A stretch of DNA of 64,000 nt from a virus (Duplodnaviria > Heunggongvirae > Uroviricota > Caudoviricetes). Positions 1 through 64,000 of the stretch are shown here, in pieces. The notes below the pieces were generated by a model. The model did not search any database. It was given only the letters and a program-made list of their open reading frames with translations, and had not been told where the DNA came from. Where the stretch lies: the IMG/VR virus record IMGVR_UViG_2541047712_000002. One strand, given 5' to 3'. How positions within the stretch are numbered: the first letter of the stretch is position 1; each line of letters begins with the position of its first letter. Both the position numbers and the translations under genes were made by a program.

Positions 1-8626: not shown

Positions 8627-9964
8627 TTAGTTGAAATCCAAAGAATCAAGTTCTGCTTTAAATTTATCGACAATTTTCTCAACTTCAACAACAATTTCAT
8701 CAATCACCTTTTCTTTGTGTTGATTAGAGTTGAGTGCTAAATAGGCATTTTCTAACTTATACCTAGACAGACTATTTTTAATCTCATCAGCGAATCTATT
8801 GGTGAAACCATTGGTTAACAGAATACTTCTCTCTCGGGGGGAAATAGGATACTTATCGTTGAGTTTTATTAGCCTCTTTAAATGTTTTTCATCCTTGATC
8901 ACCCTCACTTTATTACCTGCGATTCTAAGCTCCCAGCCTATAAAACCAGGTAACAAAGAGTTGAACTCAGCTACTTTATCGGCTGCATTTTCCATCCTCA
9001 GCTCAATGCTGTTTCGCATATGCATAGGTAGGTCATTAAATCTTTGAAGCAAATGTTGTCGGCAGGGGTTGTTGTAAGACCACAGAATTGCGAACGTAGC
9101 CCTTAAATGACGGTATCTTGAATCGATTTTAGGGGGCTCACGACCTCGAACCATTTCTTCAACATAAAACTCTACATCTTTTCGGTATTCGTTATCAAAT
9201 ATCACAGCAGCATAAGAGTCCAAATAATGAACTTTCGATATTGCTTCTTCAAAAAAAAGTTGGCCTTCGAAGAAGTTATACTTGCTTAGCAGGCTGTAAA
9301 GTCTCTTTGCGTCATAGGTTTTATTAGTGTCAATATTAAGGCCGAATGTAGCTATCAGCAGGCTTACATTAGGACTAATGCTGTTGCGCAGCTGTTCTAT
9401 GTAAGCTCTCTTTTCATAATCGGCTGATGACGGCGAATAGAAGTCTTTATCTAAATAATCAAGAATTAAAACTATGTGGTTAATATATTTAATGTAAACG
9501 GAGTTTTTGGTTACATGGTAATAAATAGCCTTGATGAGATTCATTCCCAGTTTTGCATTAAGTTCCCTATCATCCTGCAAGGTCTTGTTAACATCCTCAA
9601 GTAATCTATTATGCTGTTCAAGTAATATGCCGTACCATTCCTTAAAAGAGGCTTTTTTCATTTCAAGGAGTGAAGCTGCCGTCAGCCTAGTGGCCCTCAT
9701 TGCTGCCTTTGCACTATGCCTTGCCTCGTAAGCGGCCCATGCTGTGGCGAAAAATGCAAGTGAAGTGGCAAGTGTACCTATGACCTCTACGTTTTCCTTG
9801 ACGGTATCCCAGAAAATAATCATCACTGTCCCAAGTATGAGGATTAACAAAACAGGCATTTTATCAGTGTCTTTGGTTAATTTTGAAACTGAATGATACC
9901 TAATCGACCATACCATTTCAGCTAGTTTAAAGCTGTCTTGCCGGTTCTGGTGCGTCAACCTCAC
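8627..9964 (-). CDS. membrane-anchored hypothetical protein (AT-rich orphan)
   Basis: 445-aa ORF on opposite strand to all neighbours; two predicted N-terminal TM helices then a ~360-aa domain; flanked by terminator hairpins. Confidence 0.6.
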   Translation of the reverse strand: MRLTHQNRQDSFKLAEMVWSIRYHSVSKLTKDTDKMPVLLILILGTVMIIFWDTVKENVEVIGTLATSLAFFATAWAAYEARHSAKAAMRATRLTAASLLEMKKASFKEWYGILLEQHNRLLEDVNKTLQDDRELNAKLGMNLIKAIYYHVTKNSVYIKYINHIVLILDYLDKDFYSPSSADYEKRAYIEQLRNSISPNVSLLIATFGLNIDTNKTYDAKRLYSLLSKYNFFEGQLFFEEAISKVHYLDSYAAVIFDNEYRKDVEFYVEEMVRGREPPKIDSRYRHLRATFAILWSYNNPCRQHLLQRFNDLPMHMRNSIELRMENAADKVAEFNSLLPGFIGWELRIAGNKVRVIKDEKHLKRLIKLNDKYPISPRERSILLTNGFTNRFADEIKNSLSRYKLENAYLALNSNQHKEKVIDEIVVEVEKIVDKFKAELDSLDFN

Positions 9965-10065
9965 AAAGCCATTTCTGCTTAGTAACCAAACACATTAAAT
10001 AGGTAATGACTCACTTATTCATTTTAGCTATAGTCACGACACTTACTCACTTGAAAGGACTCAAT

Positions 10066-10191
10066 ATGGGAAACAAACGTAAACAGGCGCGTCGCGCAGC
10101 TCGTCAGGCAGTGAAGTCAAAGCCACGCATCCACGGCTACGAAATTGACACAATCATCGTTAATGAACAGCAGTTGCACGAGGTGAAGTGA
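10066..10191 (+). CDS. small basic protein
   Basis: MGNKRKQARRAARQAVKSK...; stop overlaps glutaredoxin ATG (TGATG). Confidence 0.3.
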   Translation: MGNKRKQARRAARQAVKSKPRIHGYEIDTIIVNEQQLHEVK

Positions 10192-10436
10192 TGAAAGTCG
10201 TTATCTACGGACGAGATAACTGCTCATACTGCAAACGTGCGGTCGAGCTGGCGAAGCAACTAAAGGGACATGGCTACGGTGATTATGAGTACATCGACAT
10301 CACTACTGCCGGTATCGATAAGGAAAAACTTAGCGAAATTATTGGTAAACCGGTAGAGACTATCCCCCAGGTATTGATCGATGGCCAACCGATTGGCGGA
10401 TACACAGAACTTGCAGCTTACATAAATTTGTTATGA
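10191..10436 (+). CDS. glutaredoxin-like protein (NrdC/NrdH-type redoxin)
   Basis: CSYC (CxxC) active site near N-terminus, ~81 aa, glutaredoxin fold pattern. Confidence 0.8.
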   Translation: MKVVIYGRDNCSYCKRAVELAKQLKGHGYGDYEYIDITTAGIDKEKLSEIIGKPVETIPQVLIDGQPIGGYTELAAYINLL

Positions 10437-10643
10437 CTAGTATGGCCGCTAGCCACACCATCCTTGATTAAAAAAAACACAATCGTTATAAGGAGCAATC
10501 TTCATTGTTGATAAGACGACTTAACTATACTTATCCTATACCTCAGGTGTTATGTTATAACATTTGATACTTGGGGAAGATTATGTTACTTAAAGCATTA
10601 AGGATTGGATTGATCGCAGGCATCTTTTGTACGTGTACAACGT

Positions 10644-10868
10644 ATGTCGCTGGAAAAAACAGTAGATGTTAAATTCCCGTCTGAAAAAGATAAAGTAGCA
10701 TACTCGGACGTCATAAAAGGTTTTGACTATAAAACTTATAAATTTCGCGCGAAGAAGGGACAACACCTTCAGATATTACTATCAAATGAATGGAGTGAAC
10801 ATATCCATATCTCTTTGGGCCAAGCATCGAAGATTAGATTGTTCTTGATAGAAGCTCACCTTGTCTAA
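10644..10868 (+). CDS. hypothetical small protein
   Basis: 74-aa ORF in AT-rich region. Confidence 0.25.
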   Translation: MSLEKTVDVKFPSEKDKVAYSDVIKGFDYKTYKFRAKKGQHLQILLSNEWSEHIHISLGQASKIRLFLIEAHLV

Positions 10869-11042
10869 ATGAGCAAGCGAAATATATGCTTCATGAATCA
10901 GGCGTATATTAATTACGTGTAAGACAAACACGAAATAATGCAAGGGAAGATTAAAAGTAAAAATACAATATTGAACGTAAAATACACTAAGAGTTAGTTA
11001 TACAGAAAATTCAACTAAGCCGGGCAGTACTGACGTTGTGTC

Positions 11043-11073
11043 AACCTTCCATTTTCATGGAAGGTTTTTTTTT
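11043..11073 (+). terminator. Rho-independent terminator
   Basis: 10-bp stem aaccttccat/atggaaggtt, loop tttc, followed by 7-9 T. Confidence 0.7.
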
Positions 11074-11533
11074 GCTTGCGATATAACAATAGCAAACACT
11101 CATAATCTAAAAGTATTGAGTCTACATAAAACTCACGCCTTAACCTCATGACAATCAGGCAAAAATAACAATAGAAACTATTTAAAATTTTATTTTTTTT
11201 ATATTTAATCTAAACATTATTTTATCTTAACCCTTTGTTTTTTAAGAAATTCATGCAGATCACAAATATTTGAAAAACAATATTATTACCTGGCTTGTGT
11301 GTTTTTTATTGATTTTAAACACCACGATTATTGTCTTTGTCAGAATAATAGTCTAGGTTATTTGGCTTGTGCAGATCTTTTATCTATAATCGTTGTTTGA
11401 TGGGTTTATATTTTTCAGTAAACTTCAAAAAAAAACACGAATGTCTAACTAGGTTATATTCAGTTCATTTTTGTCAAATTATTAAATTATCACCTGGCTA
11501 AACTGATAACATTTACCTACTCAGGTGGCTGAA

Positions 11534-11821
11534 ATGAGGATTTCGTTAAATGAAAAAATAAAGGGAGAACGGTTTAATACGCCGGGAAACATGTCAAGGG
11601 AGCACTTTAACTTACTAATTGAGCTATCACCCATAAGTAGCGAGAAGGTAAGATTAGCTTTATACGATTTTTTCGTTGACGGAGTAACACGTAAGGAAGC
11701 GTGCACCAGACACAATGTTTCACAAGGATATTTTTCTATTAGTGTAAGAAAATTCATTCAGGTTAATGATAGAGTAACAAAGGCTGTTAAATATTACTTG
11801 CCGAAATACTTAATTGTATAG
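11534..11821 (+). CDS. PapB/FocB-family fimbrial transcriptional regulator
   Basis: NMSREHFNLLIELSPISSEKVRLALYDFFVDGVTRKEACTRHNVSQGYFSISVRKF matches the PapB family pattern; sits upstream of the fimbrial subunit gene. Confidence 0.65.
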   Translation: MRISLNEKIKGERFNTPGNMSREHFNLLIELSPISSEKVRLALYDFFVDGVTRKEACTRHNVSQGYFSISVRKFIQVNDRVTKAVKYYLPKYLIV

Positions 11822-11932
11822 CTCTGTTTTTTGATAATGGAGGTGGTTAAACAATAAAAACCGTAATATAAAACACATTCAGTTCTTAATATTTTATTTT
11901 TCCATTTAATTTTATTTAAAGATAGGTTAGAT

Positions 11933-12574
11933 ATGAAAAAGCTGACTCTTATTGCAACGTTAATGGCATCTGCTATGTCATTCTCATCTCACGCTGCTAC
12001 AACATCAGCAAGCGTGAATATTACCGGCTCGATCGTTCCATCTGCATGTGCAATTAGCGCCAGTGCAAATGGAGGTACTATTGACTTTGGGAAAATCCTT
12101 TCATCAGAACTTGGTGAGCAGGGTGTTACACGTAAGGCAAAGAACGATACTCTTACTATTACGTGTGATAAAGATACTACGGCCGTAGTAAAAGTTAGTG
12201 GAAGCAATGGTGTAGATGGCAACACTTATAATTCAGATAAAGACTTCGTTAAAATTGCTGTGCAATTTACCGACGTAAATGTCACTGGCGGTAATGCTAC
12301 AAATAAATTCCTCGTATCTAACGCAGCATCTGTAGATTTAGATAATCTGACGGCAGCAGGTTTTACCACCGCAGCAGGAAATAAACCGTTATTCCCGTTC
12401 AATGGAAACTATCTCGCCGTTGCTGATACAAACAATAGCGTTGGTACATTTAAGACATTGACTGCAAATTATAGCGTCAGCGCGGTAGTGCAAAACGCTT
12501 CTGCTAAACGAGCTCTTACCCAAGGTGAACAAACCTTCGGTGGCGCAGTTACATTCGAACTGAACTATCTATAA
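11933..12574 (+). CDS. fimbrial major subunit (chaperone-usher pilin)
   Basis: signal peptide MKKLTLIATLMASAMSFSSHA, Cys pair, C-terminal donor-strand-like ...FGGAVTFELNYL. Confidence 0.8.
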   Translation: MKKLTLIATLMASAMSFSSHAATTSASVNITGSIVPSACAISASANGGTIDFGKILSSELGEQGVTRKAKNDTLTITCDKDTTAVVKVSGSNGVDGNTYNSDKDFVKIAVQFTDVNVTGGNATNKFLVSNAASVDLDNLTAAGFTTAAGNKPLFPFNGNYLAVADTNNSVGTFKTLTANYSVSAVVQNASAKRALTQGEQTFGGAVTFELNYL

Positions 12575-12626
12575 CCCATAATTAATAAACAGTAACGGAG
12601 TAACCTCCGTTACTGTTATAAAAAAC

Positions 12627-13295
12627 ATGATCAAAAGAATATTTCTACCTATATTAATGAGCATTCCATGTTCAGTATATGCTTTAGGAATGCAACCTGA
12701 AACAACCGTTTTAATATTTAACGAAGAGAAGAATGAAGCTTCTATTTCTGTTAAGAATACAAACAGTGTGCCAAGCCTACTTCAAACAAAAATTGTGGAT
12801 ATAGGGGAAGCTGAAAATGTTCTAGTATTATCTTCACCATCAATAGTTAAAATAGAACCAGGAGAGTCTCAAATAGTAAGATTCTTTTTGAAAAAGAATT
12901 CTGATTTTGATACTCAGATACTTAAGAGAGTAAGATTTTTAGGTGTGCCTGCAAAGCAAGAAAGCAACAAAGAGAATTCATCTTTAACTTTTACAGTAGG
13001 TCAAAGTATCCCTCTTCTGATAAACCCTGTGGGGCTAAAAGTTGATCGAGAACCATGGAAACACTTAACGTATAGTTTCGATGGAAGAAATATTATTATT
13101 TCCAACCCATCTAAATATATCGTTAGAATGTATCCTGAAGTTAAAGTAAATGGAAAAAAAATAAAAGTCGAGCAGTCATATATTACCCCTAGAACAAAGC
13201 TGACCATTAAGTATGAGAGACCGCCATCTGAAATAACAATTGTACCAGTTGGTTTATATGGTGAACTTAGAGATGAATATCAAATCAAGAATTAA
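12627..13295 (+). CDS. periplasmic fimbrial chaperone (PapD-like)
   Basis: signal peptide, position between pilin and usher. Confidence 0.7.
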   Translation: MIKRIFLPILMSIPCSVYALGMQPETTVLIFNEEKNEASISVKNTNSVPSLLQTKIVDIGEAENVLVLSSPSIVKIEPGESQIVRFFLKKNSDFDTQILKRVRFLGVPAKQESNKENSSLTFTVGQSIPLLINPVGLKVDREPWKHLTYSFDGRNIIISNPSKYIVRMYPEVKVNGKKIKVEQSYITPRTKLTIKYERPPSEITIVPVGLYGELRDEYQIKN

Positions 13296-15669
13296 AATAT
13301 CTAAAAAATTATTAGCCGTTTTTATCTCTTTATATGTATCAAATGTTTACGCAGAAGCCTATTATTTTGATGATATAGAGTTGAAAACTATTGGATTATC
13401 AAAAGATGCAGGTAACACCTTATTAAAATCTGATAGATTTCAACCCGGGACTTATCATGTAAATATAGTTTTAAATAATTTGCCTACCAATTACCATGGA
13501 AAAATTCTTATTAACAATAACGGTTCTCCTTGTATCACAGGTTCGTTGCTGGAGGACATAGGAATAAATATAAGCAGGTTGGCATTCGACCATGACTTGT
13601 GTTTGAAAGAGTCTCATAAGGAAGGTGTCTTTTTTTATACTAAACCAAAAAGCCAGTCCATTGAAATATATGTCCCTATTAGTTATCTTTTATCTAATGA
13701 AAGAACATATAGCCATGGTGGTACTGCAGCTATTTTTAACTATAACATTCATGCATTAAATTCACGAGGAAAATTTGGTAACACGAATAACTACACAGCT
13801 TTTCTTACATCCGGATTTAACACTGACGATTGGATATTTCGTAACAAAACTATCGTAAGTTCCTATGATGGAAATAACGACATTAAAAACTCTGAATTAT
13901 TTGCCCAAAAAACTTTTGATGGGAGTGGTAAAACGCTAAAAGTCGGTAGTATAGATTCATTTGACCAGTTTTATGGTATGTCTTTGATTGGTTTAAATTT
14001 GAGTCCAGAATCAACATTTTCTAGTGGAATGTCCACTACAATAACAGGTTTTTCTAATGATGACTCTCAAGTGGAGATCTATCAGGCAGGGCAGCTTGTG
14101 TATGTAGGGCAAGTACGGGCAGGCCGTTATAATATTGACTCAGTACCTGTTCTTAACACTCAAACCCCTTTCGAGGTTGTTTTAGTTAATCAAAATGGAA
14201 CGAGATCAAAAAGAACAATAACAACTGCGGAGGCACTTATAAACTTAAAACAAAAACAAAGCAATGGCTTTTCATTGTCTATTGGAAAAGCGAACGATTT
14301 TAAAAGCTCAATATTTAATGAACCTGTTGTATTAACTACGAATTATGGTTGGGATACCCTTGGTAATTACACTTTTAGCAGTGGCAGCTTAATTACAAAT
14401 CAATTCTATTCATTGGCTGGCAGTGTTACATACTCATCATCGAGTAAGAATAATATTACTTTAACTAATTATGTGTCGTATTTAGATTTCAAAGATAATT
14501 TGAATAAAAAACGTATTGGAAACAGTTCAAGCATAACTCTTTCAAATCAATTTTACGACAATGTTAAAATGACGAACGCTTTTATTTATAGAACAAGTGG
14601 CTATAGAGGGATTGAAGATTTAAGCTCAGATGATTTCTGGAATTATAAATGGCAACAAACTAATAGTATATTTGCATCGTTGAAAAGTTTTGGCACCTTT
14701 GGTCTTACATATTCATTGAATGAGAGAAGTGGTCATCGTGAAAACAGCTACGGTGTGTCATGGGGAACAAACATCTATAAAGCTTATTTGAGCACAAGCA
14801 TTCAAAAGCAGCGTGTAAAATATAAAGATGATTATTCTAATGAAACTAGGTTTTATGCCCAGCTATCAATTCCTTTATCCAATAACCAAGGGATAAACTC
14901 GTCATATTCTTCTGGCAAAAAATGGAGTCGGACTGCTGTTGACTATCGGCAATATAATAGTAACACATTTAACTATGGCCTCGGTTATGCAAATGAGCAA
15001 TATGCTTCCACATCTATCAATGCAGGTTACATAGAGGCATCTAAAACATTCAGGACAACTCATGTTGGAGCAAGATACAATTTTAACCAAAACTATAAAT
15101 CACTAGCAAGTTATGCAAGCGGTGGATTACTGATAAATAATAATGCAATCACTTTATCGCCATATGAAATTGGTGACACCTTTGCCTTGATAAGAGTTGG
15201 AAATTATCCCGGTATAGAATTACAAACACCAAACGGTAAGGTATGGACTGATAATCGAGGTAATGCTGTAGCCTCTAACTTGAATCCATATACTGCAAAC
15301 CAAATTCAAGTAGTACCAGAAAACTCACCTCGTAATATAGATGTAATGCAAGGCATAAAAAAGTCGACTCCATTTAAAGGAAGCGTTAATCAAATAAGAT
15401 TTGATGCTAAGAAAGTCCAGAGATTATTGGTATATGCAGTAGACGCGCTGAATAAACCTTTACCTTACAACGCCGAAGTAGTAAATCTGGATGATAACAC
15501 AATTATGGGATTTGTAGATCATGATGGTTTAATATTCTTCAGTGACATACCATCAAAAGCTGTTAAGGTAAATATCACACAAAATCAAAGTTGCATAATT
15601 GATTTTAGCAAGTATAAAAAAACAGAAGTTAATGAAATATTTAGCACGACACATCTAACTTGTAAATAA
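13273..15669 (+). CDS. outer-membrane fimbrial usher
   Basis: ~800 aa, signal peptide, N-terminal YYFDD...FQPGTYHVNIVLNN usher motif, C-terminal Cys pair; start taken at ATG 13273 rather than the overlapping track start 13240. Confidence 0.8.
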   Translation: MNIKSRIKISKKLLAVFISLYVSNVYAEAYYFDDIELKTIGLSKDAGNTLLKSDRFQPGTYHVNIVLNNLPTNYHGKILINNNGSPCITGSLLEDIGINISRLAFDHDLCLKESHKEGVFFYTKPKSQSIEIYVPISYLLSNERTYSHGGTAAIFNYNIHALNSRGKFGNTNNYTAFLTSGFNTDDWIFRNKTIVSSYDGNNDIKNSELFAQKTFDGSGKTLKVGSIDSFDQFYGMSLIGLNLSPESTFSSGMSTTITGFSNDDSQVEIYQAGQLVYVGQVRAGRYNIDSVPVLNTQTPFEVVLVNQNGTRSKRTITTAEALINLKQKQSNGFSLSIGKANDFKSSIFNEPVVLTTNYGWDTLGNYTFSSGSLITNQFYSLAGSVTYSSSSKNNITLTNYVSYLDFKDNLNKKRIGNSSSITLSNQFYDNVKMTNAFIYRTSGYRGIEDLSSDDFWNYKWQQTNSIFASLKSFGTFGLTYSLNERSGHRENSYGVSWGTNIYKAYLSTSIQKQRVKYKDDYSNETRFYAQLSIPLSNNQGINSSYSSGKKWSRTAVDYRQYNSNTFNYGLGYANEQYASTSINAGYIEASKTFRTTHVGARYNFNQNYKSLASYASGGLLINNNAITLSPYEIGDTFALIRVGNYPGIELQTPNGKVWTDNRGNAVASNLNPYTANQIQVVPENSPRNIDVMQGIKKSTPFKGSVNQIRFDAKKVQRLLVYAVDALNKPLPYNAEVVNLDDNTIMGFVDHDGLIFFSDIPSKAVKVNITQNQSCIIDFSKYKKTEVNEIFSTTHLTCK

Positions 15670-15683
15670 GCTTTGAGGATCTC

Positions 15684-16199
15684 ATGTTTAAATTTTTTAT
15701 ATTGACATGCTCTTTGTTTTTATGCACAACCTGTTTTGCAGCAGAGTGTTCTATAACCAGCTCGCCAAATAATATATCTTTAGGTGATTTTTCCTTTGGT
15801 TCTCTAACTAAGGAAAAGGTAGCAGATCGATATTATTACACCATGAAAAAAGATATTATGATTAGTGCAAAATGTAGGAATGCATCTAACATATCATTTG
15901 TCTATTCTGCACCATATAACGGTATGGGTTTTACAATTGGTGGTGTTGATGGTTATTATACAATCAAAGTAAATAAGTTTATAGTTAATGGGGTTAGTAG
16001 GGAAGTTAGGTATGTAGACACTAACAAGAAAGTTGATTTTATTTTACCTGAGACCGCAGTTCACACTGCGATTGGAGGTGAAGATTATAGCGTTGACGTT
16101 AACTTAATGCTAAACATAGCTTTCTATTTTAATCCAAATACATCCTTAGGCAATTACAGTATTTTTACAACTGGCGAGTTTCATCTCCAAGCTCTTTAA
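15684..16199 (+). CDS. fimbrial minor subunit / putative tip adhesin
   Basis: signal peptide MFKFFILTCSLFLCTTCFA, last gene of the chaperone-usher operon. Confidence 0.6.
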   Translation: MFKFFILTCSLFLCTTCFAAECSITSSPNNISLGDFSFGSLTKEKVADRYYYTMKKDIMISAKCRNASNISFVYSAPYNGMGFTIGGVDGYYTIKVNKFIVNGVSREVRYVDTNKKVDFILPETAVHTAIGGEDYSVDVNLMLNIAFYFNPNTSLGNYSIFTTGEFHLQAL

Positions 16200-16462
16200 T
16201 AGGAGCTTTTCGGCCATGATTTAACCACTATATTATGGCCATTTTTTACCCCCCCCCTTATCTTCACTGAAAAATTTTGATAGCACGCAATAAGGGTTAG
16301 GAGTGATGTTAGATTTTCTTCAGGCCCATAGAATGATTCCATACTTACTATGTATGGAATCATTACTAAAAATGAGTTACTTTGACTCTTGATCCTATAA
16401 GAATCTATGCCTAATATACTGTTTACTTATACAGTGTATCGACGTAACTCGGTGATTGTCAT

Positions 16463-17566
16463 ATGAAAAATAGCTTTGACAGAGCACGCGCAGCGGAGAA
16501 CACCTCAAAAGAGGCGATTGAGTATCTCGAAAGAGCATCTCAAATGCAGGCCGTTATGATCTCGCAGGTTAGCAATGACATGAGATTCTCAGACGCATTC
16601 ATGTTATTCACTCGCTTATCTCTGCTGATAACAAGACGTCGACCAGAGATCGCTGTTCATTGTATTTTGATACATGTTTTGCCGCACATTGCAGATATAA
16701 AAGTAAGTGACATTAATAGGTTCATGGTGAACCAACTGGTCAACCCACTAATACTGGATGGCAAAATTGTTATGGGCCGCCGCGTTTTCTCTCTGATGAA
16801 GCAGTTCCTTAGCTGGTGTGCCTTCCAGGGGATGATCGACGTATCACCATTAAACGATATGTCACTGAATAAAGTTGCCGGTGGCGCAAAGCCAACACCT
16901 CGCGAACGGAAGCTGACCGACGCAGAGGTATGGGTGTTCTGGAATATCTGGGACTACTTCAATGTGTGCGCAGGTACAAAATGGGCAGCCAGGCTATGTC
17001 TTGTATCCGCAAGACGACCTGATGAAGTACTGCGGGCCAGAAAAAGTGAGTTCAACCTTCAGCGTGGAGTTTGGAATCAAGGCAAGAGGAACAAATCTGC
17101 CCGTGAGCATTCGCTGCCTTTAAGCACATTAATGCGCACATGTATTGAAGAGTTGTTCGAATATGGTAAAGACAGCCAGTGGCTTGTGCCTTCGAATAAA
17201 AAAATCGGGAAAGACCTTCCTATGTCTAAAGTGGCAATAGCCCAGGCATTACGTCGTATTCTGGAACGACCAGAACTGATGGAGCTTGAGCCATTTACAC
17301 CCCGAGATTTGCGCCGTACTGCGCGTAGTTACTTCCCAGCATTAGGCATAAGCCAGGAGGTATCACGTAAAATCATGAACCACAGTCTTGAGGGGATAGA
17401 TCGGGTCTACGACCGGCACGATTATATGGACGAGATGCGAGACGCCTTAGAAAGTTTCTCGACGTACATCGCATCAATCGTAGAGCAACCCGATTTAGAC
17501 GAAATTGACCACAAATTTAAGGGAGATCGTCTATCAACAGAGCTTATTCGTGTAAATTTTTCATAG
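16463..17566 (+). CDS. tyrosine recombinase / integrase (P4-like)
   Basis: C-terminal catalytic region ...FTPRDLRRTARSYF...NHSLEGIDRVYDRHDY; first His of the HxxR box is replaced by Arg. Confidence 0.75.
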   Translation: MKNSFDRARAAENTSKEAIEYLERASQMQAVMISQVSNDMRFSDAFMLFTRLSLLITRRRPEIAVHCILIHVLPHIADIKVSDINRFMVNQLVNPLILDGKIVMGRRVFSLMKQFLSWCAFQGMIDVSPLNDMSLNKVAGGAKPTPRERKLTDAEVWVFWNIWDYFNVCAGTKWAARLCLVSARRPDEVLRARKSEFNLQRGVWNQGKRNKSAREHSLPLSTLMRTCIEELFEYGKDSQWLVPSNKKIGKDLPMSKVAIAQALRRILERPELMELEPFTPRDLRRTARSYFPALGISQEVSRKIMNHSLEGIDRVYDRHDYMDEMRDALESFSTYIASIVEQPDLDEIDHKFKGDRLSTELIRVNFS

Positions 17567-17947
17567 AGACTTTATGGCCTCAACAACCTTTTGTGATGCG
17601 CCTTTCTCTTTACCGAATCGCTCGTTATATGCAGCAAGAACCTGTTTTTCGTCCTCGTTAAGAGGAGCAGTGCCTTCTTTGTATAAAAATGCTGCGAGTT
17701 CGGGTTGGCGTTCTTCCAGCACCATCATCATAAGACGACTTGGCTCAATACCCAGTGCCAGCGCCAGCGGACGAACCTTATCGATAGGCAAAGGAATTTT
17801 GCCGCTTTTAATTAAAGAAAGGTTGTTGGCGTTTTTATACCCAATTGTTTTGGCTATCTGGGCCTGGCTCATAGGTGAGGATTCAATCAACCCTGCGATA
17901 AAAGCAGCGTAGCGACTTTCTATAAATTCAATCTTGTTATCAGACAT
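17561..17947 (-). CDS. helix-turn-helix DNA-binding protein (XRE/Cro-like regulator)
   Basis: HTH segment SQAQIAKTIGYKNANNLSLIKSGK; convergent with integrase. Confidence 0.55.
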   Translation of the reverse strand: MSDNKIEFIESRYAAFIAGLIESSPMSQAQIAKTIGYKNANNLSLIKSGKIPLPIDKVRPLALALGIEPSRLMMMVLEERQPELAAFLYKEGTAPLNEDEKQVLAAYNERFGKEKGASQKVVEAIKSL

Positions 17948-18198
17948 GGTTACAACCTTTGCGCGTTCAATTCTCTCTGGTAAGTGCTTACCGATATTAC
18001 ATCAAAGGTTAGGGTTGTAAAGCTATTATCATTTTTTTCGATAGGCACTTAAAAGACCGGTTAAAGGCCATTGCACGGAGAAAAATTAGCCCAAAACAGG
18101 TAAGAAAATCAACTTGCATATGATATGAATGTATTCAGTATTGATACAAATTTTAGTAGTATTCCTTACCATAGTATAAGTTAGAATGGATTGATTGA

Positions 18199-18411
18199 AT
18201 GAACACCACTATTTCCAGCCTAATCGCTCTTGAGATCGGACACGTACAGAAATTAGCTGATGAGTGTGTAGCTGACATCCTCACCGATCTACCGAATGAG
18301 CAGATTCAGGTTGGTGTGAATGACACAACTGGATTTATATTCGAACTTAACAACAAACGCTTCACGCTTCTCAATACCGGCTCCGGGTCTTTAGCCGTCA
18401 GAATCTGTTAA
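18199..18411 (+). CDS. hypothetical small protein
   Basis: 70-aa ORF. Confidence 0.3.
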   Translation: MNTTISSLIALEIGHVQKLADECVADILTDLPNEQIQVGVNDTTGFIFELNNKRFTLLNTGSGSLAVRIC

Positions 18412-18509
18412 CCCCTCTTCTCCCTGCGCGAATGGCTTAGTTCCCTGTTCGCGCAGTGCTACATTAAACACACTAGTAAATAATTTGTTTTCATAACAAA
18501 GGATTAGCC

Positions 18510-20618
18510 ATGTCTAAAAAACGTTCCATCAAAGAGGTTCAGGACTTCCGTGACAGTGTAAAACGAGTAGTCGCTCTCCTTTCAGGTAAAAACATCCCTG
18601 TTGCAGAACGAGGGGACGACGCTTATGTACGCTATAACGATGATGGAGAGCCAATTCTCGTAAACATCCCATCAATCCCGGATAACGCAACACCGGCATT
18701 GATGAATGCTGTGCGCGGATTTCTCGATCATGAGGTTGCTCACATTTTGTTTACCGATATTCGTGTGTCCAACAAAATGAGAGAAAAAGGACGCGTTCCT
18801 TCCTGGTCGCTATGGAATGCCTTAGAAGACGTGTTCATCGAGCGAAAAATGGGTCAGGTCTTTAACGGAACAAGACGTAATCTGATGGCAACTCAGCGCC
18901 TTATAATCGAAAAAGTCTTTAAACCAAAGGCTTCAGAGGCTATTGCTTATTGTGGCAAAGATCAGCGCGCGCTTTTTCTAAACTTCTTTCTCTGTCCGGT
19001 TGTAAGAGCCTGGGATGGCCAAGCACCGTTCGTAGATTTCATGGATGAATATTGGCCTGTCATTGAGAAACCAATTTCATTATTAAAAGAACATGGTATC
19101 GATGTGGCCGTGCGTAACATGTCTTGCACCGAGGATTGTGTAAAGGTGGCTGCGACCATAGCTAAGATCCTCAAAGACACTGAAAGTGAAAGCAAAGGTA
19201 AGGAGTCAGCTCCGGGAAAAACTTCCGATCCTTCAGACGCTGACCAGACGGATGCCTCTGGAGAAAACAATGAAGACAACGAAGATCATGAGACACCCTC
19301 ATCGTTAGATAATCACAAATCTATTAAATCAGAGTCACATAGTAAGCACAAACATGATAATAACGAAAGTGATGGTTCAGATAATCCTGAATCATCAGAA
19401 ACAATATTCGATGATACAGAAAATGATAAAGCGGTATCAGATTCTGATGCTTCTGATAACGCGGCGTCAGAATCATTAACCGCTGACCACGAAAAAAGAA
19501 AAACGACAGAAGACGGCCCTTCAGACATTCCAACTCCGTCAAAAATGAGTCTGGAAGAGGCTTTAGAGGAGTTGGATAGCATGGAAGATGAAGTCGGAGG
19601 CATGACAGAAGATGCGCTATCCGAAACGATTAAAAGCGAGTTAACAGAAAGCTCGAAAAGCGAATACAGGCCATACAATCGCTCATACGACTTCATCGGC
19701 TCGATTGATCAGGCAGAAGCCCATATCAAACGGCTTATTAAAACATTCTCCGATATTGATTTAGGTGGATATCCAATCAGCCGTTATCGCATCGTTCCTG
19801 AAGGCAACCAACTCTTCGACAAATATATTGAAAAGCACCTTTCGTCAGGTGTTTCGTCGACGCTGGCAAAAGACCTGGAACGTGCAATAGCAAGCAGAAA
19901 CAGAGTTCAGTTTATACCTGGCCAGCGTCGGGGGCGCATTCATGGTTCAAGTATCTACAGATTAACAATGAATGATGATCGCGTGTTTCGTAAAAAAGAA
20001 GAATCTAAAGCCGTTAACGCCTGTGTTCAACAAGTGATTGATTTATCGGGTTCAATGAGTGGCAAAACGATAAAACTAGCTCTTGCAAGTGCATATACCA
20101 TCGCCGATGCACTTGATCGAATAAATGTTCCCAACATTATCACCGGCTTCACTACATTTGGCAGTCATATGGCAGCAGGAGAACTTAAGGCTATCAAATA
20201 TGAGTTCTCTCGCTTTGAATCTTTAATGCTACCTATCATCAAAAATTGGAATGAAAAAGCAAATTCTCGCGAAGTTCGCTCACGTATGGGGTGCGTAGGC
20301 TACACATTCCCACTTCTTAATAACGTGGATGGTGAAAGCATAGCCAGCCTTGCATCGTTATTTTCCGGTCGCTTGGAGGACAGGAAGATCATGCTTGTTC
20401 TGAGCGATGGCGCGCCGTGGGCTGTTGGGAGAGGTTTTGACGCCCATTTGCGTTCGGTTACGAAGCAAATTGAAACGCAGACTGACATTGATTTGATGGC
20501 AATTGGCATCATGACTGATGCACCGGAGAGATTTTACGCAAATCATGCCCTGGTAACTAGTGTTGATAGTCTTGGTTCATCTGTAGTTACTGAACTATCT
20601 CGTATCATTTTGAAGTAA
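18510..20618 (+). CDS. vWA-domain protein (CobT-like)
   Basis: MIDAS motif DLSGSMSG in C-terminal domain; long acidic Ser/Asp/Glu-rich low-complexity linker. Confidence 0.7.
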   Translation: MSKKRSIKEVQDFRDSVKRVVALLSGKNIPVAERGDDAYVRYNDDGEPILVNIPSIPDNATPALMNAVRGFLDHEVAHILFTDIRVSNKMREKGRVPSWSLWNALEDVFIERKMGQVFNGTRRNLMATQRLIIEKVFKPKASEAIAYCGKDQRALFLNFFLCPVVRAWDGQAPFVDFMDEYWPVIEKPISLLKEHGIDVAVRNMSCTEDCVKVAATIAKILKDTESESKGKESAPGKTSDPSDADQTDASGENNEDNEDHETPSSLDNHKSIKSESHSKHKHDNNESDGSDNPESSETIFDDTENDKAVSDSDASDNAASESLTADHEKRKTTEDGPSDIPTPSKMSLEEALEELDSMEDEVGGMTEDALSETIKSELTESSKSEYRPYNRSYDFIGSIDQAEAHIKRLIKTFSDIDLGGYPISRYRIVPEGNQLFDKYIEKHLSSGVSSTLAKDLERAIASRNRVQFIPGQRRGRIHGSSIYRLTMNDDRVFRKKEESKAVNACVQQVIDLSGSMSGKTIKLALASAYTIADALDRINVPNIITGFTTFGSHMAAGELKAIKYEFSRFESLMLPIIKNWNEKANSREVRSRMGCVGYTFPLLNNVDGESIASLASLFSGRLEDRKIMLVLSDGAPWAVGRGFDAHLRSVTKQIETQTDIDLMAIGIMTDAPERFYANHALVTSVDSLGSSVVTELSRIILK

Positions 20619-20713
20619 TTAAAACAGCCTTAATGATAAGTAACTACTTACCATAGTTAATGGTATATTTATATAAGAACTTGAACGCTCATTAGAGAAC
20701 AAAGGAAAAGCGC

Positions 20714-21949
20714 ATGACTACTACTGCACTGCAAAATGATAAAAATCCTTCTGATTACCTTGTTTGCAAGTGGTGCGGCAAATCATTTCACTATTTTAAG
20801 TCCCATGTAGCCAATGGTAATTGCGAGGGCATTCCTGAGTCAGTAAAAGATGCCGATCCTGACACCGTACTGAAAATGTACACAACGCAGTTTCCAGATG
20901 AACCAACGCTATCGAAAAAGGCACTTGATGCAATTCAAGCTAAACGTGCCGAGCAAAAAAGCGAAATGGCGAAATCTTCTGGCTTGACCAGTAGCCCAGG
21001 CTACACAGGCACAGTTGAGTACAAGACAGATCTGGTCGCAGCTCACGAACTGCTAAACGTAACGGTGGAAGAACTCGGAACAAAACGTGGGACGCCGCTC
21101 ATGGTTAGCGTCAACGTCAATACGCCGTATCCAGAGTTCGTTCCAGAAGTGAAGAAGGGCTACGTATATGGCGACTTCGAACTGATCAAAGATATTTTCA
21201 TGATGCTTGAACTTGGCATACCTGGCTATTTGTGGGGTCATGCAGGAACAGGCAAATCGTCATTGCCTACACAGCTATGTGCTTTGCTCAATCGTCCGTT
21301 GATCCGTGCCCAACATACAGCATCAATGGAAGAGGCTCATGTTACGGGACAAATTCTGGCGCGTGATGGCTCTACGTATTTCGAGCCTGGCTTGCTTGCG
21401 CTCGCAATGAAGCATGGCTGGGTTTACCTCGCGGATGAATACGACTTTGCGTTTCCACAAATTCTTGGCGTGTATCAGCCAGTGCTGGAAGGTGAAGCGT
21501 TAGTCATCAAAGAGGCAACTCCAGAATGGCGTCGCATTACTCCGCATGAACGGTTTGCTTTCATTGGCACTGGCAACACGAACGGATCTGGTGATGAAAC
21601 CGGCTTGTACCAGGGTACAAACATCCAGAACGCCGCGAACTTTTCGCGTTTTGGCATCGTTTCGAATGTGAAATACATGAGCAAAGAGGCAGAGATCAAC
21701 ATGTTGATAAATGCCGGTATCGTGGATGAATACGCAGAAAAGATGGTTAAGTTTGCCGGTATCGTTCGCGATGGATACGAAGAACACCTTATCAGTCAGC
21801 CAATTGGCCCTCGTGAACTTTTGTTGTCGGCCAAGATTGGAATGATGCGAGGCGACTTTGTGACAGGTATTGAGCGTTCTTTCATTAACAAACTCCCTTC
21901 AGCTTCTGCACAAGCGGCTCGTGAAGTTGTTCAAAAAATATTTGGTTGA
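20714..21949 (+). CDS. AAA+ ATPase (CobS/MoxR-like), partner of the vWA protein
   Basis: Walker A GHAGTGKSS, Walker B YLADEYDFA; N-terminal Cys/His-rich segment CKWCGKSFHYFKSH. Confidence 0.7.
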   Translation: MTTTALQNDKNPSDYLVCKWCGKSFHYFKSHVANGNCEGIPESVKDADPDTVLKMYTTQFPDEPTLSKKALDAIQAKRAEQKSEMAKSSGLTSSPGYTGTVEYKTDLVAAHELLNVTVEELGTKRGTPLMVSVNVNTPYPEFVPEVKKGYVYGDFELIKDIFMMLELGIPGYLWGHAGTGKSSLPTQLCALLNRPLIRAQHTASMEEAHVTGQILARDGSTYFEPGLLALAMKHGWVYLADEYDFAFPQILGVYQPVLEGEALVIKEATPEWRRITPHERFAFIGTGNTNGSGDETGLYQGTNIQNAANFSRFGIVSNVKYMSKEAEINMLINAGIVDEYAEKMVKFAGIVRDGYEEHLISQPIGPRELLLSAKIGMMRGDFVTGIERSFINKLPSASAQAAREVVQKIFG

Positions 21950-22129
21950 TCGTGCGTAAAGGATGTTTCGGCTCTCTTATCGCTGCTTCTGAAACTGGTA
22001 AGGCTTGTCTGGTATGTCCAGACAAGCCCGATTGTCACCAATCAGCAAAAGAAGTTGCGATTTCGATGTATGGGAAGTTCGTAGGCTTCCCCAATGACAA
22101 AATCAAAAAAACCATAAAGGTAAAAACAC

Positions 22130-25100
22130 ATGAAAGCACTGATGGTTCGAACTGACTTCTCACTTGGGGAGTCGGCTCTAAAAGCAGAAAACGCGGTGAA
22201 GATTGCCAGAGAAGCTGGCTACACCGCTGTAATTTCAGCAGATAGCATGAATATTGCGAGTGTTATTCCACTACAACGTGCCGCTGGTGACGACATGGCG
22301 GTTATTTGTGGTGTGAAACTAAATATCGTTGATGATCCCACATACGAGCACCGGGCTAAACTTGCTAAAGAATCTATGAGATGTATGGAATCATTAGAGC
22401 GGGGACGTAACTACTCGTTTACCGCTCTAATTAAAAATGAGCAAGGATATCGCGACATCTGCGAACTAATGACGGTGGCCAACACACGAGAACAGTTCTA
22501 CTTTGTACCGCGTCTCTCGCTCGAACAGTTGGTTTCTACATATGCCAAAGGCAACATCATCCTGCTCACTTCCGACATCGGTAGCGTGTTCCAACGCAAC
22601 GATTTTGCAAAAATCATAAGCTCACTGATTACAGCGGGCGGGAAAGACAACTTCTATAGCGTGGTTTATCCGCACCCTACCCCATTCTACGACCAGATTA
22701 ACGTCCGAGCGATGAAAGTAGCCAGCGCACTGAAAATAGAGCCAGTAGCGTTCTATCCCGCTTATTACGAATCGATCGACGATGCAGACATTAAAGACAT
22801 TGCGCACATGGTTACGAACAACATAAAAATCGACCAGCCGCATCGTCTGCGTATCCCCCACCAGCGAGATAACGCCATCAATGGTCGTCGCCATCTCCTT
22901 GAGGCGCTTAAAGCCTTCTCCGTTCGCATGGATGTGCCGGTAACAGCTGCAATGGCCTCAACAACGCAGGACTCCATTATCGATGCCTGCACATGGCGCT
23001 GGCATGAATTGCCACCAGCACTGCCCAAGATGGCAGACGACGAACCTGCAACGCTGATGAAACTGGCTGTTGCAGGGCTGCGTAAACGTCTTACCACAAA
23101 AGAGTTTGGATACACACCACCTGCTTCTGAGAACAGGGTTTATGTTGAGCGGCTAAAGTACGAAATGAACACGCTGACTCGCCTGGGATTTTGTGGTTAC
23201 TTCCTGATGGTACGCGATCTGATGAATCACAGCCGTGAAACTGGCATTCCTGTCGGGCCTGGTCGTGGTTCCTCTGCCGGTTCTCTGGTGGCGTGGTGCA
23301 TAGGCATAACCAACGTCGACCCAATCCGTCACGGTCTTCTGTTTGAGCGTTTCATCAACCCTGAGCGTCTCGACTTGCCGGATGCGGACTTGGACTTCAG
23401 CCAGGCACGTCGCCATGAGGTGATCGAGTATCTGAATGAACGCTACGGCGAAGATTACGTTGCAGGCATTCCGAACTTCACCTACCTGGGCGCAGCCTCT
23501 GCACTACGTGACACCGCTCGTATTTATGGTGTGGAGTCCGCAGATATGGCGGTATCAAAAGAACTGAAGAACGTCGAGGATGATAGCCTTCCATTGGAAG
23601 AGCTGCGCGAACAACTGGCAAGTCTCGACAAATACGCAACAAAATATCCTGATGCATTCAATGCAGCCTGCAAGTTACAAAGCCTTATGCGTGGCTTTGG
23701 TAGACATGCGGCAGGGATGATTGTAGCAGGTGTTCCTCTGACAGAACGTACACCGGTTGAGCGCCGTGGTGACGCGCGTTGTATCGCATTTGACAAGCGT
23801 TACTGCGAGGCTATGGGCCTAATTAAGCTGGACGTGCTTGGCCTGGCAACTCTCGATTTGCTCGATAGTGCAAAACGCTACATAAAAGAGAACACAGGTG
23901 AAGATATCAATCTTGATGCCATTTCTCTTGAAGATCGCAAGGTGCTGGATGGTTTTGCTGCAGGGTATACACAGGGCGTATTCCAGCTGGAGTCCGGCCC
24001 CATGCGCAAGCTGCTTAAAGATCTAGGCGGTGGCATTGAGCCAATGAGCTTTAAAACCGTTGTCGCCACGACCGCACTCTTCCGACCTGGCCCGATCCAA
24101 TCCGGCATGTTGGACGACTATGTTTCTGTCGCCAAAGGCTTTATGACGCCGGAATCATTACACCCCGTTCTTGATGAACTTACCGCGGAAACAAATGGCG
24201 TGATTCTCTATCAGGAACAGACGATGAACGCGACTCGATTGCTTGCCGGCTTCACAATGGCTGAAGCTGACGGTGTGCGTTCCGCAATCGGTAAGAAGAA
24301 CATGGAAAAAATGAAGAGCATGGGCGAGAAGTTCATCGTTCAGGCTCAAGCTGGCTGGATAGACGTTGAGCTGGAAGATGGCACTACACAGCGCATTCAC
24401 CGTGCGGAACATTTTAAATGCGAAGACGGAACTCTGAAAACTGTCGAAGAGGCACTTGAGCACGGCGCAAAACTACCTATAAACGCAGTACGCGTTACAG
24501 CGTCACATCCAGGGCTATCAGAGATGAAAGCGAAGGAGATCTGGACCGCATTCGAAAAAAATGGTGCCTACCAGTTCAATAAATCACACTCCGTTGCTTA
24601 TTCTTTAATCAGTTATCAGTCTATGTGGCTAAAGACGCACTACCCTGCTGAGTTCTTCGCAGCTGCGCTCACCATTCTGGGCGAGGATAAGCATCAGGGG
24701 CTGGTGAAGGATGCGCTGACCTATGGCATTCGCGTATTGCCACCAGACGTTAATGTGTCATCTAACCGAATTGAGATCCGCACACTCGAAGACGGCAGTC
24801 AGGCACTGTATGCGCCATTCTCTGCTGTGAAAGGCTGTTCTGAAAATGGTTGTCAGGCAATTATGCGTGCGCGTGAGAAAGTTGGTGGCAAATTCGAGTC
24901 AGTGGCACAATTCGATGAAGCGGTCGAGAAGCGTGCATGTAACAGTCGTGTACGCGAGTCGCTTCATAAAGTAGGGGCTTTTGCGTCAATTGAGCCAGGC
25001 AGTCTGCCAGCAACTGATCCTGAACGACTGCGCGACCAGGCTGAGCTGATGGGCAATCTCATCATTGACGCTGTTAAAGCATCACGTCCGTTCGAAATGA

Positions 25101-25648
25101 ATCCTAAGCGTTCTGCCGAAATCAACGTACTCATGACACGTATGGCGGCTGAAATGGGCTTGGGTGAGGAGTTGATACGCCCGACTATTGGTATTAAACC
25201 CAAAATCATGATCATTCTGGACAATGCGAACGGCAATGACGCTCGTACCGGCTACTTCATGGAGAACGGATACGACGACTTTAAGGCAAAACTACTGACA
25301 GTTGGAGATCTGCGCATGGGCGATCTTTATGTCACGGGTGTTTGTAAGAAGGTTAAGGACAAAGAGAAAGACTATACCAAAGACGAGATAGGCCAGTTCA
25401 CAGACTTTATGCGGGAAGAAATTAATCTTGTACGACCAACCTACATTTTGACGTGTGGTAGTCGTTCAACCGCACTATTTAACAATAAGAGTAAACCATC
25501 AGATCTGATTGGTCGTAAGGAGTACTTCCCAGAGCTTGATGCAACCGTCTTCTACGGATTTAACCCGAATATCCTGTACTTCCGACCGGAAGAAGGAGAG
25601 CGACTGGAGGCCATTCTGGCTGATATCGCGGAGACAATAAATAAGTAA
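22130..25648 (+). CDS. dnaE: DNA polymerase III alpha subunit (DnaE family)
   Basis: 1172 aa; N-terminal PHP domain; GPGRGSSAGSLVAWCIGITNVDP and FERFINPERLDLPDADLDF palm motifs. Confidence 0.9.
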   Translation: MKALMVRTDFSLGESALKAENAVKIAREAGYTAVISADSMNIASVIPLQRAAGDDMAVICGVKLNIVDDPTYEHRAKLAKESMRCMESLERGRNYSFTALIKNEQGYRDICELMTVANTREQFYFVPRLSLEQLVSTYAKGNIILLTSDIGSVFQRNDFAKIISSLITAGGKDNFYSVVYPHPTPFYDQINVRAMKVASALKIEPVAFYPAYYESIDDADIKDIAHMVTNNIKIDQPHRLRIPHQRDNAINGRRHLLEALKAFSVRMDVPVTAAMASTTQDSIIDACTWRWHELPPALPKMADDEPATLMKLAVAGLRKRLTTKEFGYTPPASENRVYVERLKYEMNTLTRLGFCGYFLMVRDLMNHSRETGIPVGPGRGSSAGSLVAWCIGITNVDPIRHGLLFERFINPERLDLPDADLDFSQARRHEVIEYLNERYGEDYVAGIPNFTYLGAASALRDTARIYGVESADMAVSKELKNVEDDSLPLEELREQLASLDKYATKYPDAFNAACKLQSLMRGFGRHAAGMIVAGVPLTERTPVERRGDARCIAFDKRYCEAMGLIKLDVLGLATLDLLDSAKRYIKENTGEDINLDAISLEDRKVLDGFAAGYTQGVFQLESGPMRKLLKDLGGGIEPMSFKTVVATTALFRPGPIQSGMLDDYVSVAKGFMTPESLHPVLDELTAETNGVILYQEQTMNATRLLAGFTMAEADGVRSAIGKKNMEKMKSMGEKFIVQAQAGWIDVELEDGTTQRIHRAEHFKCEDGTLKTVEEALEHGAKLPINAVRVTASHPGLSEMKAKEIWTAFEKNGAYQFNKSHSVAYSLISYQSMWLKTHYPAEFFAAALTILGEDKHQGLVKDALTYGIRVLPPDVNVSSNRIEIRTLEDGSQALYAPFSAVKGCSENGCQAIMRAREKVGGKFESVAQFDEAVEKRACNSRVRESLHKVGAFASIEPGSLPATDPERLRDQAELMGNLIIDAVKASRPFEMNPKRSAEINVLMTRMAAEMGLGEELIRPTIGIKPKIMIILDNANGNDARTGYFMENGYDDFKAKLLTVGDLRMGDLYVTGVCKKVKDKEKDYTKDEIGQFTDFMREEINLVRPTYILTCGSRSTALFNNKSKPSDLIGRKEYFPELDATVFYGFNPNILYFRPEEGERLEAILADIAETINK

Positions 25649-25654
25649 TAAAGA

Positions 25655-25679
25655 AAACCCGCCTGTTGGCGGGTTTATA
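25655..25679. terminator. terminator hairpin after dnaE
   Basis: aaacccgcc-tgtt-ggcgggttt hairpin then T/A-rich. Confidence 0.55.
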
Positions 25680-25951
25680 AAGAATTATGGCGCTTGTTGA
25701 GGAAGTCACTCCTCTTACGCACTTTGTTTTGCCATGCCGGCAGTTAGCTTCTGCCTTTGACTATTCATGCGGCAACCCCGCATTTCGCCACAATGGGCAA
25801 TTCACTTTTATGGAATAAACTGGCCGTTGTGTCGATTTAATTAGCATGGCCTTACCATGCTAATTTATTCAACTTGTACAATCCTACAAATCTATCCACT
25901 CAGGCTTACACCGTCTTCGTTATTGTAGAAATGAGGATCATCAGCGTTGAA

Positions 25952-26167
25952 TCAGCTTAGAGCAACGACATTTGCTGCTGCTGGGCCTTTAGCACCATTC
26001 TCGATAGAGAATTCGACCTGCTGGCCTTCTTCCAAAGTGCGGAAATTATTACTCTGAATTGCCGAAAAATGTACAAAAACATCTTTACTGCCATCAGCAG
26101 GAGAAATAAAGCCAAAGCCTTTATCAGAGTTAAACCATTTTACTAAACCAGTCATTTTATTAGACAT
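25952..26167 (-). CDS. cold-shock protein (CspA family)
   Basis: [21 protein letters not shown]...[11 protein letters not shown] motifs; ATG at 26167 with RBS, rather than the longer track ORF. Confidence 0.85.
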
Positions 26168-26471
26168 AGATATTACCTTCTTAATTTTGTGAGCCACATA
26201 GTGCGGCGAGAATTTGATCTGTATAGATTGGGACTTACTTAGGCACTTAAGGAGGAGACTCACGAAGAAGGGAAATCAGAAGATAACACTGAACTGAGAC
26301 TGCTTTACTAAAACTGCTTACATAAGGTCTGTCTTGCAAACCAACGATGCTATTAACGCATACCCCTTCTTTTCATGCAACCTTTATTTTTCAAAGATAA
26401 CTAATTTTTGTCACCATTGGTTTAGTAAACGTTAACGAACCAGACGATGCCAGACACCTTTACAGAGAACA

Positions 26472-26495
26472 GATGCCCGCCAATTGGCGGGCATC
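26472..26495 (-). terminator. terminator-like hairpin
   Basis: 10-bp stem gatgcccgcc/ggcgggcatc, loop aatt, immediately downstream of the minus-strand gene stop. Confidence 0.5.
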
Positions 26496-26496
26496 A

Positions 26497-27060
26497 TTAT
26501 GCGCATTTCGCAATATCTTTGCGGCGTTTAATCAGTTTCTCCGCAATTTGCTCTATTTCGTTGAAATCTTTCGAGACGCTGTTTCGAAGCGCCAGATTCC
26601 ATTTACTCAAAGTTCGGGCATTTTGGACAATTTGATCGCCCTCTTTAAGTCGTCCGTTATTCATGAGCCATTCAGCCACATCAGCCCAATCCCAGAGAGG
26701 AGACTGGCCTTTTATGCGTTGTACAGGGCAAGGGAAGTCGCCGCTTCCGCGCTTACCGTCTTTGAGCAACGCCACTGCCTGGCGAGACAGGTCTGTCAGT
26801 TCCGCGATATCGCTTAAGCCCACAAGAGCCGAGTCGACGGATTCAACAATTGCACCGATACCGGCTGATTCAATATTATCGACCGCAGATGCGATAGCTG
26901 CATCAAGTGATTGTGCTTCGCGGTCAAATTCTACATAGACGGAGTTTCCATATGCGCAAATTAGCGCATCGTCACAGCCGTTTTGGTACAGCGCGTCTTC
27001 CAGTCCTTCCGTCTCATACGATACGCCTGAGAGCGTCAGAGTGAAGTTATAAAGCGCCAT
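26497..27060 (-). CDS. hypothetical DNA-binding protein (possible HicB-like antitoxin)
   Basis: 187 aa from ATG 27060 with AAGGAAA RBS; C-terminal HTH-like segment; downstream partner of the small ORF. Confidence 0.45.
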   Translation of the reverse strand: MALYNFTLTLSGVSYETEGLEDALYQNGCDDALICAYGNSVYVEFDREAQSLDAAIASAVDNIESAGIGAIVESVDSALVGLSDIAELTDLSRQAVALLKDGKRGSGDFPCPVQRIKGQSPLWDWADVAEWLMNNGRLKEGDQIVQNARTLSKWNLALRNSVSKDFNEIEQIAEKLIKRRKDIAKCA

Positions 27061-27120
27061 AGTTTTCCTTTGAAGATAGTTGGACAGTTTCTGCAAAAGG
27101 CGGCTAATGCCGCCTTGAAA

Positions 27121-27345
27121 TCATTTACAACGATCAACCATTCGTTTGATCTGTTTGGCATGGTTTTCGGGATTACCCGGAGTCGACCATACGCTCATTT
27201 GGTGAGTTTTGTGTTCACCTTCTGGATTACCGCATCGCAGTCTGCAAAAACAATGTGCAGCACCACCAGCAGCTACCCAGATCCAGCCTTTACTTAATGC
27301 ATAGTCAATGGCTGCTTGAATATGCTTATTCGGATGTTGCTTCAT
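27121..27345 (-). CDS. small protein, possible HicA-like toxin
   Basis: 74 aa, strong GGAGG RBS; KGWIWVAAGGAAHCF...H pattern loosely resembles the HicA GW...GSHH signature. Confidence 0.35.
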   Translation of the reverse strand: MKQHPNKHIQAAIDYALSKGWIWVAAGGAAHCFCRLRCGNPEGEHKTHQMSVWSTPGNPENHAKQIKRMVDRCK

Positions 27346-27599
27346 TCGCCTCCGATAATAGTATTCTATTCACAGTGTTGACATCTGTCAACGGCGACTG
27401 AATTTCATCCGTTCATGCCACACCCCCATCCATCTCATGTATGTGACCTAAAGATGGTCAGCACAGCTTACCAAAATAAGACAACTAATTATCTTCGGTG
27501 ATCTCAATATCTTCCCCTGAACAAAGTTGACATGACGCCATAAACCCGTTCTCTGTTTGATATAATTGATACAGATTTTATAAGTAGGAACCTATTAGA

Positions 27600-28031
27600 G
27601 TGAACACTGATATTTTTTCTAAAATCATGGCCGATCTGGAGTTCGACCGCGACAACCTTGAGGAAGTATGGCGTAAACAGCCACGGCTTTTAATGGAGTA
27701 TGGGTCAAAACTAGCGCAGGCAGATCGAGATGTCGCAGAGGCAAAACTTAACCTTGAAGCTGTTGAAGCAAAGCTATACGACACAGAGCGTAAGAACTTG
27801 AGTATGAACGGCATTAAGTTCAACGAGTCTGTACTGGACGCTAAGGTTAAAACAAACCCACAGTATCTGTCTAAACGGCAGAAGTTGGATGAAGCACGGC
27901 ACATCGCAGACATATACAAACATGCTGTCGCCGCCTTTTCGCATCGCCGAGACATGATCGTTCAGGCGTCAAAGATGGCCATCGTTGAATTAGAGCGATT
28001 AGGCTCTGAACGCTTTATTACTCCCCGTTGA
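27600..28031 (+). CDS. hypothetical coiled-coil protein
   Basis: 143-aa ORF upstream of SSB; start uncertain (GTG 27600 or ATG 27627). Confidence 0.4.
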   Translation: MNTDIFSKIMADLEFDRDNLEEVWRKQPRLLMEYGSKLAQADRDVAEAKLNLEAVEAKLYDTERKNLSMNGIKFNESVLDAKVKTNPQYLSKRQKLDEARHIADIYKHAVAAFSHRRDMIVQASKMAIVELERLGSERFITPR

Positions 28032-28148
28032 TTTTTGATAGATAATAAGTAAGTACTGATCTATCATTTAACAGCTCGAAAGAGCCACGAATGAACGAAA
28101 GCCCAACGCGCATAGCGCCATCGGCCAAATCACAACAAGGAGAAACAC

Positions 28149-29177
28149 ATGTCTAAGACATTACTTGATTTGCTTAACAAAACTCGTGAAGACATTGCCG
28201 CCAAACGTGGTAACAACGTTGATCTGACTCGCTTAAAAGACGGCGTCAACTATATCCGCATCTTCCCGAATAAAGACGACCCAAACGGTAAGTTCTTCCA
28301 GACTTTCGGTATGCACTACGTTAAGTATCAGAACGAGGAAGGTAAAGAAGCAACCAACGCTTATATTTGTGAGCAACATACTCACGGTCGCGCTTGTCAG
28401 CTATGCGAAATGGTGATGGAAGGTCGCGCTCGTCACAAGGGTAACAAAGCAATGGAAGAACGCATCGGTCAAATGCGTGCCACTCCTCGCTACCTGGTCA
28501 ACGGCATTCTTTCTGCTCGTGAGGATTTCGCAGATGCTGAGAAATGCCAGTTAATCGAGCTGCCGTCTACTGTATTCGATGATATCTGCAAAGCAATCAC
28601 CGAAGACATCGCTGATGATATCGGCAATCCACTGAGCAAAGAGGAAGGCTACGCATTCCTGATTAAACGTACTGGCTCTGGTCGCGATACCAAATATGAC
28701 GTCTCGCCTAAGCGTAAAGTCTACAAAGGCGATATCGAAGATAAATTCTGGAACACCCAGCATGATCTGATCGCATACGCAAATCAGGCTGATGAAACTC
28801 GTCTTCTGTCGACAGTTCGCACTATGGGTCGTCTGATTGGCATCGCTGCACCAACTGCCGCAGCATCTGCACCAGCAATTTCCTCAACCGCGAAAACATC
28901 GGCTGCGGCACTACCTGGATTTGGCTCTGTCACTGGTCATACAGAAGGAGCGACGGCTGTAGCAACCGCGCACACACCGGCTTCTGAACCAACCAGTCTG
29001 GTTGATGAAGAAATCCTCCGTGCCGTTGAAACTGAATTTAAACCAGAGGCAAGTTCCGCTGCCGTTGCCGTATCAGTCAAAGAGTCTGAAGCAGTCGCAG
29101 CGACATCTGTAGCAACCGCATCTGCGACGGAAGATGAAGGTCTGGATGACCTACTGAGAGAGCTGGACTCTCTGTAA
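28149..29177 (+). CDS. ssDNA-binding protein (T4 gp32-like), tentative
   Basis: Cys/His cluster CEQHTHGRACQLC, Ala/Ser/Thr-rich linker, acidic C-terminus DDLLRELDSL. Confidence 0.5.
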   Translation: MSKTLLDLLNKTREDIAAKRGNNVDLTRLKDGVNYIRIFPNKDDPNGKFFQTFGMHYVKYQNEEGKEATNAYICEQHTHGRACQLCEMVMEGRARHKGNKAMEERIGQMRATPRYLVNGILSAREDFADAEKCQLIELPSTVFDDICKAITEDIADDIGNPLSKEEGYAFLIKRTGSGRDTKYDVSPKRKVYKGDIEDKFWNTQHDLIAYANQADETRLLSTVRTMGRLIGIAAPTAAASAPAISSTAKTSAAALPGFGSVTGHTEGATAVATAHTPASEPTSLVDEEILRAVETEFKPEASSAAVAVSVKESEAVAATSVATASATEDEGLDDLLRELDSL

Positions 29178-29237
29178 TCCCATTACGTGACCAGTAAGGC
29201 GTCTACGGACGCCTTACTTTTTGGAAGGAATGTACCG

Positions 29238-30182
29238 GTGAATTATCTCTTCGTAGATGGCAATAGCCTGGGTTATTACCACCAACAATCTGACAAATTG
29301 CACAACGGCGAAATGGAAGTACAGGCTGCTTTCGGCTTTGTTAAGAACGTCCGTCGTTATGCCTCCATCCTCCATGTCCGACCTATGATTCTTTGGGATG
29401 GATTTAGTGACAAGCGTCGCGACTTTTACCCGGACTACAAAGCAAATCGCGACGACGATCCTGATATGAAAAAGATGAAGGAAGGCTTTGCTATCCAGAA
29501 GCCATACATCCTCAAAATGATGACCGCGCTTGGAGTTACCCAACTCATTGCAAAAGATGCAGAAGCGGATGATCTGGCCGGGCTGCTGGTATCCCGCATG
29601 GCACCGCAGCCAACCGTTGAACACATCTATCTGTTAACAGGCGATAGCGACTGGCTTCAGTTAGTTCGTGAAAACGTAAGCTGGGTAAGCCTGCGTGAAG
29701 ACGCCAAAAACAAGCAGGTTAATTTTGAGCAATTTGCGGAGCTGACAGGATTCGCCACGCCTCGCTCATTTTTGGAAGCAAAAGCATTACAAGGCGATAA
29801 ATCGGACAACATTAGCGGTGTTGGTGGCATTGGTGCTGGCGGTGCGAAAGAGCTGCTGCATGAATGGGGAAGTGTCGCAACGATGGTACGCGGCATCAAC
29901 GACGGCTCAATCGTGGTTGACAAAGGACGCCATAAGACCGCCTTCAACAAACTAGCGAAGAATGCCTTCAACGAGAAAACAGGCTGTCGAATGCTCGAAG
30001 CGTTCAAGAGAAACATCACGCTAATGAACCTGATTGAGACGAAGTTTCCGCCTACCGAAATCGAAACAATCAAAGGCAATCGTGACGTGAAAGCATTCGA
30101 GCAACTGTGCTACGAGCTGAATTTCCGTTCGTTCCTTGAAGACCTTGAAGTGTTTGTTCTTCCATTCGAAAGGTATTGCTAA
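29238..30182 (+). CDS. 5'-3' exonuclease / flap endonuclease (FEN, T4 RNase H-like)
   Basis: FVDGNSLGYY, LLTGDSDWLQL, QGDKSDNISGVGGIG motifs; start taken at in-frame GTG 29238 after AAGGAA. Confidence 0.8.
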   Translation: MNYLFVDGNSLGYYHQQSDKLHNGEMEVQAAFGFVKNVRRYASILHVRPMILWDGFSDKRRDFYPDYKANRDDDPDMKKMKEGFAIQKPYILKMMTALGVTQLIAKDAEADDLAGLLVSRMAPQPTVEHIYLLTGDSDWLQLVRENVSWVSLREDAKNKQVNFEQFAELTGFATPRSFLEAKALQGDKSDNISGVGGIGAGGAKELLHEWGSVATMVRGINDGSIVVDKGRHKTAFNKLAKNAFNEKTGCRMLEAFKRNITLMNLIETKFPPTEIETIKGNRDVKAFEQLCYELNFRSFLEDLEVFVLPFERYC

Positions 30183-30448
30183 TGCTTAAATCGATTATTA
30201 ATGGCGCTACAACCACCCCTACCCAACTGGCAAAAGAGATTGTCTTTTATCACGGTGAGTACGCTGTCATCGCACTGCCGTCAATTCTAGGCGCTGCCGG
30301 AATGAAAGCGACAGATCGCGAGTTTGGATTAGTCAGCGAGCAGGTCGTAAAAATCCTCGCTCGTGTATCCAGACTCCTTAACCACGATGCGATTGTATTC
30401 GACGAATCCGCCGCTTTAAAACGAATCAACGAAACAAAAGGAGCCTGA
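30176..30448 (+). CDS. hypothetical protein
   Basis: 90-aa ORF between exonuclease and recombinase. Confidence 0.35.
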   Translation: MLMLKSIINGATTTPTQLAKEIVFYHGEYAVIALPSILGAAGMKATDREFGLVSEQVVKILARVSRLLNHDAIVFDESAALKRINETKGA

Positions 30449-30450
30449 TC

Positions 30451-32790
30451 ATGGCAAAAGGAAAATCCGCACTGGCACTTGCTCTGAAAAAGAAAATCGG
30501 TAGCAACGACGAAATTCAGAAAGTAACTCATTGGATTGACACAGGCTTTCCTCCGTTAAACAAAGCGATTTCCGGTCGTTACGATGGCGGTTTCCCATGT
30601 GGTCGTATCGTAGAAGTATTCGGGCCACCAAGCGCGGGGAAATGTGTTACCGCAGACACCATGCTGCTGACGGAGCGTGGAATGGTAACAGTGAAAGAGT
30701 TGTTTGAGATTGAAGGGTACAAAGCGACATGCACTACTCGCGATGTAGAGCATAACGTTGGACTCATCAATGAAAATGGCGTGATAGAGAAGACCTCACA
30801 CCTGACATGGAACAACCGTCGCAAATTCAAGCGTATTAAGCTGGCATCAGGCGGTTACATCGAGGCTACGTTCCGTCACCCAATTCGTGTGGTTGACGAC
30901 TTAGGCAATATCGTCTGGCGGTATGCTGAAAAAATCAGTGTAGGCGACACGATTCCTTCAATGGTTGGCACACATCAATTCGGCGATCAGCACTTGGATG
31001 CCAATATCGCAAAACTGATGGGCTATTTAATTGCTGACGGATACGTGGCCTCTGAAAATTCTGTGCATTTTTCTAACACAGATCCATTCATCAAGGATGA
31101 GTACTACCGCCTCATTTCGCTGGTATCAGACAAGATGCCAGTTGCGAGAAAACATAACGGCTCGGAAGACCATGTGCTGTTTAGCAAAGAGGTGCGTTCG
31201 CTGCTTTTTAAAGAATATGGTCTGGAGTATGAGAAAGCTGCTGGCAAGCAGGTTCCGTTGAGTGTGCGTCGCGCCAATAGCGAGGCTCAAATTGCATTCC
31301 TTCGCGGCTACTTTGAGCTGGAATGCCACGTCAATGATGGTCGCTGCATTGAGGTTGTGAGCGCGAGTGGGCTGCTGCTACAGCAAATTCGCCTCATGCT
31401 CCTGAATCTGGGGATTACGTCAACTATCTCTGAAAAACACGTCGCGGGTTATGAAAATACATATTACCGGCTGTCATTCAGTGGCTCTAATTACGACCTT
31501 TTTCTGTCAACGATTGGTTTCGAATCTCCGGCACGTTTATCAGTGGCAACCAAACGGGACATTGGTTTTGACCGCACTTACTCAGGCTATGTTCCGCACA
31601 TCAGCGGCTTAGTGAAATCACTCTACGAGTCGCTCACCAAGACCACCCGTGAAGACTACGCTCTGGTAGACCACGTTATTGGCCGCGGCGATCGTGTCGG
31701 AATAGACAAACTGCGAGAAATCTATGTCTCCTTCATTGGCAGAAAGAATCGTTTTAACGAGCATCTGTTTGCACAACTGGCAGCGGTAATTGGCTCTAAC
31801 TTGTTCTACGACGAAGTCGTGGCTATTGAGGAAGGTGAAGCACCAACGTTCGACGTAGCGATGCCGGAAACACACTCTTTCTGGTCTAACGGGATTATCA
31901 GCCACAACACATTCCTTGCAACAGCAGCGATGATCTCCGCTCAAAAACAAGATGGTCTGGCGGTATTCCTCGATCATGAAAACAGTTTTGACGTTGGCCT
32001 GGCTGTCGCCAATGGCCTGAACGCAGATGAGGATGACGGTCAGTGGGTATACAAGCAGCCAGATACCTTCGAAGACTCTGTAGAGTTGATCGGCACAATA
32101 CTTAAATTGGTTCGTGATGAAGAGCTTATCCCCGAATCAGCACCAATCTGTATCGTGGCTGACTCTCTTGCGTCTATGGTTCCGAACTCCAAAGCCGAGA
32201 AGTTCGAAAAGATGGCTGAAGGCACAGCCAAAGACAAAGATCAGCTAAACATGAACGACAATACAGCACTGGCTCGTGCGACGAGTGCGAACTTCCCTAC
32301 TCTGGCTTTGTGGGCACGCAAATACAACGCCTGCATCATCTTCTTGAATCAGGTTCGCACAAAAATCGGTGTAATGTTTGGCGACCCTACTACGTCTCCA
32401 GGCGGCGATTCACCGAAGTTTTACGCTTCTGTGCGCATCCGTCTCGGTGCATCGGTGATGAAGGATGGGAAAGAGAAGATCGGCCAGGACGTAGGCGCAG
32501 AATGCATCAAAAACAAAGTTGCACCACCGTATGGCAAATGCACCTGGAAATTCTACTTCGATCCTACTCGTGGCCTCGACGTTATCGAATCGCTCGTCGA
32601 GTACATGCTGGAAGAAGGATACCTGCCAAAGAACGCCAGCGGGCGAGTTGAAATTGGTGACAAGAAATACACCAAATCGCAGATCGTCGAGATGTATCGG
32701 GAGAAGCCACTGGCTGAAATCATTGCGGCTTTGCAGGCAATCGACGACCGAAGAGCAAAAGACAACCCCACCGAGTCAGTAGAAGAGTAA
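30451..32790 (+). CDS. RecA-family recombinase (UvsX/Sak4-like) interrupted by an intein
   Basis: Walker A GPPSAGK is followed by Cys and ~422 inserted aa, then T resumes the P-loop; extein about 357 aa. Confidence 0.8.
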   Translation: MAKGKSALALALKKKIGSNDEIQKVTHWIDTGFPPLNKAISGRYDGGFPCGRIVEVFGPPSAGKCVTADTMLLTERGMVTVKELFEIEGYKATCTTRDVEHNVGLINENGVIEKTSHLTWNNRRKFKRIKLASGGYIEATFRHPIRVVDDLGNIVWRYAEKISVGDTIPSMVGTHQFGDQHLDANIAKLMGYLIADGYVASENSVHFSNTDPFIKDEYYRLISLVSDKMPVARKHNGSEDHVLFSKEVRSLLFKEYGLEYEKAAGKQVPLSVRRANSEAQIAFLRGYFELECHVNDGRCIEVVSASGLLLQQIRLMLLNLGITSTISEKHVAGYENTYYRLSFSGSNYDLFLSTIGFESPARLSVATKRDIGFDRTYSGYVPHISGLVKSLYESLTKTTREDYALVDHVIGRGDRVGIDKLREIYVSFIGRKNRFNEHLFAQLAAVIGSNLFYDEVVAIEEGEAPTFDVAMPETHSFWSNGIISHNTFLATAAMISAQKQDGLAVFLDHENSFDVGLAVANGLNADEDDGQWVYKQPDTFEDSVELIGTILKLVRDEELIPESAPICIVADSLASMVPNSKAEKFEKMAEGTAKDKDQLNMNDNTALARATSANFPTLALWARKYNACIIFLNQVRTKIGVMFGDPTTSPGGDSPKFYASVRIRLGASVMKDGKEKIGQDVGAECIKNKVAPPYGKCTWKFYFDPTRGLDVIESLVEYMLEEGYLPKNASGRVEIGDKKYTKSQIVEMYREKPLAEIIAALQAIDDRRAKDNPTESVEE
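30643..31908 (+). mobile_element. intein with LAGLIDADG homing-endonuclease domain
   Basis: starts with Cys codon tgt at 30643 right after the P-loop Lys; ends ...SHN at 31908 followed by Thr; LAGLIDADG-type blocks LMGYLIADGYV and FLRGYFELECHV. Confidence 0.7.
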
Positions 32791-32882
32791 ACACAAGGCG
32801 TCCACAGGACGCCTTTTTTATCTCTTGAAAATATATAGGTACTTACTTATTATTTTCGCATAACAACCACATAGGAAAACAC

Positions 32883-33083
32883 ATGATCAAAATCTATCTA
32901 TTGGCAGTAACCACAGGCCTTTCAGTGGCTCTCATCTACGGTTTACTGGTTCCGTCGCTGATTTCTACCAAGAGTGATTTAGCCGTCATGTTTGGAGTTA
33001 TCGTTGGTTTTGGTGCTCCTGTAATCGGTCTTATTGCTGGTCGTAAGTTTATCAACTCATTAATCAAAGCAAAGGGGAAATAA
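32883..33083 (+). CDS. small two-helix membrane protein
   Basis: 66 aa, two hydrophobic segments; immediately precedes the SPFH gene. Confidence 0.4.
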   Translation: MIKIYLLAVTTGLSVALIYGLLVPSLISTKSDLAVMFGVIVGFGAPVIGLIAGRKFINSLIKAKGK

Positions 33084-33086
33084 GTA

Positions 33087-33917
33087 ATGAAGAAAGGTTT
33101 ACTTGCAGTTGCTCTGGCGGCTATTTGCACAATGGGTCTTACTGGCTGCGATCGCGTGGAGCCTGGATACGTTGGCATCAAAGTAAACAAATTAGGTGAA
33201 GACAAAGGGATTGGTGAAGTGGTTGGCGTTGGTCGCCAATGGACAGGTCTTAACACCGAACTTTACGTATTCCCGACCTTCAAACAAATGAAGACCTACG
33301 ACGAGCCGTTCACATTCCAGATGAGTGACGGTACTGCTATTGGTCACAAAATTGGCGTTGCGTATCTGGTTAATCGTGACAAGGTAACGACGGTGTTCCA
33401 GACCTATCGCAAAGGCGTAGACGATATCACCGAATCAGATCTGCGTCAGAAAATTGCCGACTCTCTAAACCGTTTGGCCAGCCGTATGACCACTGACTCA
33501 TTTATCGACGGTGGTAAGGCACAATTGCTGGACAACGCACTGAAAGATATTCAGAAAGAGATGTCTCCGGTTGGTATTGAGGTACTGAGCCTGTCATGGG
33601 TTGGAAAGCCTGATTACCCAAAAACTGTCATTGAATCTATTAACGCCAAAGTAACGGCTAACCAGCGTACTCTGCAACGTCAGCAGGAAGTTGAACAACG
33701 TAAAGCTGAGGCGAATATGCTACGTGAACAGGCTAATGGTGAAGCTGATGCTATCCGTGCTCGTGCGCAAGCAGAAGCAGACGCCATTCGTCTGCGCGGT
33801 GAAGCTCTGCGTCAAAACCCGAACGTTATGGAACTGGAAGCCATCAATAAATGGAATGGCCAGTTACCGCAGTACATGACTCAAGGGGCTAACACTCCTT
33901 TCATTACAGTGAAATAA
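33087..33917 (+). CDS. SPFH/band-7 (prohibitin/stomatin-like) lipoprotein
   Basis: lipobox LTGC after signal peptide; SPFH-like core; C-terminal Ala/Glu/Arg-rich coiled coil. Confidence 0.55.
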   Translation: MKKGLLAVALAAICTMGLTGCDRVEPGYVGIKVNKLGEDKGIGEVVGVGRQWTGLNTELYVFPTFKQMKTYDEPFTFQMSDGTAIGHKIGVAYLVNRDKVTTVFQTYRKGVDDITESDLRQKIADSLNRLASRMTTDSFIDGGKAQLLDNALKDIQKEMSPVGIEVLSLSWVGKPDYPKTVIESINAKVTANQRTLQRQQEVEQRKAEANMLREQANGEADAIRARAQAEADAIRLRGEALRQNPNVMELEAINKWNGQLPQYMTQGANTPFITVK

Positions 33918-34008
33918 CTCCCCTAAAAAGTTCAGGCGTCCAGTTGGACGCCTTTTTTATCGCAATTATCTTATTAAGAAAACAATTTGTTTAAAAGGAT
34001 AAGAAAAC

Positions 34009-34434
34009 ATGACAGCTATTAAGAAACTCTACGATGCCGCAAACGTGGCTCTGGATGTTATTGATGATGAAGTAGCAAAAGGCTTTCCTGAACCTGATTG
34101 GGCGCATCAGCTACGAAACGCTATCGCAGAAATGACCCCACCAGATCCAACCCCCGACGAGACAGACTGGCAGCGATTCATCCGTATGTACGCTCAGGAA
34201 ATAGGTCCAACGCCAACGGCAGAGCAGGCAATGCTGCTGAAATACTTCAAAGAGGCGGGAGAGGATTTACCAATTGATGACTCAGCATATTGGTTCCACT
34301 GCGCATGGCGTAAGTATGACGTGATATTCACACAAGGCATGGGAAGCAAAGATATGGTTGTGTGGCATCTACTCCATATAGACACAGCCGTTGACAGAGT
34401 TATTGAACAGTTTTTCCCTAAACAAGAAGATTGA
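34009..34434 (+). CDS. hypothetical protein
   Basis: 141-aa ORF preceded by AACAATTTGTTTAAAA and AAGAAAACATG context. Confidence 0.45.
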   Translation: MTAIKKLYDAANVALDVIDDEVAKGFPEPDWAHQLRNAIAEMTPPDPTPDETDWQRFIRMYAQEIGPTPTAEQAMLLKYFKEAGEDLPIDDSAYWFHCAWRKYDVIFTQGMGSKDMVVWHLLHIDTAVDRVIEQFFPKQED

Positions 34435-34489
34435 TCGCCTATTCATAACTAACAAAATAAGTAAACACTAACCACAAAAGGAAAAACAC

Positions 34490-34765
34490 ATGAGAGTTTT
34501 AGTTCGAATCGTTACCAGCACTGTCTATGACGTGTTTCCGCTTTTTATGGTCAAAGCCGATGGCCTTAACGACGAAGAAACTGACGCGCTGATCCAGCGT
34601 ATTCTCGTTGAATATACAGGTCATGACGCTGATTCAGTGATGGTTGATGATGATGGTGTTTGTTGGCATAACGGCAACTGTTGGTACGTAGAAGAGACTC
34701 AACAAATCAGTGATGAAGATGCCGAACATCTTGAGCGTATTTTAAGCATCAGCACTTTTGAGTGA
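34490..34765 (+). CDS. hypothetical acidic protein
   Basis: 91-aa ORF with AAAGGAAAAACACATG context. Confidence 0.4.
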   Translation: MRVLVRIVTSTVYDVFPLFMVKADGLNDEETDALIQRILVEYTGHDADSVMVDDDGVCWHNGNCWYVEETQQISDEDAEHLERILSISTFE

Positions 34766-34804
34766 GTTTACAGTAAAATTTATATAAGTTAGTATCTACC
34801 TATC

Positions 34805-34984
34805 ATGAAGATTTTTATTGAATACTTGTTACTCATCGTTTCAATAGCTTTTGTCATCGACTGCATTTTCACTGGTGTCATTCGTAAAGTCTTTTCCCCG
34901 GTGCACGACGTAGTCATAAACGCTTTGGCTATCGTGCTCGTATTTAATTCAGCATTTGATGTAATCAAAGAGGTGGCAGCATGA
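34805..34984 (+). CDS. small membrane protein (59 aa, not in ORF track)
   Basis: hydrophobic MKIFIEYLLLIVSIAFVIDCIF...; stop overlaps next ATG. Confidence 0.25.
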   Translation: MKIFIEYLLLIVSIAFVIDCIFTGVIRKVFSPVHDVVINALAIVLVFNSAFDVIKEVAA

Positions 34985-35316
34985 AGGCCATCCCATTCGC
35001 GCTGTTGTTCCTTTCTTCGATCGTTGTGGCCGACACCACTGTTTATCAGTGTGAAATGTCTGTAGCCGACGTTAAGAATGGCGCTCTTACCGACGTCATA
35101 AAAGCACCATATGGAGCGATGGTCGTAGACAGCGGCGACCAGTTCTATGTTGTGCGTGACGATCGAGTGTTGTCATCCCCATATCTCACAAATCGTAATG
35201 GCAAATTAACCGGCGTCGGAGAAGACCACTTCGTATACAACAAATACAAGGGCTTCTATGGCGTTCACGCTTCTCAGCAAAGCTACCTTTTCGATGACTG
35301 CAAGGAGGTTGGATAA
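34981..35316 (+). CDS. secreted/periplasmic small protein
   Basis: signal peptide MKAIPFALLFLSSIVVA, two Cys. Confidence 0.45.
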   Translation: MKAIPFALLFLSSIVVADTTVYQCEMSVADVKNGALTDVIKAPYGAMVVDSGDQFYVVRDDRVLSSPYLTNRNGKLTGVGEDHFVYNKYKGFYGVHASQQSYLFDDCKEVG

Positions 35317-35528
35317 TGGCATTAACACTGGCAGGTCTGGAAATCGAGAAAACAAGCGGCTACTGGCGTGCTAAGGGTTTCAAGCAGCCTGGCATTCTTG
35401 AGCGTCTGGAACGTGAAGATGGGTATATCGTCCACCAGCGGCGTGAATGGCGTATGTACGATCCAGAAACAGGAAAACTGACTACAAAAGCCGGAACACT
35501 TTGGGGTCTGTTGAAGAAAATACACTAA
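35316..35528 (+). CDS. hypothetical protein
   Basis: 70-aa ORF, ATGG overlap with previous stop. Confidence 0.35.
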   Translation: MALTLAGLEIEKTSGYWRAKGFKQPGILERLEREDGYIVHQRREWRMYDPETGKLTTKAGTLWGLLKKIH

Positions 35529-35536
35529 TAGCACCA

Positions 35537-36012
35537 ACCACTGCGGTGAGTAGTCTGCTCACCGCATTCGTATCCAGCTCATTATCCACTGTAGTCAGTA
35601 ACAAAACCTTCCTACATATCTGCTAACCACTGTAGCGAGTAGACAGCCTTTCATTCGCATCAAACAACCACTATGGTGAGTATTGGAGTGAGATGTCCAG
35701 CGGGTATCCACTATGGTGAGTAAGCCTTTGCTGTTTTCAGTGGATATCCACTCGCCACAGTGGATACGCTCAAAGATGAGGGCGACAACAACCACTATAG
35801 ACAGTAAATTTTCCAAGATACCCAGTGACCACTAACCTCGCAGCCCTTGTTTCATCAGTGTTAGTGATCACTAACATTTAATTCAGTATTTGCATTCTAC
35901 TGCCTACAGTGGTTATCAACAGATAACGATACTCACTATAGTGGATAGCGAATTACAGATATAAGTGAGGCTCACTACAGTGGATAGTGAGCCTTACTAC
36001 TAACTACAGTGG
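35537..36012. repeat. iteron cluster downstream of repA (incA-like)
   Basis: at least 12 copies of core CCACTRYRG / CYRYAGTGG; about 8 in one orientation (35537-35830) and 4 inverted (35903-36012). Confidence 0.75.
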
Positions 36013-36017
36013 TTGGG

Positions 36018-37073
36018 CTATTTGCGAGTCTTTGCCTTGCGCAACTCTTCGAGAAGCGCCAGTTCTTCTTTACTCAACATGACCATTTTGCCTTCTTTTT
36101 CGTCAGGCACAACGTCGATAATGTCATCTTGATTCTCATCTGGGAGGCTATATTCCGTCTCATCATTATCGGTTTTTGTTGATATTTGTGCCTGGCGTAA
36201 CTTTGGCCGCCTATAGTGGATGACGAAGTAGACCGAGTTTCCGCGCTTAACTTCCGTGTAATCGAGATATCCTATCTCTCGCAGCTGTTCCATAGCCTTT
36301 CTTACCGTCGCATTCTGAGTAATAGTGCGACTTGTCAGATTAAGTCTGGCGCGTAAACGGGCTAGTGATATTGGTGCCGGATCAGGCGGCAAACTTTCAA
36401 TAAAAGTATAAAGCGCCTGAGCGGATTCTTTTCTTGAGAGTTCGTTTATAGCCCGGAGTTGCAGAAGAACCTTTTTGTCGAACTGGTAGAGTTCGAAAAT
36501 CTTGGGATCTGCTTTCAGTTCGACCGTATCGTGCTTGACACTATATTTTGCCGTTTGCACAAGATGCGTTACGTAAAACTCATCAGAGCCTTTGCTACGG
36601 AACGAGATGGTATTTGTGGCAATACGGCTTAGCGAACTGTCCAGGCGTTTGCGTAACTTCGCTGATGACCTGGCGGTCGGAATGCCACACAGCCTTACAA
36701 ACTCAACGAACGGCAACGTGACAGTATCGCCAACAACCTTGTGTTTGGCAAACGCGTGGATTATTCCCACCCACGTTTTAAAGTCGTTATCCATATCAAG
36801 CCGAAGGCCAGAGATCCTTATGTCTTCGTACCCTTCGGCTTTTGCCAGAGACAGCTGTTTGAGTTCAGCAGAGGCATCCATAGAGACCATTTGCCCCTTT
36901 CTTCCTCTGGATGTCGATTTCAGCGTCGGAACGAAGAGGCCCAGACGCATCAAAGCAACAGGCTGAACAGTGTTATTAGTGTTAGGAACCAACGTAACAA
37001 CTTCGCCTGTCTTTTTATCTGTTTCTGAAAATGCTTCAACGATCGCTATGTTTTTATTGCCGTTTTCGCTCAT
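36018..37073 (-). CDS. repA: iteron-binding replication initiator (RepA-like)
   Basis: 351-aa ORF flanked on both sides by iteron arrays sharing the same core; assignment is by context, no diagnostic protein motif. Confidence 0.65.
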
Positions 37074-37107
37074 TCCAAATGTCTCTTGTTATTCGACGGC
37101 TTTGGTG

Positions 37108-37222
37108 GCCTTTGCTGATTACAGTGGATAGTAGCACTCATCACAGCGGTTATCCTACCGTCTATAGTGGTTTTTCTCCTCTCTATAGTGGTTGCTTTGC
37201 TCCCTATAGTGGATTATTCGCT
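37108..37222. repeat. origin iteron array I: six direct repeats at 21-22 bp spacing
   Basis: TTACAGTGG 37108, TCACAGCGG 37130, CTATAGTGG at 37151, 37172, 37193, 37214. Confidence 0.8.
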
Positions 37223-37272
37223 CTCTATAGTGGATATCGATCATGTCTGAAGGCAGATGGCACAACGGTTTG

Positions 37273-37345
37273 AGGTGGGCGGGGATCTTATTGGGTCTTT
37301 ATGGGTCTCTTTGGTTCTCTTTGTGATCTGAATTACTGGATCGGG
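37273..37345. promoter_or_regulatory. GATC sites and DnaA box between the iteron arrays
   Basis: GATC at 37273, 37314, 37328; perfect DnaA box TGTGGATAA at 37337-37345; 8/9 box tgtggatat at 37384; AT-rich stretch 37420-37500. Confidence 0.6.
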
Positions 37346-37519
37346 CCTGTGGATAAAAATCAGAGGATTTCAAGAACAGGTAACTCTACTCTTCTGTGGA
37401 TATTTAAGGACATAAGAATCATGACTAAGAGTAGAGTTTAAAATATATCTATGTATATCAGTATGTTAATGAAGAATTAAGTCATTAAGTTATCCATAAA
37501 AGACAATGTGCTCTACTCT

Positions 37520-37614
37520 CTACAGTGGATATATACAGCTCTCCAGAGTGGTTGTTTTACTCTTCATAGCGGTTATTCAGCTCTCTACAGAGGTTTCTTT
37601 GCTCTCCATAGTGG
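37520..37614. repeat. origin iteron array II: five direct repeats at 21-23 bp spacing
   Basis: CTACAGTGG 37520, CCAGAGTGG 37543, TCATAGCGG 37564, CTACAGAGG 37585, CCATAGTGG 37606. Confidence 0.75.
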
Positions 37615-37657
37615 ATGGCAACACCCTTTCAGACCAGTAACCGCAACGGCTAGAGGC

Positions 37658-37729
37658 GATCGGGGATCTCTTTGGATCTTCTATTTGATCTTACTTGGGA
37701 TCTCTTATTTGGATCTATCCAGTGGATAA
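37658..37729. promoter_or_regulatory. dense GATC cluster plus DnaA-box-like site
   Basis: six GATC within 58 bp (37658-37715), then AGTGGATAA at 37721-37729. Confidence 0.6.
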
Positions 37730-37816
37730 CTGGGATAAGTAAAACAGGCAAATGCAGATTAAGGTATGCCTAATGAGTTATCGTAGCATCGGCCAATAAC
37801 TACTGAAAAAACGATT

Positions 37817-38461
37817 ATGGATCTAAAACGCACGCGCTGGGTTCGTCGTCTTGAGGACGGCTCCTACACTATCGAATCAAATTCCAACCTGAATAAGCAG
37901 AAGTTACTTTGTGATATCTGCGGTATAGCGGCGAAGTGCCCGATCTACGAAACCAGAATTAAACTTGATAAGGCTGGTGTGAACTTTCATTTGAATAGTT
38001 GTATCAGGTACGTTCCATTGCTCGCATTTCGTAAACCGATCATCGGATTGGATGCGCCCTACTTCAACACACTCCGTTCAGGAGTAACGTGGCGAGATCG
38101 TTTATCACCAGACAAACTGATTTGCCTTGTATCCGCAGATACAGGAAAAATCATTCGTTTTGGGAAAGTAGACAAGGTTTACTCAGGCCCAGTTGACGAG
38201 ATGTTGCGGAAACACAGCCGGTTTAATCACCTCTGCATGGGTGGTGAGAAAATCGAGAAGGTTGAAGAAGTGATCCGCAAATCCTACGGACACTTCCTGA
38301 CCAAAGATAGCCTGCTCACTGCAATCTACATCAGACATGTAAAACGTGAGTTCGACCTTGAATACCATAGCGAAGAAGAACTGAACCTTGTCGATCCACG
38401 TCCTAAAGCTGGCGTCATAAGCATAAATGCAGCGCGTAAAAAGCCCACTGACGCGCTGTAA
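37817..38461 (+). CDS. hypothetical protein adjacent to the origin
   Basis: 214-aa ORF; no Walker motif, so not a ParA. Confidence 0.4.
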   Translation: MDLKRTRWVRRLEDGSYTIESNSNLNKQKLLCDICGIAAKCPIYETRIKLDKAGVNFHLNSCIRYVPLLAFRKPIIGLDAPYFNTLRSGVTWRDRLSPDKLICLVSADTGKIIRFGKVDKVYSGPVDEMLRKHSRFNHLCMGGEKIEKVEEVIRKSYGHFLTKDSLLTAIYIRHVKREFDLEYHSEEELNLVDPRPKAGVISINAARKKPTDAL

Positions 38462-38715
38462 CCCTCCAGATCGTATATTGGCGTAGATAGAATCTACGCC
38501 CCCTCAAAATAGCTCTCATAGCGTTCTACAGTGATCCTGTCTTATTTTTAGTCATACAGACAAGCAAAGTTGCGCCACGATAAATAGGTATATACTTACT
38601 TATAAATTTTGTATATTAAGGCGCTCGTTTCATTCCTAACATACCGTTATGCATAGTTGTTTACCTCCTCATTGCTCTTAGAATTTGTATCAAAATAACC
38701 ACAAAGGAAAAACAC

Positions 38716-39801
38716 ATGACTTTGCCATACGGCGTCATTTCTGACTGCCACTACCACAAATGGGATGCGTTCTCCACGACGAACGCTGAGGGGCTTAACT
38801 CCAGACTTGAAATACAGTTGGAAGCAACGAAAGAAGCAGCCATCGCCATGAAGAAGGCCGGTTGTAAGTACATGTTGGTTGCCGGTGATACATTTCACGT
38901 CCGAGGAACTGTGTCCCCTTCTGTTTTGCATTACGTAACTGAAACGTACAAGTGGATTATCAACGAGCTTGATCTGACAGTAGTAATGCTGGCCGGTAAT
39001 CACGATCTTGAAACCAACGATTCAGTATATAGCGCCAACGCAGCAGCATCGCTGAGTTCTATCGGCGTGGTAATCGTATGTGGCAAGCGCCCACACTCAA
39101 TAAAAATTGGTGATGTGACTGTCCACCTGATTAGCTGGCGTAACAATCATGCGGAGCTTATCAGCGATCTGAAAGCATTACGTAAGAGCGTAGAAGGTGA
39201 TAATCATGACGTTGTTATCCATACATCCATTAACAAAGCCATTCCAACAATGCCTGACGTCGGTATCGATGCGCAGGAGTTAAAGGATATCGGCTTTCGT
39301 CTCGTGCTTAGTGGGCATTACCACAACCACAAAGAGGTCATTCCTGGAGTTATCAGTGTCGGTGCACTGACTCATCAAAATTGGGGAGATGTTGGATCTC
39401 TGGCTGGCTACATGATCGTAAACCCGGACGGCAGTTTCAGTCACTACGAAACCAGTGCGCCTAAATTCATTAACCTGGAAGATGATGTTGCTGATGACCA
39501 AATTCGCGGCAACTACGTGCGTTTCCGCGCCGTAATTGAGAACGATGAAGAAGGCATTAAGTACCAGAACATCCTCAAAACAATGGGTGCAAAAGGTGTC
39601 GTGTGCAACTTCATCCGTAAGTCATCAATGATGGAAGGGACAGCCAGCACAACTGAAACCAGCAAAATCGATAGCCTGGGAGAGTCGGTATCTGCTTATT
39701 GCAAGATTGTCCACGATACTGACGGCGGATTTGATCTGAGCAAATTGGATATTTTGTGTCAGGAAATCCTCACCGAAGCGGAGAGTTCGGAGGCTGTGTG
39801 A
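38716..39801 (+). CDS. SbcD/Mre11-family nuclease (T4 gp47-like)
   Basis: calcineurin-like phosphoesterase motifs SDCHYH, LVAGDTFH, LAGNHD, SGHYHN. Confidence 0.85.
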   Translation: MTLPYGVISDCHYHKWDAFSTTNAEGLNSRLEIQLEATKEAAIAMKKAGCKYMLVAGDTFHVRGTVSPSVLHYVTETYKWIINELDLTVVMLAGNHDLETNDSVYSANAAASLSSIGVVIVCGKRPHSIKIGDVTVHLISWRNNHAELISDLKALRKSVEGDNHDVVIHTSINKAIPTMPDVGIDAQELKDIGFRLVLSGHYHNHKEVIPGVISVGALTHQNWGDVGSLAGYMIVNPDGSFSHYETSAPKFINLEDDVADDQIRGNYVRFRAVIENDEEGIKYQNILKTMGAKGVVCNFIRKSSMMEGTASTTETSKIDSLGESVSAYCKIVHDTDGGFDLSKLDILCQEILTEAESSEAV

Positions 39802-40030
39802 AGCAAAGTCGTTATGGGAGCTTTCGAGACTTTGCCATCACGATGAAAAGACTTGAACGAGGCCAGACGGTGATGTTTCACAAGCCCTACCCGCCACAAG
39901 GAAATCCCGTAGCGTTTTATCTTGGAAGGTTAACAAGAAAAGGCGTATTGAGGCGCAGATCCTTCCCGGCGCATACGGAGTTCAGATTGAAAGAAGGCCA
40001 AAAGCTAACACGCGGTATCAGAGGTGTTAT

Positions 40031-41947
40031 ATGAAGTTTTTAAAGCTCCAGGTTGAGAATTTTATGGCTATCGCCAGCGCGGAGGTCGAGTTAGATCAGC
40101 GTGGTTTAGTGCTTATTCAGGGTGTTAATAGTGATGATAGTTCCGCATCAAGTAATGGCTCTGGAAAGTCAACTCTAATGAATAGCCTGATGTGGTGTCT
40201 TTATGGCGAAACAGCTCATGGTGTGAAGGGTGACGATGTGTTGTCTACCGACCATGAAAAGAACTGTCGTGTTGCAGTAACCATCGAGGATGAAGGCAAG
40301 AGATACGCAATCATTCGTCACCGTAAACACAAAGAGTTCAAAAATCGTCTTATCGTTCGTGGTGAAGATGGCGATATGACGAAAGGCAAAGATGCGCTGA
40401 CGCAGGAGTTCGTCGAGCGTCTGATCGGTGCATCTAAAGAGGTTTTCATGGCTTCCATCTATGCGAGCCAAGAAGCTATGCCAGATTTACCTGGAATGTC
40501 CGACAAAAACCTCAAAACCATCGTAGAAGAAGCCGCTGGCGTTGACAGACTGACACGCGCCTACGCTATTGCTCGTGAGCGAGCTAATGCAGCTGCCGCA
40601 CGTATGGATGTGGTTAAAACCAAATTGGAGTCGACAATCTCGACCATTGAGGCAACACAGTCAGAAATTGAGTCAGCGAAAGCCTCCTCTGAATCATGGG
40701 AGCAAGAGCGTTCTAAACGTTATGACGATGCCCTGGCTGGGCTGGCCAGTGCCGAAGTTGAGTTAACGGAAGTTGAACTTGAGATCCGCACTCTTCCCGA
40801 ACAGATACGTGATACCGAGAAGGCAATCGAAAGTGAGCGCAAAAAGTTAGCCTCAAAAGAAGAACATGACGCCAAGTTGCTCAAAGTTCGTGGTGCGATA
40901 ACTGATATTCGGGCAAGCATCAAAGCTACAGAAAATAGTCAGGCTGATGCAATGAACCGCGCGCGTAATTTTAAGACCAAAGCAGAAGAGGTTGGTACTA
41001 AAGTGGGATCACCATGCCCTACTTGTGGCAAAGCCTACTGCGAAGAAGATCTATCAACGGTGAAGGAGAGTTTCATTGAACAAGCACGTCAGGAAATTGG
41101 TCAGGCGAAGACACTTGCAGAGGCAATGGCTAAACACAAAACGAATCTTGAGAAAGCGTTAAGCATTGAGTCTGCCCTTGTTAAAACGACACCTGATGTA
41201 ACGGCTATCATTGCCCGGATTGAAGAGCTTACGAAACAACTCTCATCTTTGCGTCATCGTGAGAAGGAGGTTGTTGCTATTGAGTCTCTTGTGACTCGTG
41301 CTCGTACTGAGGTCGATCGTATATCAAAAGAGATTAATCCGTTTATTGCTCTTATCGCCAGACACGAAGATAACTTGGTATCCAGTAAGTCTACCTTCAA
41401 GTCCTTAAAAGATGAGTTGAAGGCTATTCAGGAACAAACGTTGCTATTGGAAAAAGCTCGTCAGGTCTACTCTCCTGCCGGGGTGCGTTCTCATATTTTG
41501 ACGTCTGTTACGCCTTTCCTGAATACACGCACTGCCGAGTATCTCAATACGTTGTCTGACGGGAATATTACTGCTGAGTGGTCGACGATGGATGTCACTA
41601 AAAAAGGTGAGTATCGCGACAAATTCAACATTAGTGTGCAGAAGAAAGGTTCAAGTAAGTCGTTCCAGACCCTCTCTGGTGGTGAGAAGCGGAAGGTTCG
41701 CATTGCGTGTTCTTTGGCATTGCAGGATCTGGTTAGTAACCGGGCGAGTAAAAACATCGATTTGTTTATCGGCGACGAAATTGACGATGCACTCGATACA
41801 GCCGGTCTTGAACGCCTCATGGGTATTCTGGAGTCCAAAGCTCGCGAGCGAGGTACTGTGCTGATTATCTCCCATAAAGAGATGAAGTCATGGTTCCGGG
41901 AAACTATTACGCTGGAAGTTAAAGAGGGGCGCAGCTATGTCGTTTAA
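40031..41947 (+). CDS. SbcC/Rad50-family ATPase (T4 gp46-like)
   Basis: Walker A NGSGKST, long coiled coil with CPTCGK zinc-hook-like motif, signature LSGGEKRKV, Walker B LFIGDEIDDALD. Confidence 0.85.
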   Translation: MKFLKLQVENFMAIASAEVELDQRGLVLIQGVNSDDSSASSNGSGKSTLMNSLMWCLYGETAHGVKGDDVLSTDHEKNCRVAVTIEDEGKRYAIIRHRKHKEFKNRLIVRGEDGDMTKGKDALTQEFVERLIGASKEVFMASIYASQEAMPDLPGMSDKNLKTIVEEAAGVDRLTRAYAIARERANAAAARMDVVKTKLESTISTIEATQSEIESAKASSESWEQERSKRYDDALAGLASAEVELTEVELEIRTLPEQIRDTEKAIESERKKLASKEEHDAKLLKVRGAITDIRASIKATENSQADAMNRARNFKTKAEEVGTKVGSPCPTCGKAYCEEDLSTVKESFIEQARQEIGQAKTLAEAMAKHKTNLEKALSIESALVKTTPDVTAIIARIEELTKQLSSLRHREKEVVAIESLVTRARTEVDRISKEINPFIALIARHEDNLVSSKSTFKSLKDELKAIQEQTLLLEKARQVYSPAGVRSHILTSVTPFLNTRTAEYLNTLSDGNITAEWSTMDVTKKGEYRDKFNISVQKKGSSKSFQTLSGGEKRKVRIACSLALQDLVSNRASKNIDLFIGDEIDDALDTAGLERLMGILESKARERGTVLIISHKEMKSWFRETITLEVKEGRSYVV

Positions 41948-42680
41948 ATTAAGCCGCTCGCAGTTTTTGCAGGTATTTGCAGTGATGCAGTCGATAAAAC
42001 TGATCAATGGGCATACTTCCAATGGTGCGGCTCCACGTATTCTGTGGGGCAGCAACAATATTGACGGAGTACAATTCGCCGCGTTGCTTGGTCTAATATC
42101 CGAGACGCCATTGATGCAAAGTTTGAAATCACTACCACCTGGATGTATTGCGCCGATCCTGATTAATCCTTTTGTTGAGGGGGGATATCTTCCCAACGTC
42201 GGGCCTGGGTTTATTGCATCCCATGAAACTGAAGATCTTAACATTAATAGCGAAGGGTTCTTTGGGGGAATGGGTGCGCATCACTGTATGGCTTTCACGA
42301 ACCTTATTCGACTTGCCAATAAGCGGGTGGATAGTTTGGCATCGCCAGGTGATGCTTTTACTGGTTTCCTTATCCAAAGGAGGGATAAAAAGTACAGTGC
42401 GGACAAACTACAGTTTGTTGGTAAGTATGGAGAAATGGTAGAAATCGAACTTCAGCTCCCTCATGTTTTAGCAAACGATAGTGCAGACAGTCGGAGGCTA
42501 TTGGGCATCATGCGTCATTTCATAGCAAGTGGTGTTAAACATGCCGCAGATAAACGTGTCACGCAGGAAAATGAGTATTCAGACTTTGCAAACTATCCCC
42601 AACCAACGTTGCAAACGGCAATAGTAGCCAATTCGTTGGAGGCGAGATTATTGGAAAACCCTATATGGGGAACATGGTAA
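41937..42680 (+). CDS. hypothetical protein
   Basis: 247-aa ORF overlapping the SbcC-like stop. Confidence 0.4.
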   Translation: MSFKLSRSQFLQVFAVMQSIKLINGHTSNGAAPRILWGSNNIDGVQFAALLGLISETPLMQSLKSLPPGCIAPILINPFVEGGYLPNVGPGFIASHETEDLNINSEGFFGGMGAHHCMAFTNLIRLANKRVDSLASPGDAFTGFLIQRRDKKYSADKLQFVGKYGEMVEIELQLPHVLANDSADSRRLLGIMRHFIASGVKHAADKRVTQENEYSDFANYPQPTLQTAIVANSLEARLLENPIWGTW

Positions 42681-42689
42681 GGAGACTAT

Positions 42690-43259
42690 ATGAGTAAAAA
42701 AATCAGCGTAGTTGGTGTTGATCCCTCAATGAGCAACTTTGGGCTTGCTGTGGGCACTTTAGACCTTGAGACGGACGAACTTGAGATTCACGGCCTTACT
42801 CTTGTTGAGACTAAAGCGGGGAGTAACAAAAAGACCGTTCGTGTGAACAGTGACGATCTGCGCCGCGCCAGTGAAATATGGCGTGTTGCGAAGCCAATCA
42901 TTGATAAGGCAAATATGGTTTTTTGTGAGCTACCGGTTGGGAGCCAAAACTCTCGTTCGCAGACGTCTTACGGTATTTGTATCGGTGTACTTGCGTGTGT
43001 GGATAAGCCATTGATCCAGGTTACTCCAAACGAAATCAAGCATTTTGTCGGCAATAAACTTACTACATCGAAAGAAGAGATTATCCAGTGGGCTACGAAA
43101 AAACACCCTAAAGCACCGTGGCTGCGTCGTAAGCAATCTGGACAGGATGTTCTCGTGAACAAAAACGAACATTTGGCTGATGCGGTGGCTGCCATCCATA
43201 CCGGTATGCAAACAGATCAGTTCCGCCAGGTGCGCGATGTTCTTAAGTCTCTCATTTGA
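42690..43259 (+). CDS. RuvC-like Holliday-junction resolvase, tentative
   Basis: VVGVDPS (Asp), FCELP (Glu), HLADAVAAIH (Asp) spaced like RuvC catalytic residues. Confidence 0.55.
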   Translation: MSKKISVVGVDPSMSNFGLAVGTLDLETDELEIHGLTLVETKAGSNKKTVRVNSDDLRRASEIWRVAKPIIDKANMVFCELPVGSQNSRSQTSYGICIGVLACVDKPLIQVTPNEIKHFVGNKLTTSKEEIIQWATKKHPKAPWLRRKQSGQDVLVNKNEHLADAVAAIHTGMQTDQFRQVRDVLKSLI

Positions 43260-43293
43260 TTTCATTGATAGGTAAGTGCTTATCTATTAACAT

Positions 43294-43322
43294 GGGCCAC
43301 TATATTTAGTGGCCCTCTTTAT
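43294..43322 (+). terminator. terminator hairpin
   Basis: gggccac-tatattt-agtggccc hairpin then T-rich tract. Confidence 0.5.
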
Positions 43323-43332
43323 TTGGTGATAC

Positions 43333-45648
43333 ATGATAAGCATCGTAAAACGTAACGGCCAAACAGAGCCGTTATCCGAAGAAAAATACAACCGCGTCGT
43401 AATGTATGGCGTAGAAGGCATTCGTGGTGTAAGCGCATCCGCTGTAGCAATGGGAGCTGCGGCCAGCATTTTTGATGGGATTACCACCAGCCAGTTGCAT
43501 GAGGCTTTGGTTAAATCTGCCGCTGATTTGATCTCACCAGAAGCACCAAATTACTCACAGGTGGCTGCCCGCCTGAACATTTTTAAAATCCGCAAAGATG
43601 CCTTCGGTCGTTACGACTATCCGAACTTCTACCAACACATTGTCAAGAACGTTAACAAGGGCGTTTATGACAAGGATTTGCTGACACATTATTCGTTTGA
43701 AGAGATCGAAGAACTCGGCAATTACATTAAGCCGAAACGTGACGATCTTTTTGGCTATGCAGCTACGGTGCAGTTGCAAAGCAAATACCTCGTTCAAAAC
43801 CGTGTTACTGGTGAGATTCATGAGGGGCCGCAACATATCTATATGCTGGTAGGCATGTGTCTGTTCCAGAATTGGGAAGACGACTGCGCTGGCAAAACAC
43901 GTATGGAGATGGTCAAAGGTTTCTATGACGTTACAAGTACGTTCAAACTGTCTCTGCCCACACCAATCATGGCCGGCGTCCGTACTCCAACCCGTCAGTT
44001 CTCCAGTTGTGTGCTGATTGAGTCTGGCGATAGTCTGAAAGGGATTAGTGCAGCTTCAGCCGCAATTATCGACTACGTTTCACGTCGTGCTGGAATTGGT
44101 ATTGGTTTTGGCCGTATCCGTGCGCTGGGCAGCGAGATCCGCAATGGTGAAGCCACCCATACTGGAGTTATTCCATTCCTGAAGCATTTCCAGACGGCTG
44201 TTAAATCTTGTTCGCAAGGTGGTGTTCGTGGTGGCGCAGCAACAGCGTTTTACCCGATCTGGCATCTTGAAGTTGAAAGTCTGCTGGTGGTGAAAAATAA
44301 CCGTGGTATTGATGAAAACCGCGTTCGCCATCTTGATTACGGCGTCATGAGTAACCGTCTAATGTACCGTCGACTCGTCAGAAGCGAGAACATCACTCTG
44401 TTCAGCCCGCATGATGTGCCTGATATGTACGAAGCCTTCTTCACAGACCAGGATCTGTTTGAAAAGCTGTACCATAAATACGAAGCCGATGATTCAATTC
44501 GCAAGAAGTCAGTACCTGCCATTGAGCTGTTCTCATCTCTGATGCAGGAACGAGCGTCCACGGGCCGAATTTATATTGCGAACGTCGATCATATTAACGA
44601 GCATGGCGCTTTCATTCCTGCTCTTGCACCTGTTCGCCAGTCAAACCTGTGCATGGAGATCACTCTACCCACCCGTCCACTGGCATTTACCGACGACCCG
44701 AACGGTGAGATCGCGCTATGCACTTTATCCGCTTTTAACCTCGGAGCCATCCGTTCACTGGAGTCTCTTAAAGAGGTGGCGTTCTATGCCGTTGCTGCAC
44801 TGGATTCGTTACTGGATTATCAAGACTATCCGATGGAGGCAGCCGAAGTGCCTGCCAAAGCTCGTCGTAGCCTGGGAATTGGTGTAACCAACTTTGCTTA
44901 TTACCTGGCAAAGAATGGCGTTCGTTATTCTGATACCGCTGGCAATAAACTGGTGCATGAAACGTTCGAAGCTATCCAGTATTACCTTCTTGACGCCAGC
45001 TGCCGACTTGCTGAAGCAAAAGGTGAGTGTGACTGGTTTGAGCAGACCAAATACGCAATTGGTCAGTTGCCGATCGACCATTACCGTTCTTCATTAGACG
45101 AAAGCGGCGAAACCAACTTTGAGTTAAAGATGCCGTGGGAAGAACTGCGTGAACGTATTGCAAAATACGGCCTTCGCAACTCCACTCTGACGGCACAAAT
45201 GCCATGCGAGACTTCCAGCCAGATCACTAATTCCACCAACGGCATCGAACCGCCTCGTGGCCCGGTGTCGGTGAAATCTTCTAAGGACGGCATCGTTAAG
45301 ATGGTCGTGCCTGAGTTTGAAAAACTGAAGGAACAGTATGAATACCTGTGGGATATGCCGGACAACCGCGGCTATCTGACAAAGGTGGCGATCATCCAGA
45401 AGTTCTTTGACCAGGCTATTTCAGCTAATACCAACTATGACCCTTCTCGCTTTGAAGGCGATAAAGTCCCAATGATGACGCTACTGTCAGATTTGCTTCT
45501 CGCCTACAAGATGGGAGTTAAAACGCTTTACTACCACAACACCAGAGATGGTGCAGGAAAGCGTGATGACGACGAAGCGCAGAATCCACTTACGCAAGCT
45601 GTAGCCGTCGAGCCAGAAGATGAGTGCGACGGAGCCTGCAAAATCTGA
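43333..45648 (+). CDS. nrdA: ribonucleotide reductase class Ia large subunit
   Basis: 771 aa, N-terminal ATP-cone, strong E. coli NrdA-like blocks, C-terminal CDGAC tail. Confidence 0.9.
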   Translation: MISIVKRNGQTEPLSEEKYNRVVMYGVEGIRGVSASAVAMGAAASIFDGITTSQLHEALVKSAADLISPEAPNYSQVAARLNIFKIRKDAFGRYDYPNFYQHIVKNVNKGVYDKDLLTHYSFEEIEELGNYIKPKRDDLFGYAATVQLQSKYLVQNRVTGEIHEGPQHIYMLVGMCLFQNWEDDCAGKTRMEMVKGFYDVTSTFKLSLPTPIMAGVRTPTRQFSSCVLIESGDSLKGISAASAAIIDYVSRRAGIGIGFGRIRALGSEIRNGEATHTGVIPFLKHFQTAVKSCSQGGVRGGAATAFYPIWHLEVESLLVVKNNRGIDENRVRHLDYGVMSNRLMYRRLVRSENITLFSPHDVPDMYEAFFTDQDLFEKLYHKYEADDSIRKKSVPAIELFSSLMQERASTGRIYIANVDHINEHGAFIPALAPVRQSNLCMEITLPTRPLAFTDDPNGEIALCTLSAFNLGAIRSLESLKEVAFYAVAALDSLLDYQDYPMEAAEVPAKARRSLGIGVTNFAYYLAKNGVRYSDTAGNKLVHETFEAIQYYLLDASCRLAEAKGECDWFEQTKYAIGQLPIDHYRSSLDESGETNFELKMPWEELRERIAKYGLRNSTLTAQMPCETSSQITNSTNGIEPPRGPVSVKSSKDGIVKMVVPEFEKLKEQYEYLWDMPDNRGYLTKVAIIQKFFDQAISANTNYDPSRFEGDKVPMMTLLSDLLLAYKMGVKTLYYHNTRDGAGKRDDDEAQNPLTQAVAVEPEDECDGACKI

Positions 45649-45653
45649 CATAT

Positions 45654-45685
45654 GGTGGGGTATATCCCCACCTTATCTTTGATTT
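45654..45685 (+). terminator. terminator hairpin between nrdA and nrdB
   Basis: ggtgggg-tatat-ccccacc hairpin followed by TTATCTTTGATTTG. Confidence 0.55.
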
Positions 45686-45748
45686 GTAAGCCTTGTTTAA
45701 ACACATAAGATAACAACTTGTTTAAACACATCAAAAAAGGAAAAACAC

Positions 45749-46891
45749 ATGTCATATTCAACGTTCCGTTTGGGTGCTAATGATGCAACCAAAGAGCCTA
45801 TGTTCCTCGGACAATCTGTCAACGTGGCTCGTTACGATCAACAAAAATACCGTGATTTTGAAAAGTTGATTGAACGTCAATTGTCTTTCTTCTGGCGGCC
45901 GGAAGAAGTTGATATTTCGAGCGATCGCATCGACTTCAATACGAAGCTGCGGGACCACGAACGCCACATTTTCCTGAGTAATCTCCGTTATCAAACGTTG
46001 CTCGATTCAGTTCAGGGACGTAGCCCAAACGCAACTCTGCTGCCGCTTATCTCTATTCCTGAACTGGAAACGTGGGTTGAAACGTGGTCTTTCTCTGAGA
46101 CTATCCATAGCCGCAGCTACACCCACATTATTCGTGGCATGGTGGACGATCCGAGTATTGTTTTTGACGGTATTGTTACGGATGAAGAAATCATCAACCG
46201 AGCCATCAGTATCTCTGCTGAATATGACAGGCTTTATGGGATGACCTGCGATCGCCAGTCGTTAGGCGAGAAGGAATTTGAGCGTCTGTACGTAAATGAA
46301 TATGGCTGGGAGCCATATCCTTTGCACCGTCAGCTTTTCCGCACGTTAGTGTCCATTAATGCGCTTGAGGCGATCCGTTTCTATGTAAGTTTTGCATGTA
46401 CGTTTGCCTTTGGCGAACGGAAGTTGCTTGAGGGTAACACCAAAATTATGCGCTTTATTGCCCGTGATGAAGCTCTGCATTGCGAAGGAACTGAACGCAT
46501 GATCCGCTTCATGCGTACCGGTCGCGAAGGTTTATTGTGGAAAGAGATTGCTGCTGATGAAGAAAACGTCATTTACGACACCATGAAATCAGTCGCCGAA
46601 CAAGAAATGAACTGGGCAGACTATCTCTTCAAAGACGGTTCGATGATTGGTTTAAACGCGGATACTCTGAAGACCTATGTAAAATACCGAACCAATCTGG
46701 CTATGAATCGTCTTGGCCTGAAGGCTTTATTTCCAGAAGTTACCACTGATCCGCTGGTCTGGATGAACAAGTGGTTGTTAACCGACACACTGCAAATTGC
46801 ACCACAAGAGGCAGAGCAAAGCACATATCTGGTAGGTCAGATCGATTCTACCGTGGACAAGGCTTCTCTAAGCCAGTTTGCAGACCTGTAA
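45749..46891 (+). CDS. nrdB: ribonucleotide reductase small subunit
   Basis: 380 aa following nrdA, ferritin-like diiron pattern; AAAGGAAAAACACATG context. Confidence 0.9.
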
Positions 46892-46968
46892 ACCGATACA
46901 AAGCATTATGTGGCCTGGCAACGCTGGGCCACAATGGATCACAAGAATTAAGAAGGAACAAAACTAGC

Positions 46969-47838
46969 ATGAACTTTACCAAACTGACTGACCACCTGAA
47001 ACTTGCCACCGATCGACTCATTGGATTTAAGCCAGAACCATATGAGTTGCATGAAGGCCATGGTGTAGCCACTGAAAGTATTTACAAGATGGTCGATCAG
47101 TTTCATGAACTCTTCCAGCATCCGAGACGCGTTATGCCGACACCAGAGCTGCTTCGTCTCCGTGCAAGCCTGATTCATGAAGAAGCTGTAGTGGAAGGTA
47201 TTCCAGCCGCAATGAATGGGGATATTGAGCAACTGCTGGATGCAATGGCCGACTTTTTATACGTTGGTGTTGGTACGATGGTCTCCATCAAAGGTGGTAT
47301 TTCTACCGGCATGACCTATTACACGCAGGAGCAGAGCATTGATCGCTTTATGCAGACAATTTTTGTGCCCGGTAACACTGTTTTCGATGATATGGCAATG
47401 CCATTTCAGGAAGCTCGTGAGGCGTCATGTATGCTCGAAGAGCTGGCAGATAAACTTGAGAAGAAGACTGTTAAGGATTCTGAGCTGATTCAGGAACTGC
47501 GCCGTGTAATGAACAAAATCTATGTGGCGTGCATGATGACTTATCGACTGGCTGATTTCCTCGGTATCAATGTCGTCGAGCTGGTTGGCGAAATTCATCG
47601 GTCTAACATGACAAAATTATGGCCTGCTGATGTTGAGGAACGTCGCCAGGCTGTGGCCAACTGCAAATACGACTCTTCAGATCTGGGATTCCGCCATGCT
47701 GATGGCACCGATAAGATGATCGGTTTTCGAATTTCCGATGGAAAGATTCTGAAGTCTCCAACCTATAGTGATGTCGATTTATCCTCCTTTGTTGAGCAAG
47801 CTAAAGCCTCAGCAATGTACGGAATGATCAAAAAATAA
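46969..47838 (+). CDS. MazG-like all-alpha NTP pyrophosphohydrolase, tentative
   Basis: two EExxE...D-type helices (IHEEAVVEG...IEQLLDAMADFLYV and LEELADKLEK...VVELVGEIHRSNMTKL); ATG 46969 with AGAAGGAA RBS used instead of the track start that overlaps nrdB. Confidence 0.45.
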   Translation: MNFTKLTDHLKLATDRLIGFKPEPYELHEGHGVATESIYKMVDQFHELFQHPRRVMPTPELLRLRASLIHEEAVVEGIPAAMNGDIEQLLDAMADFLYVGVGTMVSIKGGISTGMTYYTQEQSIDRFMQTIFVPGNTVFDDMAMPFQEAREASCMLEELADKLEKKTVKDSELIQELRRVMNKIYVACMMTYRLADFLGINVVELVGEIHRSNMTKLWPADVEERRQAVANCKYDSSDLGFRHADGTDKMIGFRISDGKILKSPTYSDVDLSSFVEQAKASAMYGMIKK

Positions 47839-47905
47839 TTGTAGGTAGTTATCTATCTGTGTATATTTAACATGCGTAATAAAACTCTGGAATGACTATT
47901 CGTTT

Positions 47906-47930
47906 TGGTGGCCTATGGCCACCATTTTTT
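47906..47930 (+). terminator. Rho-independent terminator
   Basis: ggtggcc-tat-ggccacc hairpin followed by ATTTTTTT. Confidence 0.65.
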
Positions 47931-48008
47931 TATCTGTCTGGTCTTGTTCTCTCAATGAATGTAAACTCACACGATGAATAAGTAATTACTTATCTTTGTG
48001 AGGTTTTT

Positions 48009-49112
48009 GTGTCACTCCTTTTGAATCGAGAGCATACGAACGGTCAGGTAACAAACGCATCGTATGCAAAAGTTATTGAGACGGTGCTTAAAAGCGGCGT
48101 GCAGGCTGATGATCGCACAGGCACTGGCACTTTAAGCACCTGCTACGTTCCCTCTTACTACATGCTTACTGGTGGGACTGTGCCGCTTATTTCTGGAAAG
48201 GCGGTAAATCTTAAGCCACTACTTGTCGAACTTGAGTGGTATCTGAAAGGCACGGGCAACATCCAATTTCTCAAGGATAACGGCGTTAAGATTTGGGATG
48301 CATGGGCCGATGAGAATGGCGATTTGGGGCCGGTTTACGGTAAGCAGTGGCGTCGATGGGAAGATACCCGCATCGTGAGCCATAGTGAATATCTGAGCAA
48401 GATCGCTACTTTCCGTGAACGCGGGTACAAAGTCGAGGGATACCTGGGTATCAGTGAAGATCGCGTAGTGCTGTCCCGTGAAATCGATCAGCTACAGCGT
48501 ATTGTCGATACACTGCGCACGAACCCTACCGATCGTCGCATCATGCTTAACGCATGGAACGTAGGCGAGCTTGAGGATATGAAACTGCCACCTTGCCACT
48601 TTGTCTTCTCTTTGTGGAGTCGTGAGCTGGATTTTGAAACCCGTTTAACGATGGCAACTGACATTGGTCTTCAACACAGTCGCCTCGGTTACGAGTCTAT
48701 CTACACCAAGATGCTATACGATCTGGAGATGGACGGCAGTGTTACTGAAGCTGAACTGGATGAACTTGGAATCCCCAAACGCATCCTCAACTCCTGCCTC
48801 GTACAGCGTAGCGTAGACACTTTTGTTGGTATGCCATTCAATATTGCTGGCTATGGCATTCTCACTCATTTTCTCGCGAAGATTACGGGTCACATGGCCG
48901 GTGCATTTGTGCATTTTGGCTTTGACGTGCATTTGTACAACAACCACATGGAAGGTGTGTGTGAGCTAATGAAACGACAGGCTCCAGAGCATTCAGATCC
49001 GGTCGTTATTTTCCCTCATGAATGGTCAGAGTTGGATGATTTCAAATGGGACGAGGTTTTAATTCTTGGCTATGACCCTCTACCGTGGATCAAGGTTCCA
49101 GTGGCGGTGTGA
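48009..49112 (+). CDS. thyA: thymidylate synthase (ThyA family) with two internal insertions
   Basis: DRTGTGT, WADENGDLGPVYGKQWR, AWNVGEL, PPCH catalytic Cys, PFNIAGY (uracil-specifying Asn), GYDPLPWIKVPVAV; 367 aa versus about 264 typical; GTG start. Confidence 0.85.
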   Translation: MSLLLNREHTNGQVTNASYAKVIETVLKSGVQADDRTGTGTLSTCYVPSYYMLTGGTVPLISGKAVNLKPLLVELEWYLKGTGNIQFLKDNGVKIWDAWADENGDLGPVYGKQWRRWEDTRIVSHSEYLSKIATFRERGYKVEGYLGISEDRVVLSREIDQLQRIVDTLRTNPTDRRIMLNAWNVGELEDMKLPPCHFVFSLWSRELDFETRLTMATDIGLQHSRLGYESIYTKMLYDLEMDGSVTEAELDELGIPKRILNSCLVQRSVDTFVGMPFNIAGYGILTHFLAKITGHMAGAFVHFGFDVHLYNNHMEGVCELMKRQAPEHSDPVVIFPHEWSELDDFKWDEVLILGYDPLPWIKVPVAV

Positions 49113-49113
49113 T

Positions 49114-49527
49114 ATGGCAAGAGGTATGTATGTCTTATGCGAAATTGAAGGTGTGCTGGCAAATGCCAGCCATCGTAAATCAGTATCTGACGCGGATGCA
49201 GGCCAGCTCATTGCCGGTGATGAACTCATTTTCCCCACCAGCCGTATGTTGCGTGGTTTTGCTCGCTCAGGGGCTGAAGTGGTGCTTATCAGTAGCCGCT
49301 CTGAAACTCTTGAAGCGCCAACTAAACGATGGCTGAAAGATTTTGGCGTTGATTATGACTGGCTTCATCTCGTACCGAATGGCACCAGTTATGAGAAGCA
49401 TATTAAGCGCACATTAGCGGAGCATAAAGGCGATCTGCTTATCGCTGCGCTGGTGCACGATCCTCGACTCCGTGCCGCTTTAGCCGACTCTCACCATCGA
49501 CCGGTCATCTATGAGGTGAGCAAATGA
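49114..49527 (+). CDS. hypothetical protein (nucleotide-metabolism operon member)
   Basis: 138 aa between thyA and the DHFR gene, translationally coupled (ATGA overlap with DHFR start). Confidence 0.4.
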   Translation: MARGMYVLCEIEGVLANASHRKSVSDADAGQLIAGDELIFPTSRMLRGFARSGAEVVLISSRSETLEAPTKRWLKDFGVDYDWLHLVPNGTSYEKHIKRTLAEHKGDLLIAALVHDPRLRAALADSHHRPVIYEVSK

Positions 49528-50000
49528 AGATGATCGCTGCTGTTGGCCGTAACTATGAGATCGGCATAGCGAACGAACTGCCCTGGCGTTGTTCTACCGA
49601 TCTGAAGCTATTTAAGAGACTCACCAAAAACGCCACTGTCGTTATGGGGCGTAAAACGATGGAAAGTCTCAAACGCCCTCTTCCAGAGCGTCATAACCTC
49701 GTTTTGACGCGCTCTCATGGCTTTGTACCAAATGGATTCTACCCTGCTGGTGTGGATGATGTGTTGCGATTACCAGAGCCTGTGTGGGTGATTGGCGGGG
49801 AACAAATTTACTCGCTATTCATGCCGCATGTTGAAGAGATTTGGCTCTCCCACATCGGCGTTGATGTACCAAACGCCGATGCATTCTTCCCGGCAAGCAT
49901 GATGCGTAACTTAGGCTTTGTGCCTGTTGAAACAGCTTATACCCAACGAGCCAGCGAGGAAGAGCCTGGCTTTTCGCAGATCGTATACAGAAGGTCGTAA
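49524..50000 (+). CDS. dihydrofolate reductase
   Basis: MIAAVGRNYEIGIANELPW..., VMGRKT, VIGGEQIY DHFR signatures. Confidence 0.85.
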   Translation: MKMIAAVGRNYEIGIANELPWRCSTDLKLFKRLTKNATVVMGRKTMESLKRPLPERHNLVLTRSHGFVPNGFYPAGVDDVLRLPEPVWVIGGEQIYSLFMPHVEEIWLSHIGVDVPNADAFFPASMMRNLGFVPVETAYTQRASEEEPGFSQIVYRRS

Positions 50001-50644
50001 TGGATTACCGGATTGGGATCACTGGTGCTCAGGGCAGTGGGAAAACAACCCTGGCTAAATATATCGACAAACATTACGGAATCCCTTACGTGGATGCTGG
50101 TGTCGGAAGTTTGATGAGCCGCCTCGGTGTTCGAGTAGGTGAGTCTATGCCTCTATATGAGCGGCTTCAGATTCAAATGGAAATAGCAAAGCATATAGAG
50201 CTACTTACACGTGGTGTTGAAGGCTTTGTTATCGATCGCACACCTGCTGATGTTATGGCCTACACGTTGGATTTGGTTGGCCATACAAATGAAGATCGGT
50301 GTATTGAGTTAGCCCTCGATATCGAAAAGTTTTGCCACAAAACTGCTATTTCAAACTTTAACGCCATTGCTGGCCTACGCCCGGGGGTCGCTCTCTCAGA
50401 GCGAGATTACTTGCGATCACAACGAGCATCATTAGACCGTCTGTATGTCGCTCGTATTGATGCGTTGATGTGCGGGGAACTGACAAAAATTCACCTGCAT
50501 CCGCAAAGGGGAGATCTGCAAACCTTCGTCGTTTCCAACCGATATCGCACGGTTGAAGCAAGAGCCAGATCAGTGATGAGAATGCTAGATAACGCTGTAG
50601 AAAAGATAGAAAACCGGTTCTGTGGCCGAGTAACCGTTCATTAG
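50000..50644 (+). CDS. P-loop nucleotide kinase (dNMP-kinase-like), tentative
   Basis: Walker A GITGAQGSGKTT at N-terminus, about 214 aa, TAATG coupling to the DHFR gene. Confidence 0.5.
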   Translation: MDYRIGITGAQGSGKTTLAKYIDKHYGIPYVDAGVGSLMSRLGVRVGESMPLYERLQIQMEIAKHIELLTRGVEGFVIDRTPADVMAYTLDLVGHTNEDRCIELALDIEKFCHKTAISNFNAIAGLRPGVALSERDYLRSQRASLDRLYVARIDALMCGELTKIHLHPQRGDLQTFVVSNRYRTVEARARSVMRMLDNAVEKIENRFCGRVTVH

Positions 50645-50705
50645 AAATTGTTCGCCTCTTCGACATTGCGACAATAAAACTCTCAAAATGGGTTAAGGAT
50701 AAAAA

Positions 50706-51125
50706 ATGTTTAGTGAAATGTTACTTGAAGATGAACTGGATCGGAAAACAACAGAGGCTTTGATTCGTGTAGCGGACGAACATTCCCGGTCGCTTATGAG
50801 CGATCGAGAGGCTCGTCTGGCTATTCGTACCGTATTCGAAATTGCGCAAGGGCTTGTTGGCGCACAAGTAGGTGAAGCCATTAACATCGCCATGTCTCAG
50901 TTCAGTGAAGACAGTAAAAAGCCTCTGTTTCCTATGCATTTGATGCTGGCTGGTGGCACGGTGCTTTATATCTCTGTTTGTCTGGATAGCAACCAAATCA
51001 ATATTCTCAACACTGCGTCAGGTAAGTGGAAAGATCCGATTGTCTGTGAAACCAGTGAAGAAACTTTGAAAAAAGCGGCTCAATTTGTACGTAGCGCACT
51101 ACTTAAGGGCGCTAAGAAGTTGTAA
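50706..51125 (+). CDS. hypothetical protein
   Basis: 139-aa ORF. Confidence 0.4.
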   Translation: MFSEMLLEDELDRKTTEALIRVADEHSRSLMSDREARLAIRTVFEIAQGLVGAQVGEAINIAMSQFSEDSKKPLFPMHLMLAGGTVLYISVCLDSNQINILNTASGKWKDPIVCETSEETLKKAAQFVRSALLKGAKKL

Positions 51126-51134
51126 GGAGTTCTG

Positions 51135-51689
51135 ATGACAACGATTGTTGCAGGCATCGATATCGAGTCTACGGGACTGGATTTCCTTGCTGGTCATAAA
51201 ATTATTGAAATCGCAATTACCCGCTATGAACTGGAGACACAGACAATGGTTGATAGTTTTGTAATGCGGTTCAACCCGCGTCGCAGTATCGATCCGAAAG
51301 CGCAAGCGGTACACGGCATCAGTCTTGAAGATTTAGCCGCCGAGCCGTTACTAGCCGATCACGCTTCATCTGTCGCTTCGTATCTCTCTTCTTCCGATAT
51401 TTGGATAGCCCACAACGGCGAAGCGTTCGATATTCCGTTTATTAGGCATGAGCTGAAAAGTTACGGTTTTTCGCTTCCAGACATCCCATTGATTGACACT
51501 ATATTTTCCCTGTGGGCCACAGAAGACGGTAAACGTCCCCGCCTTGAAGAGTTGGCCTTCTCTCTTGGCTTTATGTACGATCATACTAAAGCACATAGTG
51601 CCTTATATGACACAAACTTAATGATGCAATGCTTCTTTAAGGCACGTAATAAGTACGGATTTTTTAAATTACCCTCTGAAATTGTGTAA
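51135..51689 (+). CDS. DnaQ-like 3'-5' exonuclease (DEDDh)
   Basis: Exo I GIDIESTG, Exo II AHNGEAFDIPF, Exo III HSALYDT. Confidence 0.8.
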   Translation: MTTIVAGIDIESTGLDFLAGHKIIEIAITRYELETQTMVDSFVMRFNPRRSIDPKAQAVHGISLEDLAAEPLLADHASSVASYLSSSDIWIAHNGEAFDIPFIRHELKSYGFSLPDIPLIDTIFSLWATEDGKRPRLEELAFSLGFMYDHTKAHSALYDTNLMMQCFFKARNKYGFFKLPSEIV

Positions 51690-51849
51690 AACAAAAGCCT
51701 GCTTTAAAGAGAGTTTAAAGCAGGCTTTCTTTTAAAGAACAGCCGCCTTTCAATCATTTCCTGCCTGTATTTAATACTTTTCCGCCTGATAGGTTTAGTC
51801 AAAATGTAGCTATCGAAACGCAAATGTAACCAAGCAGAAGGAGACTTAC

Positions 51850-52659
51850 ATGAGTTCGGTTGAAAATGTAATGACAAATGATGATCTGGACGAGCTGACA
51901 GCCATGTTGCAATCACTTGATGAACCAGTAAAAAAAGCCGCACAGGTTGAAAATACTGATGATATTGACGATCTGCTGCTCGGCCTCGATGCTGGCGTAG
52001 CCATGAGTTCTGATGATGTTGCCGAAGAACTGTTCAATGAAGAAAAAGCAGGTGATTTCAGCTCTGCTTTAAATGAGTTGGAGTTAGCGCATGAGCCTAT
52101 AAACGTAATTAACGCTGAAAGTGTTGAATCTGCCGAAAACGAGCCAGAACAATTGGGATTGATTGAGGTTGAAGAGTGTGTTGATGTTAATGATGAATTA
52201 AAAGTTCAACAGTCAAATGATAGCAACACAAATAAAAAAGCGCGTACTGCAAGAGGTCCTCGTTTTACTTTAAGTGATAAAGATGATTCGTTTTTCAATA
52301 AAGCAGGATTAGAAACAGATATTTTCTTAGACGCTTACGAAAACGCGCCTGTCAAAGCAAAGGATAAGATATTAAACCTTCTTAATTGGTTTAGCGGAGG
52401 TCCAGATATTAGTGTTTACACGGTAATTTCCATGAGACACCTTCTCACAGAAAAGAAGGCTACAAGTAATAGTATTAAGATTGCTTTAATGAGCAATCCA
52501 GAAAAACCGTATCCGCTTAACACTGCGTCAACTCAGGCTGGGCAAATGATGGCTGTATTTCCAGCGACAGGAGTTGCCGTTAGAGACGGTGGAAATCTAA
52601 CATTGAACGAAGAATCACCGATCGTTAAGAAGTTTGTAGCGGAGTACACTATTGGATGA
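51850..52659 (+). CDS. acidic protein (possible DNA-mimic / anti-restriction), tentative
   Basis: N-terminal half very rich in Asp/Glu; sits directly upstream of the Dam-like MTase. Confidence 0.4.
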   Translation: MSSVENVMTNDDLDELTAMLQSLDEPVKKAAQVENTDDIDDLLLGLDAGVAMSSDDVAEELFNEEKAGDFSSALNELELAHEPINVINAESVESAENEPEQLGLIEVEECVDVNDELKVQQSNDSNTNKKARTARGPRFTLSDKDDSFFNKAGLETDIFLDAYENAPVKAKDKILNLLNWFSGGPDISVYTVISMRHLLTEKKATSNSIKIALMSNPEKPYPLNTASTQAGQMMAVFPATGVAVRDGGNLTLNEESPIVKKFVAEYTIG

Positions 52660-52746
52660 CGTCCCCCTACTGAAAATAAAGCCCATAGAGAGCTTTATAG
52701 TGCTGGGTAAGCCAATCACATATCCAGCACCACAAAAACGCGCCAG

Positions 52747-52792
52747 AGAGCTTCTCGTTTGCATTTCTGGCGCGTTTTATTTGATTGCCAGA
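52747..52792 (+). terminator. terminator hairpin
   Basis: 11-bp stem aacgcgccaga/tctggcgcgtt followed by TTATTTG. Confidence 0.5.
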
Positions 52793-52842
52793 CATAAAAT
52801 CAAATGCAAAAATAGGTAATCACTTACCTATCGAGAAAGAAG

Positions 52843-53436
52843 ATGATTGCAGCCGAAAAAATCAAACAGCGAAAGCGCGACAACTCTCTTCGTGACCTCT
52901 GGAGAACACCTGATTGGCTGTTTTCTGCCATTCAACGTTATCTTGGAGTGACATTTGATGTTGACGTTGCCTGCAACAAGGACAACGCAAAGCTGCCTAA
53001 TTTCATAGGCATTGAGCGTGATGCTTTGAAATCTGAATGGGGACAGCCAGGTACAATTGCCTTCCTCAATCCACCCTACTCCAAAATCTCCCCCTGGATT
53101 GATGCTGCTATACGTGAGCAGGCTCGCGGAGTTACAACAGTGATGCTAATTCCTCAATCCCTCGATACAAAGTGGTATGAGCGTGCAACAGAGTATGCGA
53201 ATGAGACGATTATTCTGTCTGGTGGCCGCGTAGCGTTTGTCGAGCCTGACGTCAATTTGGGTCAGGTAGAAGTAAACATCAACCCCGGTGGCAGTATGCT
53301 CGTTGTTTTTCGAGGATTCTGTCAGGACGCTGGGCACTCTATAAGCAAGATCCCTTTGGACGTCATGAAAAGTCTGGGAGGGTATGATCCTGCGAATGTG
53401 ATCAGGAAAAAAAGACCATCAAAGAAGGCTGCTTAG
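52843..53436 (+). CDS. DNA N6-adenine methyltransferase (small phage Dam-like)
   Basis: NPPY catalytic motif (AFLNPPYSK), N-terminal LWRTPDWLF pattern, 197 aa. Confidence 0.65.
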   Translation: MIAAEKIKQRKRDNSLRDLWRTPDWLFSAIQRYLGVTFDVDVACNKDNAKLPNFIGIERDALKSEWGQPGTIAFLNPPYSKISPWIDAAIREQARGVTTVMLIPQSLDTKWYERATEYANETIILSGGRVAFVEPDVNLGQVEVNINPGGSMLVVFRGFCQDAGHSISKIPLDVMKSLGGYDPANVIRKKRPSKKAA

Positions 53437-53597
53437 TTTGTTCTGGCGTCTGTAATTAGCCTGCTTCTGTATATATAAATAACTACATATTAATTATTAA
53501 TATACGGAAGCAGGCTGTTTTGTATCAGAGACTCCAGACCTGAACATCACTACAGAATCCACTAGAACCCCTTCCCAGACGCTTTAAAATCGATTTT

Positions 53598-53852
53598 ATG
53601 AACCACTTTAAGGAAACCAACATGTCATACCCGACTAATGTCGTTGCGCTCGTAGAGAGCGATTTTCTGGCCCAGGCTCGTGAAATGATGAAAGATCGTG
53701 AGCAGGCTTTCAACTTGTACGAGTGGGCAATTAAGTGCTTGCATCTTGGCGAGCATCGCGAACTTGTTGAACAGCTTTTAGGTGAGTTGATCAATGAGGT
53801 GTTTGCCTTGAATGTTCAACTACATGGTCGAGAAAATAATCAATCACAATGA
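53598..53852 (+). CDS. hypothetical protein
   Basis: 84-aa ORF. Confidence 0.35.
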   Translation: MNHFKETNMSYPTNVVALVESDFLAQAREMMKDREQAFNLYEWAIKCLHLGEHRELVEQLLGELINEVFALNVQLHGRENNQSQ

Positions 53853-53879
53853 TAGATAAGTACAAACTATTTATAAAGT

Positions 53880-54380
53880 GAATTGTAAGTGCTAAGATCT
53901 GATAGTTTCCAGTCGTAGACTGGAGACTCGACCTGATGGGTGGGGGTAAGCGTCACTGGCGTCAGGTTTAAAAAAGCTCACTACCAGCGTAGAACCGGTG
54001 CCGTTTAGGTGTCGGGGAAGGGGGAACCAAAGTGAGCAGAGACAAGGGTCACTTTATGATTGTCGAGTCTGGGGTGTTTCGAGAGGTTGAATCCAGTACT
54101 CCCCTTCATAAAGTGTGGGAAGATCTCGGTTCTGGGGTGCTGTCATCCATAACTTCCCAAGTCTAAGCTGGCAGTAGACTTAGACCATAGCTTTTCAGGT
54201 TATGAAACGACCAGGTTGGTGAGGAATTTTATACTCACCTCCCTGGGAGAGTATTACCTGAAAAGACAACCTCTCACTTCGTTCGAGGTGAACTTCACTC
54301 ACTTCGTTCGTTCAGTTCAGGTTTATAAAAACCTGTTCTGGGAAGTAATTTGTTTATTTTAATAATTATTAACACGCACG
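53880..54380. other. ORF-free ~500-nt region with local hairpins; candidate structured ncRNA
   Basis: no ORF of 60 aa or more on either strand; several short inverted repeats and a tandem cacttcgttcg repeat. Confidence 0.2.
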
Positions 54381-54434
54381 CGTGTGCGCACGCGCGAGGA
54401 AAAAATCGGCGCGGCGCTTGATTCAGGAGTTTAT

Positions 54435-55028
54435 ATGACGACGAAGACACCAGCCCGATCGCAAGCAAAAACTCGCAAAAAAGCCAAAAACAAAAAATCT
54501 CCCCGCACCAATCCCACAACGCCTGTCGTAGAGTTCAATCCCCAGCTCAAAACCGTGAAAATCTTTAGTGATGGCTCTTGCCTTAAAAATCCGGGTGGCC
54601 CGGGCGGTTACGGTATCGTTCTCCAGTATCGTGGTGAGGAACGCGAGTTCTCAGATGGTTTTCATAGCACCACCAATAACCGCATGGAGATGATGGGCGC
54701 ACTTATCGGGCTGGAGCGTTTGAAATATCCATGCAACGTTATTTTGTACTCTGATAGCCAGTATCTGAAAAACGGCATGACACAGTGGATGAAATGGTGG
54801 AAACGTAATGGATGGATGACTTCTGATAAAAAACCGGTAAAGAATGTTGATCTGTGGAAACGTCTGGATGAGGCCGCAAGTCGACATAATGTTCGCTGGA
54901 AGTGGGTTAAAGGTCACGCCGGGCATCGTGAAAATGAAATATGTGATCGACTCGCGAAGATCGCAGCTTTTTCAGCAGCAGATATGCCTCACAAGAAAGA
55001 TATTGGTTTTGTTTATAACAAGTGGTAA
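54435..55028 (+). CDS. rnhA: ribonuclease HI with N-terminal basic extension
   Basis: [20 protein letters not shown]..., [31 protein letters not shown] match RNase HI; about 40 Lys/Arg/Thr/Pro-rich residues precede the core; start taken at ATG 54435. Confidence 0.85.
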
Positions 55029-55173
55029 GTAAGTGTTTACCTATCATTTTAAATCATGTATCTTATCAGCGTCAGGATGACAATGTGTCGGTAAGACACA
55101 GTTCCAGGATGGAACGAGAAAGGCGGCTGGCAATCGCCAGCCGCAACTCTTTCTGACACTGGATGGAGTCCAC

Positions 55174-55668
55174 ATGGCACGTCAAACCTATTTCACTTCT
55201 GCAACTAAACGTCCTCGTTCTTTACGTCAAATTTTGGCCGAATTGTTTAGCGGTCGTGTTATGTCACGTCTTGATGAACTAGAGACTACCGTTCGGTTGC
55301 TGAATGAACGTTTAGATAATCAAGCGTCAGTTGTTGCGAACGTGGGGGCGATTGTTGCCTCTGGTTCTTCACGCGAAGCGAAAAGTACACGGCCTTTAGT
55401 GAAGGAGAAAAACAACAAGGACAGTTCGAATGGAAAATTTTCAAAGAAAGAGGCTGAAACCAATGGCCTACGTTCTCATTATAGTTTCACTGGCGACGGT
55501 AGCCGTTCCAGCCGGCCAGAGCCTTTTGATGCCGGGTTCATCCATCACCACACCTCCGTCGACGACAATTACCACCACTCCAGTAGAGCGTCCTGTCACT
55601 CTGGATGGGATGACGGTGGATGCGATACCTCAAGTTCATCCGGTTACTCAGGATCATGCTGTGACTAA
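55174..55668 (+). CDS. hypothetical protein with Cys/His/Ser-rich C-terminal tail
   Basis: 164 aa; tail HHHTSVDDNYHHSSRASCHSGWDDGGCDTSSSSGYSGSCCD; an alternative-frame ORF 55430..55681 overlaps it. Confidence 0.35.
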   Translation: MARQTYFTSATKRPRSLRQILAELFSGRVMSRLDELETTVRLLNERLDNQASVVANVGAIVASGSSREAKSTRPLVKEKNNKDSSNGKFSKKEAETNGLRSHYSFTGDGSRSSRPEPFDAGFIHHHTSVDDNYHHSSRASCHSGWDDGGCDTSSSSGYSGSCCD

Positions 55669-55677
55669 GGCGGTTGT

Positions 55678-55866
55678 ATGAACTGGTTTTCAAATCACTT
55701 TGGAAAAATTTGGCTGGCAATTCTTGCCCTCATGGCCGCCGGTTGGGTATCGAACATTATAAAACTTGTTTGCTCTGGCGATCTCCAGTTTCAGGCTGGC
55801 ATGACCTTGGCTCGTGTAGTTGGGATTTTTGTTTTTCCAGTCGGTTCGGTACTTGGTTATTTCTGA
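55678..55866 (+). CDS. small membrane protein
   Basis: 62 aa, two hydrophobic helices. Confidence 0.35.
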   Translation: MNWFSNHFGKIWLAILALMAAGWVSNIIKLVCSGDLQFQAGMTLARVVGIFVFPVGSVLGYF

Positions 55867-55959
55867 CGGCTGTTAGTGCATATGCATTGACCATCTTTGC
55901 GTAAGCAATTTATGAAACTATAAAACAACTTGTTTTGACAAATAACAAAAGGAAAACAC

Positions 55960-56385
55960 ATGTTAGGTTTCTTCAAAAAGAAAACTCGTAAAGCAGTTAT
56001 CGAAGTCAAAAAAATGGAGAACCGTGATGCGGTTGAGGCCACCGTGTGGGGCGCGTACATGATCTCCTATGCCGACGGCACATGTGACGCAAAAGAAATT
56101 GCCATTCTTGAGAAGACAATTGCAGCTCTGCCTGCGTTTTCTCCGTTTGCTGGTGAAATTGCCCAAATGAGCGCCAATATCCGAGCTCGTTACGAAGCGT
56201 CCCCTCGTTCTGCTAATGCACAGGCTATTCGTGAGCTGTCTGATATTGCGGGTACTCCAGAGGCGGTCGATGTTCTGTGTCTGTGCCTTGATATTGCCGA
56301 TCAGGATGGCATTGGTGAACAAGAAGAGCAGGCACTGAAAAAGATCGCCCAGGCGCTTCAGTTGTCACTGGATGCTTATCTCTAA
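55960..56385 (+). CDS. TerB-like domain protein, tentative
   Basis: YMISYADGTCDAKEIAILEKTIAAL and LCLCLDIADQDGIGEQEEQALKKIAQALQL repeat pattern typical of TerB. Confidence 0.5.
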   Translation: MLGFFKKKTRKAVIEVKKMENRDAVEATVWGAYMISYADGTCDAKEIAILEKTIAALPAFSPFAGEIAQMSANIRARYEASPRSANAQAIRELSDIAGTPEAVDVLCLCLDIADQDGIGEQEEQALKKIAQALQLSLDAYL

Positions 56386-56546
56386 TGCTTGAGAGATTCC
56401 GGCTTGTGATCGTCATTGCTCTTCTGGTGATGGCGGTGTTGGTGGATTTTACGGGAAAGATGATGTCTGTCATTTCTGATGGCGTCCTCATTGGTTTGGC
56501 GATCTACTTCGCTTATCCGCTAGTCCGTAAAGCAACGTGTTAATGA
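56385..56546 (+). CDS. small membrane protein (53 aa, not in ORF track)
   Basis: TAATG overlap with the TerB-like stop; hydrophobic MLERFRLVIVIALLVMAVLV... Confidence 0.3.
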
Positions 56547-56682
56547 CAAGGGCCAAATGGCCCTTGTGTTTCGTTGACCGAAATAGAGAGTTTGCACCTT
56601 TACGTTTAGCTTGCTCCCCTTTTATGCCACATCACAATAAAGCCAATAAGAAAACAACTTGTTTAAGCATTAGGAAAAACAC

Positions 56683-57252
56683 ATGTGCAAGAAATGCAAA
56701 GCGATAGCTGATGAACAAAACGCCTTATTCGAAGAAATGGATGCTAATGAACTGGTCAAAATGTTAGCCATTCTTCGAGGAATAGAAGACGTTTCCATAT
56801 TTGAGAGAGTGGTTACAGCACTTAATTTTGAGTCCACCTTTGAAGAGCCAACTCAGGTTGTAGCTTTAGCACATCATTTCGGTGTTCATTATCTTGCTGA
56901 AAAAGAGCGCGCTGATAAGTTGCAGGCGACTTTGGATATGGTGAGCGAGACTCAACGAACTGATGACACTAACAAGAGTGAGGCGATTATTGCCAGCAAA
57001 GATCGTGAAATTGCTGGGCTTAAATCCTCTCTAACGATGTTGATGTCTGCGTTCAATCTTATGTCTTCTCAGGCGGGTTATAAAATGCCATCACTAAACA
57101 GCGATGATCCGATGGCCGTTCGTCAGCTTTTGGGAGCAATGGCCGACCAACTCGACGACACAAAGAGTCGCCTTGAAGACATGATGCGTGAGTTAAGCCA
57201 TCGACATAATCTCGCAACACAACCACACAAAGTCTTTCAAAGCTCTAATTGA
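56683..57252 (+). CDS. hypothetical protein
   Basis: 189-aa ORF with AACAACTTGTTTAAG and GGAAAAACACATG upstream context. Confidence 0.45.
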   Translation: MCKKCKAIADEQNALFEEMDANELVKMLAILRGIEDVSIFERVVTALNFESTFEEPTQVVALAHHFGVHYLAEKERADKLQATLDMVSETQRTDDTNKSEAIIASKDREIAGLKSSLTMLMSAFNLMSSQAGYKMPSLNSDDPMAVRQLLGAMADQLDDTKSRLEDMMRELSHRHNLATQPHKVFQSSN

Positions 57253-57306
57253 TCTGATATGGCCGCATGATCGGCCATATTGTGTTGATAAAAACAAGGG
57301 TGAAAA

Positions 57307-57588
57307 ATGTCATACGGTACAGGGATTTACAACAATAAAGGAATTAACGTTACTGGCTTCCTTACACCTATTTTTTTTCTTGATCGATTTACGGCGTCAT
57401 CAGGCTCTAAGACGTACTCTAATCCGCCACCGGGTAAATCACTACATGCCGTGTGGTCATTAATGCCTCTTAACAACGACAACTACATCAATTTACCTGT
57501 TCCAAATGTTACTATTAATGGAAATACGGTTAGTTGGTCAAATTTATATACGGGGCTTGGTTCTTACATATACACATACTGGGGATAA
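57307..57588 (+). CDS. hypothetical protein (AT-rich)
   Basis: 93-aa ORF, low GC. Confidence 0.35.
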   Translation: MSYGTGIYNNKGINVTGFLTPIFFLDRFTASSGSKTYSNPPPGKSLHAVWSLMPLNNDNYINLPVPNVTINGNTVSWSNLYTGLGSYIYTYWG

Positions 57589-57590
57589 TT

Positions 57591-58205
57591 ATGTTCGGGA
57601 TGTCAATTACTCAATCAGATGGAAGTTTGTGGATGAGTCCAGAATTTACTCCGCAAAATCTTATTAATAAAGGGACAATGTCTACATCTAAAGGTTCTGT
57701 TTTTCAAACATCAATCCCATCAAACAAATCATGTTTTTTTTTCATAAAAAGCAGTAATAAGGCGAACATGATGTTTATTCATGAGCATAGTAACGGATAC
57801 AATGCTCTCAGATTGCATCAGGTAAATGGTAGCCCCGGAACAATAACAGTTTATGCTTTTTCTGATATGGTGTTACCACATTCTGGCTATGGCATTGCCA
57901 TGTATAACAGCGCAGGCGCAATGGTGTATCACGGTGAGATGATGCCCCTTGATGCGAAACTTATCACTATTTCTGACCCTCAATTTACAATAGATATGGG
58001 GTATCCATGTGCGGTAATGCCTGCTATGGTTGGAGTATATAACTATAGACGAACCGATTACGACAGACCTGTCTATGTAACAATGACAGGTGCAACTGGA
58101 AACCAAGTATATAACGGTCAATGGTATTCCGGTAATGTCACATGGGATATTAAGAAGATTTATACAAACAAAATTCTGGTGATAAATACCTCCAAGTATG
58201 ATTAG
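57591..58205 (+). CDS. hypothetical protein (AT-rich)
   Basis: about 204 aa from ATG 57591 after the preceding stop; low GC. Confidence 0.4.
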   Translation: MFGMSITQSDGSLWMSPEFTPQNLINKGTMSTSKGSVFQTSIPSNKSCFFFIKSSNKANMMFIHEHSNGYNALRLHQVNGSPGTITVYAFSDMVLPHSGYGIAMYNSAGAMVYHGEMMPLDAKLITISDPQFTIDMGYPCAVMPAMVGVYNYRRTDYDRPVYVTMTGATGNQVYNGQWYSGNVTWDIKKIYTNKILVINTSKYD

Positions 58206-58308
58206 CCAATGCCTTTATTTGAAGGATTGCCTGTTTATTTCTATTTAGTACCTTTTCATTTTTGAAATAATTGCACCATTAAACAAATCACTTCTTAATG
58301 GTGCAATT

Positions 58309-59994
58309 ATGAATACAGCCCTTTCCATCATCGACGATGCCAACTCAAACACTGCTATCGACTATCGGCAGGAAATGAACGTCATCCACGAAATTGTGGC
58401 CGAGTGCGAGAAAGAGATCGCCTTCATGTATCAGGTTCACGACTTCGTTTATGGCGACGAACGCCACAACATGATTAATCGCCTGCTGAGACTAAACCAT
58501 CGACCAGATGAAGATCGCTCGCGTTTAAATCGAGGTTGGTTGGATAAAGTCGATCTGGAATGGGTGAAACAGAATATTTGGGCCGAGTACTGGAGGAAGG
58601 TCACGGACATGACTAACGTTTTGCTGATCATGCCAGCTTCCCGTCGAGATGAGTGGCGCGAGCAGTTTATAGAGGGCAAACAGGAAGTCATCAAAACTGA
58701 CAGAACCGGCTACCAGATGAAGGTTAAAGAGTTCGTTGGTGTACCGGAGTTCAAAGCAGAAACGGTCATACCCACGATGCTTAATTTGCTGAATGACAGG
58801 CACAAATATCTCTCTGAGCGCGTGTATGGCTTGTTTAAGGCGCTGAGTCCTGCGCACAAGACAAATAAGACAAACGGTTTCAGCGAGCGTCTGATAATCG
58901 CTGACTGCATTTCTGATTTCTGGCGGGACAGCGTTAGCGTGAACTATCGCAAAGAGGACTACATCGACGATCTGCGTGTCTTGCTTCATTTCTTCGCGCA
59001 CAAAGAATTTATTACCATCAACCGCACTGCTGAGGTGCTATCAGCTGCGTATCGGGCAAACGACTGCCAGACCGGTGACTGGATGAACGTCGATGGAAAT
59101 CTGATGCGCGTGAAGATGTTCAAGAACGGCAACGTTCACTTTGAAATACATCCTGACGTGGCCTGGAAGTTGAATGAGGTGCTGGCTTACAGTATGCCTG
59201 CTGCAATTCCCGCGCCATGCCGAACTGCGCCAAAAACACGGGCACCAAAGCAGTTCGGGTTAATCCAGAAGACGATCTCCGTGCCGGTTCGCACTGCGCT
59301 TCGTGACGGGCGATTGAGCAAAGACAAAGGCGTATGGTACTTCTCTGATTCAGCTCTCCAGAAGTCGCAGGTGGAAGAGCTTGAGCGCACACTGAGCTTC
59401 ATTGGCGGCGTGCAGGAGAAAAAGCACTGGCAGTTCCCGTATGAGATCGGCCATACGCTAAATACGATTGTGGCTACCGGATTAATACCGGATACAAAAT
59501 CACACCAGTTCTACCCTACCCCACGCTTGATTGCTGAGTACGTTGCCAGAGCCACTGAATTGAAGTCTGGTGAGAAGCTGCTGGAGCCTCAAGCCGGACG
59601 TGGGGATCTTCTGGCCTATATCAACGCCGATCTGGAAGATGTTACCTGCATAGAAATCGCACCTCTCTTCGCTGATATCCTGCGCGGAAAAGGGTATACG
59701 AACACGATTTGCTGCGACTTCATAAAGTGGTCTGAGGACAACGTAGGTTATCAGTTCGACAAAATCGTTATGAACCCGCCGTACTCGCTTGGTCGTCATA
59801 GAGAGCACACGCTGGCTGCGCTGGGGCATCTGAAAGTCGGCGGGCGTCTTGTAGCAGTATTGCCGGGCACTGCGCCAATACTGGACTGGATGACGATGGA
59901 TAATTACGTTTATGCCAGAGGGAAGTCGTTTACCAACGAGTTTGAAGACACAGGGATCACAGTCAGCGTATACGTTTTCAAACGCGTTAAATGA
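58309..59994 (+). CDS. DNA methyltransferase (NPPY type) with large N-terminal domain of unknown function
   Basis: C-terminal motif I LLEPQAGRGDLL and motif IV VMNPPY; about 390 N-terminal residues unassigned. Confidence 0.6.
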   Translation: MNTALSIIDDANSNTAIDYRQEMNVIHEIVAECEKEIAFMYQVHDFVYGDERHNMINRLLRLNHRPDEDRSRLNRGWLDKVDLEWVKQNIWAEYWRKVTDMTNVLLIMPASRRDEWREQFIEGKQEVIKTDRTGYQMKVKEFVGVPEFKAETVIPTMLNLLNDRHKYLSERVYGLFKALSPAHKTNKTNGFSERLIIADCISDFWRDSVSVNYRKEDYIDDLRVLLHFFAHKEFITINRTAEVLSAAYRANDCQTGDWMNVDGNLMRVKMFKNGNVHFEIHPDVAWKLNEVLAYSMPAAIPAPCRTAPKTRAPKQFGLIQKTISVPVRTALRDGRLSKDKGVWYFSDSALQKSQVEELERTLSFIGGVQEKKHWQFPYEIGHTLNTIVATGLIPDTKSHQFYPTPRLIAEYVARATELKSGEKLLEPQAGRGDLLAYINADLEDVTCIEIAPLFADILRGKGYTNTICCDFIKWSEDNVGYQFDKIVMNPPYSLGRHREHTLAALGHLKVGGRLVAVLPGTAPILDWMTMDNYVYARGKSFTNEFEDTGITVSVYVFKRVK

Positions 59995-60055
59995 TAGGTA
60001 AATACTTACCTAATTTGTGTAAGAATGTAGTTACTAAACGATAAGAGAAAAACAC

Positions 60056-60760
60056 ATGAACAACCTCCAGTTAGAGCATTTTAACGTCACAGGCCATTCT
60101 GATTTTCCTTTCAAGTTTACATTGAAAGGTTATGCAGAGGATACGGTAGGCCAGATCATTATTGATAAAGGCATCGTTAAGTTTGAGGGGAATTTTGATG
60201 AATCCGCGAAAACATTCATAGACTTCGTTGCCAAACGTTGGAGCGAGCAATGGAAAGGCCTGGAAAAGCGCGCTAATGAGTTTGATCGGTTCATGGATGC
60301 AATGGATACAGCAAAAGAGGCTCTTGCTGCCGGGACTCCGTTAGATCTGGAGTCACTTTTCAACGGCGAAGTGGCCTCTGCGATGTTCGCCACCATGTTC
60401 GCGGGTGAGTTCGTCCGCAGCGGTGCCAAAAACTACCTTGAGCTGGATTACAACGTCCCTGCAATTGGCGATTTCGTCGTTACCATCCAACGCAAAGAAG
60501 GTAAGACGCCAGGTGAACGCGTCGCAGAACTTGAGGCTGTTGTGGATCAGCGTAACGGAGAGTGTGACCGTTTGATCAACGAGCTTCATGCACTTCGGGA
60601 AGAAAGAATATGCGAGGGTAGTAATACACGTAATGCAGCGGATATCTACTTCCAGTTAGTTGAGGAATGCCAGATTCCACCAGGTGGCTCTCTTGTCGAT
60701 TACGTCGGACATTTAATGGCGGAAGTTAACTCCAGCCATAAAGATGGTGAGGTGCGCTGA
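60056..60760 (+). CDS. hypothetical protein
   Basis: 234-aa ORF with GAGAAAAACACATG context. Confidence 0.45.
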   Translation: MNNLQLEHFNVTGHSDFPFKFTLKGYAEDTVGQIIIDKGIVKFEGNFDESAKTFIDFVAKRWSEQWKGLEKRANEFDRFMDAMDTAKEALAAGTPLDLESLFNGEVASAMFATMFAGEFVRSGAKNYLELDYNVPAIGDFVVTIQRKEGKTPGERVAELEAVVDQRNGECDRLINELHALREERICEGSNTRNAADIYFQLVEECQIPPGGSLVDYVGHLMAEVNSSHKDGEVR

Positions 60761-61140
60761 TGTTTGGCATTGACGCACAGCGTATAGCCGCTTTTGCAAA
60801 AAGCCCTCTTGATAATCCCTTGTCTCGTAGTGAGCAAATGGAGCTGGCAAGGCTTTTTCTTCACATTCAAAAACAGGCAGACATTTTCAATAACATGCCT
60901 AATCAACCTATTCTGGATGGCCACATCCAGATGGTCATTAACAGTCATGAGAAAGGCTGGGCTGCAATCGTCCCCTGCACAATTACATACAAGTTGGCGA
61001 AAGAGGTTCAAGAGTTTCGAAAAGCCAGTGTCGAATCGGAGTCTACCAAAGCCGCAATAAACACTCTTATTCGCATGGGGTTCACATGGACCGGTGGAGC
61101 CTACTGGCAAGCACCTCACCCCATTTTATCCGGCAATTAG
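60760..61140 (+). CDS. hypothetical protein
   Basis: 126-aa ORF, ATGA-coupled to the previous gene; last phage-like ORF before host-type genes. Confidence 0.4.
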   Translation: MFGIDAQRIAAFAKSPLDNPLSRSEQMELARLFLHIQKQADIFNNMPNQPILDGHIQMVINSHEKGWAAIVPCTITYKLAKEVQEFRKASVESESTKAAINTLIRMGFTWTGGAYWQAPHPILSGN

Positions 61141-61290
61141 ACGCTACAAATCCTTCGGCATGAATAAATAAAGGCCATAAGTTGTGGCCTTAAATAAATT
61201 GTTTTCTACCTTTTCTTATTTGTGAAAATAACGTTCCTTTGTCTGGTGCTATGTACCGATCAGTTGCACTGAGTGAGCTTCTTTCATGTA

Positions 61291-61310
61291 TACTGTATAA
61301 ATGAACAGTA
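61291..61310. promoter_or_regulatory. LexA (SOS) box
   Basis: TACTGTATAAATGAACAGTA: CTGT-N8-ACAG palindrome about 17 nt upstream of the umuD'-like start. Confidence 0.7.
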
Positions 61311-61326
61311 TTGAGGGCAAAACGCT

Positions 61327-61716
61327 ATGGGCTTCCCTTCTCCTGCGGCGGATTATGCTGAGAGCCGTATTTCTCTTGATCAGCAGATAATTAGACATCC
61401 TTCAGCGACCTACTTCATGAGGGCAGCTGATAGTCATCATCGTGAGGGAATATTACAGGGTGCATTGCTGGTGGTCGATTCCTCACTTACCCCGGTTGAT
61501 GGTTCTCTGCTTGTATGCGCTCTGGATGGGGAATATCGCGTAAAAAGATACCGGAAGTACCCACGTCAGCATCTGGAGGATTTAAGAACCGGTAAGAAGG
61601 AAGCATTGCCAAAGGATGACGATGGATGCACGGGCAGCAATGCCGTGTTTGGTGTGATCACTCACATTATCAACGACGCAAGAAGTGGCGAGTTTGATGA
61701 TTGTCCCGTGATGTAG
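61327..61716 (+). CDS. UmuD'-like S24 peptidase-family protein lacking the N-terminal arm
   Basis: starts MGFPSPAADY, matching UmuD from Gly25 onward (after the Cys24-Gly25 cleavage site); Ser and Lys of the S24 dyad retained; in-frame TGA immediately upstream excludes a longer N-terminus. Confidence 0.7.
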   Translation: MGFPSPAADYAESRISLDQQIIRHPSATYFMRAADSHHREGILQGALLVVDSSLTPVDGSLLVCALDGEYRVKRYRKYPRQHLEDLRTGKKEALPKDDDGCTGSNAVFGVITHIINDARSGEFDDCPVM

Positions 61717-61753
61717 GAGAACTGATTAGGCGGTGCAATGCACCGCCTTTTTA

Positions 61754-62854
61754 TCACACTGCGCGGAATGCGATTTCGCCAGGTATTACTTCACCTTGCC
61801 AATACATTTGGGCAGCAACGCGATCTGCGAGGTCACGATAAATAGCCGTAAATTCGCTATCTGGACGACTAATAACGGTTGGTGTTCCGTTATCCAGATC
61901 TTCACGAAGAGAGATATGAAGTGGCATTTGGCCTAACAACTGCGTGTTGTATTTCTCGGCCAGTTTCTGTGCGCCACCGGTGCCAAAAATTGGCTCGTGA
62001 TGACCGCAGTTACTGCAAATATGCACACTCATGTTTTCGACGATACCCAGTACCGGCACTTCGACTTTTTCGAACATCACAATGCCTTTCTTCGCATCGA
62101 TCAGCGCGATGTCTTGCGGCGTAGTTACCACAACCGCACCAGTTACAGGAATGTTCTGCGCCAGTGTCAATTGAATGTCACCGGTGCCTGGCGGCATGTC
62201 GAGCACCAGATAATCCAGATCCGGCCATAAGGTTTCTTGCAACATTTGCATCAACGCCTTGCTCGCCATCGGGCCACGCCACACCATCGCGTTGTCGTCA
62301 GTGACCAGATAACCAATTGAGTTGGTTGCCAGGCCATGAGACATGATAGGTGCCATGTGAGTGCCGTCCGGTGAGGTTGGACGTTGGTTTTCCGCACCCA
62401 GCATGGTTGGAATTGATGGACCGTAGATATCGGCATCCAAAATACCGACTTTCGCACCTTCAGCAGCCAACGCCAGTGCCAAGTTTACTGCTGTGGACGA
62501 TTTGCCTACACCGCCCTTGCCTGAGCTGACGGCGATAATGTTCTTAACGCCATTAATGCCTGGTTGGTTTTTGACGCGCTTAAGCGTGGCAATGTTGTAC
62601 GACAGCTTCCAGTCAATAGCCTTTGCGCCAGTGATACGGAGCAGATCACCACTACATTGCTCTTTCAGGTCTTCAAAAGGCTTATTCCACACGAAAGGCA
62701 TGATTAGTTCGACATGCAGTGTGTCATCCATCAACGCAACATGGTGTAACGCTTTAAGCGTAGTCAGGTTGTGTTTCAGGGTTGGGTGCTGAAAATTAGC
62801 CAGCGTACCGGCTACCATTGCTCTCAGGGCATCCGGCGATTTGGACTCGCTCAT
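61754..62854 (-). CDS. apbC: Fe-S cluster carrier ATPase Mrp/ApbC
   Basis: near-identical to enterobacterial Mrp across its length (P-loop KGGVGKSS, CSNC motif). Confidence 0.9.
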   Translation of the reverse strand: MSESKSPDALRAMVAGTLANFQHPTLKHNLTTLKALHHVALMDDTLHVELIMPFVWNKPFEDLKEQCSGDLLRITGAKAIDWKLSYNIATLKRVKNQPGINGVKNIIAVSSGKGGVGKSSTAVNLALALAAEGAKVGILDADIYGPSIPTMLGAENQRPTSPDGTHMAPIMSHGLATNSIGYLVTDDNAMVWRGPMASKALMQMLQETLWPDLDYLVLDMPPGTGDIQLTLAQNIPVTGAVVVTTPQDIALIDAKKGIVMFEKVEVPVLGIVENMSVHICSNCGHHEPIFGTGGAQKLAEKYNTQLLGQMPLHISLREDLDNGTPTVISRPDSEFTAIYRDLADRVAAQMYWQGEVIPGEIAFRAV

Positions 62855-63011
62855 CCCGTCTCCTTTATTTTAATTTGCGCAATTGTCGCCTTGTAGTGTA
62901 CTCCAGCTACGACATTTAATCATTTATGAGAAATGCTGTTATCACATGGCAGACATAAGGCCATTTTGTTACTATCAAGCCCCTTTTCACTACAAAGAAG
63001 TAATGCCTACT

Positions 63012-64000
63012 ATGACCCAAGTCGCGAAGAAAATTCTGGTGACGTGCGCGCTGCCGTACGCTAACGGCTCAATCCACCTCGGCCATATGCTGGAGCACAT
63101 CCAGGCTGATGTCTGGGTTCGTTACCAGCGAATGCGCGGCCACGAGGTTAATTTCATCTGTGCCGACGATGCCCACGGTACGCCGATCATGCTGAAAGCA
63201 CAGCAGCTTGGTATCACACCGGAGCAGATGATTGGCGAAATGAGTCAGGAACACCAGACTGATTTCGCAGGCTTTAATATCAGCTACGACAACTATCACT
63301 CGACGCACAGCGAAGAGAACCGTCAGTTGTCTGAGCTTATCTATACTCGCCTGAAAGAGAACGGTTTTATTAAAAACCGCACCATCTCTCAGTTGTACGA
63401 CCCGGAAAAAGGTATGTTTCTGCCGGATCGTTTTGTAAAAGGCACCTGCCCGAAATGTAAAGCGCCAGATCAATACGGCGATAACTGTGAAGTCTGCGGC
63501 GCAACATATAGCCCGACTGAATTGATCGAGCCGAAATCGGTGGTTTCTGGCGCTACCCCGGTAATGCGTGATTCCGAACACTTCTTCTTTGATCTGCCTT
63601 CTTTCAGCGAAATGTTGCAGGCATGGACCCGCAGCGGCGCGTTGCAGGAGCAGGTGGCGAACAAAATGCAGGAATGGTTTGAATCCGGCCTGCAACAGTG
63701 GGATATCTCCCGAGATGCGCCTTACTTCGGTTTTGAAATTCCGAACGCGCCGGGCAAATATTTCTACGTCTGGCTGGACGCGCCGATTGGCTACATGGGT
63801 TCCTTCAAGAATCTGTGCGACAAGCGCGGCGATACCACCAGCTTCGATGAATACTGGAAGAAAGACTCCACCGCCGAGCTGTACCACTTCATCGGTAAAG
63901 ATATTGTTTACTTCCACAGCCTGTTCTGGCCTGCCATGCTGGAAGGCAGCAACTTCCGCAAGCCGACCAACCTGTTTGTTCACGGCTATGTGACGGTGAA
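63012..64000 (+). CDS. metG: methionyl-tRNA synthetase, 5' portion (runs off the window)
   Basis: [35 protein letters not shown] with HIGH motif; absent from the ORF track because no stop lies in the window. Confidence 0.9.

Follow-up and report, generated by a model that had tools for sequence, protein, structure and literature searches.

The Locus and Its Genomic Context

The DNA analyzed here, a window of 64,000 nucleotides (64 kb) from an element of about 110 kb, belongs to a phage-plasmid of the SSU5/pHCM2 type. At the locus of interest it shares 98.5% identity with Escherichia phage Cyrano (pLF82) and about 82% with Salmonella phage SSU5; the E. coli plasmid pRHB31-C19_2 is 100% identical across the entire ORF-free region. 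The upstream neighbors are a Dam-type methylase gene and an ORF of 84 aa (orf84) with its stop at 53852, and the surrounding module contains T4-like replication and recombination genes, with those for UvsY, a gp32-like SSB, RecA, and Pol III alpha nearby. The RepA plasmid initiator lies about 17 kb away from the RNA gene described below, and MOB-suite recognizes a single replicon type, rep_cluster_488. From the end of orf84 onward, the following features can be distinguished:

53852-53871, no strand assigned: operator-like palindrome (degenerate ATAGGTAAGTACTTACCTAT) of 20 bp, overlapping the orf84 stop codon and the -35 zone of the RNA promoter
53890-53898, plus strand: extended -10 promoter, TGcTAAGAT (TGaTAAAAT or TGtTAGAAT in relatives)
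about 53905-54362, plus strand: noncoding RNA gene of about 455 nt, recognized by conservation, compensatory pairs, promoter and terminator, published RNA-seq, and no conserved ORF
54347-54371, no strand assigned: AT-rich spacer, overlapping the U-rich tail of the RNA; columns 456-500 of alignment A1, which vary in sequence and length and stay AT-rich
54372-54396, no strand assigned: alternating CA/CG/TG tract ACACGCACGCGTGTGCGCACGCGCG of 25 nt, Z-DNA-prone by sequence
54397-54408, no strand assigned: AGG, A-run, and TCG, with A6 here (54400-54405) and A5-A9 in relatives; the last stretch common to loci with rnhA and loci with cargo genes
54435-55028, plus strand: rnhA, encoding RNase HI (ATG at 54435; Pfam RNase_H, E = 1.2e-45); the gene most often found in the slot 3' of the RNA

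The original prediction described this region as devoid of ORFs of 60 aa or more, and indeed none lies wholly within 53853-54434, where the longest have 48 and 44 aa. The 3' edge is overlapped by two frames, a 74-aa ORF on the minus strand (54295-54519) and a GTG-extended version of the rnhA frame starting at 54384; both span the indel-rich spacer and the A-run, and hence neither is conserved. An ORF of 44-45 aa, corresponding to 54032-54166 of the window, is annotated in Cyrano as CYRAN_81, and the authors of the RNA-seq study on this phage list it as a hypothetical-protein "moron" (PMC9928086). The annotation and the listing among expressed morons would suit a gene for a functional small protein, a reading that we find barely credible. 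The frame is disrupted by indels of 1-2 nt, within the central domain of the RNA, in three clades (L115, Klebsiella L003, and L150), so that the conserved frame expected of a coding gene is not found. No ORF on either strand is common to all clades in the alignment, no RefSeq CDS lies under the RNA match in any of 232 E. coli genomes, and even conservation reaches about 300 nt past the ORF on both sides. The disrupted frames contradict the small-protein reading and, together with the lack of a common ORF, indicate that the RNA region is not coding.

Conservation and Distribution

The relatives that we compared comprise 12 phage records, 687 PLSDB plasmids, 71 IMG/VR loci found via their RNase H, and 51 metagenome contigs; the latter were fetched with an invariant motif of the RNA and thus are independent of rnhA. 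In divergent clades (SSU5, Klebsiella, and Salmonella Anatum types) identity to the window amounts to 86.5-93% in the core at 53927-54416, whereas the methylase gene, orf84, rnhA, and orf164 of the same clades reach 74-82%. Divergence at four-fold degenerate sites in the flanking genes is 43-71%, near saturation, and that of the RNA core 7-13.5%. A core so much more alike than the flanking genes and their four-fold sites implies much stronger purifying selection on this noncoding stretch. The first 74 nt 3' of the orf84 stop are not conserved in sequence.

The RNA gene, which is the best-conserved stretch of its neighborhood, is carried by the 687 PLSDB plasmids. Among 5426 complete E. coli genomes, 232 contain it, and none of them has it annotated. 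No homologues outside SSU5-like elements were retrieved with an nhmmer profile against the collected loci or with distant blastn searches of phages, plasmids, and E. coli genomes; the same nhmmer and blastn searches gave no second copy or paralogue in the window and no chromosomal look-alike. A scan of genome contigs with the RNase H protein returned chromosomal rnhA only, with identity up to 62% and the syntenic RNA absent. The Rfam scan suggested with the original prediction produced no gathering-level match to Rfam 15 in 53800-54450. At E values up to 10 there are five chance-level matches, the best having 21 bits against a threshold of 56 and none lying upstream of 54190. ARAGORN detects no tRNA or tmRNA at the locus, and we found no description of a noncoding RNA in pHCM2 or SSU5 in the literature. 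This is a new, unannotated RNA family of SSU5-like phage-plasmids.

The Promoter and Its Recurrent Palindrome

Palindromes of the ATAGGTAAGTACTTACCTAT type occur at least 12 times in the window at up to 4 mismatches, mostly at gene boundaries and usually with TGn and a -10 element a few bases downstream. With up to 3 mismatches there are 5 copies in the window versus 0 in 100 shuffles. The TAAGTA core of the palindrome preceding the RNA is invariant in the alignment; by its sequence and setting, the element would be an operator bound by a repressor. In the -10 element that follows, the TG, TA, and AT columns are kept in all clades while the flanking sequence varies, and its position would place the transcription start of the RNA near 53905.

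Structure of the RNA

The RNA predicted from this promoter can be divided into the following domains:

53904-53928, plus strand: P1, the 5'-terminal hairpin, in which the hairpin is kept and the sequence is free; three compensatory pairs, for example CG:23 / UA:20 / AU:9 at columns 8-29
53930-53968, plus strand: P2, the G-rich hairpin GGGUGGGGG, with three compensatory pairs (AU to GC, CG to UA, and AU to GC)
53976-54038, plus strand: P3 domain, closed by the long-range helix GCUCACU / AGUGAGC and containing the unpaired G-rich GGGGAAGGGGGAACC
54040-54275, plus strand: central multi-helix domain, almost invariant, with four RNAalifold hairpins (54048-54115, 54116-54159, 54161-54185, and 54191-54265)
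54273-54310, plus strand: two copies of CUCACUUCGUUCG, within a 43-nt block that is invariant in 61 sequences
54312-54362, plus strand: terminator-like 3' hairpin (54312-54346; UCAG-UU-CAGG...CCUG-UU-CUGG, extended by GAAGU) and U-rich tail AAUUUGUUUAUUUU

Local hairpins had been noticed in the original prediction, and the 536-nt stretch does fold better than its dinucleotide shuffles, with z = -6.3 on the plus strand and -5.4 on the minus strand. The 5' segment containing P1 and P2 (53903-53970) reaches -34.1 kcal/mol with z = -5.1, and the 3' domain has z = -5.9. Our RNAalifold model, computed on 61 sequences (57 distinct), contains 159 pairs in 22 helices, and 98.6% of the cells of these pairs form standard pairs. 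Compensatory changes are seen at 12 pairs and in 129 cells, distributed over 6 of the 22 helices: P1, P2, the helix closing P3, two hairpins of the central domain, and the terminator hairpin. Column shuffles give 33+/-6 compensatory cells, none of 500 reaching the observed 129, and slid controls, in which relatedness is kept, give 2-5 pairs and 6-22 cells. In the extended set of 98 distinct sequences, 14 pairs are compensatory. Columns 83-141 in P3 have UA:34 / CG:14 / UG:9 in the first alignment and UA:38 / CG:40 in the extended set. Within the central domain, compensatory pairs are confined to the hairpins 54048-54115 and 54161-54185, whereas in the terminator-like hairpin it is the two loop-proximal pairs that covary. 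The U-tract that follows is weaker in the Klebsiella clade.

The extent of this support needs to be qualified. In the alignment, 107 of the 159 pairs (about two thirds) are constant, so that for the central domain the fold is provided by thermodynamics alone. Covariation power is low because the family is limited to elements of Enterobacteriaceae with at least 86% identity, a diversity too narrow for proving the whole fold by covariation. It is not just the stems that are preserved, for the loops too are invariant across genera. Regarding the strand, pairing falls to 88.4% of cells when these helices are read from the minus strand, with 10.6% of cells G-U, and the structure that RNAalifold finds for the minus strand itself is 97.8% paired. 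We have assigned the RNA to the plus strand on the basis of the promoter, the U-tail and terminator, and the worse pairing of the shared helices on the minus strand; the argument from G-U pairs is supportive rather than decisive, since each strand has a good RNAalifold structure. No conserved minus-strand promoter was seen inside the RNA.

The repeat cacttcgttcg, which had been called tandem, belongs to a 13-nt unit, CTCACTTCGTTCG, that occurs twice, at 54273-54285 and 54298-54310. The two units are direct repeats whose starts are 25 nt apart, leaving a 12-nt spacer, and therefore are not strictly tandem. In the folding model the second CUCACUUCGUUCG copy is predicted to pair with the SD-like CGAGGUGA, and the ACUUC of the first copy with the GAAGU at the 3' end.

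Expression in Lysogens

Published RNA-seq of Cyrano lysogens, which answers the transcript check put forward with the original prediction, shows the region well above both its neighbors (117 vs. about 9 FPKM). CYRAN_81 has 117 FPKM (LB average normalized count) and log2(fpkm+5) values of 6.8-10.35 in ten samples (PMC9928086, S1), a count that covers a 135-nt feature of the RNA region; the ends of the RNA are predictions. The LB average is 9.5 for the upstream CYRAN_80 and 8.4 for the downstream rnhA, with log2(fpkm+5) values in the same ten samples of 3.1-5.8 and 2.6-5.0, respectively (PMC9928086). The repressor, CYRAN_45, has about 96 with a profile similar to that of CYRAN_81, and RepA about 133, with log2(fpkm+5) of 6.6-8.3 (PMC9928086).

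From CYRAN_81 to rnhA the RNA level drops about 14-fold, rnhA being at background in lysogens. The drop would correspond to a termination efficiency of about 93%, although it could also arise from a difference in stability. A discrete RNA with its end upstream of rnhA would account for the published counts. The locus thus combines the features of an independent gene for a noncoding RNA, with a conserved TGn plus -10 element, a 3' hairpin followed by a U-rich tail, and a transcript above that of its neighbors, its ends being predicted, with those of a structured RNA, given the compensatory pairs in 6 of 22 helices in excess of both shuffled and slid controls. The suggestion that the region may encode a structured RNA, which proves to be its main feature, is therefore well supported by above-neutral conservation, compensatory pairs, promoter, terminator, and published RNA-seq. 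It was to be given up if transcript and conservation were both absent; both are present.

An Exchangeable Slot Downstream of the RNA

Among the metagenome loci with enough downstream DNA, rnhA is in place in 37 of 44 and is replaced or interrupted in the remaining 7. The cargo found instead includes a GmrSD-like HEC-06 protein (PADLOC E = 2e-215; Pfam GmrSD_N and GmrSD_C), HEC-08 (E = 6e-146), JukA and JukB (E = 7e-66 and 9e-14), an HNH type IV restriction-like enzyme, and a lipoprotein-like gene. All seven cargo loci keep the RNA, the AT-rich spacer, the alternating tract, the AGG, the A-run, and the TCG, and the homology between rnhA-type and cargo-type loci stops directly after the TCG (54408). 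The position 3' of the RNA behaves as an exchangeable slot for cargo and defense genes. The opposite situation also exists: two loci, L146 and L147, have rnhA at about 80% protein identity and lack the RNA. With the RNA kept where rnhA is lost, and rnhA kept where the RNA is lost, regulation of rnhA is not the dedicated role of the RNA, nor does the RNA require the phage RNase H.

Could the RNA then be a leader of whichever gene occupies the slot? No separate promoter for rnhA was found, and formally the RNA is therefore also the 5' part of the transcript of rnhA or of the cargo. In such a cis-acting leader or attenuator, alternative pairings among the repeated ACUUC, GGGAAG, and CUUCCC would decide whether the terminator forms and the slot gene is expressed. 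The lack of a conserved promoter between the RNA and rnhA, with the next palindrome-promoter cassette at 55025, overlapping the rnhA stop codon, argues for it, as do the competing complementary segments (e.g., 54149-54159 with 54339-54349) and the 14-fold drop across the terminator. Against this, about 450 nt and at least five domains go far beyond what attenuation needs, and the competing segments are invariant and so provide no covariation in favor of a switch. Moreover, the fixed downstream gene characteristic of riboswitches and leaders is not found here, since the RNA remains unchanged in front of unrelated genes and rnhA does without it in L146 and L147. We consider a leader function unlikely on this evidence.

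The vicinity of rnhA raises another question, namely whether the RNA might prime DNA synthesis. ColE1 RNA II is similar in size to this RNA. By analogy with ColE1 RNA II and T4 oriF/oriG, a G-rich transcript would hybridize to its template and be processed by RNase HI, priming synthesis of DNA at the AT-rich spacer, possibly as a lytic origin. The RNA does lie in a replication and recombination module next to rnhA; its 5' half is G-rich, reaching a GC skew of +0.42 and containing 8 stretches of at least 3 G, and an AT-rich stretch follows on its 3' side. However, the element has one replicon type with RepA 17 kb away, and neither RNA I nor any ColE1-type family of Rfam matches the locus. The cumulative GC skew does not turn at 54 kb, lysogens express the RNA, and the conserved fold of the RNA argues against a persistent hybrid. 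The RNA persists also where the phage rnhA has been lost, even if the host RNase HI could substitute. Altogether, an R-loop origin appears very improbable to us.

The Alternating Purine-Pyrimidine Tract

The original prediction placed a 24-nt alternating tract at 54375-54398. The alternation is real and extends over 25 nt, from 54372 to 54396; the 24-mer itself lies at 54373-54396, about 2 nt from the position given. The nested palindromes are present as well, ACGCGT at 54378-54383 and TGCGCA at 54385-54390. The tract is the longest alternating run in the 64-kb window, the next one having 15 nt, and the chance expectation for a run of at least 25 is about 64000 x 2^-24 = 0.004. Its description as Z-DNA-prone is appropriate as far as sequence goes, since 25 nt of alternation rich in CG, CA, and TG exceed the roughly 12 bp that the definition asks for. 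Of 73 related loci scanned, 70 have an alternating run of 18-29 nt, and the three loci lacking it include L146 and L147, which lack the whole RNA. Where rnhA has been replaced, the run measures 10-21 nt.

Would the tract then be a Z-DNA-forming, supercoiling-sensitive switch or operator of rnhA, as initially proposed? Its strict alternation over 25 nt rich in CG, CA, and TG, its retention in nearly all relatives with readable core substitutions that are all transitions and keep the alternation, and its position immediately 3' of an AT-rich segment, as would be expected of a GC-rich discriminator, would all be compatible with such a role. The transitions carry less weight than they seem to, for any transition necessarily leaves the alternation intact, and an RNA hairpin tolerating G-U pairs would produce the same pattern. 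No conserved sigma-70 promoter, with a -35/-10 pair flanking the tract, is seen in the alignment. The tract stays with the RNA module, shortened, in front of unrelated genes; one locus (L121) has a 10-nt deletion in it, and rnhA is at background in lysogens. We therefore judge a Z-DNA operator of rnhA to be improbable.

An RNA hairpin was also considered as the reason for the tract and rejected: the segment 54366-54434 reaches -23.2 kcal/mol with only z = -1.6 relative to shuffles, its pairs are without compensatory change, and its 3' arm is missing in cargo-type loci. Judging from its sequence and position, the tract may be a Z-prone or slippage-prone element of the slot border, it may serve a weak promoter of the AT-rich spacer in the manner of a discriminator, or it may be bound by a protein.

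A Structured RNA of the Lysogenic State

The explanation that we favor, and consider probable as a whole, is that the locus contains a gene for a stable, highly structured noncoding RNA of about 455 nt that is specific to phage-plasmids of the SSU5/pHCM2 type. Transcription would proceed from the extended -10 promoter directly 3' of the recurrent operator-like palindrome. The RNA would open with a protective 5' hairpin, continue with several domains arranged around a multi-helix junction, and be ended by the 3' hairpin and U-rich tail, a small fraction of transcription passing downstream. Its transcript is present in the lysogenic (plasmid) state in amounts similar to those of the repressor and RepA mRNAs. 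The AT-rich spacer, the alternating tract, and the A-run lead into a replaceable slot, usually holding rnhA and sometimes anti-phage defense genes; the terminator would insulate this slot, and the tract may serve as an accessory element, of DNA or RNA, at its border.

How could such an RNA act? In the window there is no complementarity of at least 13 nt to the RNA elsewhere, and matches of 11-12 nt occur at about the number expected by chance; the RNA probably has no long antisense pairing mode. Loops and stems that are both invariant across genera, with no long antisense target in the window, lead us to surmise an RNA that binds a factor in trans, its folded form being possibly a scaffold or decoy for a conserved factor of host or phage. 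More tentatively, since we think it less likely than otherwise, the RNA could represent a new class of large folded RNAs needed in the carrier state. With a conserved protein or RNA as its binding partner, it might set copy number, influence the choice between lysis and lysogeny, or neutralize a host factor or defense, besides marking and insulating a hotspot of defense genes.

SSU5/pHCM2-type phage-plasmids are common in clinical Enterobacteriaceae, and an RNA that is present in lysogens at the level of the repressor has so far been ignored or listed as a hypothetical protein. Recognizing it as an RNA gene corrects the annotation of CYRAN_81 and the over-long start of rnhA in SSU5. It also flags an adjoining, defined slot for the exchange of defense systems. 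This new large structured RNA comes with a tractable genetic system, either Cyrano in LF82 or Salmonella carrying SSU5. Control of maintenance or induction by the RNA, if it exists, would bear upon the persistence of these elements in lineages of S. Typhi, Shigella sonnei, Klebsiella, and E. coli.

Comparison with Known Systems

The alternating tract conforms to the sequence definition of Z-DNA-prone (CG)n/(CA)n tracts; it differs from them in sitting at the border of a recombination-variable slot, outside a recognizable promoter. The Rad anti-retron was considered and discarded, being an unrelated protein of 189 aa. Type III toxin-antitoxin systems combine tandem repeats of about 36 nt with an endoribonuclease toxin, whereas here a 13-nt motif occurs twice and RNase HI is not ToxN-like.

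With the c4 RNA of P1/P7 and the CI RNA of P4, our RNA shares its presence in the lysogenic state and its origin from a phage-plasmid region under repressor-type regulation. Those immunity RNAs measure about 70-80 nt, are released from a leader by processing, and act on nearby targets through short complementarity. The RNA described here has about 455 nt and no complementarity of at least 13 nt in the window. ColE1 RNA II and T4 oriF/oriG resemble it in length, in being G-rich structured transcripts with an AT-rich 3' side, and in the adjoining RNase H gene. The differences are that there is no antisense RNA I (Rfam RNAI gives no match) and no homology, that there is a separate RepA replicon (rep_cluster_488 being the only type reported by MOB-suite), and that the phage-plasmid RNA persists without the phage rnhA.

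Parallels exist also with ROOL, GOLLD, raiA, and OLE, large structured noncoding RNAs of phages and mobile elements, which likewise are several hundred nucleotides long, have multiple domains, and include the loops in their high conservation; in common, too, are carriage by mobile elements, the noncoding nature, and the lack of an evident antisense target. The RNA of the phage-plasmids has no match in sequence or structure to those Rfam families, and its host range is narrow, comprising only SSU5-like phage-plasmids of Enterobacteriaceae. It further differs from them in that its own promoter and terminator are identifiable and its expression in lysogens is documented.

Cargo slot downstream of the RNA

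The slot that lies 3' of the predicted structured RNA, and that is usually occupied by the RNase HI gene rnhA, is a cargo hotspot. Among the metagenome loci fetched via the RNA motif, L213, L204/L210, L195, L180/L207 and L209 have there HEC-06, which is GmrSD-like, HEC-08, an HNH enzyme resembling type IV restriction systems, JukAB or a lipoprotein-like gene. Remnants of rnhA persist in several of these loci: L195, L204, L210 and L213 retain only its C-terminal part, starting at about residue 165, and in L207 the gene survives from about residue 93; a 35-nt leader, CCCATCGCAATGTCTTCAATGTGCCAGGAGCGGA, is common to L195, L204, L209, L210 and L213.

At the border of the slot, the A-run that lies 3' of the alternating purine-pyrimidine tract (window 54400-54405; columns 531-540 of A1, the alignment of the RNA region) differs in length (A5-A9) between E. 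coli elements that are otherwise nearly identical, which is homopolymer slippage. The same border is crossed by a RefSeq annotation: the 'Rnase H' CDS of SSU5 (NC_018843, 4844-5608; 765 nt) begins some 156 nt before the conserved ATG and, as annotated, takes in both the indel-rich spacer and the alternating tract. Its start codon is probably mis-annotated; the equivalent open frame in the window extends back only to GTG 54384, within the alternating tract.

Shine-Dalgarno-like and anti-Shine-Dalgarno sequences within the RNA

Inside the RNA, UCACCUCC (window 54234-54242) exactly matches the 16S rRNA anti-Shine-Dalgarno tail and is located within a stem. There is also a perfect Shine-Dalgarno-like GAGGUGA (window 54283-54290), which is predicted to pair with the repeat UCACUUCG in the structure model and is followed by no start codon.

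Other features of the window

Rfam's cspA thermoregulator is matched over its whole length (187.6 bits, E = 7e-50); the element has a gene for a cold-shock protein, preceded by its thermosensing 5' UTR. The block of low GC (0.34-0.35 vs about 0.45 elsewhere) is probably acquired cargo. In T5-like phages, a phage tRNA-Tyr reportedly cancels defence by retron Ec78 (bioRxiv 10.1101/2023.03.15.532788); the tRNA-Tyr of the cluster listed below may act likewise.

7832-8446, + strand: tRNA cluster, Asn(GTT), Tyr(GTA), Ser(TGA)
10001-16000: low-GC block
25927-26345, - strand: cspA thermoregulator
53459-53517: perfect long hairpin AGCCTGCTTCTGTATAT...ATATACGGAAGCAGGCT, directly 3' of the methylase gene
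109, 7065, 9999, 28045, 32831, 34784, 38584, 43268, 47978, 52812, 53852, 55025, 59994: 20-bp sites of a palindrome near ATAGGTAAGTACTTACCTAT

Within the hairpin, likely a terminator, the palindrome motif occurs in degenerate form. Copies of this palindrome recur at gene boundaries, often overlapping the stop codon of the preceding gene and usually having a TGn and -10 element on their 3' side; with at most three mismatches to the motif, five copies are found in the window vs none in shuffles. The combination of palindrome and TGn/-10 looks like an operator-promoter cassette dispersed along the element, a parallel in concept to the C1 operators scattered across P1.

Follow-up and report, generated by a model that had tools for sequence, protein, structure and literature searches.

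The closest described relative of the locus reported here is the tciABC operon of phage P1. According to the notes in GenBank record AF234172, on which our description of the operon rests, tciA, tciB and tciC follow each other with overlaps of a single nucleotide (Table 1), and the tci names were given by homology only. A CRISPRi screen showed all three genes to be dispensable for plaque formation (PMC10695390), and the operon was lost from about half of the P1 subgroup-1 phage-plasmids (PMC9603915). The counterparts in phage P7 are designated terB/upf69.4/upf69.6. In both phages the C1-controlled ban operator/promoter lies on one side of tciAB and ban on the other; tRNA genes flank this stretch in P1.

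A second reference is the ter operon, in which terB is directly followed by terC, the gene for a membrane protein. TerB was reported to partner TerC (PMC11003894). In Y. pestis it is terCDE that confers tellurite resistance, which persists when terZAB is deleted (PMC4633105). Third, TerB domains are present in the defence systems Shango (SngA), Bunzi (BnzA) and Dionysus (DinB). There, they are encoded beside membrane proteins and were proposed to be amphitropic membrane-surveillance modules (bioRxiv 10.1101/2025.09.30.679545).

Here we analysed a 64-kb stretch of viral DNA (the window) which carries a gene pair of this kind. The 1.1 kb around the pair were 99-100% identical to E. coli plasmids of ~105-121 kb, mostly non-mobilizable, among them pLF82, which is the SSU5-like phage-plasmid Cyrano (PMC9928086). 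The initial 24 kb of the window led to the same phage-plasmids; Salmonella phage SSU5 was also matched at about 80% identity. Thus, the window represents an SSU5-type phage-plasmid of E. coli that resembles Cyrano/pLF82. The pair is placed in its accessory/DNA-metabolism region. Whereas P1 and P7 carry tciAB upstream of ban, the pair is here surrounded by genes for RNase H, a DUF4942 methyltransferase and hypothetical proteins, and it has an upstream palindrome of its own. In some database entries (e.g. P0024) over-long gene calls mis-joined the small hydrophobic protein encoded just upstream (PHROG 6006) to TciA.

Table 1. Positions of the tciA-tciB pair, its signals and its neighbours in the window, and of the tci genes in phage P1 (AF234172).
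Feature	Position	Strand	Remarks
tciA, 141-aa TerB-family protein	55960..56385	+	cytoplasmic, six helices, basic disordered N-terminus
tciB, 52-aa DUF3927 protein	56385..56543	+	predicted two-helix inner-membrane hairpin
TAATG stop/start overlap, tciA/tciB	56383..56387	+	sequence reading
Shine-Dalgarno (AGGA) of tciA	55950..55953	+	6 nt 5' of ATG; sequence reading
Palindrome AAACAACTTGTTT	55923..55935	.	24 nt 5' of tciA ATG; promoter/operator-like, function inferred
Intrinsic-terminator-like hairpin and tail	56546..56577	+	terminator scan; 3 nt past tciB stop
AAACAAyTTGTTT, all copies	893-905, 33980-33992, 45712-45723, 55923-55935, 56652-56664		upstream of + strand genes
RNase H gene	54384-55028		upstream, in the accessory region of the pair
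164-aa conserved protein, Ser/Cys/Asp-rich tail (PHROG 10411)	55174-55668		just upstream of the pair
62-aa conserved hydrophobic protein (PHROG 6006)	55678-55866		just upstream of tciA
561-aa protein	58309-59994		~1.8 kb downstream of tciB; DUF4942 domain and weak N6-adenine methyltransferase matches
P1 tciA	70233-70658		
P1 tciB	70658-70822		1-nt overlap with tciA
P1 tciC	70822-70929		1-nt overlap with tciB

In the 99-100% identical replicons the two genes carry the RefSeq/PGAP labels 'TerB family tellurite resistance protein' and 'DUF3927 family protein' and the ENA labels 'P1 TciA-like protein' and 'P1 TciB-like protein'. The DNA of the pair matched 555 of 5,426 complete E. coli genomes (~10%), in which PGAP annotates both genes. 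Because public records already annotate them, the locus, a phage P1-type tciA/tciB pair, is catalogued and named and thus neither unannotated nor new; a preliminary description had taken the small ORF for unannotated. That description had also given the peptide 53 aa and a feature end at 56546. The product actually has 52 residues (53 codons including the stop) and the gene ends three bases earlier, at 56543. We regard the identity of the two genes as homologues of tciA and tciB as virtually certain. In the window and in P1 TciA has 141 residues, with 79% identity. TciB has 52 versus 54 residues and the identity is lower, ~38-39%; the DFT...SDG...WP motifs and the overlap of one nucleotide are common to both. 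A tblastn search over the window with P1 TciC, the product of a third small membrane gene, found nothing; instead, a terminator hairpin follows tciB. The locus therefore represents the P1 tciABC operon in a two-gene form.

The preliminary description had read the 141-aa product as TerB-like and proposed an HMM search for TerB. This search matched Pfam TerB (PF05099) with 31.5 bits, above the gathering cut-off of 24.4 bits (E 2.4e-7, residues 33-136). TciA further matched PHROG 632 (E 4.8e-63), and a profile built from 13 phage homologues aligned with Klebsiella TerB of solved structure (2JXU_A) over almost its entire length (E 3.2e-19; profile 13-138, chain 19-145). The AlphaFold model (pLDDT 88.7) showed six helices preceded by a basic, disordered N-terminus. 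It was an all-helical TerB-like fold, and its top structural matches were TerB-like. Among 33 homologues D23, D39-G40, E46, E66, D95, G117 and E122 were invariant and D116 nearly so. The acidic motifs conserved in the family consist of two 'DG' turns, each with a Glu downstream, and aligned with the same motifs of 2JXU. This demonstrated that TciA is a true, soluble six-helix member of the TerB family, as had been surmised.

With the TerB of the terZABCDEF cluster for tellurite resistance, phage inhibition and colicin resistance (IncHI2 R478, Klebsiella 2JXU) TciA shares the family, the near full-length alignment and the paired acidic 'DG...E' motifs; in both cases the gene for a membrane protein follows directly. 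The pair is devoid of TerC, TerD, TerZ, TerA and TerE, and its carriers are phages, virulent ones included. TerC and TerD were not found when the 64-kb window was searched by tblastn with phage TerC and TerD, nor is either annotated beside the pair in the identical replicons. TerC is a multi-pass protein, whereas TciB consists of 52 residues with two predicted helices. With hhalign similarity between TciB and TerC was not found; the idea that TciB is a fragment of TerC was rejected because comparison with a phage TerC gave a probability of 0.1. With the TerB proteins of Shango, Bunzi and Dionysus the pair has in common that a TerB-like domain is combined with membrane proteins. Yet tciAB lacks a helicase, ATPase or pore-forming partner, and it is phage-encoded and not located in defence islands. 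In the PADLOC library neither TciA nor TciB had a match at E up to 1; Dionysus, being newer than this library, was judged by its absent partner genes only. Of three neighbouring proteins tested against PADLOC, one had weak, non-significant matches (E about 0.02). NCBIfam returned zero matches for TciA or TciB. The pair does not constitute a ter operon, and none of the PADLOC defence models fits it.

Is the small ORF a gene at all? It is short, hydrophobic ORFs arise easily by chance, and our search turned up no proteomic or ribosome-profiling support for it. One could then argue that the TerB gene alone is real and the 52 codons are a chance open frame. The data speak against this. TciB matched Pfam DUF3927 (PF13064) with 48.3 bits at a cut-off of 25 bits (E 1e-12; residues 4-51 on positions 3-50 of the 53-position model) and PHROG 1470, 'TciB-like' (E 2.8e-21). 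It is an ordinary member of this family. Across 53 distinct alleles the median dN/dS was 0.27 at a dS of about 1.45, i.e. tciB is under purifying selection. A TciB-like ORF followed TciA in 80 of 80 IMG/VR loci retrieved through TciA and, in overlapping arrangement, in 20 of 20 complete GTDB loci; it was retained at synonymous saturation with few decayed copies, and even beside TerB genes merely 30-40% identical to that of the window. Family matches, conservation and dN/dS effectively refute a chance frame, for which we see a negligible probability, and the small hydrophobic ORF of the preliminary description is real.

The hydrophobic span of TciB comprises residues 7-47. Net positive charge is found at the N-terminus and in the C-tail but not in the central, neutral DFTGK segment. 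Under the positive-inside rule TciB is therefore predicted to form a two-helix hairpin, its N- and C-terminus being cytoplasmic. Conserved motifs are DFT(G/S)(K/R) and (S/A)DG. A word-indexed protein search with TciB returned near-identical sequences only. An exhaustive phmmer search of 1.84 billion representatives yielded just 15 matches, all of 25-87 aa; therefore, informative domain fusions of TciB were absent.

The junction of the two genes reads ...CTC TAA TGC..., in which the last base of the tciA stop (56383-56385) is the first base of the tciB ATG (56385-56387). The TAATG noticed in the preliminary description was thus read correctly. P1 and P7 have the same overlap of one nucleotide, P1 with the sequence TGATG. 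Among the 80 IMG/VR loci 41 overlapped by one nucleotide (TAATG/TGATG) and 38 by four (GTGA/ATGA); one copy was disrupted. Conversely, a TciA-like ORF was present upstream in 78 of 80 loci retrieved through TciB alone. The remaining two were a locus cut by the contig end and one which keeps the last codons of tciA only. The latter, on a viral contig (L168, ~1950-2156), is a natural tciA deletion with an intact tciB and the last ~12 codons of tciA (...AQTLQLPLNQYL, then the stop).

These counts are not independent because many loci are closely related; independent lineages are provided by diverse annotated phages. Thirteen loci were examined: besides the window, twelve annotated phages were included, whose TerB homologues share 26-79% identity with that of the window. 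In nine of them (the window, P1, P7, lambdoid JLK-2012, the N4-like phages Pollock and FSL SP-076, Erwinia jumbo phage ChrisDB, Pseudomonas phage phiK7B1 and Pantoea phage LIET2) a TciB-like ORF of 52-59 aa overlaps or abuts the TerB stop. Two Pseudomonas phages have a different membrane ORF with one helix in the tciB slot, the two being mutually homologous. In the remaining two loci the slot is empty; in one of these, from a Vibrio phage, TerB has TerC and TerD as neighbours. The one-helix ORFs belong to phages AF and Holyagarpour (L013, 2432-2653; L012, 2443-2646), where a protein of 67-73 aa with a single N-terminal hydrophobic helix follows TerB. Given this different ORF, the membrane partner of TciA may be replaceable. 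Altogether, the pair is carried by temperate and strictly virulent, unrelated phages: P1-like and SSU5-like phage-plasmids, lambdoid prophages, N4-like phages and phages of Erwinia, Pseudomonas and Pantoea.

In many phages tRNA genes, mostly tRNA-Thr(tgt), are located within 2.5 kb of tciAB, usually upstream and on the same strand. This applies to P1, P7, JLK-2012, ChrisDB and 17 of 52 further loci. In SSU5-like elements tRNA genes are not close to tciAB; the window has its tRNA-Asn, Tyr and Ser at 7832-8446. With merely 17 of 52 further loci and its absence here, tRNA adjacency was rejected as a defining feature of tciAB.

We then asked how the pair is expressed. From 5' to 3' the unit consists of a palindrome which belongs to the phage-plasmid backbone, a ribosome-binding site, tciA, the TAATG junction, tciB and a terminator hairpin, i.e. 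it is self-contained. The terminator scan identified a hairpin at 56546-56567 (ACAAGGGCC-AAAT-GGCCCTTGT, then GTTTCGTT) with a 9-bp stem including six G-C pairs. This terminator-like hairpin closes the two-gene unit. Upstream of tciA a sigma-70 scan did not find a consensus promoter. The palindrome AAACAAyTTGTTT occurred five times in the window compared to 0.73 expected (Table 1), each copy 16-25 nt 5' of a ribosome-binding site and ATG of a plus-strand gene. Apart from tciA these are a 446-aa ORF at 925, a 141-aa ORF at 34009, a 380-aa ORF at 45749, the resemblance of which to the small subunit of ribonucleotide reductase is by eye only, and a 189-aa gene at 56683. The latter is the gene after tciB and has its own palindrome copy at 56652-56664. 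The copy at 33981 is immediately 3' of a terminator-like hairpin. The palindrome was upstream of tciA in 37 of 37 SSU5-like loci and in none of the 43 remaining loci retrieved through TciA, mostly contigs of 20-60 kb. Therefore, it belongs to the phage-plasmid backbone and not to the tciAB cassette. Probably it serves SSU5-like phage-plasmids as a promoter or operator.

The anti-Shine-Dalgarno duplex was calculated at -5.6 kcal/mol for tciA and at a weak -3.1 kcal/mol for tciB, with a background median of -1.9. The pair thus combines a conserved overlap with a weak ribosome-binding site of the downstream gene, as expected of coupled genes. This fits coupling by termination-reinitiation: a ribosome ending tciA would re-initiate on tciB and both proteins would be made together. 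We consider co-translation and joint function of tciA and tciB highly probable.

Are the two proteins in physical contact? For TciB as an anchor of TciA, a plausible role already put forward in the preliminary description, one can invoke the hydrophobic span with its positive ends and, from other systems, the reported partnership of TerB with TerC (PMC11003894) and the TerB domains of defence systems, which have membrane proteins encoded beside them (bioRxiv 10.1101/2025.09.30.679545). Other data were less supportive. The identities of TciA and TciB were uncorrelated (r = -0.06; 36 pairs from nine lineages, the window plus L002, L004-L009 and L011). P1 and P7 share 31% in TciA and 83% in TciB, Pollock and SP-076 37% and 77%. 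The reverse was seen for JLK-2012 and Erwinia ChrisDB (70% in TciA, 30% in TciB) and for the window and P1 (79% and ~38%). Recombination near the junction reshuffles alleles and leaves the pair intact. The uncorrelated divergence is evidence against a tightly co-evolved interface. As the genes are kept together while alleles are reshuffled, an interface would use conserved features, or the proteins cooperate without tight contact. Furthermore, with both ends inside, TciB would expose just ~6 residues of its N-terminus and 5 of its C-terminus to the cytoplasm, which leaves little surface for TciA. A natural TciA-TciB fusion (P0101; L196, 1501-2091) was encountered, a 196-aa ORF caused by insertion of a single T just before the tciA stop. 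Because this is one nucleotide in a single P1-like Logan contig, and perhaps an error of sequencing, we attach little importance to the fusion as evidence of interaction. In the structural model of the fusion the TciB part was of low confidence (pLDDT 55-79) and gave no contact information. Taken together, we give physical partnership of TciB with TciA at the membrane an even chance.

Possibly, TciB is itself the active component, a holin- or toxin-like membrane effector, and TciA its cytoplasmic regulator or antidote, the ratio of both being set by translational coupling. A peptide of 52 aa with two helices, charged ends and conserved D21 and D32 among hydrophobic helices would be compatible with this, as would the location of the pair downstream of antiterminator gene Q in lambdoid JLK-2012. 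The locus which retained tciB with tciA deleted can be cited as well; however, it also speaks against strong toxicity. Moreover, the carrier phages have their own lysis genes, the tciB knock-down in P1 was without plaque phenotype (PMC10695390), and the whole of TciB, including the loop, is under purifying selection. Hence we consider an effector role of TciB very improbable.

The name of the P1 genes and the preliminary description both imply a different function, modelled on the IncHI2 ter operon: lysogenic conversion, in which the prophage confers tellurite resistance, resistance to pore-forming colicins or inhibition of other phages on its host. This is in line with TerB homology, with the PHROG category 'moron', with a self-contained unit running from regulatory motif to terminator as in a moron, and with the TerB domains of Shango, Bunzi and Dionysus. 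The expression data do not agree. In Cyrano lysogens of LF82 grown overnight in LB the two genes, CYRAN_85 and CYRAN_86, were at the detection floor with log2(fpkm+5) of 2.32-3.18, 2.32 being zero. Their transcripts rose and fell together, with a joint rise in one condition. The pair is not among the 13 Cyrano morons expressed in lysogens (PMC9928086). In addition, the pair is common in virulent phages, which do not form lysogens, and a PADLOC match is lacking. Because TerC and TerD are absent, when resistance in Y. pestis is a matter of terCDE, and because transcripts in lysogens are near zero, tciAB is unlikely to be a tellurite-resistance determinant. Virulent carriers, the placement at the ban operator in P1 and P7 and near-zero transcripts in lysogens were counted against classic lysogenic conversion as a whole, which we rate as unlikely.

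The P1 gene name also includes 'inhibition of cell division'. TciA and TciB might perturb the divisome or the envelope during host take-over such that the infected cell stops dividing. Expression of terZAB caused filamentation in E. coli and Y. pestis, although TerB itself has not been identified as the cause of filamentation and the lethal effect was mapped to terZA (PMC4633105). In P1 a dicF-like region precedes the pair downstream of the C1-controlled ban operator/promoter. A P1vir transcriptome places tciA/B/C in one group with icd and kilA, by annotation only. Against this, neither protein resembles known division inhibitors, and our literature search found no functional experiment on TciA or TciB. 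A block of cell division appears still less likely to us than lysogenic conversion.

The explanation which we prefer overall, with belief and doubt about equally divided, is a membrane-tethered TerB unit acting in lytic growth. TciB would reside in the inner membrane with its N- and C-termini in the cytoplasm and serve as the membrane partner of TciA, comparable to the role reported of TerC for TerB. The pair would act in the lytic programme of the phage and not in the lysogen, for which its strictly virulent carriers, its position next to ban in P1 and P7 and the near-zero transcripts of Cyrano lysogens speak. There, it might guard or re-tune the inner membrane, either its ion/divalent-cation state or by exclusion of DNA of superinfecting phages; alternative targets might be pore-forming colicins or membrane-depolarising defences. 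That P1 forms plaques without the tci genes (PMC10695390) and that related phage-plasmids often lack them (PMC9603915) weighs against this explanation. We advance membrane protection or exclusion in the lytic phase as the physiological role only tentatively. The further step that TciA/TciB is a minimal module of TerB and a membrane hairpin, used for lytic exclusion of competitors or for neutralising membrane-targeting host defences, is more doubtful still.

As far as the window is concerned the finding is of little weight, both genes being routinely annotated and named since the P1 record AF234172. Yet this two-gene module is widespread across phages. If the proposal is correct, the reshuffling of TciA and TciB alleles, as between P1 and P7, would reflect an arms race on the TerB component, and the phage-borne TerB would mirror the TerB sensors of bacterial defence systems. 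A simple phage-encoded TerB protein with a partner of 52 residues would be an easy system to learn how TerB acts at the membrane.

Follow-up and report, generated by a model that had tools for sequence, protein, structure and literature searches.

The stretch of DNA analysed here (the window) is 64,000 nucleotides long, and it carries a short gene preceded by a predicted LexA operator. In the open reading frame list this gene occupies 61327–61716 on the + strand and encodes 129 amino acids plus a stop codon, with the N-terminus MGFPSPAADY. We call it humD, as NCBIfam model NF051876 and identity to P1 HumD and to a phage Cyrano product mark it as encoding a pre-processed UmuD′-like protein. A motif scan of the window finds the LexA box core CTGT-N8-ACAG at 61293–61308, and this core lies inside the 20-mer TACTGTATAAATGAACAGTA at 61291–61310 (+ strand), which is the predicted LexA operator (SOS box) and is the same as the LexA site in the phage P1 record AF234173. 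By direct reading, TACTGTATAAATGAACAGTA matches the palindromic LexA consensus TACTG(TA)5CAGTA at 17 of 20 positions. On its own, the loose 16-mer does not reach significance, with 0.85 occurrences expected per window, 2 found, and 2 or more present in 20 of 100 shuffles; the stricter TACTGT-N8-ACAGTA, with at most one mismatch, is expected by chance 0.08 times per window and is found twice. The initial annotation had placed the box 17 nt upstream of the gene, and the box is indeed there, while the distance to the humD ATG needs a small correction, being 18 nt from the 16-mer and 16 nt from the 20-mer. Expressed from that ATG, the box of the window sits at −36, and in P1, N15, HK639, Hafnia yong1 and E. 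coli umuDC a box lies at −34 to −39 before the start codon.

It had also been proposed that an in-frame stop just upstream rules out a longer precursor, and the reading frame bears this out. A TGA at 61312–61314 (+ strand) blocks any N-terminal extension, with the frame reading ...NEQY, stop, GQNAMGFPS, and the 12 nt between the TGA and the humD ATG (GGG CAA AAC GCT) contain no ATG, GTG or TTG. Because of this stop, and because no alternative start precedes the ATG, a longer UmuD-like precursor of HumD is excluded. The TGA overlaps the sequence GAGGG at 61313–61317 (+ strand), which we read as a plausible ribosome-binding site.

The gene upstream, at 60760–61140, is followed on its 3′ side by a terminator-like hairpin at 61171–61191 (+ strand; RNA fold −12.1 kcal/mol, z = −2.84), which probably terminates the transcript of that gene. 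On the other side of humD, an intrinsic terminator at 61728–61753 (+ strand; −18.6 kcal/mol, z = −5.42) is made up of a 9-bp GC-rich stem and then TTTTT, and it lies between humD and the convergent apbC gene. Since humD is flanked by these two hairpins, it looks like its own small transcription unit. A consensus scan finds no + strand sigma-70 promoter upstream of humD, and manual inspection of the same region gives no convincing −10 element. The hexamer TTGCAC at 61264–61269 (+ strand) is a candidate −35, invariant in the window, in plasmid pCPE35 and in P1 while the flanks diverge; the closest −10-like hexamer found by manual inspection, TATACT at 61289–61294, is 19 nt off and poorly spaced. 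The next gene, apbC (mrp), runs from 61754 to 62854 on the − strand, converges on humD, and lies outside the humD unit; it encodes 366 amino acids, is 95% identical to K-12 Mrp, and is host-like cargo of the phage-plasmid.

The predicted protein scores 219.8 bits against the equivalog model NF051876, named 'HumD family translesion DNA polymerase', for which the cut-off is 120, and residues 1–129 of the protein align with positions 1–129 of the 129 in the profile. Its score with the UmuD model NF007621 is 87 bits, under the cut-off of 110, and with the LexA model TIGR00498 it is 27.2 bits against a cut-off of 110.95. The protein also matches Pfam Peptidase_S24 (PF00717; 37.9 bits vs a cut-off of 23.3) and PHROG 811, 'UmuD-like' (E = 2.7e-54). 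The best sequence matches in the PDB are UmuD′ (1UMU, E = 6.7e-23; 1I4V; 1AY9) and full-length UmuD (8GMT), and HumD residue 2 pairs with residue 1 of the UmuD′ chain in 1UMU and with residue 25 (Gly25) of UmuD in 8GMT. By tblastn, residues 25–139 of K-12 UmuD align at 42% identity. The claim that the open reading frame begins at the position of processed UmuD′ is thus confirmed, and the same start point is typical of the family, as 109 of the 120 best cluster representatives begin exactly one residue (Met) ahead of the Gly that matches UmuD Gly25. An AlphaFold model based on 33 members of the family has a mean pLDDT of 65.5, with the core at about 80 and residues 1–24 and the C-terminal tail below 50; when this predicted model is searched against the PDB with Foldseek, the top five hits are all UmuD′ or UmuD and rank above the C-terminal domains of LexA and lambda cI.

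Several other identities were considered and set aside. The model scores and the PDB rankings, in which LexA and lambda cI fall under UmuD′, speak against the C-terminal domain of a phage repressor, and the assignment to the UmuD homologues made at the outset holds. A LexA- or repressor-type regulator is rejected because the HumD profile spans all 129 residues and leaves no room for a DNA-binding domain. The protein has the S24 core of UmuD′, but it is not a UmuD-type autoproteolytic subunit, as NF007621 stays under its cut-off, the N-terminal arm and cleavage site are missing, and there is no umuC operon. The protein of the window is 100% identical to the product of CYRAN_98 from Escherichia phage Cyrano (pLF82). 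From these sequence comparisons, we conclude that the locus is an ordinary humD copy and its product a member of the HumD family.

P1 HumD, like the window copy, has 129 residues, starts with MGFPSPAADY and passes NF051876; the two proteins are 91.5% identical, with 11 substitutions, and the genes are 85.5% identical at the nucleotide level. P1 HumD was first described in 1999 by McLenigan, Kulaeva, Ennis, Levine and Woodgate (J Bacteriol 181:7005), in a paper that by its title has HumD facilitating SOS mutagenesis. In that work, P1 HumD, although poorly expressed, is said to have restored mutagenesis in recA430 lexA(Def) cells, and it reportedly formed dimers and bound both UmuC and RecA filaments. 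The 20-nt operator of P1 is the same as that of the window and of pCPE35, and from this operator to the ribosome-binding site the window is 3 nt shorter than P1. In the P1 record AF234173, a 20-nt feature that lies 19 nt ahead of humD is entered as 'LexA binding site in the regulatory region of lxr and humD', and the note on HumD says 'DNA repair; functionally complements E. coli UmuD′'. P1 HumD has been described as an already activated, shorter UmuD (PMC7092418).

To place the gene on its element, we compared the window with known phages and plasmids. From 39001 to 64000 the window is covered 100% by phage Cyrano at 98.5% identity, collinearly and with apbC and metG included, and about two thirds of 1–25000 matches Cyrano and the CMS-2020a phage-plasmids at 96–98%, with Salmonella phage SSU5 at about 80%. 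Cyrano is the phage-plasmid pLF82 of E. coli LF82; it is described as SSU5-like, with siphovirus virions and about 5.5 copies per cell (PMC9928086). The humD-apbC junction recurs in many E. coli plasmids of about 105–113 kb. In the complete 106-kb pCPE35-IncFIB, the order is a gene for a DUF4942 protein, two hypothetical genes, humD, the convergent apbC, metG and then further phage-plasmid genes, and this plasmid also encodes RepB, ParB, terminase, portal, capsid and tail proteins, dnaE, nrdAB and thyX. By these alignments, the window is a Cyrano/pLF82-type SSU5-like phage-plasmid in which mrp/apbC and metG are host-derived cargo. SSU5 carries different genes at the syntenic position, so humD-apbC-metG is accessory cargo of the E. 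coli branch.

The initial annotation had taken this place for an island boundary, and that part of its reading does not stand. There is no such boundary, because mrp/apbC and metG next to humD are genes of host origin that the phage-plasmid carries as cargo, and Cyrano spans 39001–64000 fully with both genes included. A chromosomal island at mrp/metG was rejected, as the 3′ 25 kb is collinear with Cyrano and many plasmids. In K-12, mrp lies between yehE and metG.

The statement that no umuC follows humD and that mrp comes next is correct, and the suggested check for umuC elsewhere was extended to the rest of the element. A tblastn search with K-12 UmuC detects no umuC in the 64-kb window (best E = 4.4), and the annotation of the complete 106-kb pCPE35-IncFIB lists no Y-family polymerase. 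The possibility of a umuC hidden elsewhere on the element was dropped on these two results. The hosts themselves do carry the gene: of 5426 complete E. coli genomes, 5423 have umuC, which is nearly always chromosomal. In the same 5426 genomes, humD-like DNA occurs in 770 (about 14%), and 698 of the 811 places where it lies are on plasmids; the identity classes of these copies agree with Cyrano-like copies (at least 95%) and P1-like copies (80–90%). A protein search returns 561 homologues at E ≤ 1e-5 in Escherichia, Citrobacter, Klebsiella, Enterobacter, Salmonella, Kluyvera and Trabulsiella, most of them 126–130 residues long and many named HumD by their sources. Truncated humD remnants are found in Stx2 phages and in mEp234.

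A gene in such a position might be a decaying, functionless passenger that recombined in from a P1-like element. The similarity between the window and P1 fades about 65 nt upstream of the humD ATG, and the homology is limited to a promoter-to-stop cassette, as a recombined passenger would predict; humD also lies in a variable cargo region that has no counterpart in SSU5, and the remnants in Stx2 phages and mEp234 point the same way. Against this reading, dS for humD between the window and P1 is 0.80, dN is 0.042 and dN/dS is 0.05, and the operator is identical at 20 of 20 positions. The low dN/dS at this dS, together with the identical operator, therefore indicates that both the protein and its operator are under purifying selection. 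In addition, the open reading frame, operator, ribosome-binding site and terminator are all intact, and humD is kept across many plasmid records. We thus regard a functionless passenger as very improbable.

The reading that we favour, and hold to be very probable, is that this is a self-contained, LexA-repressed humD gene on a Cyrano/pLF82-type phage-plasmid, whose product, when derepressed in the SOS response, pairs with host UmuC and skips RecA-mediated cleavage. In an undamaged cell, host LexA bound to the operator at 61291–61310 would keep transcription of humD low. Upon DNA damage, RecA* would promote the self-cleavage of LexA, and humD would be transcribed. HumD, which has the length of processed UmuD′, would dimerise and join chromosomal UmuC in a Pol V-like translesion polymerase. 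The slow RecA*-dependent cleavage of UmuD to UmuD′, which normally delays mutagenic bypass, would be skipped, and the presumed benefit would be damage tolerance for both the episome of about 108 kb and its host. We infer LexA binding, SOS induction, dimerisation, the partnership with UmuC and the benefit all from the 91.5% identity to P1 HumD. In keeping with the favoured reading, a LexA box also stands before the homologues of N15, phiKO2, HK639 and Hafnia yong1 and before the HK140 operon.

The catalytic residues of the S24 fold bear on whether the protein might instead act as a protease. As had been claimed, the Ser/Lys dyad is retained in the window copy, where Ser36 and Lys73 occupy the positions of UmuD Ser60 and Lys97. 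With both residues at the catalytic positions and a match to Pfam Peptidase_S24, HumD could in principle still work as an S24 serine protease or as a repressor-type C-terminal domain, cutting itself or some other target and serving as an SOS-linked regulator of the phage-plasmid. Against this, the protein has no DNA-binding domain, its LexA score is 27 bits vs the cut-off of 110.95, and it has no cleavage-site arm, because the UmuD cleavage site lies just before the point where the protein begins. Furthermore, the family does not need the dyad. Among the 120 best cluster representatives, 75 have Ser at the nucleophile position, 43 have Thr and 2 have Ala, and in 107 the GDSM motif has His in place of its Met, the window copy reading ADSH. 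The Lys is kept in 117 of the 120, but it is lost in more distant homologues, being Met in HK639 and Leu or Arg in Aeromonas pAEv1818 and Hafnia yong1, and the Ser position of these distant homologues is Thr, Ala or Tyr. By these residue counts, constraint on the ancestral protease Ser is relaxed, and the dyad is not a requirement of the HumD family. These substitutions fit a protein that no longer cleaves itself, and we consider an active protease or repressor-type domain to be highly unlikely.

A second feature that sets the family apart is its C-terminal tail, INDAR..EFDDCPV, which is missing from UmuD′ and is at least 90% conserved among 104 representatives with under 80% identity to the window copy. 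Such conservation suggests some function beyond simple mimicry of UmuD′. One such function could lie in the SOS response itself, if HumD mainly modulated RecA filaments or SOS, by damping recombination or prophage induction or by titrating UmuD/UmuC, with translesion activity being incidental. The acidic tail would suit this role, and so would the surroundings of some homologues, as those of phiKO2 and HK140 adjoin a homologue of dinI, a regulator of RecA filaments, near a LexA box. In phiKO2, an annotated LexA site is common to the humD homologue and a divergent dinI, and in HK140 a two-gene operon has a box in front of it. The poor expression of P1 HumD and its binding to RecA filaments, reportedly described by McLenigan and colleagues in 1999, would likewise favour a modulator. 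However, no dinI neighbours humD at the window locus, the P1 record gives complementation of UmuD′, and the title of the 1999 paper gives facilitation of SOS mutagenesis; the sequence itself offers nothing that separates a modulator from a polymerase subunit. We therefore view a primarily modulatory role as unlikely, and a UmuC-paired, pre-processed subunit as the better account of this gene.

The acidic C-terminal tip of SSB, DFDDDIPF, is loosely like the HumD tail. It is conceivable, and we offer it as a speculation with little weight, that the tail is a docking peptide for a partner besides UmuC, which would make HumD a phage-specific adaptor between SOS induction and replication or repair of the episome. 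Possible partners would be a protein that binds the SSB tail, a Pol III subunit, or the phage-plasmid's own DnaE-type replicase. In that case, to describe HumD as a pre-cut UmuD′ would be incomplete.

Taken together, the original observation is confirmed and its interpretation was right in substance, and it is supported in part, since the gene is not unusual and its context was misread. A LexA-regulated, already processed UmuD′ without its polymerase had been called unusual; humD has been known from P1 since 1999, and near-identical DNA in RefSeq records already carries the label 'HumD family translesion DNA polymerase'. All of this, from gene and operator to their logic, was known before, and what the window holds is a known gene in a known kind of element. 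The corrected context is an SSU5-like phage-plasmid with host-derived apbC and metG, not the edge of a chromosomal island. The humD cassette is common and resides mostly on phage-plasmids, with possible relevance for stress-induced mutagenesis in clinical and livestock strains. At the level of the family, the relaxed protease Ser and the conserved HumD-specific C-terminal tail are now on record.

When the window is set beside known systems, P1 provides the nearest arrangement in protein and operator but not in surroundings. P1 is also an extrachromosomal phage-plasmid of E. coli and also lacks a cognate umuC. In P1, humD has the divergent lxr upstream and phd-doc downstream, whereas in the window a hypothetical gene on the same strand lies upstream and the convergent apbC lies downstream, and the carrier is a P1-like myovirus in one case and an SSU5-like siphovirus phage-plasmid in the other.

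The homologues N15 gp26, phiKO2 gp23, HK140 gp28 and HK639 gp28 belong to the same family, being 64–71% identical, 127–129 residues long and of the same start point. They too have a LexA box upstream and no adjacent umuC. They differ from the window copy in having Thr rather than Ser at the nucleophile position, and they adjoin tail-fibre, partition or integrase genes, with some lying beside dinI.

E. coli UmuD and UmuD′ (1UMU, 1AY9, 1I4V, 8GMT) have the S24 fold in common with HumD of the window, and the LexA box of umuDC, at −39, is placed much like the one at −36 in the window. Compared with UmuD, however, HumD lacks the 24-residue N-terminal arm and the Cys24-Gly25 cleavage site, so that there would be no RecA*-mediated activation step. 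It also lies outside a umuC operon, has ADSH in place of GDSM, and carries about 10 additional C-terminal residues with EFDDCPV.

Finally, the MucA/MucB, RumA/RumB, ImpA/ImpB and SamA/SamB systems are likewise borne on mobile elements, linked to SOS and part of the same superfamily (PMC7092418, PMC11541004). MucA, RumA, ImpA and SamA are full-length precursors that need cleavage, and their genes share an operon with a Y-family polymerase of their own, and it is by these descriptions that HumD is set apart from them.

The serine of the HumD Ser/Lys dyad (Ser36, the ancestral protease nucleophile position) is encoded at window 61432–61434, and the lysine (Lys73) is encoded at 61543–61545. Among the 120 best HumD cluster representatives, 75 have Ser at the nucleophile position, 43 have Thr, and 2 have Ala, and the Met of GDSM is replaced by His in 107 of the same 120. 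The dyad Lys is also lost in distant phage homologues of HumD. Judged from the sequences, the Ser36/Lys73 dyad of the window copy is probably vestigial. HumD also carries a C-terminal extension that UmuD does not have (INDAR..EFDDCPV, residues 115–128), and the family alignment gives this extension a conservation of 90% or more over 104 diverse representatives of HumD. It is modeled by AlphaFold with low confidence, and it bears a loose likeness to the acidic C-terminal tip of SSB, DFDDDIPF.

The names given to these proteins vary between records. In phage Cyrano (OV696614; L009 3312–4839), the identical HumD protein is named "LexA-like peptidase S24" and ApbC is named "Septum site-determining protein MinD," while RefSeq plasmid records use "S24 family peptidase," "DNA repair protein," and "HumD family translesion DNA polymerase" for HumD. 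The last label misleads, since HumD is not itself a polymerase but an accessory subunit. A 561-aa DUF4942 protein, whose counterpart in Salmonella phage SSU5 is annotated as a DNA methyltransferase, is encoded three genes upstream of humD (58309–59994), and neither of the intervening ORFs (60056–60760 and 60760–61140) has a Pfam match.

At window 61754–64000 the phage-plasmid also carries apbC/mrp, which encodes a 366-aa Fe-S carrier with 95% identity to K-12 Mrp, together with the methionyl-tRNA synthetase gene metG, a 2,034-bp gene in the pCPE35 plasmid and Cyrano. The two genes are divergent and have the chromosomal arrangement. The syntenic site of SSU5 does not contain this segment, which looks like a host segment captured by the phage-plasmid.

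A second strong LexA-type box, the 20-mer TACTGTTTACTTATACAGTG, is located at window 16417–16436, 26 nt 5′ of a 367-aa tyrosine recombinase/integrase ORF (16463–17566, plus strand; Pfam Phage_integrase). A gene for a small HTH regulator (17561–17947, minus strand) converges on this ORF. The predicted box is exactly kept at the equivalent position in pCPE35 (L004 18941–18960), and we suggest that the phage-plasmid recombinase may be under SOS control. Further CTGT-N8-ACAG boxes are found outside the window, among the small genes that follow metG in pCPE35 (L001 18977–18992) and Cyrano (L009 10425–10440), and two are in the corresponding region of SSU5 (L008 5587–5602 and 6012–6027), one of which precedes SSU5_103 at 16 nt. 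These boxes hint at a wider putative LexA regulon on SSU5-like phage-plasmids. Immediately 5′ of the recombinase ORF, within 13240–16199, are an ORF for a fimbrial usher of 809 aa (Pfam Usher, PapC_N, and PapC_C) and an ORF of 171 aa whose start resembles a signal peptide. This pair may be strain-specific cargo, since Cyrano and CMS-2020a cover only 67–69% of window 1–25000.

In Stx2-converting phages, mEp234, and Sf101, the match is limited to HumD residues 45–128, mostly without an annotated gene, and in the Stx2 phage records it lies no more than a few hundred bases from where the record ends. These matches look like truncated humD remnants. Unlike humD in the window, which has no dinI neighbor at its locus, the humD homologues of phiKO2 (L010 1181–1884) and HK140 (L012 910–1890) each adjoin a dinI homologue that is transcribed divergently, and a LexA box lies between the two genes; in these phages, two SOS-modulating genes thus travel together.
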